From contig CAJQRC010000001.1 of NCBI GenBank assembly GCA_905480645.1, positions 10,437-74,436 of the forward strand: a DNA stretch of 64,000 nt. Direction: 5' to 3'. The notes beneath the pieces are model-generated. The model ran no database searches, had not been told where the DNA came from, and saw nothing but the letters and a program-made list of their open reading frames with translations. Of this stretch, positions 1-64,000 are shown piece after piece (the first letter of the stretch is position 1; every line of letters starts with the position of its first letter). The position numbers and the translations under genes were made by a program. The stretch comes from an uncultured Tateyamaria sp. (GTDB taxonomy: Bacteria; Pseudomonadota; Alphaproteobacteria; Rhodobacterales; Rhodobacteraceae).

Positions 1-1471
1 GGGCAGCTTTCGCAGCATTAATAATTTCTCCATGTGTGGCTCCGTCAAGACCATAAGCAATATTATAGCCGATGGTATCGTTGAAAAGCACTGTATCTTG
101 CGGCACAACGCCAATAGAAGCGTGCAAACTTTCCAACGTGACGTCACGCACATCCTGTCCATCGATAGACAATGCACCGCTTTCCACATCATAAAAACGG
201 AATAATAGACGTCCAATAGTAGACTTACCTGATCCGGTTGACCCAACAATTGCAACCATTTCGCCAGGCTCAGCGATAAATGATATGCCTTTCAGGATTG
301 GTCTTGCTTTGTCATAACTAAAATAAACGTCGTTTAATGATACCTGCCCACCTTTTATATGTAATGGTCTCGCATTTGGTGCATCTACCACCTCAGCCGG
401 TTGTTCTAGCAAGTTAAACATTTCCCCCATATCTACGAGAGCCTGCCTAATTTCTCGGTAAACTGTTCCTAAAAAATTTAGAGGCATAGTGATCTGGATC
501 ATATAAGCGTTAACCATAACAAAATCACCGACCGTCAAAAGTTCTTGCTGCACACCAATTGCAGCCATTACCATAACACCAACCAGCCCTGCAGTGATAA
601 TGATTGCCTGACCAAAGTTTAAAAAAGCTAATGAATAACTAGTTTTGAGTGCAGCCGCTTCATAAAGTTCCATAGCGCTATCATATCGAGCTGCCTCGCG
701 ATTTTCAGCTCCAAAATATTTAACAGTTTCAAAATTTAACAAGCTATCAACTGCTTTTTGATTGGCATCAGTGTCCTGATCATTCATCTCGCGTCTTAAC
801 TTTACGCGCCATTCAGTTATGGCAAAGGTAAACCAGACGTATAAGCCAATTGTTACAGCGACAACTAAGAGATAAGACACATCAAACATAATCGTCAGGA
901 TTATCCCGATGAGAAGGAGTTCCAGCACCAGTGGACCAATGGAGAATAATAAGAAGCGAAGTAGAAAATCGACGCCTTTCACGCCCCGTTCGATAATTCT
1001 GCTCAAACCACCAGTTTTACGCGTGATATGATATCGCATAGATAAACGGTGGATATGATCAAATGTTTCAAGCGCTAACATTCTCAAAGCGCGTTGCCCA
1101 ACACGTGCAAAGACCGCATCTCGCACCTGTTGAAAACCAATATTCATAAGGCGCGCAACACCATAAGCAATTGTTAGGCCAACTGCGCCCAGCATAAGTT
1201 TTGATGCACCATCTCCTGCCAAAGCGTCAACTGCATCGCGATATAATAGGGGTGTACCAACCGAAATTAGCTTGGATAACAACAATGCTAGCATAGCTAA
1301 TACAACACGTTTCTTCACCCAGGGCATATTTTGCGGCCAGAGGTATGGAACAACTTTCCGGATTGTATACATACCTGAGCTGTGCCCATCTAATGCATCT
1401 TTATCTGCACCTTCAAGTTGCGAGCTAGCATGGATATTGGAGGCCGCTGGAGCGGTTTTATCAGCGGGCAT
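1..1471 (-). CDS. ABC transporter, fused permease/ATP-binding protein, Atm1/ABCB7-like; C-terminus runs off the window start
   Basis: My translation of the minus strand from ATG 1471 gives MPADKTAPAAS...VVPYLWPQNMPWVKKRVVLAMLALLLSKLISVGTPLLYRDAVDAL..., then a multi-TM exporter domain and Walker A VAIVGSTGSGKST. It is absent from the ORF track because there is no stop inside the window. Confidence 0.85.
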   Translation of the reverse strand, partial: MPADKTAPAASNIHASSQLEGADKDALDGHSSGMYTIRKVVPYLWPQNMPWVKKRVVLAMLALLLSKLISVGTPLLYRDAVDALAGDGASKLMLGAVGLTIAYGVARLMNIGFQQVRDAVFARVGQRALRMLALETFDHIHRLSMRYHITRKTGGLSRIIERGVKGVDFLLRFLLFSIGPLVLELLLIGIILTIMFDVSYLLVVAVTIGLYVWFTFAITEWRVKLRREMNDQDTDANQKAVDSLLNFETVKYFGAENREAARYDSAMELYEAAALKTSYSLAFLNFGQAIIITAGLVGVMVMAAIGVQQELLTVGDFVMVNAYMIQITMPLNFLGTVYREIRQALVDMGEMFNLLEQPAEVVDAPNARPLHIKGGQVSLNDVYFSYDKARPILKGISFIAEPGEMVAIVGSTGSGKSTIGRLLFRFYDVESGALSIDGQDVRDVTLESLHASIGVVPQDTVLFNDTIGYNIAYGLDGATHGEIINAAKAA

Positions 1472-1550
1472 AAAAAAGTATCCTAGTTACAAAGGACAAA
1501 AGATAGGATCATACAAACACAGGCAGTCTGTATAATATGAATTTATTGCT

Positions 1551-3011
1551 TTAATCTGGCACAGCAAAGACCTGCCCTGGATAAATTAGATCCGGGTGAC
1601 CAATTAAATGCTTGTTAGCCTTGTGAATATGAACATAAAGAATACCTTCGCCGTAACGCTCTCGAGCAATCGCCCATAGAGTATGTCCAGTCTGAACCGT
1701 ATGTGTACCTGATCCAGAAGAGGTCTTAACCTCTGCTAAAACCTCAGGGTCTTCCCGTTTGAAAGGTGTTTCAACGCTACTAACCAAACCTCCCGAACCA
1801 TCTATTTCATCCACCCTCAGGGTGTAAACTCCTGTGTCTATACTAGGCAAATTTCCGCGCCATCGGCCTTTACTGTCTACCGCCATCTCTATGATGGGTT
1901 GGTTGTTAATATAGACCCTAACGACATCAGAGTCTGATTGCGCTCGACCAGTCAATTGAACATCACCATTATTTGAATAGCCTATTGTATCAATCGCAAT
2001 ATCTTCCAGCCCTCCCAGACTTGGTCCCATCATTTCCACACCGTTTTTTGTAGACTTTAATACAACAACTGATTGCTGTTCTACTGACGTGTCAATGACC
2101 GGCTCGGATATTCGCAACGTTCCAGTGTTTAACATCTGGACCTCATTTCTGGCCACATCTTCTGAAAGAACAGCCCCAGCGCCCGAAGCCGCTTCAGCCA
2201 CAGGGGGTTTATCCGCGTCTTTATCATCTGGAAGAATTTTCACAATTTCAGGCTCAACTTCTACCTGCATTGATAGCGAAGAAACACTCTCTGGAGATTT
2301 TGTTGATAACGCTGGTTTGTCGTTCGTCACAGTAGTGGTTGGTTGCTCAGTAAAAGTCGTTTTATCCTCTGAGAGTTCATTAATTACTGCCAAACTATCC
2401 ACAACGTTGCTTGAGGTCGTTGTGTAGTCTTCGGGTTCTTTTACTTCTGTCGTATTATCAACAACATCACTTGAGATAGCTATATCTTCTTCATTTGCAT
2501 CTTGTTCAGCAACACTTTCAACCAGAGCAACAGGCGACGAAATAGGCGCAAGGATAATCTCATCCAAAGAAACAACAACTTCGTCACCCAAAGTTTGCAC
2601 AATAGTCAAAACTTGAGCATTTGTCTTGGGCTGGATTGACATTATCGCCGCAAAATTTCCTTCATTATCAACGGTCACACTGATGTTTTCAACACCGTCA
2701 ATAAAAATGGAAACTTTACTGCCTGGTGATGCCCGACCAGCCAGAATAGTTAGTCCATCAGCCTCAAAACGAACCTCATCAATTGAGGGAGAGATTTCAC
2801 TTTTATCGCTTGGGGAAGCCTCATTATCTGGTTTGCCTGTGGTGACCTCGACCACGGGCTTGGAGGTTGCCGGAACCACCAGAGCAAGACCTGGTTTTTG
2901 CGCATTGCGGTTGTTGATATACAACCCCGCTCCAACCGCAGCTATGGCGAAAGCGACAGCGGCCACTACCATCATCGTATTTGAGCTGGTCCAAGCTGTC
3001 CATTTAGACAT
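1551..3011 (-). CDS. LysM peptidoglycan-binding domain protein, membrane anchored
   Basis: Track ORF 1551..3077. C-terminal LysM motif (HTVQTGHTLWAIARERYG...YPGQVF) and N-terminal TM helix (MMVVAAVAFAIAAVGAGLYI). I moved the start to ATG 3011 (MSKWTAW), which follows AGAGAGGAA. Confidence 0.85.
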   Translation of the reverse strand: MSKWTAWTSSNTMMVVAAVAFAIAAVGAGLYINNRNAQKPGLALVVPATSKPVVEVTTGKPDNEASPSDKSEISPSIDEVRFEADGLTILAGRASPGSKVSIFIDGVENISVTVDNEGNFAAIMSIQPKTNAQVLTIVQTLGDEVVVSLDEIILAPISSPVALVESVAEQDANEEDIAISSDVVDNTTEVKEPEDYTTTSSNVVDSLAVINELSEDKTTFTEQPTTTVTNDKPALSTKSPESVSSLSMQVEVEPEIVKILPDDKDADKPPVAEAASGAGAVLSEDVARNEVQMLNTGTLRISEPVIDTSVEQQSVVVLKSTKNGVEMMGPSLGGLEDIAIDTIGYSNNGDVQLTGRAQSDSDVVRVYINNQPIIEMAVDSKGRWRGNLPSIDTGVYTLRVDEIDGSGGLVSSVETPFKREDPEVLAEVKTSSGSGTHTVQTGHTLWAIARERYGEGILYVHIHKANKHLIGHPDLIYPGQVFAVPD

Positions 3012-3135
3012 TATATTCCTCTCTTTTGACCGGTTTTCTACGGGTTTGTTGCGTTTCCTTAGCAGGCACAGATGCAAGGGTCAAAACAACTGATCAAGAT
3101 AGCCATAACCTTATTAAACCATCAAGGAAATCAAT

Positions 3136-3703
3136 ATGCCTCAAAAATCTGGTTGCGTCTATTGCGCCGTATGAACTTAGGTAAAACCTTAAGATATAAA
3201 AGAAATTAAATTTTTAGGAACTGTCATTGCAGCAAAAACTTCGCAGCTGATTTATGGTGCTGGTGATATTGGGTTGTTAGGCGCAGTAGCACACGCAGCA
3301 TAAATAGCTATCAGGCGAATTTTTGAATAATTCCCCAAACACTTAGTTGACTGGGAGGTCGGTAAAACTGATTCAAGCCAATTCATCATTACTGAAATCA
3401 TTCATGAGCGCAAAAAAGTAATGTTTTTGAATTACGATGTGGTAGCCTTGTTAACTCGCGGAGCTCAATGATTGGATTATTTTTTGAAATTCTAACATGG
3501 CGACGACTCGGTCTACACGATAAACAGAAAGTTATACTGAATGCCAACGAGCCTGGACTCCTTTAGTAAGTTTGTTAAGTCACCTTGTGAAACGAGACTT
3601 TGTCAACGCGTCGCTACTTGAATACTTCGATACGGCCAGCCACTCAGCCAAAGCTCTATATTTCCTCTCGAACGGTTGGGTTTCCAAAAAACTTTTATTG
3701 TAA
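3136..3703 (+). pseudogene. Decayed LOG/TIGR00730-family (lysine-decarboxylase-like) gene
   Basis: The frame from ATG 3136 reads MPQKSGCVYCAV*T*VKP*..LIYGAGDIGLLGAVAHAA*..IIHERKKVMFLNYDVVALLTRGAQ*LDYFLKF*... After a frameshift near 3545 it reads AWTPLVSLLSHLVKRDFV.. to TAA 3701. This matches LOG hallmarks (CVYCGS, LVYGGGxxGLMG, MHERK, ALPGGxGTLEE, GYWxPL) but carries about 8 in-frame stops. Confidence 0.75.
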
Positions 3704-3809
3704 AAGCTCCCACACGGGCCGAGACATGTAGGAACTTATTTATAAGATACTACTAGGGTGGTAGCGCATCAAGCTTACCAACCCTAAATCGATGTTGATA
3801 GAGTAACAT

Positions 3810-4409
3810 TCACATGCGTGATGCAACGTTTTCCCAATTTACCAAATTATCTAAGAAATTAGTGAGATATGCTGGCCGCTTATTACGAAAATCGATGTAG
3901 TAAGAGTGCTCCCAAACATCACAACCCAATAGGGCTTTTTGTCCAAAGCATAATGGATTTACGCCATTTTCAGTCTTAGTCACTTTAAGACTGCCATCCG
4001 AGGCCATTACCAACCAAGCCCAGCCAGAGCCAAATTGTCCAGCGCCAGCCGCAGAGAACTCCACCTTGAAATTTTCAATCGAAACAAAATTTTCAATGAT
4101 TGCTTTTTCAAGCTCACTTGGCATCGCATCACCGCTAGGTCCCATCATCTCCCAAAACTGGTTATGATTCCAAAGTTGGCTGATGTTGTTAAATATACCA
4201 TTTTGGGCGACAGCGGTCTTATCATAGGTACCCAAGATAATTTCTTCGAGAGATTTTCCCTCCCAATCAGTGCCTTCAATTGCCTTGTTACCGTTGGTTA
4301 CGTAAGCATTATGATGCAAATCGTGGTGGTACTCCATAGTTTCAGCTGACATGCCCTTTGCAGCCAGAGCGTCGTGAGCATATGGAAGGTCAGGAAGTTC
4401 AAAAGCCAT
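3810..4409 (-). CDS. sodB: Fe/Mn-family superoxide dismutase
   Basis: Track ORF of 199 aa: MAFELPDLPYAHDALA...HHDLHHNAYV...DVWEHSYYIDFRNKRPAYL, the canonical Fe/Mn SOD signature. Confidence 0.95.
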   Translation of the reverse strand: MAFELPDLPYAHDALAAKGMSAETMEYHHDLHHNAYVTNGNKAIEGTDWEGKSLEEIILGTYDKTAVAQNGIFNNISQLWNHNQFWEMMGPSGDAMPSELEKAIIENFVSIENFKVEFSAAGAGQFGSGWAWLVMASDGSLKVTKTENGVNPLCFGQKALLGCDVWEHSYYIDFRNKRPAYLTNFLDNLVNWENVASRM

Positions 4410-4608
4410 TTCGGATCCTTATTATTTAATGATTATACATGGTACATGCGGCGCAACCCCTACAACGTCAAGGGTATGGTTACTCAAAAAGTAGGTTAGA
4501 ATTTTTCAACAGCGCATAAAATGCTAAAAGGTTGATTACTAATTATCAAATGAAACCCCAAATAACACAATTAAAATTTATTGGTGGGTGGAAAACCAAA
4601 TAAACGTT

Positions 4609-5178
4609 CTAAAAAACGTTTAAACCACTGCCTTTTTGCGCTGCTACTTTCAATAGAGTAAACACATATTGTGCATGACTCCTAAAACAAATAACATGTA
4701 CAACCTCATCAGCCGGCATCCAAAATGCCGCGGAAACTTGTGCCAATCGGCTCCTTCGGAACATACCATTCTGAAAAGCTTTAGGACTAATATCAACTGG
4801 TGCTAACTTAGCGATGACATCGCGCGCCATTGACCCAGACACACAAAAAATTGTTCGAGCATCAGAGATATCTGCCACAAGGGAGTGAGTTTTTAACAAT
4901 GATTTATTTAATTTAGCAAGGATTATCTCCACTGATGCATAAGGACAGAACAACAGCAATTCATCCGGCGACATCCAACACAATGCATACTCACCAACCT
5001 GATTGATCTCCGCCAAAACAGGTACTTCAAGCTTGGTTACGGCCAAAATCGCTTTTTTTAAAACCTTATCACTAAGGTCTCCGCGCACAGTAACCATTCC
5101 CTGCAACGGCATTTCAGTAACCTTTGCGATACCTTCCGAACGAGTTACTCCACCTAGGGCTGATACTTCATCAGACAT
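4609..5178 (-). CDS. soxG: Sarcosine oxidase subunit gamma
   Basis: Last gene of the sox cluster. I moved the start to ATG 5178 (MSDEVSALGG), which overlaps the soxA stop by a few nt. Size (~189 aa) and position are typical of SoxG. Confidence 0.85.
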   Translation of the reverse strand: MSDEVSALGGVTRSEGIAKVTEMPLQGMVTVRGDLSDKVLKKAILAVTKLEVPVLAEINQVGEYALCWMSPDELLLFCPYASVEIILAKLNKSLLKTHSLVADISDARTIFCVSGSMARDVIAKLAPVDISPKAFQNGMFRRSRLAQVSAAFWMPADEVVHVICFRSHAQYVFTLLKVAAQKGSGLNVF

Positions 5179-8100
5179 TCTGTTTTTCCCCCTCGGGATC
5201 ATAAAACACAGAATTAACAATTTTAGCCTGATAGGTTTTTCCGTCAGTTCCCGGAAAATCAATAATCTGGCCCATTCGATTGGGACCATCTATGACAAGA
5301 CCCATCGCAATCCCTTTATTCAAATTCGGCGAATGATATGATGATGTAACACGCCCTTGCACATTATTTTGTCCATTTGCATTTACGCCCTCAGCAACGG
5401 CATATGCTCCATCAGGCAAAACAGAACCGTCTAAAGTTTCGAGACCAACTAACTGCCATCGTTCTGGATTTGACATGTGGCTTCTAGCATGGGCGCGTTT
5501 GCCTATATAGTCCTCTTTCTTTTTTGATAGTGCCCAATGCAGTCCCAGGTCCTGTGGAATGACTGTCCCATCCGTTTCGTCGCCAATCATAATAAAGCCT
5601 TTTTCAGCCCTTAAAATATGCAAAGCCTCGGTGCCATACGGCATAATGCCCAAGTCTTTACCCGCCTTAATTAATGCATTCCAAAACGTCTGACCTTCAG
5701 AAGACCTTATCACGATTTCAAAACTTAATTCCCCTGAGAATGAAATTCGAAAAATACGCACATCAAATCCGCCCAATAAACCATCTGTCCATTCCATGAA
5801 CTTAAGCGCATCTTTGGATACATCCATACCGCTTAATCGTTCAAGAACTTGACGAGCATTTGGGCCCACCAAAGCGATTTGTGCAAATTGCTCAGTCACA
5901 TTAGCTACATATACATTCCAGTCCCACCATTCAGTTTGAAGCCATTCTTCCATGTGACCATAAATACTCTCTGCACCTCCAGTCGTTGTGTGGCACAAAA
6001 ATGTTTCTTCATTGATCCGAGCAACCACTCCATCGTCAATTAAAAAACCGTTTTCGTTACACATCAGCCCATAGCGACATTTGCCTGATTTTAATGTGCT
6101 CATCACATTGGTGTAGAGCATATCTAAGAACTTACCCGCATCTGGACCCTTCACCAATATTTTTCCTAATGTAGAGGCATCTAATAAACCAACATTTTCT
6201 CGCGTATTTTTGACCTCACGCATTACAGCATCTTGGATACTCTCACTTGGCTGTACGTACGCATAAGGTCGACGCCACTGCCCCACGGGCTCCCAGCTGG
6301 CGCCGTTAGCATCATGCCAATCATGCATGGGTGTTCTTCGGACAGGCTGAAACACTTCACCACGCGCTTCGCCGGCAATGGCACCTAAAGAAATAGGCGT
6401 GTAAGGTGGGCGAAATGTAGTCGTACCAGTCTGCGGAATTGGTTGGTTTAAAGCGTCTGATAAGATAGCCAGACCGTTTATGTTACTCAGCTTTCCTTGG
6501 TCGGTAGCCATGCCAAGTGTAGTGTAGCGTTTTGCATGTTCTACACTTTCAAAGCCTTCCTGCGCAGCCAACTGTACGTCGGTTACCTTCACGTCATTTT
6601 GATAATCGAGCCAAGATTTTGAGCGCAGCGCAAAGTTTGCGCCTTGCGGCATAAGCCAGACAGGCACCATCGGAGCCTCTTCGATGTAGGAGCCTTCCGG
6701 TGCACTGGCTCGTTTGCAAACAAATCCAGCAGCCTCTGCTGCTCCCTGTCCCATAGCGTGCGCGTCACCAATTAATTCCATTAGTCCAAAATGGCCATTA
6801 GCTGAACCAGCGGGACTCACAAAAGCCGTGCCATCAACACCTTTTGGTGCTTTGTCCACATCTGGGCGAAACATAGAGAAATTTTCATCCCAAATTAGTT
6901 TTCCACCACAATGGGACCAGAGATGGACAACGGGAGACCACCCTCCAGACATGGCTACCGTATCACACTCAATTTTTTCAAGCACGGTTCCTCTCCCTGC
7001 TTGTGAACAAACCTCAATAGCCGTTACGCGCTTGCCCCCCAAGACTTTGGATATTGCGTGTCCCATTAAAACACGGATGCCCACAGATTTTGCTTCAGCA
7101 ACCAGTGGACTATCGACAGCCAACATTCGGGCATCCAATATTGCCTGAACCACTAAACCAGATTTTTTAAGTATGATTGCAGTTCGATAAGCATCATCAT
7201 TATTCGTAACAATTACAGTGCGATCACCTACGCCAACACCGTAATTTACAACATAATCTCTCACAGCTGATGCTAACATTACACCGGGAACATCATTCCC
7301 CGAAAAGCTTAATGGACGTTCAATCGCACCAGTTGCCGTTACCACGTGCGACGCACGAATGCGCCACAATCGATGTCGCGGACCAGCATTATCACTCGTG
7401 TGATCGGTTAAACGCTCATATCCAAGAGCATAGCCATGATCGTAGATGCCAGCTCCTGTGGCGCGGTTACGAAGCGTAACGTTCTCTAGACTAGATAATT
7501 CAGTAAGGAGTTTATCCACCACATTATCCACAGGAGACCCATCAACCTCACCACCATCGACCAAAGCGCGCCCACCCCAATGCGCTGATTGTTCTAGTAC
7601 AATTACCCTAGCACCAGATTTTGCGGCTGCCTTAGCCGAATGCAGTCCAGCAATACCGCCCCCAATGACTAGTACATCACAAAACGCATAAAAATGTTCG
7701 TAGGTATCAGCGTCTCGATTTTTCGGCGCCTTACCTAAACCCGCAGCATGCCGGATAAATGGTTCATAAACATACTTCCAAAGAGGTCGTGGATGGATAA
7801 ACATTTTATAATAAAATCCAGCAGGCATGAAACGCGACAGCTTGGAATTAAGTGCGCCTAAATCAAACTCAAGACTGGGCCAATGGTTCTGGCTAGTGGC
7901 CAGAAGACCTTCAAAAAGCTCCGTTGTTGTTGCCCTTTGATTGGGTTCGAAATTTCCTTCAACACCAAGATTGACTAAGGCGTTGGGTTCTTCCACACCC
8001 GCAGCCACAATACCTCGTGGACGGTGATATTTAAACGAACGACCAACCAGAATTTGGCCATTTGCTAAAAGAGCCGAGGCAAGGGTATCACCCTCGTACC

Positions 8101-8185
8101 CTCTAAATTTTTTGCCGTTAAATGTAAAATTCACTGAACGTGCTTTGTTCAAAAGACGCCCATATGCGGAGAGGCGGGCGCTCAT
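5171..8185 (-). CDS. soxA: Sarcosine oxidase subunit alpha
   Basis: Track ORF of 1004 aa. N-terminal 2Fe-2S-like/NAD(FAD) domains (VLVIGGGIAGL) and a C-terminal GcvT-like folate-binding domain. Flanked by soxD and soxG. Confidence 0.95.
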   Translation of the reverse strand: MSARLSAYGRLLNKARSVNFTFNGKKFRGYEGDTLASALLANGQILVGRSFKYHRPRGIVAAGVEEPNALVNLGVEGNFEPNQRATTTELFEGLLATSQNHWPSLEFDLGALNSKLSRFMPAGFYYKMFIHPRPLWKYVYEPFIRHAAGLGKAPKNRDADTYEHFYAFCDVLVIGGGIAGLHSAKAAAKSGARVIVLEQSAHWGGRALVDGGEVDGSPVDNVVDKLLTELSSLENVTLRNRATGAGIYDHGYALGYERLTDHTSDNAGPRHRLWRIRASHVVTATGAIERPLSFSGNDVPGVMLASAVRDYVVNYGVGVGDRTVIVTNNDDAYRTAIILKKSGLVVQAILDARMLAVDSPLVAEAKSVGIRVLMGHAISKVLGGKRVTAIEVCSQAGRGTVLEKIECDTVAMSGGWSPVVHLWSHCGGKLIWDENFSMFRPDVDKAPKGVDGTAFVSPAGSANGHFGLMELIGDAHAMGQGAAEAAGFVCKRASAPEGSYIEEAPMVPVWLMPQGANFALRSKSWLDYQNDVKVTDVQLAAQEGFESVEHAKRYTTLGMATDQGKLSNINGLAILSDALNQPIPQTGTTTFRPPYTPISLGAIAGEARGEVFQPVRRTPMHDWHDANGASWEPVGQWRRPYAYVQPSESIQDAVMREVKNTRENVGLLDASTLGKILVKGPDAGKFLDMLYTNVMSTLKSGKCRYGLMCNENGFLIDDGVVARINEETFLCHTTTGGAESIYGHMEEWLQTEWWDWNVYVANVTEQFAQIALVGPNARQVLERLSGMDVSKDALKFMEWTDGLLGGFDVRIFRISFSGELSFEIVIRSSEGQTFWNALIKAGKDLGIMPYGTEALHILRAEKGFIMIGDETDGTVIPQDLGLHWALSKKKEDYIGKRAHARSHMSNPERWQLVGLETLDGSVLPDGAYAVAEGVNANGQNNVQGRVTSSYHSPNLNKGIAMGLVIDGPNRMGQIIDFPGTDGKTYQAKIVNSVFYDPEGEKQNV

Positions 8186-8258
8186 ATAAAATACACCTTA
8201 GGAGTAGCAAAGGTTTTAGACATCTCAGGCAACGCTAATGTGACGATTGTAAATTGTA

Positions 8259-8588
8259 TCATGGGTAAGTTCTCCAAGACCAACCTGGTCGTTTAGCGCT
8301 GATCTTATCACGCAATTCTTTGGGTGGTTTCACAGTTTGAGCGGAATAAGTTCCAAAAATTTCAAGTGTTGTTGTGCAGCGAGCTGCATGAAACCATTTT
8401 CCACAGCCATAAATATGGCGCCACCTTTCAAAATGCACGCCTTTAGGATTTTCCCTTACGAATAAGTATTCCTGAAAATCTTCGTCAGTGGAGCCAGGAC
8501 CGAAACGCTTAAGATGCGCCTCTCCACCGCTATGAAATTCAGTTTCTTCACTTTTTTGGCCACAGTACGGGCAGGTGAGGATTAGCAT
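8259..8588 (-). CDS. soxD: Sarcosine oxidase subunit delta
   Basis: MLILTCPYCGQKSEETEFHSGGEAHLKRF...FERWRHIYGCGKWFHAARCTTTLEI is the typical SoxD zinc-ribbon-like sequence. The start is taken at ATG 8588. Confidence 0.85.
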   Translation of the reverse strand: MLILTCPYCGQKSEETEFHSGGEAHLKRFGPGSTDEDFQEYLFVRENPKGVHFERWRHIYGCGKWFHAARCTTTLEIFGTYSAQTVKPPKELRDKISAKRPGWSWRTYP

Positions 8589-9370
8589 GAGTAGGCTCCA
8601 ATAAGTGGGGGAGACAGACAGCAAGGCTGCAACATAAAGGCCACAAACCCAATCATTTCGTTATGAGTTGGAACTCGGATTATAAAAAACGATAAAGCCA
8701 AAAAAAGTTTTGCTTTAATTAGAACAAATTTGTTGCGTCGTTTCACGGGGGTATTATTGTAACAATGAAACAGCTCATTGGTGATCGCAACAATTAAACC
8801 TAAATCGCGCGGTTTTTTTATATGATCTCTAAATGATCCAATTTTTTTTTGTAGTGCATTAAGTTTATTGTTCGAGCGGTAAATTTGAGTGAGAGGGAAA
8901 ATCTTATGAGTAAGGAAATGGGCGCTATTTTGGTTTTCGGCGTAATAATCGTTATCGCACTGACGATGTTTGCTTTGGAGCGCCGTGGAGCGGCCAAACG
9001 TAAGGCAGCTCGGGGTGGGCGCGAGATTGACGTAAGCGATTTGATTGCCTTTGGCTCGGCAGCGGGCGATGGCAAAAAAACAGAAGTTCCAAAGAGTTAA
9101 TTCTTCAACAGAAGAAATAATGCGCAGTTTAGTCTTATAAAAGCGCTGATCTGCATAAGGAAAACATGCTGAACCTCGAACATCAAATGCGATAATGCTC
9201 CACCTTTTACTTTTATTATACAATTCGTAGATAATAGCATGAAAAAGTAAAAATTCCAAAGATCTGACAACCACTTTCACGACAAAACTATTATTCAGGA
9301 CAAACACAACAAAACTAATAGTCATAAAAATATACTTAAAAATGCCAAAAATATAATACGACGTCAGCAT
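8582..9370 (-). CDS. Hypothetical 262-aa ORF of unrecognised family filling the soxB-soxD spacer (possible membrane protein; coding status uncertain)
   Basis: Part of track ORF 8582..9418. ATG 9370 lies 1 nt after the soxB TAA (TAAAATG), and its TAA 8584..8582 overlaps the soxD ATG (ATGCTAA). The frame stays open through ~0.78 kb of very AT-rich DNA. Hydrophobic N-terminus YYIFGIFKYIFMTISFVVFVL. No motif I recognise. Confidence 0.4.
   Translation of the reverse strand: MLTSYYIFGIFKYIFMTISFVVFVLNNSFVVKVVVRSLEFLLFHAIIYELYNKSKRWSIIAFDVRGSACFPYADQRFYKTKLRIISSVEELTLWNFCFFAIARCRAKGNQIAYVNLAPTPSCLTFGRSTALQSKHRQCDNDYYAENQNSAHFLTHKIFPLTQIYRSNNKLNALQKKIGSFRDHIKKPRDLGLIVAITNELFHCYNNTPVKRRNKFVLIKAKLFLALSFFIIRVPTHNEMIGFVAFMLQPCCLSPPLIGAYSC
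8906..9100 (+). CDS. Hypothetical 64-aa single-pass membrane protein, antisense to the sox operon
   Basis: ATG 8906 is preceded by GAGAGGGA. Sequence MSKEMGAILVFGVIIVIALTMFALERRGAAKRKAARGGREIDVSDLIAFGSAAGDGKKTEVPKS. By my count 30 of 64 codons start with G, a strong coding-like bias. It sits in the GC-rich core of the insertion. Confidence 0.45.
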   Translation: MSKEMGAILVFGVIIVIALTMFALERRGAAKRKAARGGREIDVSDLIAFGSAAGDGKKTEVPKS

Positions 9371-9371
9371 T

Positions 9372-10616
9372 TTAGTGTGCCACTCCAGCAGCAACACTTT
9401 CATCGATGAACTTTCCAATACGAAAGCGATTTAGTGAAAACTCTTCAGTTAGTGGGGAGTGCCCTTTTGCAATCAGTTCAGCCATAGCCCAACCAGATCC
9501 CGGGATAGCCTTAAAACCTCCAGTACCCCAACCGCAGTTAATGAATACCCCGTCGACAGGTGTCTTTGACAGAATGGGAGAGCGGTCACCGGTAACATCA
9601 ACGATCCCACCCCATTGCCGAAGCATCTTTAAACGCGAAATCATTGGGAATGTCTCAATCAGAGCGCGTACAGTTTCTTCTATGTGATGAAATGATCCAC
9701 GCTGCGTAAAGTTGTTATACCCGTCCGTACCACCGCCAATTACCATTTCGCCTTTATCAGATTGGCTCATATAGCCATGAACCGTGTTAGCCATCACGAC
9801 CACATCCATACAGGGTTTGATTGGTTCACTTACTAAGGCTTGCAAGGAAACAGATTCTAAAGGAAGCCGAAAACCAGCCATATCAGCAAGATGACCCGAA
9901 TGACCTGCAACAACCATTCCTAACTTTTCACAATCAATTGCGCCTCTGTTTGTATCAACGCCCACGACCATACTGCCTTGCCGACGTACTGCTGTCACTT
10001 CGCACTGCTGAATAATATCCATACCCATAGCGGAACATGCGCGAGCATAGCCCCAAGCGACAGCATCATGACGCGCCGTACCACCACGTGCCTGCCATAA
10101 ACCGCCTAAAACAGGATAACGAGATCCATTAATATCAATAATCGGCACCAACTCCTTAACCTGTTCAGGCCTAATGAATTTGGTCTTTACACCTTGTAAT
10201 GCATTGGCATGAGCAGTGCGCTGATAGCCTCGGACTTCGTGTTGGGTTTGGGCCAACATGATGACGCCTCGTGGACTAAACATTACGTTGTAATTTAAAT
10301 CTTGGCTCATCGTTTCATATAATGAACGGGATTTTTCATAGAGTGCCGCAGATGGATCTTGAAGATAATTTGACCTAATAATGGTTGTATTACGGCCTGT
10401 ATTGCCCCCACCAAGCCAACCTTTTTCAAGGATAGCTACGTTTGTAATGCCAAATCTCTTGCCAAGGTAATAAGCTGTAGCAAGGCCATGGCCACCTGCT
10501 CCAACAATAATTACTTCATATTTTGATTTTTGTTCGGGTGATCGCCATGCACGCTCCCATCCAGTATGATGACGTAATGCCTCACGGGCAATAGCAAAGG
10601 CTGAGTAGCGTTTCAT
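9372..10616 (-). CDS. soxB: Sarcosine oxidase subunit beta
   Basis: Track ORF of 414 aa with FAD fold IIVGAGGHGLATAYYL and strong overall SoxB character. First gene of the cluster. Confidence 0.95.
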   Translation of the reverse strand: MKRYSAFAIAREALRHHTGWERAWRSPEQKSKYEVIIVGAGGHGLATAYYLGKRFGITNVAILEKGWLGGGNTGRNTTIIRSNYLQDPSAALYEKSRSLYETMSQDLNYNVMFSPRGVIMLAQTQHEVRGYQRTAHANALQGVKTKFIRPEQVKELVPIIDINGSRYPVLGGLWQARGGTARHDAVAWGYARACSAMGMDIIQQCEVTAVRRQGSMVVGVDTNRGAIDCEKLGMVVAGHSGHLADMAGFRLPLESVSLQALVSEPIKPCMDVVVMANTVHGYMSQSDKGEMVIGGGTDGYNNFTQRGSFHHIEETVRALIETFPMISRLKMLRQWGGIVDVTGDRSPILSKTPVDGVFINCGWGTGGFKAIPGSGWAMAELIAKGHSPLTEEFSLNRFRIGKFIDESVAAGVAH

Positions 10617-10840
10617 TAGTATTTATCCGGCACTGGAATCAACAGTTCTTACACTTGCAGTTTAATGACCTTTTGAACAAACAAAAAGGATTGCGATGGC
10701 GCCTCTTTTATAAGGTTTTGCGACACGTTTTCATTTGACTATATTCCATTTTATTATTCACCTTAATAATGACTTATATGCGTTACACGGTTTCCCCTCT
10801 TTTACATTCCATCCACAAGAGTTACGTCAATTAACAATAC

Positions 10841-12076
10841 ATGAGTAGGAAAAAAATGCTGTTTTGGGCTGTAACCGCTGTTCTTACACTTATCGTTGTT
10901 GGAACCTTATCAAATACATTGCTGCGAGGCCGCAGCAATCTTCGCCCATCTGCGGCCTATGATCTAGACGTTTATCGCGATCAGTTAAAAGAAGTGGATC
11001 GCGATTTAGCGCGCGGTATACTAGCCGAAGCAGACGCGGAGCGCGTACGAATAGAAGTATCTCGACGTATCTTATCAGCCGATACCTCCCTTCGCAACGA
11101 AACGTCAACGCTGAAATGCCATAGCGGTCCAATCGCAGCAACCATGCTATCTCTTTCAATTCTAGCAGGCTCCTATTCAATTTACATGCATCTCGGGGCA
11201 CCAGGCTATGGCGACCTTGCACTAACCGATCGTATTAAGTTAGCGGAAGAATTACGCGCGAAACGACCAAGGCAGCAAACGGCAGAGGTTGGTTCGGCAG
11301 CCAAATTGCCGGTGGGTCCACCAATATCACCCGATTATGTCACTTTAGTTCAGAAATTGCGAGAAACAGTAGGGAATCGTCCAAATGATCTACAGGGACA
11401 AATATTGCTGGTCCAATCTGAAGCACAGTTGGGTAATTTTGTAGCTGCTCATGTCGCTCAGGCACGAGTTATTGAACTGAAAAAATGGACAGCAACAGCA
11501 ACAGATTACTCTGAATATGCTGACCTGCTAATTCTGGCAGCTGGTGGGTATGTTTCTCCAGAGGCAGAAACAGTTCTTGAACAAGCGCTGAAAATGGACC
11601 CCTCGAACGGTACAGCAGGTTACTACTTCGGCTTAATGATGGCACAAACTGGACGGCCAGATACAGCTCTACGAATTTGGGATCAATTGTTGCGTACCAG
11701 TTCACAAAACTCACCTTGGGTATCTCCAATTGAATTGCAAATTGATGAAATAGCAGTCCGCGCAGGCGTGAACTATTCGCGCCCAGCAGTACCTATCGAA
11801 AGCGGCCCATCTGCAGCAGCCATAGAAGCTGCAAGCGAAATGTCACCCACCGAGCGACTGGAAATGATCCAAGGTATGGTTTCAGGTCTCAGTGAAAGGT
11901 TAGCAAATGACGGCGGTCCAGTTGAAGATTGGGCGCGTTTGATTTCCTCTCTTGCAGTATTGGGTCAAATGGACGAAGCACGAACAGTTTTTGAGAAGGC
12001 CCAGCTTGCATTTAAAGAAGATCTGCCCGCCATCGATATCTTAAATAATACTGCAAGTCAGGTTGGCCTACGATGA
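10841..12076 (+). CDS. ccmI: c-type cytochrome biogenesis protein CcmI/CycH (TPR)
   Basis: N-terminal TM helix, then YRDQLKEVDRDLARGILAEADAERVRIEVSRRIL and a TPR-like C-terminal half. An alternative start exists at ATG 10856. Confidence 0.8.
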   Translation: MSRKKMLFWAVTAVLTLIVVGTLSNTLLRGRSNLRPSAAYDLDVYRDQLKEVDRDLARGILAEADAERVRIEVSRRILSADTSLRNETSTLKCHSGPIAATMLSLSILAGSYSIYMHLGAPGYGDLALTDRIKLAEELRAKRPRQQTAEVGSAAKLPVGPPISPDYVTLVQKLRETVGNRPNDLQGQILLVQSEAQLGNFVAAHVAQARVIELKKWTATATDYSEYADLLILAAGGYVSPEAETVLEQALKMDPSNGTAGYYFGLMMAQTGRPDTALRIWDQLLRTSSQNSPWVSPIELQIDEIAVRAGVNYSRPAVPIESGPSAAAIEAASEMSPTERLEMIQGMVSGLSERLANDGGPVEDWARLISSLAVLGQMDEARTVFEKAQLAFKEDLPAIDILNNTASQVGLR

Positions 12077-12549
12077 TTACCAACGACATACCAGAATTTC
12101 TGTCAAACTTACCACCACTTTGCCCAATTATAGGGCTTGATTTAGGAGAAAAAACTATAGGTGTGGCCGTATCTGATACATATCGATCCGTAGCAACACC
12201 ACTTGAAACGGTTCGCCGGAAAAAATTTAGTGTAGATGCCGCGCGGTTGAAAGTATTGATAACTGATAGAGCAATAGGGGGTGTCGTATTGGGATTACCG
12301 CGCAATATGGATGGATCAGAAGGGTCCCGCTGCCAGTCAACACGGGCATTTGCCCGCAATTTTTCGATGCTTTGGAATGGTCCAATTACTTTCTGGGACG
12401 AACGATTGAGCACTGTCGCCGCTGAAAAAGCTTTGCTGGAGGCGGATACAACACGTAAACGGCGCGCCGAGGTGATTGACCATGTTGCTGCAGGCTATAT
12501 TCTGCAAGGATTACTAGATCGCCTCGCGGCCGTAACAAGGCAAGTATAA
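12073..12549 (+). CDS. ruvX: Holliday junction resolvase-like protein RuvX/YqgF
   Basis: Contains LGLDLGEKTIGVAVSD...GLPRNMDGSEG. The ATGA start overlaps the ccmI stop. Confidence 0.9.
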   Translation: MITNDIPEFLSNLPPLCPIIGLDLGEKTIGVAVSDTYRSVATPLETVRRKKFSVDAARLKVLITDRAIGGVVLGLPRNMDGSEGSRCQSTRAFARNFSMLWNGPITFWDERLSTVAAEKALLEADTTRKRRAEVIDHVAAGYILQGLLDRLAAVTRQV

Positions 12550-12791
12550 TGGAAGCAGGTTCCCAAAAATCAGTTTGGGTACGACAAGAGATCGAGAGCC
12601 CTTGCGTGCAAATCTGCATAATTCATCCAGAAACTAGATTATGCGCAGGCTGCGCACGATCCATAGATGAAATCAGTGAATGGAGTAGAATGAGTGCAAA
12701 CCAGCGGGCTGAGATTATGGAAAAACTTCCAGGCAGAGAACCTGCACCGAAAACGCGGCGTGGCGGGAGAAGTGGTCGCTTAAAGCGGTAA
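12549..12791 (+). CDS. DUF1289 domain protein
   Basis: SPCVQICIIHPETRLCAGCARSIDEISEWSRMS is the Cys pattern typical of DUF1289. TAATG overlap with ruvX. Confidence 0.8.
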   Translation: MEAGSQKSVWVRQEIESPCVQICIIHPETRLCAGCARSIDEISEWSRMSANQRAEIMEKLPGREPAPKTRRGGRSGRLKR

Positions 12792-12816
12792 AAAAATTTC
12801 AAAACCGTTGGTAGTT

Positions 12817-13551
12817 TCAATTTGCTAACCAGTCTGCTGGATTGGGAAACTCAGGTCTGAAAAATGCAACCATTCTGCCTGTTTTTTCTGAACCTGTCCA
12901 TGGAGCTGTGCCATGAAGCGCAAAACGGTGTAGAAGATAACTCTCGCCTGGACAGGCATGTAGAGGGACCATTTCACAAGTATCAAAAACAGCACTCCTC
13001 GCAGCTTGATAAGCATCCGTAAGATCAACCGTCCCAATGGCCTGCTTACCTATAACCTCGGCCAGAGCAGCCTGCATAATTCGGTGACTACCGCGCCACA
13101 CGACAGTTGGTGCATCTGTCACGAGGTTTAAAGGTAACCCCAAAATATATGCGTGGTATTCTCGTGCATACCTGCGCCGAGCAGGCCCCTCTGGCAATAA
13201 CCCGTCGACATGAGCTCCACAACGTTTGCGGCGAAATCGGTGATTAGCGTCACTCTCATCAAAATCTTGTTTAGGGTATTCCGGAAAAATAATCGACACT
13301 TGCGCTTTATGTTGGATAAGCGATGGAACATGCTTTTCCCAAGGCCCATTTAGCGGCACACCCGCAACACGTCCGTCTGGCCCGTTGGGAAGCATATCCA
13401 CTCCGACAAACCATGTTCTACCATGGCGAAAGTTAGCGTCTCTTATAGTAGGGTCTCTGGAGAGTTTTTCCGCGCAATTTCGAGCGGCCTTTGCCCACGC
13501 GACAACTCTTTTATCAGTCTCGAACAAAACAAACCCATCTTGCTCAACCAT
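12817..13551 (-). CDS. Conserved hypothetical protein, possible PhyH-like Fe(II)/2-oxoglutarate dioxygenase fold
   Basis: Track ORF of 244 aa. Candidate HxD (GAHVDG) and distal His (LLHRFALHGTAPW). The functional call is tentative. Confidence 0.6.
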   Translation of the reverse strand: MVEQDGFVLFETDKRVVAWAKAARNCAEKLSRDPTIRDANFRHGRTWFVGVDMLPNGPDGRVAGVPLNGPWEKHVPSLIQHKAQVSIIFPEYPKQDFDESDANHRFRRKRCGAHVDGLLPEGPARRRYAREYHAYILGLPLNLVTDAPTVVWRGSHRIMQAALAEVIGKQAIGTVDLTDAYQAARSAVFDTCEMVPLHACPGESYLLHRFALHGTAPWTGSEKTGRMVAFFRPEFPNPADWLAN

Positions 13552-13738
13552 TCAAGAAAACCCAAAAATCATGACTTATGCTACCGAACTGGATACAATT
13601 AGCTTAAAATGATATCATTGTAGCTTTTAACCGGACGCCACAGATACTATATAGATGTGCAGTATTTGAGGAATAAATAGAGCAAACCATTCTATTATCC
13701 AATCATTTTATAGTACTCGGAAATTAATAACCTACAGC

Positions 13739-14752
13739 TTATATCACAGCGTTGGTTTCATTCGTTATTGCCATGACTTGACTTAAAGCCGAATAGACAA
13801 GCTCTCCATCCGCTCCATTCTTTGCAGAACCCTCACTTATAGTTCGCCGCCACAACCGTGCACCTGCCCGCCCAGCAAACAAACCAAGCATATGTCTCGT
13901 GATTTGATGTAATCGACCACCTGAGGAAAGATGGTTCTCAATATAAGGCAGCATTGCCATAATGGCATCTTCAACGGACGTTTCATCGCTGGCACCAAAT
14001 ATTCGCCGGTCTGCTGAACAAAAGATATCAGCCGGCTGATGATATGCCGCTCGGCCCACCATTACACCGTCAAGTCCAGCCGCCAAAAAAGCCTCAACTT
14101 GTTCAAGCGAAGTAATTCCCCCGTTGATTGAGATGTGCAAGTTAGGAAAGTACTCCTTCATTCGCAGAACGAGCCGATAATCTAGAGGAGGTATATCACG
14201 ATTTTCTTTAGGGCTTAAACCTTGCAGCCAAGCCTTCCGTGCATGGATCGTTACACGTTCACAACCAGCGGCAATAATCTTTGCCAAAAACTTCGGCAAT
14301 ACTTCGTCTGGGTTTTGTTCATCAACTCCGATACGGCACTTCAAAGTTACATCGACGTCTACAGCATCCCGCATCGCTGCCACACAATCAGCAACCAGAG
14401 CTGCGTCCCGCATCAGTATGGCGCCAAAAGTACCAGACTTAACGCGGTCTGAGGGGCACCCACAGTTCAAATTGACTTCTTGATATCCTGCATTGGCTCC
14501 AAGTTTAGCAGCGCGCGCCAATTCGCTAGGATTAGAACCACCTAACTGTAAAGCAAGAGGATACTCAGCTGGGCTGTGATCTAATAAATGCACGGCACCG
14601 CCGCGAATCAATGCAGGCGCTGTTACCATTTCAGTGTAAAGGAGAGCCTGCCTACTTAACTGACGGTGTAGGAAACGACAGTGACGGTCGGTCCAATCCA
14701 TCATTGGCGCAGCAGAAAATCGTGCTGCAGCAGTCACTGCGTTATTGGGCAT
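13739..14752 (-). CDS. dusA: tRNA dihydrouridine(20/20a) synthase DusA
   Basis: FSAAPMMDWTDRHCRFLHRQLSR..LLYTEMVT and NLNCGCPSDRV are DusA hallmarks. Confidence 0.92.
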   Translation of the reverse strand: MPNNAVTAAARFSAAPMMDWTDRHCRFLHRQLSRQALLYTEMVTAPALIRGGAVHLLDHSPAEYPLALQLGGSNPSELARAAKLGANAGYQEVNLNCGCPSDRVKSGTFGAILMRDAALVADCVAAMRDAVDVDVTLKCRIGVDEQNPDEVLPKFLAKIIAAGCERVTIHARKAWLQGLSPKENRDIPPLDYRLVLRMKEYFPNLHISINGGITSLEQVEAFLAAGLDGVMVGRAAYHQPADIFCSADRRIFGASDETSVEDAIMAMLPYIENHLSSGGRLHQITRHMLGLFAGRAGARLWRRTISEGSAKNGADGELVYSALSQVMAITNETNAVI

Positions 14753-15069
14753 CTTGATATCTCCTGGGGCCCACGACTAATATTTACTTCCAAATTGAAT
14801 ACCTTGTGCACGCAAATTACCTCAGTCTAGCCCGCAGCGCACGAACTGAATAGAATAATATTGTTAGTTTTATTTTTAAGATTAATGCCTCATAAATATT
14901 TTTATAAGCTTTCAATTAAGACTTCTTATTAACTTGGTTATTTTGGTAATTCTTTATAAAATATTGAACGAAAATAAAAGAATGCCGCAGGGTCCAGACA
15001 TATGAAACATAGGCACCAAATCCGGCAAGTTGAACGGGGGCCTGAGACGTGATTGGATTCGGCAACTCA

Positions 15070-15516
15070 ATGGGCCCAAGAAATCTATTGGATTTTGAGG
15101 GTGAGTGGAGAATTAACCGGGAAATTATCCATGCAGACGGCACGGTTGCAAAGCTAATTGGGACAGGGACATTTGCGCGCTGCCGGACCGGCTTGGTTTA
15201 TGACGAGAAGGGAGAACTGCGAATGCAGATCTCTAAAGGAGATGACACACAACTTGGGTCACCTATCTTCGGAACACGTCGTTATTACTGGGATAATTCG
15301 ATCAATAAAAAGGGTACTAAACAAATCCCAGTTAGATTTTCAGACGGGCGCAACTTTCACCATATTCCACTTAGTGGTGGAACGGTATTGCATTGGTGCT
15401 ACCCAGACCAATACAATGGGAATTATTTTTTTTCTAAATGGCCAAAGTGGTCAACTCAGTGGGGAGTATTTGGGCCTCGCAAATGTTATAGCATAGTAAC
15501 CCAATACCGACGCTAA
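15070..15516 (+). CDS. DUF6314-like hypothetical protein
   Basis: FEGEWRINREI...VRFSDGRNFHHI...HWCYPDQYNGNYFF...WSTQWGVFGPRKCY resembles the DUF6314 pattern. I prefer ATG 15070 to the GTG 15049 used by the track. Confidence 0.65.
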   Translation: MGPRNLLDFEGEWRINREIIHADGTVAKLIGTGTFARCRTGLVYDEKGELRMQISKGDDTQLGSPIFGTRRYYWDNSINKKGTKQIPVRFSDGRNFHHIPLSGGTVLHWCYPDQYNGNYFFSKWPKWSTQWGVFGPRKCYSIVTQYRR

Positions 15517-15602
15517 TTTCATACTAAAGATGCTTATTTCCTTGCGATACTGGCCTTTCCAAGATTAAACGTAAAAAAGAGCATAAGATTGGAGATCTCT
15601 AT

Positions 15603-16202
15603 ATGGCTTTGACCATGAACAAAAAAGTCCTGACCGAGGCATTCGGTGCGTCTGAGGGCGCACTTTTGTGGCTGAAACAAATATTACTGGTCGTTGCAGG
15701 TGTTATGGCGTTGGCTATCGCCGCAAAGGTGAAAATCCCAATGACACCAGTACCAATAACTCTCGGTACTTTAGCCGTTTTAACTATCGGGTCAGCATAC
15801 GGGCCCCGCTTGGGTTTGGCGACGATCCTAGGTTACTTGATAATTGGCGCTCTTGGTTTTGATGTATTTGCAACCTCTTCTGCTAGCAACTCTGGTTTAG
15901 ATTACATGGTGGGTGGTACAGGCGGTTATCTTGTTGGTTATGTAGTAGCGACCCTAGCTTTAGGTAAATTGGCTCGCATGGGCTGGGATCGGACTGCTCC
16001 TAAAATGGCTTGTGCAATGTTGTTAGGCAACCTACTGATCTATATCCCTGGTCTTATCTGGTTGGGCGCATTGTACGGTTGGGATCAGCCAATACTACAG
16101 TGGGGGCTAACACCATTTATTTTTGGAGACCTAGTTAAACTAGCGGTAGCAGCAATGTTATTACCCTTAGCATGGAAAGTAATCGGTAAAACTCGCAGTT
16201 GA
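15603..16202 (+). CDS. bioY: Biotin transporter BioY
   Basis: VPITLGTLAVLTIGSAYGPRLG...GGTGGYLVGYVVA gives a BioY-family multi-TM profile. Confidence 0.85.
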   Translation: MALTMNKKVLTEAFGASEGALLWLKQILLVVAGVMALAIAAKVKIPMTPVPITLGTLAVLTIGSAYGPRLGLATILGYLIIGALGFDVFATSSASNSGLDYMVGGTGGYLVGYVVATLALGKLARMGWDRTAPKMACAMLLGNLLIYIPGLIWLGALYGWDQPILQWGLTPFIFGDLVKLAVAAMLLPLAWKVIGKTRS

Positions 16203-16297
16203 TTTCCTGAATATGGACTCAAATGTTATAAATATATTCCAAGCGTCCATCTTTATTGATGGGCGCTATTTTATTTATTCCTTTGAAGCGGGATCTT

Positions 16298-16678
16298 TTA
16301 GTTTTCTTCTATGACGCGACGGGCCGACCTAAAGCATTCCAACGCTTGCGGAACACCACAGTATATACCAATCACATGAATAATTGCTCGAATTTCCTCA
16401 TTCGAAACTCCATTTTTAATAGCCCCGCGACAATGAATTTCCCATTCATTCATTTTTCCCAAAGCACCTATCATTGACAGATTCATCATGGAGCGTGTCT
16501 TTGCGTCAATTACGTCGTCACCCCATCCAAATCCCCAACACCATGCTGTCATAGCTTCCTGGAATGGCCTGGTAAAATCGTCAGCAGTTGCCAGATTTTT
16601 TTCAACATAATCAGAGCCCAAAGTTAACTTGCGTTGTTCCAAGCCCTTCAGAAATAAATCCTCATCAAAAGCACTCAT
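16298..16678 (-). CDS. Carboxymuconolactone decarboxylase (CMD) family protein
   Basis: 126 aa: ...WCWGFGWGDDVIDAKTRSMMNLSMIGALGKMNEWEIHCRGAIKNGVSNEEI, typical CMD/PcaC-like. Confidence 0.8.
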   Translation of the reverse strand: MSAFDEDLFLKGLEQRKLTLGSDYVEKNLATADDFTRPFQEAMTAWCWGFGWGDDVIDAKTRSMMNLSMIGALGKMNEWEIHCRGAIKNGVSNEEIRAIIHVIGIYCGVPQALECFRSARRVIEEN

Positions 16679-17389
16679 TATTGCCCCCTTCAGTTTTGTT
16701 GATTGTTTTTAACGCACACTATTCAGTAAAATTACAACTCATCTTTCACCTATAGTGGTCCACTTTTGTATAACAACCATAACAATTTTTTCCGTTGTAC
16801 GAATAAATGATTTAATTTTAGTAAGTAAGATCGAATTTTGGGTTTTAAATGCCTAAATTACTCCATCTAGAGTATCCTACTTTTTCAACCAAACATCATA
16901 GTCCTCAACGTATATTTCAGTTTTACTAGTTAATCAGATTTATTTTGGTAACATTCAACAGTCCATTCCACATTTTCTTTTGCCCGACAGTTTTGTAACA
17001 AGGTGTCCAAACAACTTGGTACCTGAACTAATGCGTGGTACGATTCATTGTCGATGCTTAACTTGCTAATTATCAGTGTTGATTATGGAATAACCACAAC
17101 GGAACTAATACGTTTTACTTTCGAGAAGAAAAAAATATGTTAAGCAAATCTTCCAAAAATCTATCTGCAACAATGATAATGCCTCTCTGGGCATCGATAA
17201 ATCAACTACCCAGCGCTGGGATCGAGGTCATCAAGAAATGATCCGCCTCTTCCCAGACGAGTTTTCAACAACGCAGAGTATAGACGACTTCAAGCAGTTG
17301 AAACAAAAACTCACGAACTATCCAAGATCGCTCAGACCAAATGAGATCATTCAGCACAACCAAACCGCAACATATACTGAAAAAGTTCT

Positions 17390-17610
17390 AACGATTTTCA
17401 AGTGACCAAATTTCTACATGCATTAAGTGATGGTGATGATTTAGCCGATTGGCTTTGGACCAGTAGGCACACCATGCCCGATACCACCAAAATCTTGAAT
17501 GCACTTCGTAACGTTTCAAAAAAGATATAATTTGCCAATAAAAACGGTAAGTTAATTTCACACTTGTCAATACATCACAGACGTGAACTAAAAAACCTTC
17601 ACCAAACAAG
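17390..17610 (-). mobile_element. Possible C-terminal remnant of an IS4/IS5-type DDE transposase (degenerate)
   Basis: The minus-strand peptide LTYRFYWQIISFLKRYEVHSR resembles the conserved YRxRWQIExFFKxxKQxLR block. An adjacent frame gives IQDFGGIGHGV (compare IKxFxGTSxNAV). Short and frameshifted. Confidence 0.3.
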
Positions 17611-17740
17611 TTGGACCAATATATTTTCTTAGTAATCGTCTACAGCACGTTATAGTAACATGTCCAACTTGGTATGCTGACGGAAAGCTTGCTACTACTG
17701 TAGTCAGACGGACACGAGGTCTAATTCGGTTACACAAAAG

Positions 17741-18802
17741 CTAATATTGGCGAGCCCCTTCTTCAGATGCAACCCTGGGTACCAGAGCAAGAACAAGACT
17801 ACTCATATCCAAAGTACCAACGGGGTTTCCATCACGAGTGACGAGATAGGTATACGAAGTATCTCCACCAGATTTAGCAATCATACTTTCCAGTGTGTCA
17901 TCGATATTAATCTCACCATGCGTATCTGTAGGAACCAAGCCCTTAGTGAGCGGAGCCATAATAGATCTAACTCGAAGTACTCTCGCACGATTAATGTCAC
18001 TTACAAAATCTTCAATGTAAGGATCATTAGGATGTAACAAAATATGTTGAGGCTCACCTTGTTGCACAACAAAGCCATCCTTAAGGATGACAAGGTGATC
18101 GGCCAACTTGAGCGCTTCATCAAGGTCATGTGTGATAAAAACAATAGTCTTATGAAGTTCTTTCTGCAACTCTAACAATAAATCTTGCATATCAGTGCGA
18201 ATTAGAGGGTCTAGCGCAGAGAATGCCTCATCCATCAACATAATAGGTGAGTTTGATGTCAGCGCGCGAGCAATACCTACACGTTGCTGCATTCCGCCCG
18301 AAAGTTGGTGTGGATAGTGATTTCCAAATCCCCGCAGGCCTACACGGTCAAGCCATTTATCGGCTTCTTTTAGGTAGTCCATCTTTGCAACACCGCGCAC
18401 TCCCAATGTAGTGCCTGCATTTTCGGCAACTGTTCTGTGAGGCAGCAATGCAAATTTCTGGAATACCATGGACATAACCTGCCGACGGAGCTCGCGTAAT
18501 TTATCTTCTCCATAATCGAGTACATTGTCACCATCTACAAAAACTTCGCCTGAGGTAGGCTCAATCAAGCGATTTAAGTGACGGATCAAAGTTGACTTCC
18601 CAGAGCCTGAAAGCCCCATAATCACTGTAATCTCGCCTTCTTTGATATCTACATTGATATCTTTAAGGCCTAAAACATGTCCATGTTGCTTCAGCAAATC
18701 TGCTTTCGACATTCCACCAAGTACATATCGTAAAGCTTCTTGCGGATTTGTTCCAAAAATTTTGTACAGGTTGCGGATCGAAACTTGGACTTTATCACTC
18801 AT
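17741..18802 (-). CDS. proV: Glycine betaine/proline ABC transporter ATP-binding protein
   Basis: Walker A GLSGSGKST, signature LSGGMQQRVGIARA and a C-terminal CBS-like tail. Operon with the permease and binding protein. Confidence 0.92.
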   Translation of the reverse strand: MSDKVQVSIRNLYKIFGTNPQEALRYVLGGMSKADLLKQHGHVLGLKDINVDIKEGEITVIMGLSGSGKSTLIRHLNRLIEPTSGEVFVDGDNVLDYGEDKLRELRRQVMSMVFQKFALLPHRTVAENAGTTLGVRGVAKMDYLKEADKWLDRVGLRGFGNHYPHQLSGGMQQRVGIARALTSNSPIMLMDEAFSALDPLIRTDMQDLLLELQKELHKTIVFITHDLDEALKLADHLVILKDGFVVQQGEPQHILLHPNDPYIEDFVSDINRARVLRVRSIMAPLTKGLVPTDTHGEINIDDTLESMIAKSGGDTSYTYLVTRDGNPVGTLDMSSLVLALVPRVASEEGARQY

Positions 18803-18814
18803 CGGACCCGCCCC

Positions 18815-19900
18815 TTATTGTTTCTGCGCTGCATTTACGCGCGCGAGGGCTGCTTTGGTTACTCGATCAAGAATAATTGCCAACAGCACGATAGCGAGAC
18901 CAGAGACAAGACCAACACCTAACTCAAGGTTGCGGATCCCACGAAGAACAAGGACACCAAGTCCCGGAGCAGACACAAGTGAAGCTATCACAACCATTGC
19001 GAGGCTCATCATGATAGTCTGGTTTACCCCAGCCATTATATTAGGAAGAGCAAGTGGTATCTGTACTCCAAACAACTTTTGCTGGTCAGTCATACCAAAA
19101 CTATCAGCAGCTTCAATCACGTCTTTATCTACTAACCGAATGCCTAGATCGGTCAATCGAATTACTGGAACAATGGCGTAGAGTATGATGGCAATGCCAT
19201 ACAGCTTCGGCTCAGTAACCGAGAATAGGAAAATCAAAGGTATAAGATAGACAAATGGCGGTAGCGTTTGTAGCATATCAAGAATAGGAATTGTTATGCG
19301 TTGCAAGCGATTACTTCGCGACATAGCTATTCCTATTGGCACCCCAAACAATACACACAGGAAGGCACAAACAAATATAATAGCAAGGGTTTGCATCGCG
19401 TGATCATAAAGATCCACAAAGGCTAAGCCTATAAGACATACGACAACGAAACCCACTAATTTGATCGACTTGGAGGCAAAATACACTACCAAAGCTAAGA
19501 GTGGGACCATGATAAACCACGGTGTTGACTGAAATAAATACAAAGCACCCTCAAGGATCCAACTAAGTGGCTGCGTTAACGGATCTAGCACTACACGCAG
19601 GGCGTCTTTCATAGCTAAAAAACCCCCCTCGACCCCTGTTGTCACATCACGTGACTGCCAAAAAGCGCCACAGGCCTCATTGAGAGCATCAAGCGATGGA
19701 AATGGCAAATCAAGGATAGAGGTTTCTTTATCAACACCTGTTGACACTAAAAGATCAGCCATAGATGCAGGTGTTGAACCAGCTGAACCGCTGTCACACC
19801 AATTTCTGAGACCAAGTATATTGAAAAGTGGGTCGTATGTCGCCATTTGACACGCCTTATTGCAAATACTAGCAGCATCTGCAGCCGCCCAGAGTTCCAA
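18815..19900 (-). CDS. proW: Glycine betaine/proline ABC transporter permease
   Basis: Multi-TM protein with a long N-terminal extension and a BPD-type permease core. The start is uncertain; an internal ATG (MATYDPL) is possible. Confidence 0.9.
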   Translation of the reverse strand: MELWAAADAASICNKACQMATYDPLFNILGLRNWCDSGSAGSTPASMADLLVSTGVDKETSILDLPFPSLDALNEACGAFWQSRDVTTGVEGGFLAMKDALRVVLDPLTQPLSWILEGALYLFQSTPWFIMVPLLALVVYFASKSIKLVGFVVVCLIGLAFVDLYDHAMQTLAIIFVCAFLCVLFGVPIGIAMSRSNRLQRITIPILDMLQTLPPFVYLIPLIFLFSVTEPKLYGIAIILYAIVPVIRLTDLGIRLVDKDVIEAADSFGMTDQQKLFGVQIPLALPNIMAGVNQTIMMSLAMVVIASLVSAPGLGVLVLRGIRNLELGVGLVSGLAIVLLAIILDRVTKAALARVNAAQKQ

Positions 19901-19959
19901 ACGGCTGCTGTATTTTATTATCCGCTTATACCAATTTGGTACTAAAGCGAGACCGTATA

Positions 19960-20934
19960 TTATTTGATTAGCGAACTCAATTTTTCGCGCGCGGCGTCAT
20001 TAACCCAATTTGACCAAACATCAGAATTATTTTGGATAAAATAAACAGCCGCTTCTTCCGTAGAAGCACCGTTGTTATCAGCCCACGCAAGCGTTGCATT
20101 CAAGATATCAATGTCAAAGCTTACGTTTCGCATCAGCGCGGCTACATCTGGTTCACGCTCTGTGAGGCTCTTTGTCGCAACGGTAAGTACCGGAGCAGGT
20201 GGAAAATCAGAAACGCCAGGATTAGCATTGTCAGCAGTCTGGTTCCCCAGATGCGCATCTTCATCGATAGGGCCAATTTCAATTTTCGTCATAGGGTATT
20301 TGCCTAGAACCGCTGTTGGCGCCCAGTAATATCCAAACCAAGGTTTTTTATCGTCATAAGCCGCGGCGATAGATGTCGACAACGTCTCACCTGAACCGTG
20401 ATCGAATACTTCCATGGCGTCGCGCAAACCTAGAGCATTGATAAGGTTATCGTTCACAATCCGACATCCCCAACCTACAGGACAGTTGTTAAAAGTTCCA
20501 CCAACCAGCTCTGGATTAGCCATAACATCCTGAACTGTCTTCAGCTCTGGGTGCGCTTCCGCAACATATGAGGGAATCCACCACCCCTCAACGCCACCTG
20601 GGTTAAAAACGTCCGTTAGCCTCTCAACTTTTCCTTCACTTTCCAGCTTCCGGTAAACTTCACCGGCGGAATTCAACCACAATTCTGTTACGATATCTGG
20701 TTCGTTATTTTCAGCCAATGAAGCTACAGATGTAACTGTGGCTGAGGGCACGAGTTCAACAGTACATCCATAACCCTGCTCCATAAGAAATTTAGATACA
20801 TGCGTGATAATTTGTGACGACGGCCAATCCATCTCTGTCAACGATACTTCACCACAGTCTGCAAAAGCAGCGGTAGCAGTCGATAATAGAGCTGCAACAG
20901 CAGCGCCTTTGAGTAGTTGCAATTTAATTTTCAC
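19960..20934 (-). CDS. proX: Glycine betaine ABC transporter substrate-binding protein
   Basis: Signal peptide (MKIKLQLLKGAAVAALLSTATAAFA), Trp-rich OpuAC-type binding domain, first gene of proXWV. Confidence 0.88.
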   Translation of the reverse strand: MKIKLQLLKGAAVAALLSTATAAFADCGEVSLTEMDWPSSQIITHVSKFLMEQGYGCTVELVPSATVTSVASLAENNEPDIVTELWLNSAGEVYRKLESEGKVERLTDVFNPGGVEGWWIPSYVAEAHPELKTVQDVMANPELVGGTFNNCPVGWGCRIVNDNLINALGLRDAMEVFDHGSGETLSTSIAAAYDDKKPWFGYYWAPTAVLGKYPMTKIEIGPIDEDAHLGNQTADNANPGVSDFPPAPVLTVATKSLTEREPDVAALMRNVSFDIDILNATLAWADNNGASTEEAAVYFIQNNSDVWSNWVNDAAREKLSSLIK

Positions 20935-21051
20935 TTTTGTTTCCTCCCAATAATTTTATCCGCCCCTGTTAACCATTGTTCCTGTCCATGGGCGATTACC
21001 TTTTTTTATCACATATTATAATATTCTGGAATAGATTAAATCCAACAAATT

Positions 21052-22248
21052 TTAGACGACGACTGGCAACTCTAAATCCGCACGAGCAGTTAACAGTTCT
21101 GCATTTGTGGAACCCAACACGATATTTTCTTCATGCACCATCATTAAACCATCACCGTAGCTAAGGGACGGTTCGATAGTTAAAACCATATTTTCTTTGA
21201 GCTCCGTCTCGTTGAATGCAGCATGAGAAGGTTGCTCAGTTAATTGCATACCCAATCCATGACCAAGTCTCCCAATATCTGCGCCACAATCGTCCATCTC
21301 CGCAATTATAGACGACATTGCTAAAAACAGATCACGACAGGTATTTCCCGGTTTAGCAGCAGCTATTCCAGCTTCAGTTGCTCGCCACAAAACGTCATAG
21401 GCACGACGCGCCTTATCACTGGCATGACCAATCGCCCAGTTGCGATCAAAATCACAAAAATAACCATCCCAAGTACTACCACTATCAACCATCAGTACAT
21501 CACCCACCTGTAATGGGCGACGCGAAGGAGGAGAGATTACATCAGAATAGCCTTGGTGATCAGCAGCTCCAACAACATAGGGTGCGTCATCAGCACCAAG
21601 TCCAATAGCAGTCAGTCGAAATTGGCGAAAAACTTCCTCTAACGGCATTCCTTCATGGATAATATGCTGCATCTCGCTAAAGACCTTTGAACCAATTCGA
21701 CATATATGACCCAGCTTTTCAATTTCGGCAGCGGATTTAATCATTCGTAAACCCTGAACAATATCAGTTGCATCATAAATTTTAAGACCAGGCAATGCCG
21801 CCAAAAGGCACTCCCAATCTCCCAAAGGCATTCTGAGCGACGTTTCGTGGCCTTTTGGCACTCCAATTCGAGCACATTTTCGCGAAAGTGGCAGTAAAAG
21901 CTCCTTTAATATGGTTATGCCATCGTCCTTAGGCGAGGGTGCACTCCACGTTCGGATATCATCAATCCAACTACGCCTCATTAACTCAGCGCCAATCTCT
22001 GGAATAACCGCTATAGGCTTACCATTTGATGGTACAAATACAAACCAAGGCCGTGTTGGACTTTGCCAGAAGGAGGTATGAAAACCCGTAAAATACCGAA
22101 CGTCATGCTCACTGGTAAGCAAAAGGCCAGCACAGCCAGCCTTAGCCATTTGCACTTGTGCTTTAGCCGTGCGTTGCCTGAACTCAGCAGTAGAAAAACC
22201 ACGTTTTGGAGTTTTATCTAATATAACTGTACCCTTCCCATTTCTCAA
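21052..22248 (-). CDS. M24-family metallopeptidase (Xaa-Pro peptidase/creatinase/ectoine-hydrolase-like)
   Basis: Creatinase_N-like N-terminal half. M24 metal ligands appear to be present (DGYFCDFDRN, GHGLGM, LTIEPS, VHEEN). Only a TTG start without a clear SD lies upstream of the conserved N-terminus. Confidence 0.85.
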   Translation of the reverse strand: MRNGKGTVILDKTPKRGFSTAEFRQRTAKAQVQMAKAGCAGLLLTSEHDVRYFTGFHTSFWQSPTRPWFVFVPSNGKPIAVIPEIGAELMRRSWIDDIRTWSAPSPKDDGITILKELLLPLSRKCARIGVPKGHETSLRMPLGDWECLLAALPGLKIYDATDIVQGLRMIKSAAEIEKLGHICRIGSKVFSEMQHIIHEGMPLEEVFRQFRLTAIGLGADDAPYVVGAADHQGYSDVISPPSRRPLQVGDVLMVDSGSTWDGYFCDFDRNWAIGHASDKARRAYDVLWRATEAGIAAAKPGNTCRDLFLAMSSIIAEMDDCGADIGRLGHGLGMQLTEQPSHAAFNETELKENMVLTIEPSLSYGDGLMMVHEENIVLGSTNAELLTARADLELPVVV

Positions 22249-22638
22249 AATTAAAATAATAAAGCTTCATTTTAATAATTTTAATCAGGTTGTTACTACG
22301 AATTGGTGACGAAGATGACGTCTGAGATAGAAAATTTTGCTGTTATCCCAAATAATCTCTCTTCATTCAATCATTGATTGAATGGTTTAAAAGCAGGCTC
22401 ACGATAATCAGGAAATATGTATTATACTTTTATAACTGTCTAGGTACAAAACTTTTTAAGTTTTGTTTGCAAAAAATCTTCTTAGGTGGCACCGCTAGGA
22501 AATGAGCCTTAATCAGCAGCTTGGAGCCTGCTTTTCAAACGGTGCTTCGAAGATGGTCAAAAAACAGAAGCAAAACGTACTTCGATAAAAAAATAAATAA
22601 CAAATGTGATCCAGCGCATTGTTAATTGGAGCCAAAAA

Positions 22639-23415
22639 ATGAAAGCAGATAATGATGTAAAAATGCTGGATTTTAGTACCGATGGAGGTCTTGGTTCTCG
22701 GGCACGACTAGGTTTAATTATCTTGCAAACTGATCAAACCATTGAGCATGAATTTGCAGGCGTCTTTGGGATGCGATCGGATGTAGCTTTGTATGCAACG
22801 CGTATACCTAATTCAATGACCGTCTCACCGCGATCGCTGCAACAAATGGCAGTTAATTTGCCACATGCTGCAGAACTTTTACCCCCACGTTTCGAATTTA
22901 ATGTGATCGGGTTTGCCTGTACGTCAGGCGCCACAATGATCGGGGAAAATCGTGTTGATGAGCTGATCAGAAAAATACATCCAGAAGTCAAAATTACTAA
23001 TCCGTTAAGCGCGTGCAAGGCGGCCATGACAGCTCTAAAACTTAACAATATTGCTATGATAACTCCCTATAATATTGATGTCACATTAGAAATGCAAACT
23101 AACTTACGTGCTTCAGGGTTTAATATCTCCACAGCTTCTACTTTTAATCAATCAGATGACTTCGAGGTGGCAAGGATTAGCGAAGACAGTATTCTTAATG
23201 CGTTGCTGAGGGTGGGTGCGCATAAAGAATGTGATGGTGTCTTTGTCGCTTGTACAAGCTTGCGGGCTTTAAAAGTTATTGCAAAAGCTGAAGCTATAAT
23301 CAACAAACCAGTGATCTCTTCTAATCAGGCTTTAGCGTGGCATATGATGCGGCTGGCAGGGGTTGGAGATAGACCAAAGAGCGCCGGACGCCTTTTTGAA
23401 ACTATCCTATACTGA
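22639..23415 (+). CDS. Asp/Glu/hydantoin racemase-family protein (maleate isomerase/arylmalonate decarboxylase/EutA-like)
   Basis: RLGLIILQTDQTIEHEF...VIGFACTSGATMIG...ITPYNIDV...VACTSLRA shows the two conserved Cys-containing motifs. ATG 22639 follows TGGAG. Confidence 0.75.
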   Translation: MKADNDVKMLDFSTDGGLGSRARLGLIILQTDQTIEHEFAGVFGMRSDVALYATRIPNSMTVSPRSLQQMAVNLPHAAELLPPRFEFNVIGFACTSGATMIGENRVDELIRKIHPEVKITNPLSACKAAMTALKLNNIAMITPYNIDVTLEMQTNLRASGFNISTASTFNQSDDFEVARISEDSILNALLRVGAHKECDGVFVACTSLRALKVIAKAEAIINKPVISSNQALAWHMMRLAGVGDRPKSAGRLFETILY

Positions 23416-23429
23416 AATAGGATATCCAG

Positions 23430-25791
23430 ATGCCATCACCTCTCCCGTCTCACGCTAAAGCCGTAATCATTGGCGGCGGTATTCATGATTTCTCAGAATT
23501 CTATCACATTGCAAAGCGGGTTGGAAAGATATCATCCTGCTTGAACGTAAATCACTTACAAGCGACACAGCAGGGCATACCGCTGGGCTAGTCGGACAGT
23601 TGCAGGGGATCCATGTTAACACAGCCTTTGCAAGCTATAGCATTGAATTAATAAAAAAATGAGTCAGAAACTAGCCAAAATCCTGGATTTGTGACAATCA
23701 GGATCCATTCAAACAGCAATAAACGAAGAGCGGCTCGCTGAGTTAAAACGTAAAGTTGATTTTGCCCCTTTCTTTGGTATAAAAGCAAATTTCATAGATA
23801 TAGAATAAGCCCTAGAGCGTTGGCCTTCGATGAATGACGACGGCGTTTTAGGAGGTATACATTTGCCATCTGACGGCTCAGTCAATCCAACTGATCTAAC
23901 GCAAGCACTCGCCAAAGGCGCTCGTATGAATGGGGCTACAATTCGAGAAAATATAAGCTTTAAAGAGGTGCTAACCAAAAATGGTAAAATCATTGGTGTA
24001 AGTACGGAGCAAGGCATCATATCTACCGATACTGTCGACAATTGTGGTAGCATGTGGGCGCGAGAGTTAGGACAACAGAACGTTGTAAGTATACCTATTC
24101 ACGCTTGCGAGCATTACTATCTAGTAGCGCAGCCTATTCCAAACTTACCATCAGACCTGCCGGCGCTGCGCTCACATTATGACGGTACTTACTGGAAACA
24201 AGACACCAGTAAATTATTATTTAGGTTTGATAATTTTAAGGCAAAGGCTGGAATTCCTGAAAATTTTGATTTTGATAGCCTGCCTTTCGTGGAAGAAGAT
24301 ATGATGGAAGTATTAGAAATGAGCATGAACCGCGTGCCAGTCCTTCAGGAAAATGGCATTCAAACTTTTTTCAATGGCCCAGAAAGTTATTCTCACGATG
24401 GCCGTTTTAATCTTGGTGAAACACCCAATTTAAAAGGCTACTTTTTACTGGCAGGCATTAACTCTACTGGAATTCAGTCAGGTTCTGGAGCGGAAAAAGC
24501 ATTAGCCGACTGGATCATGACAGGCCATCCGCCTATGGACTCAGCAGAGATGGATTCTGCGCGTATCGAAGACTGGCGGGCACGCGACATATATTGGCAA
24601 GAGCATTGCCCCCAAACACTAGTGCTGACGTACGCAATGCAATGGCCTCGCCGCCAACGTGAAAAGGCGCGAAACTTACGTCGCACACCGTTCCATCATG
24701 CAATGAAGGCCCATGGTGCCGTCTATGATGAAGTCCAAGGTTGGGAATGTCCTGCATGGTTTGCGCCCGACGTAGTGTTTCCTGAATCCGATTACTCTTT
24801 CTATCGTCCGAGTTGGTTAAACTATGTGCAGGAAGAACAAAAAACGGTAAGAGGAAGTGTTGGAATAATCGATTATTCGATGCTCCAAAAATTATTAGTC
24901 AGCGGCAGAGACGCTGAAAATTTTCTGTAACGTGTCTGTAGCAATGATATGGCAATTCCAGTCAATAGCGTAATATATTCCCTGATGCTTTACGAGCGTG
25001 GTGTCATCGAGAGCGATGTCATGCTGGCACATCATGGGCCAGATAGCTTTATGGTAATTTCCTCTATTTCGCAAACAAATCGCGATCATAACCACTTAAA
25101 ACGAAACATCCGTCCAAACAAAACAATTTGGCTAAGCGATGCCACATCCTCTTACGGTGTATTATCTTTAGCAGGACCAAAAGCACGCGATCTTTCGGCT
25201 GGGATTACAGAGCTAAATTTGTCGGGTAAAGCCTTTCCATTTAACAGCTTACAGCGCTTTAACATTGGGCATGCGCCAGTGTTTGCACAGCAGCTGTCAT
25301 ACACCGGCGAGCATGGATGGGAGATATTAATAACACCCGATTTTGCAGAATACGTATTTGAGGGGATTGTGAACACGGGGCTACAGTTTGGACTTAAGCT
25401 TGTGGGTAGTGAAGCACTTAACGCTCTGCGCATAGAAAAAGACTTTTTACATTGGGGGCACGATATGTCGCACACAGAGGCCCCGCAACAAATTGGGCTT
25501 AATTTCACCTGCAAGCGCGGAAAGTCTGAAGGCTTTTATGGTAAAGACGCTTTTATTAAACGAAAAGCTCAGGGCAATGGGCTATTTCTATGTCCAATAA
25601 AGCTTTGTGAAGCTGAGGCAGTATTACACCACAACAAGCCTGCATTGCGTAATGAAAAAATAATTGACCTTGTCACAAGTGGTGTTTTTTCTCAAACACA
25701 AAACTCCCCTATTGGTCTATGTTTTTTATCAATAAAGGGTGAGAAAACTGCATTAACTACCAGTAAATATTCAGTTATGGTTGAAGGGTGA
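23430..25791 (+). pseudogene. Dimethylglycine/sarcosine dehydrogenase-like gene (FAD domain fused to GcvT folate-binding domain), disrupted
   Basis: N-terminus AVIIGGGI.., then a frameshift before WKDIILLERKSLTSDTAGHTAGLVGQL. Disruptions: TGA 23660, a second frame change before GSIQTAINEERLAELK (from 23701), in-frame TAA 23806 and in-frame TAA 24928 between track ORFs 23830..24930 and 24949..25791, which share a frame. Confidence 0.85.
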
Positions 25792-25916
25792 CAGGTGCCA
25801 GCTCCGCTCAGCCTCAAGCAATTTATGGCATAGTGGGCAGAGATCGCTTGGGACACCATCTGATCCAATTGAGATTATGCTTAATCCTCACAATTAAAAA
25901 ATCGAGTGCTCTTTAA

Positions 25917-26831
25917 ATGTCTCCTAATTACCCTTCACATTTCACTGGCTACATCGCAGCTTGGTGCATAGTTGCAGTCTGGTCCCTTTGGTTGATTGTG
26001 AGCCGTGTGGCCAATGAAAGTGGTCTGACTATCTATGATTTAGCAGCGATGCGATATGGATTAGCAGCACTGATTGGAGCGCCTCTTTGCCTCTATTACA
26101 AACCTTGGCGTGGATTAAGTTTTTTACAAATTGCATTGCTCTCATTTATTTTGGGACCAGTTTACATCCTGATTGTTTTTTCTGGGTTTCTTTTTGCTCC
26201 TGCAGCTCATGGAGGAATTTTCATGAATGGGTTACTACCGTTAATCAGTATCCTTTTCGCAATTTTTTTTATAGGTGTAATACCAAGCTCCCAACAATTG
26301 TTAGGCGCTTTACTAATTCTCATTTCTGCAATTGCTTTGGCTTGGGACACGAGCGCTTCAAGTGGTAACGATGCTTGGATCGGGGATATCTTATTCTTAA
26401 TAGGTGCATTATTCTTTTCAACCTACATGATTTTGTCTGAACGTTGGAGGTTGGGTGCCATGCAGATCATTTTTTGTGGAACACTTGTAAATGCTGCACT
26501 TTATCTGCCAGTCTGGTGGCTTTGGCTTCCTTCAGGTATGATAAATGCTCCTATTACTCCACTTTTAATACAGGCTATTTACCAAGGATTTGTACCGAAC
26601 CTCATTGGTTTACTGTTCATCGCGCACGCCTCTCGAACCATTGGCAATGGTACCACATCCTTTATACTTGCGGCTGTACCCGGCGGAGGTGCAATACTGG
26701 GCGTAATTATGTTAGGTGAAAACTTACATTTAATCAGCGTTTTTGCACTTGTAATCCTTACAGTGGGATTGCTCTTAAGTGTGAGGAGAAAACAGCCACA
26801 ACCATATAAGCGTCTTAAAATAAAGCGATGA
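25917..26831 (+). CDS. DMT-superfamily (EamA-like) transporter
   Basis: 304 aa and about 10 TM segments with a duplicated EamA-like architecture. Confidence 0.85.
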   Translation: MSPNYPSHFTGYIAAWCIVAVWSLWLIVSRVANESGLTIYDLAAMRYGLAALIGAPLCLYYKPWRGLSFLQIALLSFILGPVYILIVFSGFLFAPAAHGGIFMNGLLPLISILFAIFFIGVIPSSQQLLGALLILISAIALAWDTSASSGNDAWIGDILFLIGALFFSTYMILSERWRLGAMQIIFCGTLVNAALYLPVWWLWLPSGMINAPITPLLIQAIYQGFVPNLIGLLFIAHASRTIGNGTTSFILAAVPGGGAILGVIMLGENLHLISVFALVILTVGLLLSVRRKQPQPYKRLKIKR

Positions 26832-26886
26832 AAAAAATATATTAATATCAAGCTACCATAAGATCACTGTCGTTTCGTTACAAAAG

Positions 26887-26906
26887 GCATAAATAAGCAT
26901 AAATAA
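26887..26906. repeat. Perfect 10-bp tandem duplication (gcataaataa x2) inside an AAAGGC...GCCTTT hairpin
   Basis: Read directly: aaaaggcataaataagcataaataagaaagcctttatttt, just downstream of the DMT gene stop. Confidence 0.9.
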
Positions 26907-27347
26907 GAAAGCCTTTATTTTACACTAGGCACAATCTTCTGCTGATTTAGCATAAATGGCAGATCTATCATGCCCCTAAGAAACTGTGTCTTGTGCGTGA
27001 GCTGTTAACGAAACTAACACCGATAAACATAAGCAATGATCGAAGTTGATTTGCCCAATTTTACAAACCAAATTATTTCAGTAGAAAAATTCAAGGCGAC
27101 AATTAGCAAGTGCTAAAATTATCAAATTCCTTAGCAAAGCGACCATGGCTCATCCAAGCTGAAAGCTCGTATTTTCCTTGCATATGGATTTTCGGCACCT
27201 GCCAATCAAAGTGTTTAGTACCACAACAAGAGCAATTTCTATATGTAATTCACCATTATTGCGACACAGTAAATCAAAGCAATCATTGAAATCTTTGGTT
27301 GTATTAAACTCTCTTGTCTTATTTTAAACTTTGGTCTAAAGCAATGA

Positions 27348-27365
27348 AATGTTATATTGTAACGT
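27348..27365 (+). promoter_or_regulatory. Candidate Zur box upstream of znuA
   Basis: aatgttatattgtaacgt has a TGTTAT half-site and an imperfect inverted GTAAC half, about 10 nt upstream of the znuA RBS. It matches the GTTAT-N-ATAAC type motif only partly. Confidence 0.35.
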
Positions 27366-27375
27366 GGAGAGACAG

Positions 27376-28329
27376 ATGTCCAAAAAGCTTTTTACCCTTT
27401 CAACCACCGCCATTTTGATGAGTGGAACAGCTTTTGCCGATCCAATAAACGTTGCAGCCGACATCGCCCCGTTACACTCGTTAGTACAACGCGTTATGGA
27501 CGGTGTGGGCACAGCCGATCTTATTATTCAACCAGGAGCCAGCCCTCACGAGTACAGTCTGCGCCCTTCAGAGGCTGCCGCGTTGCAGAACGCTGACTTA
27601 GTCTTTTGGATTGGTGACGATTTAACACCATGGCTTACTGATACGATTGAAACTTTAGCACCTAACGCCGATGTGACCGCTGTATTAGAAAGTAACGACA
27701 CGATTAAATTAGAATTCCGCGAAAGTGCAATGTTTGAAGCTCATGACCATGATGAACATGATGAACATGATGAACATGATAAAACTGAAGAAAGCGATCA
27801 TGAAGGCCATAACCACGGGGCACATGACCCACATGCTTGGCTGTCACCTCAAAATGCAATGACGTGGCTAAACTTAATTGCAGGCAAACTTTCTGCAGCT
27901 GATCCTAAAAATGCCGGTGCATACTTTGCGAATGCAGCAGCAGGGCGTAGTGAAATAGAAATTGTAATTAACGAGGTCAATGCAACTCTTGATCCCGTGC
28001 GTGGTGGGCAGTTTATTGTATTCCATGATGCGTATCAGTACTTTGAAAATGGTTTCGATTTTCCAGCGACGGGTGCAATATCATTGGGTGACGCGACCGA
28101 TTCAAGCCCAGCACGGATCGAAGAAATCCAGCAGCGAATTTCTGAGGAAAGCATTGATTGTGTTTTAGCTGAACCACAGTTTAACCCAGGCCTTGTTCAG
28201 ACTGTTTTGGACGGTACCAATGCACAAACTGGCATTCTAGATCCCTTGGGATCTGATCTGGAACCTGGCTCCACCCTTTATCCTCAATTAATAAAAAACC
28301 TAGCTAATGCTTTAGCTAACTGCATATGA
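27376..28329 (+). CDS. znuA: Zinc ABC transporter substrate-binding protein ZnuA
   Basis: Signal peptide, PLHSLVQRVM, GASPHEYSLRPSE, His/Asp-rich loop HDHDEHDEHDEHDKTEESDHEGHNHGAHDPHAW. ATG 27376 follows GGAGAG. Confidence 0.9.
   Translation: MSKKLFTLSTTAILMSGTAFADPINVAADIAPLHSLVQRVMDGVGTADLIIQPGASPHEYSLRPSEAAALQNADLVFWIGDDLTPWLTDTIETLAPNADVTAVLESNDTIKLEFRESAMFEAHDHDEHDEHDEHDKTEESDHEGHNHGAHDPHAWLSPQNAMTWLNLIAGKLSAADPKNAGAYFANAAAGRSEIEIVINEVNATLDPVRGGQFIVFHDAYQYFENGFDFPATGAISLGDATDSSPARIEEIQQRISEESIDCVLAEPQFNPGLVQTVLDGTNAQTGILDPLGSDLEPGSTLYPQLIKNLANALANCI
27751..27777 (+). repeat. Three perfect tandem copies of 9 bp (gatgaacat) encoding the DEH repeats of the ZnuA His-rich loop
   Basis: Read directly at 27751-27777. 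In-frame and inside znuA. Confidence 0.9.
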
Positions 28330-28657
28330 TTGGGCAAAAGGCCAAGGTTAACATTTTAATCCCGTTAGCTCTTTCTGTTCGAGCCCAGCCAGAAAGGATT
28401 CCTAACTGTAATCGATTATAAAACCTCACAAGTTTATCCAAACAGGACGAATACCGCGCTGACTGTAAAATATTATAATTTGGATGGTTAACTTTGTGTA
28501 ACTAAACTCACTAGTCGTGTCTATTATCCCTTTTTCGTAGTGAACACCGCACTCTAAAATATTAGACTTGATGGCTCTAAAGTTTACGAATGCCCTCTTA
28601 TAAAGAGCTTCAGCAGATTGTAAGATTCAATTTTATTTTAGACTAGAAAGATAAATT

Positions 28658-28906
28658 ATGACTACCAATCTTGGGTCAACAACACTTAAAAAAAAGCAAC
28701 GTGCCACTAATCCTATGTCAATATATGACACACTACCTCAACCACTTCGATTCTGGATTTCAAAGGCATCACTACCTTGGTCTCCCAAATCGTGCAAACG
28801 TATTTGGGATGAAGCACTTCGCAATGGGCTAAGCGTCAATGACACTATTATTGCCTTAACCAAAGCTGAGAGAAAAACCTTGGCTCAAGAAAAACATCGT
28901 TTTTAA
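28658..28906 (+). CDS. DUF6525-like small protein
   Basis: MSIYDTLPQPLRFWISKASLPWSPKSCKRIW... resembles the YDxLPxxLRxWLxxAxLPWSxxS pattern I associate with DUF6525. Confidence 0.6.
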   Translation: MTTNLGSTTLKKKQRATNPMSIYDTLPQPLRFWISKASLPWSPKSCKRIWDEALRNGLSVNDTIIALTKAERKTLAQEKHRF

Positions 28907-29039
28907 CTTAAATTACGTCTTTGCCGTTTCACGTATCAGCATGTTAATTGATGACTGGGTCCACAAAAACAATTTCGCAGTTTAACTTAGTCTGCTTATC
29001 CAACTTAAAAGATGTAGGATTTATTAAATAAGACGCAGA

Positions 29040-29680
29040 AGCGCGTAAGGAACTATTTTTTGTAAGTAACAGAATGACAGCATAGAGTTTACTGAAGCGA
29101 CGCTCTGTCATCAGCGACGCAAAAAAGCAATATAAAGTCAAGGCGAGCGCTTGGCAGTGTTGATCCGGCGTTCAAGTCTGTCCAGTCCATATTGTAAGAG
29201 CAAAAGATACGTATATTGGCTGTCTCACAACGCTGACAAGTCCTTGGGTTAGCATTTTCGGAAAAACTGGCTTAATCTTTTGCGCCATGGATATCCAGCC
29301 GAGAGCCCCGGACTGAACGTCAGCTCCAGCATAATAACTGGCCCAAACCAATATTACCCAAAACACTCCATATAAATCCAAAATCGTGACCAGTAGTATT
29401 CCCTCGGGCTGCCATCAAATAATTCCACTTGGTGTCTAAAAAACAAATAGAATAAACAGCTGGGTTGAAGCTATGATCGCATAGCTGTTGGTCGCCAATA
29501 TCTGGCCAAAAACTACAGGTGCAGGCTTAGTGAGTAATCTTCCACCTACTTTCGAAAGCAGAAAATAGCATACAATCGGGAATTGGAGTATCGAAGCGAA
29601 GTTCACTGCTACACATCAGGGGCGGGAACTAGTCCAAGACCTCGCGTCATGCCAAAGAACATCAATACAATCATCGTTTA
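29040..29680 (-). pseudogene. Decayed membrane methyltransferase (ICMT/PEMT/NnrU-like) gene
   Basis: Minus-strand fragments LTQGLVSVVRQPIYVSFALTIWTGQT* (compare GxYxxVRHPxYxG) and, after the stop, LTLYCFFASLMTERRFSKLYA (compare EERxLxxxFG). Upstream hydrophobic segments are broken by several stops. It may extend to about 29960. Confidence 0.5.
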
Positions 29681-30059
29681 TACAGCCGCTGCAGAAATAA
29701 CATTGTAAAAGTACCGTAAAACAACGCTATTATAAAAACTTTTGACTCTGCCGAGGTGCGAAGCATTCCCGACGCTTGGTTGGATAAGCGTTTGAGCGAG
29801 ATTGTATTACAAGCCTCTTCAATCCGTAGTTAGACTTTGTCGATATTAAGTCCAGAAAACACCGCCAGAAAGTAGTAGATTACCACCAGAGCAACTTGTT
29901 CAGAAATATCTATCAAAGTAGAACCTTTTTAAAAGCTTGACATGTCTCCTCTAAAGAGTCGTTTGTCCTCCAATACCTGACAAATAGCTACCATTTGATA
30001 TGAAATCGAATTGCTTTAGGTCCTAGTGGGTGTGAAAAGTCATTAGCCCAGGTTAGAAT

Positions 30060-30275
30060 ATGAGAGAAATTAAAGAATTATCTGAGGCCCATAAGAGCGA
30101 TATCATCGCCATGGCACTATCAGATCACATAAGCTTCGATGATATTACAAATGAATATGGTTTATCAGAAAAGAATGTAAAGGCGCTCATGCGGCACACT
30201 CTCAAGCCAGGGAGTTATAGAGCATGGCGGAAACGCGTCCGCTCTTTTGGCGATCGACGAGAACATTATAAATGA
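30060..30275 (+). CDS. TIGR03643/DUF2805-family small protein
   Basis: 71 aa: IIAMALSDHISFDDITNEYGLSEKNVKALMRHTLKPGSYRAWRKRV matches the DUF2805 pattern. Confidence 0.7.
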   Translation: MREIKELSEAHKSDIIAMALSDHISFDDITNEYGLSEKNVKALMRHTLKPGSYRAWRKRVRSFGDRREHYK

Positions 30276-30324
30276 TAATACAATTTACCGCCTCCCAAAA
30301 TATTTCTGCAGAAATTAACTTCTT

Positions 30325-31425
30325 TTAAACTTTGCTGATTTTATAAATAGCTTTATCTAACCAGTCCGGATTAACCTCAACACCCCAACCGGGTGCGTCA
30401 GTAACAGCAACATTACCATCCTTTATCTGAAAGGGCGAGCTTACGAAAAGGTCGCGCTGCCAAGGATAGTAATCTTCTTGCTCAATAGAAAATTCTAAAT
30501 ATTTGCCTGCGTTAGGTATAGCCCTGAGCAAGTGCATGGTAAAGAGTGTGACCATAGATAAGTTAGCACAGTGAGGCGTGACAGGAACGCAAGCCTTCTC
30601 TGCCATCTTAGCCACACGTAGAGTACGTGTAAGCCCTCCCAAGTAACAGATATCCGGCTGAATGATATCAACAACACGCTCCTCAATCATTTTTTGCCAG
30701 CTAGCCATCATACAATCCTGCTCCCCACCAGTCACATCGATTGCGAGAGCATCAGTAACTTCTTTTGTCTGAGTAAAGTCCCAATAGGGGCAAGGTTCCT
30801 CATAATGAGAAATCCCATTATCAATTAACAATTTGCCGACCTCAATCGCGCGTCTTGGATCATAACACGAATTTGCATCAACTAGTAGCGCCGCATCATC
30901 GCCTAGCGCCTTATAAATAACAGGTATAATTTCCTCAGTCCTGCCAGTCCACTCATCCTGATTTCGACCGACCTCTGAACCAATTCGAAACTTAAATGCG
31001 TCAAAGCCTTGTTCATCTCGCAAACGTAAGAAACGGGTGGCCTCGTCCTGTGCTGAAATATCTCGCTTCATGGATGAAGCGTAAGCACGCAAAGGACCTG
31101 AACTCCCACCTATCAAACTGCATACAGGCTTTTCAACTCGTTTACCTTTGATGTCCCAAAGAGCTGTATCCAACCCACTCATAGCTCGACGTAGGTAAGA
31201 TCCAGGAAATTTGTGTTCACGGTCACGAACTGTATCTAACAAGTCACCAATATCATCGCCATCTTTTCCTAAGACATACGGAGCCACCTGCCGGTGCACA
31301 ACTTGGGCAGTAATATCGGCATAATACGGAGCCACTTGCCCCCATCCCTGTTCACCATTCTCACACGTTACGCGGGTAAAACAGACAAATTCATTTGTGA
31401 ATGTCTCAATTGATTTAATCTTCAT
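30325..31425 (-). CDS. Enolase-superfamily enzyme (mandelate racemase/muconate lactonizing family)
   Basis: Metal ligand motifs LVDAN, YEEP and GGEQD, plus a catalytic His region (VTPHC). 366 aa. Confidence 0.85.
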   Translation of the reverse strand: MKIKSIETFTNEFVCFTRVTCENGEQGWGQVAPYYADITAQVVHRQVAPYVLGKDGDDIGDLLDTVRDREHKFPGSYLRRAMSGLDTALWDIKGKRVEKPVCSLIGGSSGPLRAYASSMKRDISAQDEATRFLRLRDEQGFDAFKFRIGSEVGRNQDEWTGRTEEIIPVIYKALGDDAALLVDANSCYDPRRAIEVGKLLIDNGISHYEEPCPYWDFTQTKEVTDALAIDVTGGEQDCMMASWQKMIEERVVDIIQPDICYLGGLTRTLRVAKMAEKACVPVTPHCANLSMVTLFTMHLLRAIPNAGKYLEFSIEQEDYYPWQRDLFVSSPFQIKDGNVAVTDAPGWGVEVNPDWLDKAIYKISKV

Positions 31426-31748
31426 AAGGCCTCATGCCGTATAATGGTGAAACATTTTGTTGACGATACAAAACTTTGGCTATTTATCAATGGATAAGAC
31501 CCAATCGGTTTTTACAATGAAGCGAAAGGTATGAAAGAATCGCAGATAGCACTAATCATAGCAGCAACTATGTTTGCCAAAAGCGCCTCTGTTTGATCCT
31601 AATATTTAACATAGGCTATCAGATACGAACATTTGTGAGAGTCTAAAGTCATTTTAGTATATGTTTTCGTGTTCTTGTCAGTGCATTTTAATTAATTTCA
31701 AAAAGTACCTGGCCCGTCATAAAGTTGATATTGTAAGGCAATTACCCA

Positions 31749-33374
31749 ATGGACTTTGATTTTATAATAGTTGGCGCCGGCTCGGCGGGGTGCGTTTTGG
31801 CAAACAGATTGAGCGAAAATGAAAAATACTCAGTGCTTTTGCTAGAGGCCGGCGGCAGTGATCTACATCCATGGGTTTGGATGCCTATTGGGTACGGGAA
31901 AGCTTTTTATCACAAATGTCTTAACTGGATGTATGAAACGCAACCTAACCCCGCATTGAACAATCGTAAATCATATTGGCCACGTGGGCGAGTTATGGGT
32001 GGATCTAGCAGTATTAATGCTATGGTATACATCCGAGGTCAGCATGCAGACTTTGATGATTGGGCAGCTATGGGCAACCCTGGTTGGAGCTGGAATGACG
32101 TACTGCCCTATTTTATAAAGTCAGAAACTAACGACAAAGGAGGAAGCGATCTACGTGGTAGCCACGGGCCATTACATATTTCAACAATGGATCCATTCCT
32201 GCATCCTCTTTGTAACACTTTCATTGAGGCAGGGGGAGAAATCCAATGGCCATACAACCCTGATTTCAATGGCCCCCACCAAGAAGGGGTTGGCACCTAT
32301 CAAAACACGGCCAAAGGTGGCTTTCGAATGTCTGCTGCAAGAGCCTATATTACACCCGCCAAAAAACGTAGAAATTTGAAAATTGAAAAAAATTCCTTGA
32401 CCACAAAAGTACTTTTTCAAAGCACACGTGCAACTGGGGTGACTTATCGGCAAGGCGGAAAGTCAAAACAGGCGACTGCGAGGCGTGAGGTGATTTTATC
32501 AGCGGGTGCCATAAACTCACCGCAATTGTTGCAGTTGTCTGGCGTTGGTCCAGGACCTATTTTGCGCTCCCACGGAATTAAAGTGCATCACAACCTTCCT
32601 GGTGTCGGGCGCAATCTGCAGGACCACTTAGCAGTAGATTTCTTTTATCGCTCAACTGTTCCCACTTTAAACGACCAGTTACATTCATGGCAGGGTAAAC
32701 TATGGCAAGGTCTTCGCTATGTACTTAGTCGCGGTGGGCCTCTTTCTTTAGGTGTAAATCAGGCAGGTGGGTTCATAAAATCAAATCCCAGCACACCACG
32801 CCCTAACATCCAGTTATACTTTTCGCCCGTAAGTTACACAAAAGCACCAGCTGGCAAACGTCCACTAATGAATCCTGATCCATTTTCCGGTTTTCTGACA
32901 GGCGCACAGCCAACGCGTCCCACCAGCAGAGGATTTATAGAGATAAAATCCGCTAACCCACTGGTCGCACCTTTGATCCAACCTAACTATCTTAGCACTG
33001 AAATAGATGTTCAGGAAATACTGGAGGGCACACGGTTGCTACGCAAACTTGCCAAAAGCCCTCCATTGGCAAAAATAATCGAAAGCGAAATACACCCTGG
33101 TCAAAACGTTCAAACAGATGATGAATTAATGGCTTATATTCGAGAAACTGCTGGCACCGTCTATCACCCAGTGAGCACATGCAAAATGGGGCCAAACGCA
33201 AGCAGTGATGTGGTAGATAATCAACTACGGGTTCATGGGTTGTACGGACTGCGTGTTGTAGATGCTTCGATTTTTCCCACTGTCACCTCAGGTAATACCA
33301 ACGCACCCACTATCATGGTAGGCGAGAAAGCCGCTGATATAATCCTATCAGCCCATGGAGAGAAAAATATCTAG
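31749..33374 (+). CDS. GMC-family FAD oxidoreductase (choline dehydrogenase-like)
   Basis: [20 protein letters not shown]..., [14 protein letters not shown], and C-terminal HPVSTCKMG...DASIFP. Confidence 0.9.
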
Positions 33375-33378
33375 AAAA

Positions 33379-34647
33379 ATGTTTACATCTGATTTTAAAA
33401 CTGAACCGTACTGGTGGGACGCCGTTCCTCGCGAACCGGCTGAACCATATGACATTCCGGCCAAAGTTGACGTTCTAATCGTGGGTTCTGGCTATACGGG
33501 ATTGCACGCGGCACTGAAAACTGCGCGAGCAGGCCGCTCCACGCTTGTGCTTGATGCACAGCAGATCGGCTACGGCGCCAGCAGTCGCAATGGAGGGCAA
33601 ATCTCCAACTCTATAAAGTTAAATTTACTAGAGCTGACAAAAAAATTTGGCACAGACATGGCAGCCAAAATCTCTATCGAGGGTAAAGCATCACGCGATT
33701 ACATTGAAAGCTTTGTAAAAGAGGAAGGGTTAGATTGTAATTTTAAAGTAGTGGGCAGATTTGATGGAGCACACACACCAAAGCAATATGAAAAACTTGC
33801 CAAAACAGCTGGTGAAGATGGTTCTTTCATGGTGCCACTCGCCGATCAGCATTCAGAGCTCGGCACAGACTTTTATTATGGTGGTATAGTGCGCCCCAAC
33901 CACGCCAGCATTCACCCAGCACTTTATCATAGGGGTTTGCTATCGCTTGTGCGGCAAGCTGGAGCAGGAGTTGGAGGCAATTGTAAGGTTACTTCCATAA
34001 AATTTCAAAATAATGGCTATTTAGTTGAGACACCGACACAATCAGTTCAGGCAAAGCGCGTTATTATCGCGACCAATGGTTACACCACCAAAGTTACGCC
34101 TGAACTTCAAAAGCGGGTAATACCAATCGGATCTTACATAATCGCAACAGAGGAATTGCCAAAAGATGTGATGGATCGTTTGATGCCGAAAAACCGAATG
34201 CTTTGCGATACTCGGAAAATGGTCTTTTACTACCGGCCCTCACCCGACAGGAAGCGTATCTTGTTTGGTGGACGCGTATCATTAAACGAGTCCGACCCAG
34301 TAGCCACGGCCAAACCGCTACGAAACGAACTAATTCGCATATTTCCCGAACTTAAAAAAGTAAAGATTAGTCATTCTTGGTCAGGTTTTGTGGCATTTAC
34401 TTTCGATAAACTTATGCATGTTGGACGGCAAAAAGAGATGTATTATGCAATGGGGTACTGTGGTTCCGGTGTGGGTATGGCCAGCTATCTCGGTATGAAA
34501 ATAGGTCTGATGGCCGCAGACGATGCGACCGGACAGACGGCTTTTTCTGAAATACCATTTTTAGGCCGCCTATATTATCAAGGAAACCCATGGTTCATGG
34601 GCCCAACCATTTCCTATTACCGTCTTCACGATCGGTTAAGCCTGTAA
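33379..34647 (+). CDS. FAD-dependent oxidoreductase (DAO family, gamma-glutamylputrescine-oxidase-like)
   Basis: DVLIVGSGYTGLHAALKTARAG gives a DAO-type fold. ATG 33379 lies just after the GMC stop; an alternative start is 33355. Confidence 0.85.
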   Translation: MFTSDFKTEPYWWDAVPREPAEPYDIPAKVDVLIVGSGYTGLHAALKTARAGRSTLVLDAQQIGYGASSRNGGQISNSIKLNLLELTKKFGTDMAAKISIEGKASRDYIESFVKEEGLDCNFKVVGRFDGAHTPKQYEKLAKTAGEDGSFMVPLADQHSELGTDFYYGGIVRPNHASIHPALYHRGLLSLVRQAGAGVGGNCKVTSIKFQNNGYLVETPTQSVQAKRVIIATNGYTTKVTPELQKRVIPIGSYIIATEELPKDVMDRLMPKNRMLCDTRKMVFYYRPSPDRKRILFGGRVSLNESDPVATAKPLRNELIRIFPELKKVKISHSWSGFVAFTFDKLMHVGRQKEMYYAMGYCGSGVGMASYLGMKIGLMAADDATGQTAFSEIPFLGRLYYQGNPWFMGPTISYYRLHDRLSL

Positions 34648-34743
34648 GTAGTAATGGTATTAGCAACGTTATCCATAGGTAAAATCTCAAAATTCAGAAA
34701 TTAAAATTCGAACAAATTTTCGAAAACTTAAATTAAATTTCCT

Positions 34744-35646
34744 TTAATCTGGTAAACTCAAAAAGGGGGACAAACTATCTCTGAAACATCTTAAAAAATC
34801 CAGGACCAGAGGAGAGTTTCCTCCAGTTCGTGGACGCAAAAGTGATAAGCGATGCATAATTTTTGGCTGGAATGGACGATATTCTAAGGAGCCTCTATAC
34901 TGCTGAGCTGCATCAAGCAAACTAACAATAGCGACACCTTGACCCTCACTTACAATCGTACAAGCTGAAGAAAATTGGCGTACCTCAATCCAGGAATTCA
35001 TCTTTTCATTACAATCAGCAAAAGCCTGCTTAAGATGATTAAAAAAAGCACTATCTCTGCGTGAGTGGATTAACTTTTCAGCCCGCAAATCGACCGGCGT
35101 GATCACCTTCTTATGCGTCAACCAATGCCCCGAAGGTATTATACATACGGCTGGAATGGCAACATCGTGGCTTTCAGTAGCAGGATGTCCGTTGAATCCG
35201 TCAGTTATACCACAATCATATTGCTGGCCAATAATCCATTCCAGAATTCGTTCGGGGCGATCTGGTTCTAACGTTACTGTAACCTGCGGTCGATCTTTAA
35301 GGAAATCAGCCAGTACGCTAGGCAAGTGCGCCGTTGCAAAGCCAGGGAGGCAAGCAATCCTTAAATGGCCTGCAGTACGCTTCTTCAAGTTATGACGCAG
35401 GTCTTCAAGATGGTTAAGACTTTCGAAGACCCTAGCAGTCTCGGCTAGCATGTATTCAGCTTCTTGAGTTGGAATTAAAACACCATCTTTACGTCTAAAT
35501 AATTCAAAATCTACTGTCTTTGAAAAGTCTGCTAGCAATCTGCTTACCGCTGGCTGCGAGACGCCTAGTACTACTGCCGCTCTTGTGACAGAACCAGCTT
35601 GAGCTATCGCACGAAACGCGTCAAGTTGTCTGAGTTTAAAATTCAA
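34744..35646 (-). CDS. LysR-family transcriptional regulator
   Basis: NFKLRQLDAFRAIAQAGSVTRAAVVLGVSQPAVSRLL is the HTH. The likely start is TTG 35646 after AAGGACAGG; the track start 35697 adds 17 atypical residues. Confidence 0.88.
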   Translation of the reverse strand: MNFKLRQLDAFRAIAQAGSVTRAAVVLGVSQPAVSRLLADFSKTVDFELFRRKDGVLIPTQEAEYMLAETARVFESLNHLEDLRHNLKKRTAGHLRIACLPGFATAHLPSVLADFLKDRPQVTVTLEPDRPERILEWIIGQQYDCGITDGFNGHPATESHDVAIPAVCIIPSGHWLTHKKVITPVDLRAEKLIHSRRDSAFFNHLKQAFADCNEKMNSWIEVRQFSSACTIVSEGQGVAIVSLLDAAQQYRGSLEYRPFQPKIMHRLSLLRPRTGGNSPLVLDFLRCFRDSLSPFLSLPD

Positions 35647-35745
35647 AGGCCTGTCCTTTGTAAGATTGAAAATTATTTTCAATGCTAAACATAACATTTC
35701 ATTATAAGTTATATCAAAATTCTTTGGCTTGCATTATTATTCTGA

Positions 35746-35765
35746 CTGCTTAGAATTTTAAGCAG
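35746..35765. promoter_or_regulatory. Perfect 7-bp inverted repeat (CTGCTTA-N6-TAAGCAG) between the LysR gene and ugpB
   Basis: Read directly, about 20 nt upstream of the ugpB start. Could be an operator or a 5'-UTR hairpin. Confidence 0.3.
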
Positions 35766-35785
35766 AAACAATAGGGAGCAATATT

Positions 35786-37087
35786 ATGTCGTGGAAAACC
35801 ATTTGCCTGAGTGCGGCTGTAATTTCAGTCAATGCCAGTATGAGCATAGCACAAACTGAAATTCAGTGGTGGCATGCAATGGGTGGTACTAATGGCGAGC
35901 GCGTAGATAAAATCGCAGCCGACTTTAATGCCAGCCAGTCCAATTATAAAATCGTGCCAAGCTATAAAGGGAACTATACCGAGACCATGACCGCGGCAGT
36001 CGCTGCGTTTCGTGCAAAAGAACATCCGCATCTCGTTCAAGTTTTTGAAGTGGGAACAGCTACTATGATGGCGGCCAAAGGTGCCATCTACCCTGTAGAG
36101 CAAATGATGAATGACGCAGGTGAACCTTTTGAGAAGACTGATTTTTTGCCAGCTGTGATCTCCTATTACCAAACATCAGATGGCGAGCTTCTCTCTATGC
36201 CATTTAACAGTTCCACACCTGTTCTGTGGTATAATGTAGACGCTATTAACGCAGCAGGCGTAAAGGCACCAAAAACATGGGGTGACGTCAAAACAGTGGC
36301 TCAGGCACTTGTAGACAATGGTATGGAATGTGGGCTGAGTTTTGGCTGGCAGTCATGGGTAATGATCGAAAACTTTTCTGCCTGGCACAACCTAGCGGTA
36401 GGCACTGAAGAAAATGGCTTTGCTGGTTTTAATACCAAATTCACCTTCAACAACGATAGAGTTGCTGCACGCCTTGATGATATAGCCTCAATGTCTGACG
36501 GAAACCTATTTAAGTACGGCGGCCGCCGTGGCGACAGCTTGCCGATGTTTACAAATGGCGAATGTGGTATGTGGATAAACTCATCTGCGTACTATGGCTC
36601 CATCAAATCACAAGCTAAATTTAAGTTTGCACAAACTATGTTGCCGCTGGATACAACCATTACTGAGACACCGCAGAACTCAATCATTGGTGGTGCAACA
36701 CTCTGGGTGCTCTCCGGACACGAGTCTGATGAGTATAAAGGTCTGGCCAAATTCATGACATACCTCTCATCTGCAGATGTACAAGCTTGGTGGCACCAAG
36801 AAACTGGATATGTTCCGATCACCACTGCTGCTTACGAACTCAGCAACGAGCAAGGTTTTTACGACAGTAATCCAGGTACAGATACGGCTATCCAGCAGCT
36901 AAGTCTGAATACACCAACTGCAAACTCAAGAGGTGTTCGCTTTGGAAACTTCGTACAAGTTCGTGATGTCATCAACGAAGAAATGGAAGCAATTTGGGCA
37001 GGTGACAAAACCGCTAAAGAAGCCTTGGATGCAGCAGCCAAACGCGGCGACGCGCTACTTCGCAAGTTTGAACGTTCTGTAAAATAA
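35786..37087 (+). CDS. ugpB: sn-glycerol-3-phosphate ABC transporter substrate-binding protein
   Basis: [10 protein letters not shown]...[18 protein letters not shown]...[18 protein letters not shown] closely follows the UgpB pattern. Confidence 0.9.
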
Positions 37088-37166
37088 AGTTTTCACCTAT
37101 CCAGTGCCCGGCAACTTCAGTGTTGTCGGGCACCATTTTCTACAGCTCCAATTTAAGAGGCAAAAA

Positions 37167-38048
37167 GTGCTTAAACGCGTCCACTTTCCGTCTTCGCCAT
37201 TGCCTTACCTTCTGGTCGCACCACAGATCTTAATCACTTTAATATTTTTTATCTGGCCCGCTGTACAGGCAGTCTATCAATCCTTTCTAATTGAAGACGC
37301 CTTTGGGCTTTCAACAGAATTTGTTTGGTTTGAAAATTTCATATTTTTATTTGATGATGATCAATATCTGTCTTCATTTAGCCGAACAATCTTCTTTTCG
37401 ATTGCGGTAGCTTTCCTATCGATGTCAGTCGCACTTTTACTAGCAGGATTTGCTGACAGAGTTGTCCGCGGAGCGACCGCTTATAGAACACTCTTGATCT
37501 GGCCTTACGCAGTAGCGCCAGTAATGGCTGGAGCACTTTGGGTGTTTATGTTCAACCCGACGCTTGGTATCTTCCCTTTTTTACTTGATATGGTTGGGGT
37601 CGACTGGAACCATTATTTAAATGGTGGTCAGGCCATGGCTCTAGTGATTATCGCTGCAGCTTGGAAACAAATAGCTTATAATTTCTTATTTTATTTAGCC
37701 GCGATGCAATCAATTCCAAGCTCAGTTATCGAAGCAGCCGCAATTGACGGTGCCGGACCGTTACGTCGGTTCTGGGATTTTGTCTTCCCACTGATTTCAC
37801 CAACAACTTTTTTTCTAATAGTTATTAATGTCGTTTATGCATTTTTCGACACTTTCGGTATCATTCATGCTATTACTCAAGGAGGTCCAGCGAATGCTAC
37901 AACTATTCTAGTATACAAAGTCTATAATGACGGCTTTGTTGGACTCGACCTTGGCGGATCTGCCGCACAATCTGTGATATTGATGATTATGGTAATTGCA
38001 ATAACCGTAGTCCAGTTCCGCTATGTCGAGAGAAAGGTGGAGTACTGA
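37167..38048 (+). CDS. ugpA: sn-glycerol-3-phosphate ABC transporter permease
   Basis: MalF-type permease with [21 protein letters not shown] prefer GTG 37167 after AGAGG, giving a ~293 aa product. Confidence 0.88.
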
Positions 38049-38899
38049 TGATTGAAAATCGTCCGTTTTTAAATCTGATTTCCCATTTCATACTACTTTT
38101 TGGTATAGCTATCGTGGCTTTGCCTATTTGGATCACTTTTGTAGCTTCCACACACGACGCATTGCGCATGACCCAATCTCCTATACCAATGATGCCGGGA
38201 ACCTATTTCTGGGAAAACTTCAAACAAACTTTATTTGGCGGTGGCTTATCTGGATCAGAAACTGTCCCAGTCTGGCGGATGTTACTGAATTCTCTGACTA
38301 TGGCACTAATGATCTCAATGGGAAAAATTTCTATCTCGTTAATTTCAGCGTTTGCTATTGTGTACTTTAAATTTCCATTCCGTATGGGTTTTTTCTGGAT
38401 GATTTTTATTACTTTAATGCTGCCCGTTGAGGTGCGAATTCTGCCTACATTTGAAGTAGTAGCCAATCTAGGTATGTTGAACAGCTATTGGGGACTGTCA
38501 GTCCCATTAATAGCTTCAGCAACTGCAACTTTTATGTTCCGCCAAGTATTTCTGACCATTCCAGACGAAATGCTAGAAAGTGCGCGTATCGACGGCGCAG
38601 GTCCGTTCAGATTCTTCTGGGACATACTACTTCCACTAAGCCGCACCAATATTGCAGCGCTATTTGTAATACTCTTTATCTATGGCTGGAATCAATATCT
38701 TTGGCCACTGCTAATAACTACAGATTCTGACATGACAACCATAGTAATGAGCATCAAGCAAATGCTTGAAGCCGCCGAACAATCCCCACAATGGAACATA
38801 ATTATGATGACCGCCCTTCTGGCGATGCTCCCACCTGTATTTGTGGTAGTTTCCATGCAAAAACTCTTTGTTAAGGGGTTAACTGAGACAGATAAGTAG
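38048..38899 (+). CDS. ugpE: sn-glycerol-3-phosphate ABC transporter permease
   Basis: ESARIDGAGPFRFFWDILLP. ATGA-type overlap with ugpA. Confidence 0.9.
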   Translation: MIENRPFLNLISHFILLFGIAIVALPIWITFVASTHDALRMTQSPIPMMPGTYFWENFKQTLFGGGLSGSETVPVWRMLLNSLTMALMISMGKISISLISAFAIVYFKFPFRMGFFWMIFITLMLPVEVRILPTFEVVANLGMLNSYWGLSVPLIASATATFMFRQVFLTIPDEMLESARIDGAGPFRFFWDILLPLSRTNIAALFVILFIYGWNQYLWPLLITTDSDMTTIVMSIKQMLEAAEQSPQWNIIMMTALLAMLPPVFVVVSMQKLFVKGLTETDK

Positions 38900-38907
38900 G
38901 CAGAAAA

Positions 38908-39960
38908 ATGGCAACTATAACTTTTAAGGGGCTCGTTAAGGCTTATGGCCAAACAAAGGTCCTGCATCACATTGACGGTAAAATAGGCGATGGAGAATTC
39001 ATAGTGATTGTCGGACCCTCGGGGTGTGGAAAATCCACACTTTTGCGCATGGTCGCGGGGCTTGAAACAATAACCTCTGGAGAGATCAGTATTGGTGAAA
39101 AAATTGTTAACCAATTAGAACCTGCAGACCGTGATATTGCCATGGTTTTTCAGAACTATGCTCTCTATCCGCATATGTCGGTTCGTGAAAATATGGCGTA
39201 TGGTCTGAAAATTCGAAAAACTAGTAAAGTTGAAATCAAACGAATAGTCGAAGAAACTGCAGATATTTTAGAAATTCGACCTCACCTAGATCGCAAACCC
39301 CGACAATTATCAGGGGGACAGCGTCAACGCGTTGCTATGGGGCGTGCGATTGTGCGCGATCCACAGGTTTTCCTATTCGATGAACCATTATCTAACTTAG
39401 ATGCCAAACTTCGCGTACAGATGCGACTGGAAATCCGCAAGCTACAGAAGAGGCTTGGCGTGACATCGATCTATGTTACCCATGATCAAGTTGAAGCTAT
39501 GACTTTAGGCGACAGGCTCATGGTTTTAAACGATGGAAAAGTCGAACAATTTGGCACTCCGATAGAGCTTTACGATCGACCTGCCACAGTCTTTGTTGCT
39601 GGGTTTATTGGAAGTCCAGCTATGAACTTCATCCCAGCAAAAGTGAACATTGGCAATCTGTCGCTTAATAACGGCATAGATCTTGGCAGTGTAAGTATTG
39701 CAAATGGTGAAGTGATTTTGGGTATCCGCCCCGAACATTTAATCTTAGATTCTAACGGTTTTTTTAAAATAACAGTTGGATTACTTGAGCATCTAGGAGC
39801 CACGACATTATTACATGGCACCATTGAAAACAGCGACACTGAAATTACCGCAAGCTTACCAGGTCATATGACCTTCGAGAGTGGCTCGGTGATCAGCTTT
39901 TCTATGCCTACTGAACTGCACCATGTATTTGACCCTAGATCAGGTAGACGGATAAACTAA
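38908..39960 (+). CDS. ugpC: sn-glycerol-3-phosphate ABC transporter ATP-binding protein
   Basis: GPSGCGKSTLLR, LSGGQRQRVAMGRA and a MalK-like C-terminal regulatory domain. Confidence 0.92.
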   Translation: MATITFKGLVKAYGQTKVLHHIDGKIGDGEFIVIVGPSGCGKSTLLRMVAGLETITSGEISIGEKIVNQLEPADRDIAMVFQNYALYPHMSVRENMAYGLKIRKTSKVEIKRIVEETADILEIRPHLDRKPRQLSGGQRQRVAMGRAIVRDPQVFLFDEPLSNLDAKLRVQMRLEIRKLQKRLGVTSIYVTHDQVEAMTLGDRLMVLNDGKVEQFGTPIELYDRPATVFVAGFIGSPAMNFIPAKVNIGNLSLNNGIDLGSVSIANGEVILGIRPEHLILDSNGFFKITVGLLEHLGATTLLHGTIENSDTEITASLPGHMTFESGSVISFSMPTELHHVFDPRSGRRIN

Positions 39961-40895
39961 TGTTTGATTTTCCACAACTTTCTGCATTTCGCGGCGGCAA
40001 TGGTAAAGTGCGCGTAATTGGGCACCGTGGCGCCCGTGAAATAATGCCCGAGAACACAATAGAGGGTTTTGAATTTACCCTAAGCTTAGGAGTTAAAGCC
40101 CTCGAATTTGACGTCTTACTAACTGCAGATCAAGTCCCAGTAATAACCCACAACCATCGTGTCTCCGCCGCAGCTACACGAAATCCAGATGGTCAATGGC
40201 TTCAAGGAATAGAACCTAAAGTGGCTACACTTAGTCTTGCACAATTACAGGAATTAGACGTAGGGGGATTGGACGGGCGTACGCGTTATGGTCAAAAATT
40301 TTCAGATCAGGCTTTTTTGAATGGCGTTCGAGTTCCCAGCCTAACCGCACTTTTGGAGCTCGTTACAAAAACAGCGTATTTAGACGTTTTTTTAATGCTT
40401 GAACTGAAATCAGACCCGTTGATAAAGGAAAAAACCCATGAGTATAATCAGCTTGTGAGTGCAGTTGTGGCACTACTTCGCGAATATGACGTATCTGACA
40501 GGACTGTGCTGCATAGCTTTGATTGGGACATGTTAAAAGAATGCAGAAGGCAGGCGCCTGACATACCAACTTCTTACCTATCTCAAGCATCAATTCACGA
40601 AGCCGATCACGATGAGGATACACCAGATTTAGTTCATTTAAAATTTATCCGTAAGAAAGATTCTCTTCCAAAGGCTATTGCAGAGGCGGGCGGACAATTG
40701 TGGTGCCCTCACTTCTCAGATGTGACGTCAGATTTAGTCGACGAAGCACATGCCATCGGTTTGCTGGTATCCACCTGGACAGTGAATAAACGAAACGACA
40801 TCTTAAGCATGATAAGTGCAGGTGTAGATGGCATTGTCACAGATCACCCAGGTCGGGTTCAACGTTGTTTACTAGAAAGAGGGCTTCATTGGTGA
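39960..40895 (+). CDS. ugpQ: Glycerophosphodiester phosphodiesterase
   Basis: VIGHRGAREIMPENTIEGF..ALEFDV has the GDPD-domain motifs. Overlaps the ugpC stop. Confidence 0.85.
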   Translation: MFDFPQLSAFRGGNGKVRVIGHRGAREIMPENTIEGFEFTLSLGVKALEFDVLLTADQVPVITHNHRVSAAATRNPDGQWLQGIEPKVATLSLAQLQELDVGGLDGRTRYGQKFSDQAFLNGVRVPSLTALLELVTKTAYLDVFLMLELKSDPLIKEKTHEYNQLVSAVVALLREYDVSDRTVLHSFDWDMLKECRRQAPDIPTSYLSQASIHEADHDEDTPDLVHLKFIRKKDSLPKAIAEAGGQLWCPHFSDVTSDLVDEAHAIGLLVSTWTVNKRNDILSMISAGVDGIVTDHPGRVQRCLLERGLHW

Positions 40896-41090
40896 GGAAT
40901 GAAATGATGATAAAAGAAATTCTCTTATAATATTTAATGCGCAGCAGCCGCGCAGAAAGAAAGATCTGCTCGGATTTAAAATCCTACTGTGTTTTTTATG
41001 AGACTAACAAAAATAAACTAATCAAAAAACTTGCTTAAAAAATTAGTAGGCGCCAACGTCTGCACACTTATAATCAAAAGAGGAAAGATC

Positions 41091-41351
41091 ATGGATATGG
41101 GTATTGAGAGTCTCGTCATTGTGCTTCTAATCGGCGCTGTTGCTGGCTGGCTAGCTGGAACAATAATGGATGGGCGTGGATTTGGGTTAATTGGCAATAT
41201 ACTCGTTGGAATTATTGGCGCTTTTGTTGCTGGACTAATTTTTCCAATGCTGGGCTTTTCGATCGCCACGGGAATTTTGGGTTCTATCATCCACGCAACG
41301 ATTGGAGCCATCGTCGTCCTCTTTGTAGTAGGATTAGTCAAACGGGCGTAA
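41091..41351 (+). CDS. GlsB/YeaQ/YmgE-family stress-response membrane protein
   Basis: LLIGAVAGWLAGTIMDGRGFGLIGNILVGIIGAFVAG. ATG 41091 follows AAAGAGGAAAG. Confidence 0.85.
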   Translation: MDMGIESLVIVLLIGAVAGWLAGTIMDGRGFGLIGNILVGIIGAFVAGLIFPMLGFSIATGILGSIIHATIGAIVVLFVVGLVKRA

Positions 41352-41480
41352 TAAAATTACACCATTTAACTAGTGCAGAATACAAAGTTAAGTATTGTGA
41401 CCTGAAAACCCTTTGACGAGCTTTATTTTACAAGCAATTTTAGGGTCAGACAGCTTTAAACATCTATTTGGCAAACTAAC

Positions 41481-41819
41481 TTAAGCTTTGCTAAATTCAT
41501 CAAAGGCCTCCAACGCTTTAGCAGCAAAAGCGATGGACGGCCCACCTCCCATGTAGCCAATCATCTCCAAAGCCTCGCATAGCTCGTTCCGAGAAGTATG
41601 CAGACGTTCCAGAGACTTCACATGGAAAGCTATGCAAGTTTCACAACGGGTGGAAATGGCGATACCCAAAGCAATTAACTCTTTTGTTTTTTCATCAAGA
41701 ACTCCATTTTTCTTTGCCGCCTTTGACATAACACCAAAACCTGCAAACATCTCAGGGGTTTCTTTTTGCAATACGCTAAATCGAACTGTTGTATCGTTTA
41801 AAAATTGTGTCCAACTCAT
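41481..41819 (-). CDS. CMD-family protein, AhpD-like (CxxC)
   Basis: 112 aa with ALGIAISTRCETCIAFHVKS. Confidence 0.8.
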   Translation of the reverse strand: MSWTQFLNDTTVRFSVLQKETPEMFAGFGVMSKAAKKNGVLDEKTKELIALGIAISTRCETCIAFHVKSLERLHTSRNELCEALEMIGYMGGGPSIAFAAKALEAFDEFSKA

Positions 41820-41970
41820 TTTTATATCCTTTAAATAATCACCATACTGCGATCCATACTATTGGAGTTTGAAAATGTCGCGGAGCAGAAAATATTAGTA
41901 ACAAAGCAAGTATACACCAAAGGTAAGCCTATTTTCTTTATAAACGTCATCTTATTTAGGCTGTAAACGA

Positions 41971-42738
41971 TTACTTGCTCTCGTCGGAACCCATTTTACG
42001 CTCCAGCCACCGCACAAAAAAACTTATTATCAGAACTAAAATAAGGTACTCTAAAATTAATAGAGTATAAATCTCTAGTGGCCGATACTCAGTCACAACC
42101 AACTCGTTTGCACGACGGGTCAATTCCTGCATACCTATAACAGAAGCAAAAGCAGACATCTTCACGATATAAATAAATTGATTGGCCAAAGGTGGGAGAA
42201 TTCGTTTGATCGCCTGTGGCAAGATTACATATCGCATTGTTTGCGAATAATTCAGCCCAACTGTCTTAGCAGCCTCTGTCTGACCTTTATTGATAGACTG
42301 AATGCCAGATCTATAGATTTCAGATGTAAAGGCGCTGTCTGATATTGCCAGAGTTATAATAGCTCCCCAAAATGCATCGATGCTAATTGTTATACCAAAG
42401 CTTTTTAGTACTACTGGTAGACCATAAAACACCCAGAACAGCATAGGTAACAAAGGAATAGCACGGACAAATTCAACATAAATTCTTGACGGAAAACTAA
42501 TCCAACGGTTTGTAGACATCCCTGGCAAAGCAACCATAAGACCAATGATCATCGATAACCCGGCAGCGATTAATGACAAAAGAATTGTCGCGCCAAACCC
42601 GTTAAGCAAAAATCTAATGTTATTATATCCCGCCACAGTGCGCGGGTCTATCACATACCAACCCCATATTCCTGGCTGTGAACTACATCCTGCTAAGGCC
42701 AAAACAATAAAAAGCCATAATGAAAACTTGAGTTTCAT
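41971..42738 (-). CDS. Polar amino-acid ABC transporter permease
   Basis: HisM/GlnP-type permease with TEAAKTVGLNYSQTMRYVILPQA. Confidence 0.88.
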   Translation of the reverse strand: MKLKFSLWLFIVLALAGCSSQPGIWGWYVIDPRTVAGYNNIRFLLNGFGATILLSLIAAGLSMIIGLMVALPGMSTNRWISFPSRIYVEFVRAIPLLPMLFWVFYGLPVVLKSFGITISIDAFWGAIITLAISDSAFTSEIYRSGIQSINKGQTEAAKTVGLNYSQTMRYVILPQAIKRILPPLANQFIYIVKMSAFASVIGMQELTRRANELVVTEYRPLEIYTLLILEYLILVLIISFFVRWLERKMGSDESK

Positions 42739-42747
42739 GTCGACCCC

Positions 42748-43491
42748 TTAGTGTTGTAAAATCTGGCTAAGAAATTCCTGGCAACGTTTTGATTTAGGCG
42801 TTTCAAAGAACTCTTTTGGCTCAGCAGTTTCAATCACTTCACCTTGATCCATAAATATCATCCGATCTGCAGCACGGCGGGCAAATCCCATCTCATGGGT
42901 AACACAAATCATGGTCATTCCATCCTCAGCCAAATCAACAATCACGTCCAAAACTTCAGCAATCATTTCAGGATCCAATGCCGAAGTGGGCTCATCAAAC
43001 AACATGATTTTCGGCTCCATACAAAGAGAACGCGCAATAGCAACACGTTGCTGTTGGCCACCAGACAAAGCACTTGGTTTTTTATTGGCCTGATCTGTAA
43101 TACGGACACGTTTAAGATAATTCATCGCACGCTCTTCTGCGTCAGTCTTCGACAGTCCAAGCGCTTTAATCGGCCCAAGTGTGAGATTATCCAAAATACT
43201 TAAGTGAGGGAATAAGTTGAATTGCTGAAAAACCATTCCGATTTCGGAGAAAATTTTGTTAATGGAGACTTCATCCTTCATTTCGATTTGCTGAACAAAT
43301 ATATTACCAGAGTCGTATTTCTCTAGCGAGTTAATGCATCTAATCAACGTTGACTTACCAGAGCCAGAAGGACCACACACCACAATACGCTCACCGTGGG
43401 AGACTGTTACACTTACATCTTTCAAGGCATGGAACTCTCCATACCACTTATTTAAATTCCTCACTTCGATTGCTTTTCTTCTATCAGACAT
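42748..43491 (-). CDS. Polar amino-acid ABC transporter ATP-binding protein
   Basis: GPSGSGKSTLIRCIN, LSGGQQQRVAIARSL, LFDEPTSALDPE (GlnQ-like). Confidence 0.92.
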   Translation of the reverse strand: MSDRRKAIEVRNLNKWYGEFHALKDVSVTVSHGERIVVCGPSGSGKSTLIRCINSLEKYDSGNIFVQQIEMKDEVSINKIFSEIGMVFQQFNLFPHLSILDNLTLGPIKALGLSKTDAEERAMNYLKRVRITDQANKKPSALSGGQQQRVAIARSLCMEPKIMLFDEPTSALDPEMIAEVLDVIVDLAEDGMTMICVTHEMGFARRAADRMIFMDQGEVIETAEPKEFFETPKSKRCQEFLSQILQH

Positions 43492-43612
43492 GGACAGATC
43501 CTTGAAAATTAGCTCAGATCTTTTATGTTATCATTTTCATCCACCTATTCACAGGTACTGGCAATAGACGTAAGGCATTACCCTTAAATAAAAATATGAA
43601 AAAGAGAAAAAA

Positions 43613-44389
43613 ATGAACCTTTTTAAGAAATTGGGCCTCGCTGCGGCCTGTGCCACTACATTACTGACCTCTCCCGCAAGCGCACAATCAGCACTGAACG
43701 AGATACTCAGCGATGGAATTCTGAAAGTAGGCACAACAGGTGATTGGAACCCAATGTCTGTTCGCGACCCTGCAACAAATGCTTATGTCGGTTACGACAT
43801 CGACATTATGACCGAGCTTGCTGCTGACCTTGGCGTAGAACTTGAATTTGTACCAACAGACTGGAAAACCCTGGTCAATGGTATTGTTGCTGGAAAATAT
43901 CACTTAACTGGTTCCGCCTCGATCAGTCCAGCCCGAATGAAAGCCGCTGGATATTCCGATAGTTATATTTCCATTGAGATCTTACCTTTTACTACAAGCG
44001 ATAAAGAAGATCGTTTCAATGATTGGGGTTCTATCAATGCTGCCGATGTTAAAGTGGCAACAACTCTTGGAACTACATTTGAAGCAAAAGTCCGAAATTG
44101 GTTTCCTGCTGCAGAAATTGTTGTCGTAGAGGCGCCGGCACGCGGATTTCAAGAAGTTTTATCAGGCCGTGCTGATGTCTTTGTAACCTCAAATATAGAA
44201 GGGTCAACTTTACTGACAAAGTTCCCAACTTTAAGGCAAATTGAAGTTTCAAAAGCACGCACACCTACCCCGATCGCAATGCTGTTGCCACAAAATGATC
44301 AAGTTTGGATCAACTATGTTGATAGCTGGATTGAATTGAAAAAGGCCCAAGGTTTTTTCATTAAGACCGCGGCTCGTTGGGGTTTGTAA
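43613..44389 (+). CDS. Polar amino-acid ABC transporter substrate-binding protein (family 3)
   Basis: Signal peptide, then LKVGTTGDWNPMSVRD...GYDIDIMTELA. Divergent from the permease/ATPase pair. Confidence 0.88.
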   Translation: MNLFKKLGLAAACATTLLTSPASAQSALNEILSDGILKVGTTGDWNPMSVRDPATNAYVGYDIDIMTELAADLGVELEFVPTDWKTLVNGIVAGKYHLTGSASISPARMKAAGYSDSYISIEILPFTTSDKEDRFNDWGSINAADVKVATTLGTTFEAKVRNWFPAAEIVVVEAPARGFQEVLSGRADVFVTSNIEGSTLLTKFPTLRQIEVSKARTPTPIAMLLPQNDQVWINYVDSWIELKKAQGFFIKTAARWGL

Positions 44390-44414
44390 TCCAAATTTTC
44401 TTGTGTCATTACAA

Positions 44415-44445
44415 AGTCGCGGCACATGATTTTTACGCCGCGACT
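44415..44445 (+). terminator. Perfect 9-bp stem hairpin (AGTCGCGGC-N13-GCCGCGACT) after the binding-protein gene
   Basis: Read directly. There is no clean T-tract after the stem, so terminator function is uncertain. Confidence 0.45.
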
Positions 44446-44512
44446 GACAGAATTTTATCATCTTACTGCGCAAAAATTGGAACTTAGACGGACTGGCGGG
44501 ATACTTGCCAAT

Positions 44513-45395
44513 TTACTGTAGTTGGTCTCTGAGCGCTTCGTAAAGATTTTTTCCGTTGTGGGCGCCGTGCGGTCTGGCGAAGCTGTAGAACCGTTCCCAT
44601 TCGTCAAGTTTGGCCTCTAGGTCGACATCACCTTTGTGACTGAGCAGCTTGTAGAATTCCTACTGATAGTAACGGTGAGAGCGCTCCACTTTGGCGTTCC
44701 ACGTTTGATGTACGCGTGCCTGATCCCGAGATCTTCAACATGCCAATGTTACTTTGCTTGGAACTGATGGCCATTGTCGGATCATACTTCGCGGATTCGG
44801 ATCGGTAACTTTTCAATGATGTAGTCAGTGAAGTCGATAGCGTTTGCCTGCCTATGTTTCTCGTAAACCTTGAGGGCGCGAACTCTGGTCGCATCGTCGA
44901 TGGCAGTGTATTGGAGCCGACGAACCTTCTCACCGTTCTTCCTATAAAGGTCAGAAACATAACATCTACCTGAATGTGATGGGTAGGCACCTACCTCTGA
45001 TATAGCTTGTTGTGTAGCTTTCGTATGCTCGTGCCTCTGGGCAGTCTATTGAGGCCGTTGTGTCTGAGAATACGATAGGCTCCAGCGTCTGAAATTTTGA
45101 TGTCATGGTATCGTGCCAAGTACTAAACGATCCAGATGGACCTCAGGCGATACCTGCTCCGAAAATATAGAACTTTCTCCATAATCTTCAGTGGCGTTTG
45201 ATTGGCTGGGTTCTTCGGAATTGACTTGGCATTTTTGAGGACAGCATCACCATGCTTTTGATAGGCATCCCACCATTGATAAAATCTGGATTTACCAACT
45301 CCAAAATACCGGCAAGCTCTGTATGCATTGCCGATCTTCTCGGCAAGCGGAAGCACTCTAAGCTTGCATAGAATGTCGCGTTCTTCGTTCATCAT
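44513..45395 (-). mobile_element. IS481-family transposase pseudogene (frameshifted, shortened)
   Basis: N-terminal HTH part MMNEERDILCKLRVLPLAEKIGNAYRACRYFGVGKSRFYQWWDAYQKHG. Core in other frames: KVRRLQYTAIDDATRVRALKVYE, SDNGHQFQAKYHWHVEDLGIRH, DVDLEAKLDEWERFYSFARPHGAHNGKNLYEALRDQLQ*. Needs several frame changes and is about 0.88 kb. Confidence 0.8.
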
Positions 45396-45683
45396 AAAAA
45401 CTTCCTCCACCCCAAATCAGGAACTGACAAGAAGTGTCCCAAAAACCGTACATATCTACACTGAGGACGTAGATTTAGAACCAGCTATACCTATAGCACA
45501 CGAGGTATACTTTATAACTATAGTTGTAGTATCCGACCACAGCTATAAAAAGATGAAAATCACAAGTGCTTTGCCGTGTCAGTCACGGCCCACAGTTGTA
45601 TTACGAGAAAATGATTGTCCCCTTAGTTCTTAACGAGCATGAGTTGAGCATGGCATGACCAGAATGCATAGTACTTGATATAC

Positions 45684-45739
45684 CCCCCACACCAAAGGGA
45701 TACCTACCCCCCCGTTGGTATTTCAGTGGAGTGCGGGGG
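45684..45739. repeat. Nested imperfect palindrome built on C6/C7 and G5 runs
   Basis: Outer arms cccccacac (45684-45692) / gtgcggggg (45731-45739) pair at 8 of 9 positions. Inner arms accaaaggg (45691-45699) / cccgttggt (45711-45719) pair at 8 of 9. Confidence 0.5.
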
Positions 45740-46299
45740 TACCCTATAGGAGTATGAGTAACGTAATATACAAACTTACAGATTTAATTCGATTTTATTG
45801 TTCAGTTGGCAAGATAGCAAACACAAACTTCTGAATTTATCTAGGAAATACCCCTTACTGATAGTATTCCCTATCAAATTTATTTACCTCTGCGCACACA
45901 GCTGATGTAATAAATCAATCGGGCAGTCCACATCCTTGACGCGATCCTCAAAGGTTTGGATCAGGCTGTGATAGGCTATCCCACAAAGTCCGTCTTTACC
46001 CACCTATCCAACACATTGGATATATGCTTGGCGCAGCACAGACGGCAACGGATTTTACTAGACCCGGCGTTTGCTATTAGGCATCCAATATAGCTATGAT
46101 CCTCTTGGAAAACGCTAGATTATCGTCCTGATTTTGAGACGGCAATCATCTCACATACGCACCAGAATCAACGGGATGGCTGGGAGCTCCACTGTTATAG
46201 TAATGGGTTCCTGATCGCTTAATTGTGTCCTGAATGTATGATAAAATCTATTTCCTGATTGATGAAATCTAAGGAATTTGTTGACTTAACAGGAAAATA

Positions 46300-46383
46300 T
46301 GGTGCGGGTGAAGGGACTCGAACCCCCACGCCAAAGGCGCCAGAACCTAAATCTGGTGCGTCTACCAATTCCGCCACACCCGC
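46300..46383 (-). tRNA. tRNA-Leu (anticodon TAG), CCA encoded
   Basis: Hand-folded: acceptor GCGGGTG/CACCCGC, anticodon stem CCAGA/TCTGG with loop TTTAGGT, long variable arm, T-loop TTCGAGT. Confidence 0.9.
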
Positions 46384-46816
46384 AATTTTCTTCTCTTTAG
46401 CAAAGCCAACCTAAGGATGCGAGAGAAATTTATCTGACACAGCACAAAATTTTTAATCAACAAATTTTACAGTTATTCATCTCAATGAATATATATTCAG
46501 ATGGTATACAAGGATCTGGCAATCCATTTTCTGCAGTTAAGTCCCTATTTTTGCATATTAATTAAACCGTCGTCATAAACAATAATTTTTAAATGCAAAA
46601 TTAGGATCAACGATCGCGCGCAACAAGATTGATAAATAGGACATTTATTTATTTGGTCCATGGATATATGTACAACTTTTAAGTTTTGTTAGACGGCATC
46701 GTTCAGTAGCAGCTACCCGATTCAGTTTCGATTAAATTTTGTGCAAAGCGCACATATTTAAATCATTCAGCACAAAAATAGAATGAGTCTTAGTTGTACC
46801 TTAATCAACACCATAG

Positions 46817-47209
<393 letters not shown>

Positions 47210-47241
47210 CATGATTAAATAAAATAAAGGAAAAATTGAAT

Positions 47242-48645
47242 ATGGTTCACCCTGTGCTAGACCTCATTACAAAAGAAGATGCAGAATACGTAGACATTCG
47301 ATTTACAGACCCGCGCGGTAAGCTTCAGCATGTGACCGTCATGGCCGATCAGGTTGATGAAGACTTTCTTGAAGAGGGTTTTATGTTCGACGGGTCATCC
47401 ATTGCCGGTTGGAAATCAATTGAAGCATCAGATATGAAGTTGATGCCAGACCAAGAAAGCGCGTATATAGATCCTTTTTATGCTGAAAAAACAATCTGCG
47501 TACATTGTTCTATTGTGGAACCCGATACTGGTGAAGCTTATGAACGGGATCCACGCGGCACCGCCGAAAAAGCCGAAGCGTATTTGATTTCCTCTGGTAT
47601 AGGTGATGTTTCCTACATGGGGCCAGAAGCAGAATTTTTCTTGTTCGATGACGTGAGATTTTCGAATTCTATCAACAAGGTATCTTACGAAGTGGATGCA
47701 GTAGACGCGTCATGGAATACTGACACAGAGTATGAAATGGGAAACATGGGTCACCGTCCTGGTGTCAAAGGTGGTTACTTTCCCGTTAATCCGACGGATG
47801 AATCCCAAGACCTCCGATCAGAAATGTTATCTACTATGAAACGGCTAGGCATGAAGGTAGACAAACATCATCATGAAGTCGCTTCTTGCCAGCATGAACT
47901 TGGGCTGATATTTGGGTCGCTTACTAAACAAGCCGATGAGCTACAGAAGTATAAATACGTGATTCACAACGTGGCTGCAGCCTATGGTAAATCAGCCACA
48001 TTCATGCCTAAACCCATCGCCGGCGATAATGGTACTGGAATGCATGTTAACATGTCGATTTGGAAGAATGGAAAACCAATTTTTGCAGGTGACAAATATG
48101 CAGATCTTTCGAATGAAGCGCTTTGGTTTATTGGTGGTATTTTAAAGCATGCTAAGGCGCTTAACGCTTTCACTAACCCCTCGACTAATAGCTACAAACG
48201 CTTAATTCCCGGCTTTGAGGCGCCAGTACTGCGTGCTTATTCTGCACGCAACCGGTCTGGTTGTATTCGCATCCCATGGGCAGAGTCACCAAAAGCCAAG
48301 CGTGTAGAAGCCCGTTTTCCTGACCCCTCTGCAAACCCGTACCTTTGCTTCGCAGCCCTTCTAATGGCCGGCCTTGACGGTATCAAAAATAAAATTGATC
48401 CTGGTGAAGCAATGGATAAAAATCTGTATGATCTACCCGCTGAAGAACTTTCCGGCATACCAACAGTTTGTGGCTCTTTGCGAGAAGCTATGGAAGAGCT
48501 CAGTGTTGATATGGATTTCCTAATGGCCGGTGACGTGTTCACCAAAGACCAAATCGAAGGCTATATCGAATTAAAAATGGAAGAGATTGAAACATACGAG
48601 CATACCCCTCATCCTGTCGAGTTTGGCATGTACTACAGCTGTTAG
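47242..48645 (+). CDS. glnA: Glutamine synthetase type I
   Basis: [10 protein letters not shown]..., [16 protein letters not shown], and the adenylylation-site context DKNLYDLP. I prefer ATG 47242 after AAAGGA; the track uses TTG 47236. Confidence 0.95.
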
Positions 48646-48668
48646 ACACGACAAATATCAACTAATTT

Positions 48669-48695
48669 AAGGTGCTCAGTATTGGGCGCCTTTTT
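48669..48695 (+). terminator. Rho-independent terminator candidate after glnA
   Basis: aaggtgc-tcagtattgg-gcgcctt followed by ttt. A 7-bp stem with one G-U pair. Confidence 0.5.
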
Positions 48696-48974
48696 ATAGT
48701 ACGGTGATTTTGCCATAAATTTATGAATGCCCTTCGTATTTCAAATCTATAAAAAAAGTGCCAAACTTCAATTTAGTGAATTTTTTATGCGCGTGTTAGT
48801 GGCGAACCGTTGCAAAGTAAAACAAACATTCTTTATGAGAAGATGAAAATAATACACAAAGACTGAACTCTTTAATTCGTATTGCTTCAGTTATAGCAAA
48901 AGGATTTCCTTGGCAGTTGCACCTAGAATTAGCATAACCACAGCACCACTTACCATGTCCTGAAAAGAAACGCT

Positions 48975-49766
48975 TTGAAACTTTTAGCTCTTACTTTTAG
49001 CTTTATTTTATTTGCAAATGCAGCATTTTCTATCCAATGTGGTAACACGGTTTCAGGTTTCAACCAGTGGAAAGGTGCATTTGCAAAAATAGCAAAGAAA
49101 GAAGGTATCAAGGCTCCTGGGCTTAGTGCTCTTTCACAAGCAAATTACGCAACAGATACCATCTCAGCAGATCGCAATCAAAAAACCTTCAGGTATTCGC
49201 TATCTAAATTTATGCAAACACGCGGTGCAGAAACAATTGTAGCAAGAGGTCGTAAGCGGAAGGCCGCAAGCCCAAACTTTTATGCAACGTTGGAAAAGAA
49301 ATATGGTGTACCAGCGGGTGTACTAATAGCCATACACGGCATGGAAACCGCTTTTGGTAGTTTTATGGGTGATAGCCCTATCGTTTCGGCCATTATCACA
49401 CTGACATATGATTGCCGCCGTTCAGCATTCTTCCAACCGCACGCTCTCAGCGCTCTAAAATTAGTCGATCAAGGATCAATTACAGCTACGACCAGAGGCG
49501 CTAAACATGGGGAGCTTGGGCACACACAGTTCTTACCAGGCAATGCACTGATCTATGGGGTAGATGCTACTGGCGATGGACAGATTGATTTTTATAACCA
49601 AATTGACGCACTCGCATCAACTGCCAATTATCTGCGCAAAAAAGGTTGGAAGCGAGGCAAAGGTTATCAAGAAGGTCAACCTAATTTTTCCGTGATAAAA
49701 AAATGGAATGCTGCCACCGTTTATCAGCAGGCTATTGCGATTATTGGCGAAAAAATAGATAGTTAA
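48975..49766 (+). CDS. Lytic murein transglycosylase (MltB-like, SLT_2)
   Basis: Signal peptide; GVPAGVLIAIHGMETAFG; GHTQFLPGN; the C-terminal part matches family patterns. TTG start. Confidence 0.85.
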   Translation: MKLLALTFSFILFANAAFSIQCGNTVSGFNQWKGAFAKIAKKEGIKAPGLSALSQANYATDTISADRNQKTFRYSLSKFMQTRGAETIVARGRKRKAASPNFYATLEKKYGVPAGVLIAIHGMETAFGSFMGDSPIVSAIITLTYDCRRSAFFQPHALSALKLVDQGSITATTRGAKHGELGHTQFLPGNALIYGVDATGDGQIDFYNQIDALASTANYLRKKGWKRGKGYQEGQPNFSVIKKWNAATVYQQAIAIIGEKIDS

Positions 49767-50009
49767 ATTAACAGAAGAACGGTAGAATAACTTCTTTAAT
49801 TGGAACTCGCAAAAGTTAACTAACTTTAAAATCTTCCAGGAGGGTAATGCTGACTGACGCTACAACCAGAAAATTGTATTGCAGCAAATGACAAATTTTT
49901 TGAGTTGCTGTCAAATTTATTGGGTGCTTAGCGCTGCTATACTTATTAATTCGAAGTAGTGTGAAAAAATTTTAATATATTAAAATTGTATTTCGCTTAT
50001 CCAACATTT

Positions 50010-50750
50010 CTATAGAATATCCTCGCGGCGCAGCAGGTAAGTATGGATTGCGAATGAAACAGCGCGAGACACCGGCAAACGGAGTAATGTCTGGCGTTCC
50101 GTCCGATAGTAAGGTCCGTCAATTTGGTCGAAACCGACGCGCCGAGGTTGTGAGCTCGAGCGAGGTTGAAACAATTCTGGATCTTCATACCAAAGCTGGT
50201 TAAATCTCCACATAGGGCGACCAATTTTTATCCCATCGAATAAACGCTGCACTCGACGAGCTATTTCTTCATTATATTCTTCTACCGGCACATGAATATC
50301 AGTTAGTGAACGTCCAGCTTTTTCATGAAGACGCCAGGATGCAGGAAAACATAGAACTGCACCAGTAAGAACGTGTTCACTGCCACGCTTTTCCATTAGC
50401 ACAAAGTCATTTTGCATTAATTGACCCAAAACCATCATTGGATTATCAAATACCGAGACATCCACTCGTCTCCCATCCGGACAAACAATTAGTGTATTCA
50501 ATATCTCAAAGCCTAGCGTTGGAAGTAATTTTAATACCTCTTTCAGTAATTCATGTGCTGCAGGAAGAGACGATGGATCCAAATACAGGACCTGATTCGG
50601 CACAGTACCCAGTAATTGAATCCGCCGCTGCATCTGTGCGGCATAAGCATCATCAACATGTAACCAACTGTCTACCACGGGTTGAACACCAGGCAGTGCA
50701 CGGCCTACACGCATATCTGCTGGTAGTTGACAATGTAGGATTGGTTTCAT
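50010..50750 (-). CDS. DUF3445-domain protein (heme-dependent oxidative N-demethylase alpha-like family)
   Basis: About 246 aa. WLHVDDAYAAQMQRRIQLL...VLCFPASWRLHEKAGRSLTDIHVPV resembles the DUF3445 pattern. I prefer the ATG 50750 start. Confidence 0.7.
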   Translation of the reverse strand: MKPILHCQLPADMRVGRALPGVQPVVDSWLHVDDAYAAQMQRRIQLLGTVPNQVLYLDPSSLPAAHELLKEVLKLLPTLGFEILNTLIVCPDGRRVDVSVFDNPMMVLGQLMQNDFVLMEKRGSEHVLTGAVLCFPASWRLHEKAGRSLTDIHVPVEEYNEEIARRVQRLFDGIKIGRPMWRFNQLWYEDPELFQPRSSSQPRRVGFDQIDGPYYRTERQTLLRLPVSRAVSFAIHTYLLRREDIL

Positions 50751-51106
50751 GGCGACCACCTGCTTTCTCACCAGTTTATGAAGAATATTTAGGGAAGAAA
50801 TTTGCGTCTATAATAATATTTATTTGGTAAAACTATAGAAGCTATAGTTAAACTTTCGTTCGGCTAAAAACCAAAAAATAAATCGTTTCTAATCAAATAA
50901 ATATTTTGGATAGCCATTTACTATGTACATCTCCTCACCATACTGTCTTTTATTCGTTATTATAGTCAATCTATAGTCTGCAAGACTGCAAAAAATTGAA
51001 AGTCTTTTATTGACTAAAAGTACCTTGTATGTCGACCTTTGTCTTGTCGCCCTGCTCCTCGCAGTTTAAAGGCTTGATCAAAATCATAAATGCAAAAGGT
51101 ACTGCC

Positions 51107-52411
51107 ATGATCCAGCGTTATTCCCGTCCTGACATGGTTGCTATTTGGGCTCCCGCGACAAAATTCCAGATCTGGTATGAGATTGAAGCGCACGCTTGTG
51201 ACGCCATGGCCGATCTTGGAGTTATCCCACGCGCCAATGCAGACGCTGTATGGCAAGCAAAAGATGTAGAATTTGACGTCGCTAGAATTGACGAAATTGA
51301 GGCAGTGACAAAGCATGATGTTATCGCCTTTTTAACCCATCTAGCCGAACATATCGGCAATGATGAGGCCCGTTTCGTGCATCAAGGGATGACATCATCG
51401 GATGTATTAGACACATGCTTTAACGTACAGTTAACACGTGCCGCTGATCTTTTGATCGCAGATATCCAACATCTGCTTCAATCATTAAAGCGCCGTGCAT
51501 TTGAGCACAAACACACCATCCGCATCGGGCGCAGTCATGGCATTCATGCCGAGCCAACCACCATGGGTCTAACCTTTGCTCGCTTTTATGCTGAAATGGA
51601 CCGTAATCTCTCCCGAATGCGTGATGCTCGAGCTGAAATTTCTACTGGCGCTATTTCAGGCGCTGTGGGTACTTTTGCAAATATTGACCCAGCTGTTGAA
51701 GAACATGTATGCAACAAACTCGGTCTGGTGCCAGAGCCAATAAGCACACAAGTAATTCCTCGTGATCGGCATGCTGCTTTCTTCGCCACGTTAGGTGTAA
51801 TCGGCTCTTCCATCGAGAATATTGCCACTGAAATACGCCATATGCAACGAACCGAAGTGTTGGAGGCTGAAGAATTTTTTTCTGCTGGCCAAAAAGGTTC
51901 AAGCGCAATGCCACATAAACGAAACCCAATACTGACGGAAAACCTAACCGGGCTAGCGCGCCTGATCCGAATGGCCGTTGTACCGGCAATGGAAAATGTT
52001 ACGTTATGGCATGAACGTGATATTTCTCATTCTTCAGTTGAAAGAAATATTGGCCCAGACACAACAATCACATTAGATTTCGCATTATCGCGCTTAACAT
52101 CAGTGGTAGATAATTTAGTTGTGTACCCCAATAATATGATAGCAAATATGAATAAATTCCGTGGGCTGATAATGAGCCAACGTGTCTTGTTAGCCCTAAC
52201 GCAAGCAGGCATTAGCCGCGAAGACTCATATAAACTAGTGCAGCGCAATGCCATGAAAGTTTGGGAGGAAGGAAAAGATTTTCAGACTGAGCTTCTTGCA
52301 GATACTGATGTTCTTGCTGCTTTGTCACCCCAAGAAATCGAAGAAAAATTCAATTTAGAATATCATACAAAACACGTTGACACAATTTTCAAACGGGTCT
52401 TTGGCGAATAA
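51107..52411 (+). CDS. purB: Adenylosuccinate lyase
   Basis: MIQRYSRPDM...; GMTSSDVLDT; SSAMPHKRNP signature. The start is moved from 51029 to ATG 51107. Confidence 0.95.
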   Translation: MIQRYSRPDMVAIWAPATKFQIWYEIEAHACDAMADLGVIPRANADAVWQAKDVEFDVARIDEIEAVTKHDVIAFLTHLAEHIGNDEARFVHQGMTSSDVLDTCFNVQLTRAADLLIADIQHLLQSLKRRAFEHKHTIRIGRSHGIHAEPTTMGLTFARFYAEMDRNLSRMRDARAEISTGAISGAVGTFANIDPAVEEHVCNKLGLVPEPISTQVIPRDRHAAFFATLGVIGSSIENIATEIRHMQRTEVLEAEEFFSAGQKGSSAMPHKRNPILTENLTGLARLIRMAVVPAMENVTLWHERDISHSSVERNIGPDTTITLDFALSRLTSVVDNLVVYPNNMIANMNKFRGLIMSQRVLLALTQAGISREDSYKLVQRNAMKVWEEGKDFQTELLADTDVLAALSPQEIEEKFNLEYHTKHVDTIFKRVFGE

Positions 52412-52668
52412 TACATTTCACAATTCTTAGGAGAAATACTAAAGAAGGCGCCCCGCAGTAAAATTTTACCATACTGAAAATTTACCAAGTTCAGCTTTTT
52501 CTAAAATGATCATTCTACAAAGCTAGTAAGCTAAATCCACCACTTCGGCGCTCTGGAGGCACACTTTAATATTTTTCATACAATAATTTGGAGCTTCGAG
52601 TTGTTTGCACAAAAAAAAAGCTTTAAAGATGCTGCAGCTGCACAATATCGCCCGAAGGTTACTGTATA

Positions 52669-55600
52669 ATGCCAAAATTCAAAAAAATTCTAATCGCTAA
52701 TCGCGGAGAAATCGCCATTCGCATTATGCGCGCAGCCAACGAAATGGGTAAGAAAACAGTCGCTGTATTTGCAGAAGAAGACAAGTTGGGATTACACCGT
52801 TTTAAAGCTGATGAAGCGTATCGAATTGGAAAAAACCTTGGTCCTGTGGCAGCCTACCTGAGTATTGATGAGATGATCCGTGTGGCTCGTGAAAGCGGTT
52901 CAGATGCCATTCATCCAGGTTACGGTCTGTTATCAGAAAACCCGGAATTTGTTGATGCATGCGAAAAAAATGGCATAACTTTTATTGGCCCAAAATCGGA
53001 AACTATGCGCGCGCTTGGTGACAAAGCCAGCGCACGCCGGGTCGCCATGGAAGCAGGTGTTCCAGTTATCCCAGCTACTGAAGTATTGGGAACCGACATT
53101 ACCGCAATCAAAGCAGAAGCCAACACTGTGGGATACCCGCTGATGCTAAAGGCTTCCTGGGGGGGCGGAGGGCGAGGTATGCGCCCAATAATGACGGAAG
53201 CCGAAGTTGAGGAAAAAGTACTGGAAGGCCGCAGAGAAGCAGAGGCCGCATTTGGAAACGGTGAAGGCTACCTGGAGAAAATGATCCAGCGTGCTCGACA
53301 TGTCGAAGTGCAAATTCTTGGTGATAAGCACGGCGGAATGTATCACTTATTCGAGCGTGATTGTTCAGTACAGCGGCGCAACCAAAAAGTTGTGGAGCGT
53401 GCTCCCGCACCCTATCTCACCAATAAGCAACGCGAAGAAATATGCAGGCTTGGCTACAAGATCTGTAAACACGTGAATTACGAATGCGCAGGCACAGTTG
53501 AATTCTTGATGGATATGAATGATGAAAAATTCTATTTCATTGAGGTTAATCCAAGGGTTCAGGTCGAACACACTGTCACTGAAGAAGTCACGGGGATAGA
53601 TATTGTCCAAGCTCAGATTTTGATTGCTGAAGGTAAAACTATTCAAGAAGCTACTGGCAAACCCACACAAAACGATGTGATTTTAAACGGGCATGCCCTA
53701 CAAACACGGATTACGACAGAAGATCCGCAAAATAATTTCATACCCGACTATGGTAGGATCACCGCCTACCGAGAGGCAAATGGCATGGGCATTCGCCTAG
53801 ACGGTGGTACAGCGTATGCTGGAGGGGTAATTACACGCTACTATGACAGTCTTTTGACTAAGGTCACAGCAAAGGCCCCAACACCCGAAATGGCCATTGC
53901 CCGCATGGACCGTGCATTGCGCGAATTCCGTATTCGGGGTGTTTCAACGAACATCGCTTTTGTTGAAAATCTCCTGAAGCACCCAACCTTTTTAAATAAC
54001 GAATACACTACAAAATTTATTGACGAAACACCCAAACTTTTTCAGTTTCCTAAAAGGCGTGATCGTGGCACAAAAGTTCTTACCTACATTGCTGATATTA
54101 CTGTCAACGGGCACCCAGAGGTAAAAGATCGTCCTCGTCCGCGAGCCGACCTGAAAAACCCCAAGGTTCCAGAATCCAAATCTGATGCACAAATGGGTAC
54201 CCGCAACCTATTGGAGCAAAAAGGTCCAAAGGCCGTGGCTGATTGGATGAAAACGCAGAAACAACTCTTGATTACAGACACTACGATGCGAGATGGGCAT
54301 CAGTCCTTGTTAGCCACACGCATGCGAAGCCATGATATGATCAAGATTGCCCCAGTCTATGCATCAAACCTTCCACATTTGTTTTCTGTAGAATGCTGGG
54401 GGGGTGCAACGTTCGATGTCGCCTATCGATTTTTACAAGAATGCCCTTGGCAACGTTTGCGAGACATACGTGAACATATGCCTAATATAATGACTCAGAT
54501 GCTGCTGCGTGGTGCTAACGGCGTTGGCTATACAAATTATCCGGATAATGTGGTACAGGAATTTGTCCGTGTAGCGGCACAAACTGGTATTGATGTCTTT
54601 CGCGTTTTTGATAGCCTTAATTGGGTGGAAAACATGCGCGTCGCTATGGATGCAGTGCAAGAGCAAAACAAAATCTGTGAAGGTTCAATCTGCTACACTG
54701 GCGACATTATCAATCCAGAACGCGCCAAATATGATCTCAAATACTACATCAATATGGGAAACCAACTTAAAGATGCAGGGGCTCATGTTTTAGGTCTAAA
54801 GGATATGGCTGGCTTGTTAAAACCAGCAGCTGCACGGGTTCTAGTACGCGCATTGAAACAAGAAGTCGGATTGCCTATTCACTTCCACACTCATGATACT
54901 GCAGGCGTAGCCTGCGCCACTATTATAGCTGCCGCAGAAGCAGGAGTTGATGCTGTTGACTGTGCTATGGATGCTCTATCCGGCAACACTTCTCAAGCCA
55001 CTTTTGGGTCAATAGTAGAAGCTCTTCAAAACTCAGATCGTGACACAGGCATTGATATCAACTCTATTCGCGACATATCAGATTATTGGAGTTCCGTGCG
55101 ATCTCAATATGCCGCTTTCGAAAGCGGCATGCAAGCTCCAAGCTCTGAAGTATATCTACACGAAATGCCCGGGGGCCAGTTCACAAATCTTAGAGCACAA
55201 GCTCAATCTATGGGCTTGGAAGAACGCTGGCATGACGTGGCGCAAACCTATGCGCATGTTAACCAGATGTTTGGCGATATCGTAAAAGTTACGCCTTCGT
55301 CAAAGGTGGTCGGAGATATGGCTCTGATGATGGTAAGCCAAAACTTAACCCGTACAGAAGTCGAAGATCCCAACACCGAAGTCGCCTTTCCAGACTCCGT
55401 CATTGATATGATGCGCGGCAATCTAGGACAACCGCCAGGTGGCTTCCCCGCTGGGATTCAGGGCAAAGCTTTAAAAGGCGAAGAACCAAATACTGGGCGC
55501 CCAGGCGCTGCCTTGCCTTCTGTTAACCTAGAAGAAGCACGGGTAGATCTTTCCGCACAAATGAACGGCCGGGAGATTGATGATGAAGACCTCAGCGGCT

Positions 55601-56109
55601 ATCTTATGTATCCAAAAGTTTTTCTAGACTACATGGGGCGTCATCGTATCTACGGACCAGTCCGAGTACTCCCGACAAAAACATTTTTCTATGGCATGCA
55701 ACCGGGTGAAGAAATCACTGCAGAAATCGACCCAGGCAAGACATTAGAAATTCGCCTGCAGGCTGTCGGTGAAACTAATCAAGATGGTGAGATTAAGGTA
55801 TTCTTTGAGCTCAACGGTCAGCCTCGCGTCATTAGAGTACCAAACCGACTGGTAAAATCTACGACAGCCAAACGTCCCAAAGTGGAAGATGAAAACGAAA
55901 ATCAAATCGGTGCACCAATGCCCGGTGTGGTCGCATCTGTAGTAGTAGAAAAAGGACAAAAAGTGTCTGAAGGTGACCTGTTGCTTACCATCGAGGCGAT
56001 GAAAATGGAAACTGGTATCCACGCAGAACGTGATGCGTCAGTTAAAACAGTTCACGTGAGTCCTGGGGACCAGATCGATGCTAAAGACCTTTTAGTCGAA
56101 TTAGATTAA
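52669..56109 (+). CDS. pyc: Pyruvate carboxylase
   Basis: 1146 aa with biotin carboxylase, carboxyltransferase (TTMRDGHQS) and biotinyl (EAMKMET) domains. Confidence 0.97.
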   Translation: MPKFKKILIANRGEIAIRIMRAANEMGKKTVAVFAEEDKLGLHRFKADEAYRIGKNLGPVAAYLSIDEMIRVARESGSDAIHPGYGLLSENPEFVDACEKNGITFIGPKSETMRALGDKASARRVAMEAGVPVIPATEVLGTDITAIKAEANTVGYPLMLKASWGGGGRGMRPIMTEAEVEEKVLEGRREAEAAFGNGEGYLEKMIQRARHVEVQILGDKHGGMYHLFERDCSVQRRNQKVVERAPAPYLTNKQREEICRLGYKICKHVNYECAGTVEFLMDMNDEKFYFIEVNPRVQVEHTVTEEVTGIDIVQAQILIAEGKTIQEATGKPTQNDVILNGHALQTRITTEDPQNNFIPDYGRITAYREANGMGIRLDGGTAYAGGVITRYYDSLLTKVTAKAPTPEMAIARMDRALREFRIRGVSTNIAFVENLLKHPTFLNNEYTTKFIDETPKLFQFPKRRDRGTKVLTYIADITVNGHPEVKDRPRPRADLKNPKVPESKSDAQMGTRNLLEQKGPKAVADWMKTQKQLLITDTTMRDGHQSLLATRMRSHDMIKIAPVYASNLPHLFSVECWGGATFDVAYRFLQECPWQRLRDIREHMPNIMTQMLLRGANGVGYTNYPDNVVQEFVRVAAQTGIDVFRVFDSLNWVENMRVAMDAVQEQNKICEGSICYTGDIINPERAKYDLKYYINMGNQLKDAGAHVLGLKDMAGLLKPAAARVLVRALKQEVGLPIHFHTHDTAGVACATIIAAAEAGVDAVDCAMDALSGNTSQATFGSIVEALQNSDRDTGIDINSIRDISDYWSSVRSQYAAFESGMQAPSSEVYLHEMPGGQFTNLRAQAQSMGLEERWHDVAQTYAHVNQMFGDIVKVTPSSKVVGDMALMMVSQNLTRTEVEDPNTEVAFPDSVIDMMRGNLGQPPGGFPAGIQGKALKGEEPNTGRPGAALPSVNLEEARVDLSAQMNGREIDDEDLSGYLMYPKVFLDYMGRHRIYGPVRVLPTKTFFYGMQPGEEITAEIDPGKTLEIRLQAVGETNQDGEIKVFFELNGQPRVIRVPNRLVKSTTAKRPKVEDENENQIGAPMPGVVASVVVEKGQKVSEGDLLLTIEAMKMETGIHAERDASVKTVHVSPGDQIDAKDLLVELD

Positions 56110-56450
56110 CCTGATAACAGTATTATGGTCATTTCTTATCCACAAAGCCGACCATACAAAATTATCCAAGGTGCAGAACCTCTGACCCATCAAACTAGGA
56201 TAAATGGCTTAGATCTTTGTAATTTACCCAAGTCTGCTGACTCGGTAAAATATTACCAATCACTATATGTTAAAGTAAAATGCCTTCCAATAGATTGGAA
56301 AAGTAGACAACTAGCTACAGCAGCAATTTTGATTAATTTGTCCGATTAAACATTAGTTTTTTCAAACCTAGAATTAAAAAACTTCTACTACCAGAGATTT
56401 TTCCCTTGCAGGTTCGCGCATGGGTAAGTATCCCCAGCGCATCCAAGGAT

Positions 56451-56525
56451 GCGGGCGTAGCTCAGGGGTAGAGCATAACCTTGCCAAGGTTAGGGTCGGG
56501 CGTTCGAATCGCCTCGCCCGCTCCA
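56451..56525 (+). tRNA. tRNA-Gly (anticodon GCC), CCA encoded
   Basis: Hand-folded: acceptor GCGGGCG/CGCCCGC, anticodon stem TAACC/GGTTA with loop TTGCCAA, T-loop TTCGAAT. Confidence 0.93.
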
Positions 56526-56617
56526 TTGGAAAAACCATATGATTTCTATCATAGGGTGGCATTGTACGACCTTGAACAATTCACCGAAGACATAGTTACA
56601 TAACTGAATTGGATGCT

Positions 56618-56643
56618 AAAGGCATCGCGGTTAAGCGATGCCT
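56618..56643. terminator. Perfect 10-bp stem hairpin (AAGGCATCGC-GGTTAA-GCGATGCCTT) between convergent tRNA-Gly and gcvP
   Basis: Read directly. No strong T-tract on either side, so it may be a bidirectional terminator or only an RNA-stabilising hairpin. Confidence 0.5.
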
Positions 56644-56731
56644 TGCTTGAGGGCCCAAAAATACATCTGAATATTAAGCCCGTTATTATTGCAGTAGCAA
56701 GAGCGTGACACTTTAAAACCAATGCTTTTAT

Positions 56732-59563
56732 TCATCCATAAGCTTCCATCGGAGGGCAAGTGCACGTTAAATTTCTATCGCCCCAAACGTTATCAACACG
56801 ATTGACAGGTGGCCAATATTTATCAACCCTAAAAGCTCCTGGCGGAAAACAACCTGCTTCGCGCGAATAAGGGCGATCCCACTCTTTCACCAAATCTTCC
56901 ATTGTGTGCGGTGCATTTTTCAATGCATTATTATCACGATCACTGTGACCATTCTCAATTTCAGAAATTTCTTTCCTGATAGCTAGCATGGCATCGCAAA
57001 AACGATCTAACTCAGCCTTTGTTTCAGATTCTGTAGGTTCTATCATTAAAGTACCCGAGACTGGAAAACTCATAGTCGGCGCATGAAATCCACAATCCAT
57101 CAACCGTTTGGCAATATCATCTACAGTTACTCCAGCACTTTTTTCAAAAGGACGTGTATCAATTATACATTCATGTGCAACTCGACCGCTTGGCCCTTTA
57201 TAAAGAACTTCAAACGCACCTTTGAGGCGTTCTGCTACGTAGTTTGCAGCAAGAATGGCAACCCGCGTGGTCTGGGTCAGTCCTTCTCCTCCCATCATCA
57301 AACAGTAAGCCCAAGAAATAGGTAACAAAGACGGAGATCCAAAAGCCGCAGAAGAAACTGCTCCTTCTCCAGTTGCCGGGTCGCCAGGCAAATGAGGAAC
57401 TAAGTGGGATTTTACACCTATAGGTCCCATGCCTGGCCCCCCGCCACCATGCGGGATGCAAAATGTTTTATGGAGGTTAAGGTGGCTTACATCGCCACCT
57501 AAATCACCTGGACGGGACAAACCGACCATCGCATTCATGTTGGCTCCATCAATATACACCTGACCCCCATGACCGTGCACAATATCACAGATATCGAGTA
57601 CAGTTTCTTCAAAAACGCCATGGGTTGACGGGTATGTGATCATACAACCGGCAAGATTATCAGAGTGAAAAGTGGCCTTGGCACGAAAATCCTCTATATC
57701 TATGTCACCGTTTTCGGCCGTTAGAACAGGGACGACTTTCCAACCTACCATATTAGCCGAAGCAGGGTTTGTTCCATGTGCCGACATTGGAATGAGACAA
57801 ATATCTCTATGGCCCTGCCCCTGAGCCCGATGAAAGCTTGCAATGCTTAACAAGCCTGCAAACTCACCTTGAGCACCCGAATTAGGCTGCATAGAGATCG
57901 CATCATAGCCAGTCACGTCACACAGCTTGGCGGAAAGGTCCTCAATCATTTCCATATAACCCGCTGCCTGATCACGAGGCACATATGGGTGTAAAAGCGA
58001 AAATGCATCCCAACTGACCGACATCATTTCAGCTGCCGAATTAAGTTTCATAGTACACGAGCCAAGTGGAATCATTGCACGATCGAGAGCTAAATCACGA
58101 TCAGCAAGGCGACGCATGTATCTCATCATCTCTGTTTCAGCCCTATTGAGGTGGAAAATGGGATGGGTCAGATATTCAGACGTTCGCAACAAATTGTCTG
58201 GCAAACGATATTCGGCCGTCTGCCCAGGGTGACGATCCATCACTCCAAACGCGCGCCAAACTTGTTCAAGAGTTTCGGTACCAGTTCGCTCATCTAATGT
58301 TATCCCAATCTTAGTATTGCCAACAGATCGCAGATTTACACCCTCATGAACCCCTGATTGCATTATCACCTGCTGAGCAGGACCAACCTCAACCGTAATT
58401 GTATCAAAAAAATTCTTTGGGCCCACCTCAAAACCGGCGCCTTCCAGTCCACGCGCCAAACGTGTAGTTTTACGATGGATACGTTGTGCAATAGCTCTAA
58501 GCCCCTTGGGACCATGAAAGATAGCATAAAAACCAGCCATCACAGCTAACAAAGCCTGCGCCGTACATACATTAGAAGTCGCTTTTTCACGACGAATATG
58601 CTGCTCGCGAGTTTGTAATGACAGCCGATAAGCACGGTTGCCATGACTATCAACTGACACCCCAACAATACGCCCCGGCATAGAACGAGCTAAATTTTGT
58701 TTAGTCGCCATGTAGGCAGCGTGCGGCCCACCAAACCCCACGGGCACACCAAAGCGCTGCGTGGTCCCCACTGCAATATCTGCCCCCATTGCACCCGGTT
58801 CTTTAAGCAAAGTTAGCGATAAAGGGTCTGCAGAAATAATTCCAATGGCCTTTGTTTCATGCAATTTAGAAATTTCAAAACTAAAGTCGCGTAGATGACC
58901 ATAAGTCCCAGGATATTGAAAGATTGCTCCAAATACATTTGAAGCATCCAGTTCATCTGGCGATCCAATAATCAACTCGATCCCCAAAGGTGCAGCCCTC
59001 GTTTTCATAACTGCTATATTTTGCGGATGACAATTTTCATCAACAAAAAACGCTTTAGCTTTTGACTTTGAAACTCGTTGCGCCATTGTCATCGCCTCTG
59101 CGCAGGCTGTGGCCTCGTCCAAAAGAGACGCGTTAGCAATATCAAGTCCAGTTAAATCAGACACCATCGTTTGAAAGTTCAAAAGTGCCTCAAGTCGGCC
59201 TTGCGAAATCTCAGGTTGATATGGAGTGTAAGCAGTATACCAAGCAGGATTTTCGAAAATATTGCGCTGAATTGCCGGTGGAGTAACCGTGCCGTGATAT
59301 CCTTGCCCAATCAATGACGTTAAGACTTTGTTCTTAGAAGCAGTTGCTTTCATATGCTCTAATAAAGCACGCTCGGACAATGGTCGGCCAAAATTTAAAG
59401 GAGACGATTGCCTAATTTTGGCTGGGACTGCTTCCGATATGAGAGTTTCTAAATTTAAAGCCCCCACAACTTTAAGCATTTCCCCCATTTCAGCAGGGGA
59501 AGGCCCAATATGACGAAGATTTGCGAAATCATAAGGTAGATAGTCTATCGGTGTAAAAGTCAT
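56732..59563 (-). CDS. gcvP: Glycine dehydrogenase (decarboxylating), glycine cleavage P protein
   Basis: 943 aa single-chain P protein. PLP-lysine context [19 protein letters not shown]. Confidence 0.97.
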
Positions 59564-59578
59564 TTAGAATTCCTGCGG

Positions 59579-59938
59579 TTAAGCGATGTGGGCTTGGTAT
59601 GCAGCCTCACTCATATATTCATCCATTTGGCTGGTATCAGATGGAGCAATTTTTACAAACCAGCCATCACCTACGGCGTCTTCGTTTACTAGTGCCGGAT
59701 TATCGGCCAATGCCTCATTGATTTCAATAATTTCACCATCAATCGGAGCTAGTATATCAGAAGCTGCTTTAACGCTTTCAATAACAACAATCTCTTCATC
59801 TTTCGTCACTACGGTGCCGACTTCGGGCAGCTCGACAAATACGAGATCTCCCAATTGTGTGGTTGCATGCTCAGTTATACCAACGACTACCACGTCACCA
59901 TCTGTGCGCAGCCATTCATGTTCTTCAGTGAATTTCAT
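59579..59938 (-). CDS. gcvH: Glycine cleavage system H protein
   Basis: FTEEHEWL...; lipoyl-lysine motif VIESVKAASD. Confidence 0.95.
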   Translation of the reverse strand: MKFTEEHEWLRTDGDVVVVGITEHATTQLGDLVFVELPEVGTVVTKDEEIVVIESVKAASDILAPIDGEIIEINEALADNPALVNEDAVGDGWFVKIAPSDTSQMDEYMSEAAYQAHIA

Positions 59939-59953
59939 AGTGTAGCGTCCTTA

Positions 59954-61075
59954 TTATCGTTTAAAATTTGCAGGTATAAATGGCATTTTCACAACATTTA
60001 ATGGTAATCTGCTACCTCGGAGTTCACCGAAAACTTGCGTGCCAACAGTTGCATAGTCGGTGGCGAGGTATCCCATGGCGACCGGCGAACCCACTGTTGG
60101 GCCAAAACCACCAGATGTGATCACACCAATAGACGGTTTATCCTCTTGGGATGCATAAAGTTTCACACCTTCACGCATAGGCGCGCGGCCCGAGGGCAAG
60201 AGCCCTACTCGCTTTCGTTTTGTCCCAGAATCAAGTTGTCTTAAAATGGTATTTGCACCTGGAAAACCGCCAGACCGATAACCACCCAAGCGTCGCACTT
60301 TCGGAATAGCCCAATTCAGAGCCCCCTCAACTGGGGTCGTTGTATCGTCGATATCATGGCCATATAGGCATAATCCACTTTCAAGCCGTAAAGAGTCTCG
60401 AGCTCCAAGGCCGATTGGCTCCACGTCATCATTCTCCAGAAGAGCATTCGCTAAAACAGTCGCATGATCCGCAGATACAGAAATTTCAAATCCGTCTTCT
60501 CCAGTGTAACCGGAGCGTGAAACCCAACATGAGGTACCAACTAAATTTAAAGACTTTACGTCCATAAATCGCATAGATTTTACAGCTGGGTTAAGTGTTG
60601 ACAACGCAATCTCTGCTCTTGGACCTTGTAAAGCCAACAATGCACGGTCTTTGATTTCAGATACTGTGACGTCTGGTAACGCGTTTTGCATGTATGAAAT
60701 ATCAGAGGCTTTGCAAGCACCGTTTACAACAATAAAAACATGATCCCCACGGTTACTAAACATTAGGTCATCTAGAATGCCGCCTTTATCATCAGTCAGA
60801 AAACCGTATCTTTGCCGATCTGGTCCAAGCCCTAAAACATCAACGGGAATTAGCCGCTCAAGAGCAGTTGCAACTGTATCATAGTCCGCTCCACTCACAA
60901 TAACTTGGCCCATATGGCTGACATCAAAAAGACCAGCTTTTTCCCGTGTATGACTATGTTCTTTCATTACACCTGACGGGTATTGGACTGGCAATGAATA
61001 ACCTGCGAACGGCACCATACGTGCCCCAAGTTTTATATGAAGATCATACAATGGAGTGAGCAATGGTTCAGACAT
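59954..61075 (-). CDS. gcvT: Aminomethyltransferase, glycine cleavage T protein
   Basis: TPLYDLHIKLGARMVPFAGYSLPVQY... The start is uncertain among TTG 61087, ATG 61081 and ATG 61075. Confidence 0.93.
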   Translation of the reverse strand: MSEPLLTPLYDLHIKLGARMVPFAGYSLPVQYPSGVMKEHSHTREKAGLFDVSHMGQVIVSGADYDTVATALERLIPVDVLGLGPDRQRYGFLTDDKGGILDDLMFSNRGDHVFIVVNGACKASDISYMQNALPDVTVSEIKDRALLALQGPRAEIALSTLNPAVKSMRFMDVKSLNLVGTSCWVSRSGYTGEDGFEISVSADHATVLANALLENDDVEPIGLGARDSLRLESGLCLYGHDIDDTTTPVEGALNWAIPKVRRLGGYRSGGFPGANTILRQLDSGTKRKRVGLLPSGRAPMREGVKLYASQEDKPSIGVITSGGFGPTVGSPVAMGYLATDYATVGTQVFGELRGSRLPLNVVKMPFIPANFKR

Positions 61076-61159
61076 TAGCATTCCCAACTATCTCGCCGGT
61101 CTGACCAAAACCACATCCGGCACCACGTTAACGACCGGACTACGCCCGCTCGTGTGATG

Positions 61160-61312
61160 CCCCCTCTGTCCGTTCGCCTGAGATCGCTATCCCTTCGGCG
61201 GGTGCCTTTGGCACCACTCTCCAGAGTTTCTTTCCGCTACGTCGGTCCTTGAGCCTGAGAGTTTCCGAGGCGGTTTCTCCTTCGGCACCAGATGACCTGG
61301 TTCTCCCGACGC
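61160..61312 (-). promoter_or_regulatory. Tandem glycine riboswitch (two aptamers) in the gcvT leader
   Basis: Minus strand aptamer 1: cgggagaaccagg..ctggtgccgaaggagaaaccgcc..ctctcaggctcaaggaccg. Aptamer 2: ctctggagagtggtgcc..ggcacccgccgaagggatagcg..atctcaggcgaacggacagag. Both carry the GGAGA...CACCGAAGG...CTCAGGC.A.GGAC core. Confidence 0.85.
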
Positions 61313-61662
61313 GGCGCGTAATAAACTTGTTGCTAAATAAATATCAGACTGAAGTAAAGTAAATGCTATCACGTACTGAATTAAAAAATAAGTAATAGCC
61401 TTTTGACGGTTTTAGGTTAAGCACTTGGCCGTCTCCAAGAACTATACCGCTACGCATATACAGAAAAAATTTAACTGCCATGGATAAAACACTTGAATTG
61501 CTCAAAACTGCCAACCAAATTTGATCTGCAAGAATACCTGGAAAACCCCTCAAAAGAATGGAATTTTCTTGACTCAAGTTAGTTTGGCAATTTGGCGTGA
61601 TTTGGGCAGACTTATGCTTTTAATTGATTTATGATTCCCGAGAACATATAAGGAGATCTTCA

Positions 61663-61857
61663 ATGCGTTTATCAAACACATTAAAAATAATAGGTTCATT
61701 TGCCTTAGTTACATTATTTCTTTTCACCCCAATTAGCCCTGCCAAAGCCGGCAAAGCCCTAGAAGGCGCAGTAATCGGTGCCAGTGTAGGATCACTCGCG
61801 TGCGGCAAGGATTGCGCCAAAAAAGGTGCTGCTATAGGTGCAATAGCCGGTATGTAA
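61663..61857 (+). CDS. Small secreted/lipoprotein-like glycine-zipper protein
   Basis: ATG 61663 follows AAGGAG. Signal peptide, then GKALEGAVIGASVGSLACG..GAAIGAIAGM (GxxxG zipper). Confidence 0.6.
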   Translation: MRLSNTLKIIGSFALVTLFLFTPISPAKAGKALEGAVIGASVGSLACGKDCAKKGAAIGAIAGM

Positions 61858-61908
61858 CCTCGGCCCTTTAATAATCCAACTGATCTTTAACCCGTCAGGG
61901 AGAATGAA

Positions 61909-62283
61909 ATGAAATTTACTAAAACACTATGTGGTATTGCCTTGGCTACAACTTTCGGAACAGGAATTGTCCATGCTGACGAAGAGGCGCAGCAAATGCT
62001 TATGGACGCTATGCCAGTTATGCATTACTCATGCGCAACTATTCTTGCCAAAGCAGATGGCGATGAAGATTTCGTAATTGACGTAGTCAAAAAAATGACT
62101 TTTGTATCATTGTACAACCATTCAATCGACATTAATGATCATGCTAATAGTGACGAAGAAAAAGAAGCTTTGAGAAAAAAATTCATCGGAGAGATCAGAG
62201 TTGGCTGTAATCCAGATAAAAATGCGCTACTAGCTGGGGTCATTGATAGTGCCGTTATGACAACGCTAGGCCTGAGCCAGTAA
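61909..62283 (+). CDS. Hypothetical secreted protein (124 aa)
   Basis: Signal peptide MKFTKTLCGIALATTFGTGIVHA, acidic mature part, two Cys. No family recognised. Confidence 0.6.
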   Translation: MKFTKTLCGIALATTFGTGIVHADEEAQQMLMDAMPVMHYSCATILAKADGDEDFVIDVVKKMTFVSLYNHSIDINDHANSDEEKEALRKKFIGEIRVGCNPDKNALLAGVIDSAVMTTLGLSQ

Positions 62284-62301
62284 AAGACTTCATAATAATA
62301 T

Positions 62302-62329
62302 GACCGCATGATTGTCGATTCATGCGGTC
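62302..62329 (+). terminator. Perfect 10-bp stem hairpin (GACCGCATGA-N8-TCATGCGGTC) after the 124-aa gene
   Basis: Read directly, 19 nt after the stop. No T-tract follows. Confidence 0.5.
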
Positions 62330-62554
62330 AGTAAATCAGCTGCTGAAGTTGAAAGACTACCCAGTAATTTTTTAGTTAGCTTACTGATAGCCCTGAAATA
62401 CCAGAGTAATCTTGATCGTTGGGCACATACAATATAATGTCACTGTTATTTGTATGGTGCATTTCCAAATAACTACCATTTTATTAGAATTGAAATTCTT
62501 TGCTTGTCAGAGCACGGAACAAATTAAATCAAATGTAATACTAAGAATTATTTT

Positions 62555-62896
62555 AAGATTGAGCGTATCGAAACTGGCTTGCGATCTTCGAAAATTATTA
62601 AAAATAATGGAGTTGCTCATATTAAAGGTTAGATAGGGAACGGAGAAACAGTTAAAGAGTAGGAGTAAGAATGCCTCAAAAAGCTCGAGATACTGCTTTT
62701 GAAGGCCTGCTCAACTCATGAAAAAATGTTACGTGCTACAATCTGGTTAGCAGATATGAGCGACTTTGGAGAGTTAAAAGAGGTTTGGCATGCTTGGGTG
62801 CCCGAAGGATATGAACCGGCACATGCATACGGAGAAGCCAAGCTTGCTAGGGCAGAACTGAAGGCAGAAATTATCATCGACGCGGCATATGACTAA
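62555..62896 (+). pseudogene. YoaB-like RidA-family gene with three in-frame stops and no start codon
   Basis: A single frame reads KIERIETGLRSSKIIKNNGVAHIKG*IGNGETVKE*E*ECLKKLEILLLKACSTHEKMLRATIWLADMSDFGELKEVWHAWVPEGYEPAHAYGEAKLARAELKAEIIIDAAYD*. Stops are at 62630, 62660 and 62666. It parallels E. coli YoaB (IVRIDAEARWSDVVIHNNTLYYTG...ATIFLADKNDFAAMNKAWDAWV). Confidence 0.7.
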
Positions 62897-63447
62897 AAGC
62901 GAGACATAATATTTCAGCTTAGCTAATTTATCGTAAGGCCATACGAATGTTTATAGCATACCACCATCAAACAAATTAACCTTAAATAGTAAGGTCTGTT
63001 TCACTCAGAAAATAAACCGTAACCAAATGTATTTCACTGTAGGCACATACACACCAAGTAAGTACTAGTATTTCCATACTAATTAAGCGTGCAATAGTTT
63101 AAATTATTGCATTGATCTAAAAAACTATTTGAAAGGAAATATCAATATTTGGGTAGGAAGTCATTTTATCCCACAGATACCTGACAAAACTTACTTTATT
63201 GGGGCATTTACCCCCCAAAACCTCAAAAATAATAATTTATAGTAAGCTTGAAACCAAAACTCATTATCGATGGTCAAAAATCCTTACCTTACTGTAATCG
63301 TGAAAACGGGAAACTGACAGTTAGCATTTTAAGAATTAAGCCAAAATGATTGGAGTAGATAAGATAAAAAATAACTCAAGCCACTTGCTTTATTGATAAA
63401 ATACGTAGTTGATGAACCTGTAGTTAACCACATTAAATGATATTCAA

Positions 63448-64000
63448 ATGGTGATTATGCAAAACACAACCAAACAATCCAAATTATCCTTTTGTATCTT
63501 TTGCTTTTGTTTGTTGTTGGTTGCCTTATTAACTGGATGTTCTGGAGGACTATCTCAAAACGCTCGACAATCACTATCAGTATTCATACCGTACAATGTA
63601 AATTTTACAGAATTAAATTTCTATGCCGTCAGAGCCAAATCTGCATACGATTCACCTAGCGACATTAAGCGGACATATCCAGATGTCACACGAGTTATAA
63701 CACTGCTGAGCGTAGATGTGCGTTATTTCATTGAAACTGATCACAAATCGCAAACACAGACGATTTCTGTCCGCGGTACTGCTGATAAACCAAATTTTTG
63801 GGAAGACTTTGAAATCGCACTAATAAAAGACCCCATACTGGGGCGGGTTATTCACGGCGGATTCCAACGAGATGCATTAAGCGTTTGGGCGGATGCCAAA
63901 CCCCATTTGCGGCAAGATTATTCAATCAGATTAACAGGTCACTCTCTTGGAGCTGCTATAGCCTTAATCCTTGGCGCCTATGCCGACGCTGAAGGCTTTA
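63448..64000 (+). CDS. Class-3 lipase family lipoprotein (partial; continues past the window end)
   Basis: My translation: MVIMQNTTKQSKLSFCIFCFCLLLVALLTGCSG (lipobox) ... ISVRGTADKPNFWEDF...IHGGFQRDA...IRLTGHSLGAAIALILG (GHSLG nucleophile elbow). Not in the ORF track because there is no stop in the window. Confidence 0.8.
   Translation, partial: MVIMQNTTKQSKLSFCIFCFCLLLVALLTGCSGGLSQNARQSLSVFIPYNVNFTELNFYAVRAKSAYDSPSDIKRTYPDVTRVITLLSVDVRYFIETDHKSQTQTISVRGTADKPNFWEDFEIALIKDPILGRVIHGGFQRDALSVWADAKPHLRQDYSIRLTGHSLGAAIALILGAYADAEGF

Follow-up and report, generated by a model that had tools for sequence, protein, structure and literature searches.

The genes for the beta and delta subunits of sarcosine oxidase are separated by a long spacer in the window analysed here (the whole 64-kb stretch of DNA from an uncultured Tateyamaria sp.), and a single reading frame crosses this spacer without a stop. 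We propose that this 262-codon frame is probably a bridge, or relay, ORF, apparently kept open for the sake of being translated and not for its product. Extended to the whole group the proposal becomes slightly less certain, but it is still the one toward which we lean: the roseobacter soxB-soxD junction may be an insertion hot spot under a selected, sequence-free relay ORF (up to ~390 codons) or chains of ORFs, conserved only in register, in a start on the soxB stop and in a stop in the soxD start. The relay would overlap autonomous small membrane-protein genes, which use another sense frame or the opposite strand and have synonymous sites shaped to keep the relay frame open, and it would represent coding DNA selected purely for translation.

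The soxB-soxD junction of the window

The locus lies on the minus strand and, according to Pfam, reads in the order beta (DAO), delta (SoxD), alpha (Fer2_4/SO_alpha_A3/GCV_T) and gamma (SoxG), that is, as a soxBDAG operon. The beta-subunit gene, soxB, occupies positions 9372..10616 in the ORF list (PF01266 DAO, E=3.7e-66) and ends with TAA at 9374-9372; its product shares 82-90% identity with the SoxB proteins from 80 Rhodobacterales genomes. The delta-subunit gene, soxD, occupies 8259..8588 (PF04267, E=1.4e-29), with its ATG at 8588-8586. Downstream in the same operon follow soxA for the alpha subunit (5171..8185; ORF list and Pfam families of the gene called on the source contig) and, as the last gene, soxG for the gamma subunit (4609..5178; a PF04268 gene mapped back from 10439-11008 of the source contig L001).

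The initial annotation started from the expectation that soxD follows soxB directly. This holds for outgroup operons, in which the gaps are mostly short (11 nt on an Alisedimentitalea plasmid, 24 nt in Ralstonia and 114 nt in S. meliloti), but not for the orthologous roseobacter operon, in which the gap ranges from 11 to 1177 nt over 75 loci. In the window it had been put at about 780 nt and measures 783 nt, so that soxD does not come immediately after soxB. The whole spacer is spanned by the bridge ORF, ORF262 (8582..9370, minus strand; 262 sense codons and a stop), the frame of which is open from TTG 9418 or ATG 9370 to TAA 8584-8582. As the initial annotation had read it, a single minus-strand frame stays open over the spacer; the other five hold 9-21 stops. 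The AT-richness of the spacer was borne out as well (GC 0.38 vs 0.45 for the locus, with 0.31-0.33 in the 200-nt windows at 8700-8899 and 9200-9399), although the middle of the spacer (8900-9099) has a GC of 0.50, unlike the AT-rich sides. The left flank (9101..9367, minus strand; GC 0.31, 43% T on the sense strand) cannot be aligned to any relative and the right flank (8589..8905, minus strand; GC 0.37) is not conserved, and in both the bridge frame is free of stops. Misassembly is excluded, because the same spacer is present on at least 23 independent contigs of up to 1.68 Mb and because JGI contigs carry it at 97-98% identity.

A chance origin of the frame is also excluded, as had been argued from the expected frequency of stops. 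Dinucleotide-preserving shuffles (n=20000 for the whole frame) contain 13.7 stops on average where the actual frame contains none, and 0/20000 were stop-free. Taken by parts, the probability of finding no stop in shuffles is 0.0013 for 9370-9101, 0.0025 for 8905-8585 and 0.12 for the middle. Searches for elements of other kinds gave no match: Rfam had none in 8000-10000 at E<=1, terminal inverted or direct repeats of a mobile element were not found in 8400-9600 (only short, chance-level repeats), and there is no second copy of the spacer within the 64-kb window. The literature on an ORF between soxB and soxD yielded nothing relevant, the only match being an unrelated Bacillus thuringiensis sox locus.

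At both of its ends the frame has the geometry of translationally coupled operon genes, which the initial annotation had recognised and which recurs across the clade. Upstream, the soxB stop and the ATG of the bridge ORF are separated by 1 nt in TAAAATG (9368..9374, minus strand), and the ORF begins with ATGCTGACG, a motif that a motif search also finds at soxD starts. Downstream, in ATGCTAA (8582..8588, minus strand), the bridge stop TAA lies within soxD codons 2-3, 4 nt past the soxD ATG, so that the stop/start overlap amounts to 7 nt. In E. coli, coupling is efficient when the start lies between -4 and +3 nt of the upstream stop, and a larger overlap makes it less efficient (PMC12548453). 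By this measure the upstream spacing of +1 is within the coupling range, whereas the 7-nt overlap at soxD exceeds the E. coli optimum (PMC12548453). Furthermore, soxD has a Shine-Dalgarno sequence of its own, GGAG (8596..8599, minus strand, 7 nt upstream of the ATG), which is found at the same place in most relatives; therefore, coupling is not obviously required.

Conservation of the frame across roseobacters

For the clade we used 65 roseobacter sox loci whose spacers measure 200 nt or more (the range being 205-1177 nt) and mostly cannot be aligned, and we defined the register by the soxD ATG. This register is stop-free in 57 of the 65 loci, with 0 stops in 12,159 codons. In the same loci the two other sense frames hold 335 and 342 stops, and stops occur at 2.7 per 100 codons in antisense and at about 2.7 per 100 codons over the other five frames. 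The gap length equals 1 mod 3 in 56/65 loci, and the indels of the spacers come as multiples of 3 (for example 42; 12; 6, 3, 9, 3 and 69; 153, 9, 6, 3, 3 and 3). Since the loci are phylogenetically related, such counts overstate independence, though most of the spacers are unalignable; when sequence-distinct spacer clusters are counted, 46/54 are open. One continuous frame is missing in 8/65 loci. At least four of these eight, together with two partial contigs, have chains of ORFs with overlapping or closely abutting stop and start codons. The chain junctions read ATGnnTGA in L020, ATGA in L059 and ..TGCTGA over ATGCTGA in L086/L087, and in the chains of L024 and L050 the stops are 2-7 nt from the next ATG.

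The ends of the frame were compared in 69 open loci, defined by an open frame and a gap of at least 40 nt. In 58 of them a start codon lies at an offset of 0-3 nt from the final base of the soxB stop (TGATG in 46 and TAATG in 7), and the bridge stop falls inside soxD codons 2-3 in 61 (ATGCTGA 47, ATGCTAA 8, ATGTTGA 5 and ATGCTAG 1). No start codon is found within 3 nt of the soxB stop in 11/69 (e.g. L033, L078, L080 and L082), and in L005 the first ATG appears only at +174 from it. Short gaps of 52-148 nt contain mini-ORFs with the same geometry. In other words, what the comparison of the junction across relatives finds conserved in the clade is the frame, its register and its start/stop geometry, but neither the sequence nor the length.

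Two further comparisons concern the setting of the frame. Roseobacter fucihabitans, a single genome, is without soxBDAG and keeps the small spacer genes B and C; no frame is continuous there, with 13-19 stops per frame in 1548 nt and with the frames local to B and to C in different phases. At the soxD-soxA junction, the gaps of 42-100 nt are too short to judge bridging, and the one long gap (786 nt in L082) is not fully open.

The encoded peptide and the overlapping small genes

The initial annotation overlooked the one conserved coding sequence of the spacer, which lies on the opposite strand. This small gene, B (8906..9100, plus strand, antisense to the sox operon), encodes a 64-aa single-pass membrane protein (MSKEMGAILVFG...ERRGAAKRKAARGGREIDVSDLIAFGSAAG) and is the only coding sequence of the window spacer that tblastx and phmmer find conserved in the spacers of relatives. 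Its substitutions are distributed over codon positions as 638/522/1307, with an excess at the third, it is identical between the two haplotypes (0/195 nt differ), and its AF2 model reaches a pLDDT of 83 with helices at 3-35 and 44-54. In this spacer, gene B is the protein under purifying selection. It has the features of its family, namely a length of ~60-65 aa, an N-terminal transmembrane helix and the motif ERRG..RKAARGGREIDVS.LIAFGSAAG. Family B consists of 165 clusters of 60-65-aa proteins, with only 21 representatives in 1.84e9 proteins; the alignment of 28 members has 21 invariant columns, and no relatives were found in Pfam, NCBIfam or, with the B profile, the PDB. Because gene B is common to four genera at the same position (Tateyamaria, Roseobacter, Ascidiaceihabitans and Sulfitobacter), the content of the spacer is not a recent foreign insert. 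A putative Shine-Dalgarno-like GAGGG (8893..8897, plus strand), read from the sequence, lies 8 nt upstream of the gene B ATG. The right flank (8589..8905) would also have to house the plus-strand promoter of gene B; a promoter consensus scan gave 2 promoter-like sites vs 2.7 expected from shuffles, and found no terminator. In the flanks of the window spacer there are no remnants of the other spacer genes of relatives, as only the B region aligns even with the closest relatives (L085-L087). Gene C gave one match in the soxD frame (40 aa, 40%), which holds stops and was judged not significant.

The small genes embedded in roseobacter spacers avoid creating stops in the bridge frame. When synonymous codons are shuffled within each gene, 8.3 stops per family are expected in the bridge frame over the sense genes A and C, where the actual number is 0; the products of P(0) are 3e-6 and 7e-6 for the two families. 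For the antisense genes B and D the permutation is uninformative by construction, as they have no TTA, CTA or TCA codons to permute. The absence of these codons from gene B can be set against the sox genes, in which TTA accounts for 32% of the Leu codons and TCA for 24% of the Ser codons (P=0.044).

ORF262 itself does not look like a conserved protein. The initial annotation had thought of a foreign, uncharacterised membrane protein, or the fossil of one, and had suggested a product search with structure prediction and an analysis of dN/dS; neither lends support to that idea. Among 5.8e9 proteins ORF262 has no homologue beyond its own species, the single cluster being of the same species at 99% identity, and it matches nothing in Pfam or NCBIfam. 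The AF2 model has a mean pLDDT of 36.8 and a pTM of 0.23, that is, no confident fold, but single-sequence predictions are often poor and this is weak evidence. Purifying selection on its residues was not detected, and dN/dS of the equivalent frame in alignable pairs of relatives is 1.0-1.5 or higher. A metagenome scan with ORF262 returned only two near-identical loci (97-98%), and population-level dN/dS is therefore not robust.

Nonetheless, ORF262 might be a functional lineage-specific membrane protein, orphan or recently acquired, that is coupled into the sox operon. Its frame is open, non-random and placed in coupled geometry, all 273-aa population variants retain it, and AF2 draws helices in the hydrophobic N- and C-terminal segments. 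Moreover, real-looking proteins are found at the same position and in the same register elsewhere, in the form of family E (L086, L079, L026, L020, L055 and L024) and in L036, L076 and L078. We consider such a function unlikely, since, apart from the lack of homologues and the low pLDDT, ORF262 has no detectable relation to family E. The composition is roughly as first described (rich in L, F, I, S, K, A and N, with 3.4% Cys), but the hydrophobic segments follow from the T-rich, A-poor sense strand. Only one region is shared with other genera, and it is the opposite-strand frame that is conserved there, with amino-acid identity of 76-84% vs 40-50% in the frame of ORF262; the substitutions of this region peak at ORF262 codon position 1. 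Over 8906-9100 ORF262 is the codon-for-codon antisense of gene B, and its apparent amino-acid conservation there is a by-product of that gene. The left flank differs between the two haplotypes by 10 substitutions in 271 nt (3.7%), compared with 0.7% in soxB; it changes at about the synonymous or neutral rate, and 7/10 of these changes, a small number, are non-synonymous in the ORF262 frame. The peptide of the bridge would then seem to be functionless in itself.

The opposite extreme would be a chance or "shadow" ORF, in other words ordinary AT-rich intergenic DNA around the antisense gene B, brought to notice by gene callers that prefer the longer ORF. The exact codon-for-codon antisense register is the phase least prone to stops, the product is junk-like, and callers on the source contigs did call the 273-aa ORF and not gene B, while calling the small genes in GC-rich relatives. 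However, this effect spans only 65/262 codons. Shadow ORFs end with the real gene, whereas ORF262 runs 90 and 107 codons further through AT-rich DNA, where the shuffles make the lack of stops improbable on either side. In addition, matching stop-free frames exist in relatives that have no gene B, with the register, the 1 mod 3 lengths and the starts on the soxB stop described above, and in the genome that lacks the sox genes the frame has decayed. We therefore regard a shadow ORF as very improbable. Hardly any more credence can be given to recoding. For example, a -1 shift at ..TGC TGA.. would join the bridge product to SoxD, or a shift at the soxB stop would lengthen SoxB, and the spacer would then code for an extension of variable sequence on one of the oxidase subunits. 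In favour of recoding, the stop of the frame is always part of ATGCTGA or ATGCTAA, the sequences as read would lead a -1 slip after TGC into the soxD frame, and the frame usually remains open for at least 28 nt further upstream, into soxB. Against it, SoxD is a zinc-binding subunit of only 109 aa, to which an addition of 17 to ~390 residues without conservation is implausible, and the ATG so commonly found on the soxB stop points to separate initiation.

A possible translational relay

If ORF262 is a relay, ribosomes that end soxB at its TAA would restart at the ATG 1 nt downstream, read through all 783 nt of the spacer, the antisense side of gene B included, and terminate at the TAA 4 nt inside soxD. 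Initiation of soxD at the adjacent ATG with its GGAG could then be due to the same ribosomes or to fresh ones on mRNA that they unfolded. The relay would tie the synthesis of the delta subunit to that of the beta subunit, and it would keep the operon mRNA covered with ribosomes, leaving no long untranslated stretch for Rho or RNases. The junction might be viewed as a hot spot for inserted small membrane-protein genes at which the relay is preserved despite the insertions. We infer that the bridge frame is actually translated and that the benefit of its translation is coupling and/or anti-polarity; sequence alone does not distinguish re-initiation coupling from protection against Rho-dependent polarity or from mRNA stabilisation. 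A further point against a relay is that translation through a region transcribed antisense for gene B implies conflicts.

Several known systems bear a likeness to this arrangement. As far as the summary in PMC12548453 describes them, MIRUs (mycobacterial interspersed repetitive units) within operons are intercistronic inserts with an ORF that is joined to the stop and start codons of its neighbours by overlap or close contact at either end, and the downstream gene is expressed much as it would be without the insert (Supply et al. 1997, summarised in PMC12548453). The sox spacer resembles MIRUs, as described there, in its location between operon genes and in having an ORF joined to both flanking genes. 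However, in that description MIRUs are short, repeated and apparently mobile, with a consensus, whereas the sox spacer is single-copy in the 64-kb window, and sox spacers (52-1177 nt) have no sequence in common between genera except the embedded small genes. A further difference from MIRUs, so described, is that the sox bridge ORF (up to ~390 codons) shares its DNA with autonomous genes, both in a different frame and on the opposite strand.

Classical coupling relies on overlapping stop and start codons, as in trpE-trpD. Junctions of this type read TGATG or ATGA (PMC12548453). The sox junctions are similar in having TGATG or TAATG at the soxB stop in 53/69 loci, and TAAAATG (+1) in the window, all of them inside the -4 to +3 range of efficient coupling, but soxB and soxD are not adjacent, the connection would run as a relay via an intervening ORF, and the downstream overlap is 7 nt. 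An ORF that delivers ribosomes to the next gene is pufK, upstream of pufB in Rhodobacter. ORFs that serve solely to bring ribosomes to a gene coupled downstream have been described (PMC12548453). The likeness to such leader ORFs would be that translation itself is the function, the peptide being unimportant and the stop lying at or over the downstream start. Leader ORFs, however, range from a few codons to some tens and are located at the 5' end of the transcript, whereas the sox bridge ORF lies inside the operon, would itself be coupled to the gene before it, and exceeds them in length by an order of magnitude.

Regardless of the bridge, four uncharacterised families of small membrane proteins (A-D) have been identified that are associated with the sarcosine oxidase operon in abundant marine bacteria. 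Should the frame be translated in the proposed way, annotation is affected as well: where genomes are AT-rich, gene callers report a junk "hypothetical protein" of 273 aa, in GC-rich ones they miss the frame altogether, and in this genome they also overlook a real 64-aa gene. It is a further possibility that an always-translated frame is a cradle for new proteins; real-looking proteins do occupy the bridge register in some genomes. The junction, if translated, might serve as a natural system both for separating re-initiation, Rho polarity and mRNA protection and for studying three-layer overlapping coding, possibly even de novo gene birth. More generally, translation of the frame would mean that selection can hold hundreds of codons open without constraint on the encoded sequence, and that translational coupling extends from adjacent genes to relays over kilobase-scale insertions.

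The soxB-soxD spacer and its open frame

The sarcosine oxidase operon lies on the minus strand and comprises soxB (9372..10616; stop TAA 9374-9372), soxD (8259..8588; ATG at 8588), soxA (5171..8185) and soxG (4609..5178). The soxB stop and the soxD ATG are 783 nt apart, and the spacer has a GC content of 0.38 versus 0.45 for the locus, arranged as a core of 0.50 between two AT-rich flanks (about 0.31-0.37). A single frame, ORF262 (8582..9370, minus strand), is stop-free through the whole spacer up to its TAA at 8584-8582, with 262 codons counted from ATG 9370 or 278 from TTG 9418; the remaining five frames contain 9-21 stops. The open frame reported in the initial annotation is confirmed. By dinucleotide shuffling, 13.7 stops are expected in ORF262, 0/20000 shuffles were stop-free, and the probability of zero stops for each flank alone is 0.0013 and 0.0025. 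The junctions, TAAAATG on the soxB side and ATGCTAA on the soxD side, are also as annotated. Misassembly, which the annotation had wished to see checked, is excluded, because at least 23 contigs (up to 1.68 Mb) from independent samples carry the spacer, as do JGI contigs with 97-98% identity. As for the soxD-soxA junction, related loci (L005-L084) have either an ATGA overlap or a gap of 42-100 nt; the gap is 73 nt (8186-8258) in the window and 786 nt in L082, where the three sense frames contain 13, 7 and 1 stops.

The ORF262 product and antisense gene B

The initial annotation suggested that ORF262 could be a foreign membrane protein or its fossil, and neither sequence searches nor structure prediction supported this. 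Among 5.8 billion proteins the product matched one cluster, from the same species (99% identity), no family was found in Pfam or NCBIfam, and the AlphaFold2 model had a mean pLDDT of 36.8, which is weak evidence given the single-sequence input. Relative to L088, a 97% haplotype, divergence per site is 0.7% in soxB, 0.9% in soxD and 3.7% in the left flank (9101-9371), and the core (8906-9100) has 0 differences in 195 nt. Of the 10 left-flank changes, 7 are non-synonymous in ORF262, a share that, small numbers notwithstanding, is about that expected for unconstrained sequence. ORF262 does not behave like a conserved protein, and its richness in Phe, Ile and Leu reflects the T-rich sense strand (43% T, 26% A).

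What the annotation overlooked is a gene on the opposite strand. The corresponding spacers were taken from 75 Rhodobacterales genomes and, nearer to the window, three metagenomic contigs; alignment was confined to window positions of about 8876-9094, and amino acid identity over the aligned part was best for the plus-strand translation (76-84% versus 40-50% in the ORF262 frame). Gene B (8906..9100, plus strand) encodes 64 residues, MSKEMGAILVFGVIIVIALTMFALERRGAAKRKAARGGREIDVSDLIAFGSAAGDGKKTEVPKS, and has GAGGG 8 nt 5' of its ATG. It belongs to 165 clusters of 60-65-aa 'hypothetical proteins' from Tateyamaria, Roseobacter, Ascidiaceihabitans and Sulfitobacter, with 21 invariant columns in an alignment of 28 sequences and an AlphaFold2 pLDDT of 83 (alignment input; helices 3-35 and 44-54). 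No relative was detected in Pfam, NCBIfam or PDB, and 1.84 billion proteins include only 21 representatives. In the ungapped 48-codon core of 11 loci, substitutions at codon positions 1/2/3 number 638/522/1307; gene B is therefore the frame under purifying selection. All sox-containing loci examined have it between soxB and soxD in antisense orientation, and ORF262 is its codon-for-codon antisense, position 3 of B being position 1 of ORF262.

Gene callers omit B on the AT-rich source contigs (L001-L004) and one NCBI MAG, where a 273-aa hypothetical protein is called instead (equivalent to window 8582..9402); in GC-rich relatives B and the small sense genes are called, and a long ORF is not. 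The GC content of B is 0.51, compared with about 0.45 for the genome and 0.31-0.37 for the flanks. Since the contigs that carry its nearest relatives (83-89% protein identity) have a GC content of 0.59-0.63, the low GC of the window lineage looks like a derived state, the unconstrained flanks having drifted furthest towards AT.

The bridge frame across roseobacters

The annotation's baseline, soxD immediately after soxB, is true of outgroups but not of the roseobacter clade, where the gap in the orthologous operon ranges from 11 to 1177 nt. We defined a register, R, by the soxD ATG: its codons begin 2 nt before the A and it stops in soxD codons 2-3. R has no stop in 57 of the 65 loci with gaps of at least 200 nt (0 stops in 12,159 codons), versus 335 and 342 stops in the two other sense frames of these loci and 2.7 stops per 100 codons in the antisense frames of the spacers; gap length is 1 mod 3 in 56/65. 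The spacers are mostly unalignable, 58 loci giving 54 clusters (>50% blastn coverage), of which 46 are open. Among the 69 open loci with gaps of at least 40 nt, a start codon lies 0-3 nt from the soxB stop in 58 (TGATG in 46, TAATG in 7) and the frame ends in ATGCTGA, ATGCTAA, ATGTTGA or ATGCTAG in 61. The annotation's 'translationally coupled' geometry is right and recurs across the clade. It is also seen in the mini-ORFs (17-50 codons) of short gaps (52-148 nt), and four or more of the eight exceptions, together with two partial contigs, are ORF chains whose stop and start codons overlap or closely abut. ORF262, the window's instance of R, keeps this phase with respect to soxD; as in L058, its start is shifted by one base (TAAAATG; gap 0 mod 3). 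We infer that the long frame is selected across the whole clade. One locus, L070, is uninformative: its spacer includes a long repeat that codes for proline in the bridge frame and a stretch of masked bases or Ns, and at GC 0.75 none of its six frames has a stop.

Comparison of relatives, as the annotation had proposed, shows that the frame is maintained while the bridge sequence is free: alignable pairs give dN/dS values of 1.0-1.5 or higher in R, and indels are multiples of three (e.g. 42; 12; 6,3,9,3,69; 153,9,6,3,3,3). Small single-helix proteins of four families are encoded in the spacers. A and C lie on the sense strand and always share the phase of soxD; B and D are antisense and always codon-for-codon to R. 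All four show a third-position excess in their own frames, in protein-guided alignments that are biased in their favour. Synonymous-codon permutation within genes predicts 8.3 R-frame stops per family for A and C and none is observed (products of P(0), 3e-6 and 7e-6); the window's gene B lacks TTA, CTA and TCA codons, which are common in sox genes (P=0.044). R thus appears to be kept open even within real genes.

A further family, E, of about 150-190 aa, in which 2-3 hydrophobic helices are combined with the C-terminal motif TLQxG[FY]G, occupies the bridge register directly 3' of soxB in six loci (L086, sox-oriented 253-699; L079, L026, L020, L055, L024). Its only Pfam match, to DUF3487, is sub-threshold (E=0.001), and it has no detectable relation to ORF262. 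Real-looking proteins also occur in the bridge frame of L036 (241 aa), L076 (113 aa) and L078 (245 aa, weakly matching the DXD region of glycosyltransferases, PF04488, E=0.003), and L050 and L059 have an ORF in another frame that looks TfoX-like. The junction therefore acquires diverse genes. ORF262 begins ATGCTGACG (9362-9370), and second-link ORFs begin ATGCTGATC in L086 (sox-oriented 693) and ATGCTGAAA in L087 (sox-oriented 905); the motif in these starts, ATGCTRAYC, is also that of the soxD start, as though insertion of DNA had duplicated that junction.

Roseobacter fucihabitans (CP143423.1, 2510527-2516718) shares the neighbourhood (sodB ... cycH, ruvX), with an IS110-family transposase adjoining sodB, and lacks soxBDAG. 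Its genes B and C are intact and their local frames are each open, yet mutually out of phase, and every frame is interrupted (13-19 stops in each across 1548 nt). This one genome fits a constraint that would be present only where there are sox genes to bridge.

A proposed role in translational coupling

Our literature search found no paper on an ORF between soxB and soxD. The closest known kind is covered by a 2025 review (PMC12548453), which describes short ORFs that serve solely to bring ribosomes to a gene with which they are coupled, and MIRUs, elements whose insertion at a start codon couples an internal ORF to the gene. Unlike these, the soxB-soxD spacer is single-copy and without consensus sequence, and its ORF reaches about 390 codons, overlaps autonomous genes on both strands and would be coupled at both ends, inside an operon.

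Some observations speak against coupling: soxD carries its own SD, 11 of the 69 open loci have no start codon at the soxB stop, and the 7-nt bridge/soxD overlap exceeds the optimum reported for E. coli (PMC12548453). In the mechanism we propose, ribosomes ending soxB would re-initiate at the adjoining or overlapping ATG, read through the entire spacer and terminate 4 nt within soxD, near its ATG and GGAG. Because the frame must be open from the soxB stop itself and exceptions tend to be ORF chains, the pattern argues for continuous ribosome coverage, or a relay, rather than a short ORF just upstream of soxD. Such coverage may allow the delta subunit to be made in coupled, equimolar amounts, and may leave no long untranslated stretch open to Rho-dependent polarity or RNase attack.
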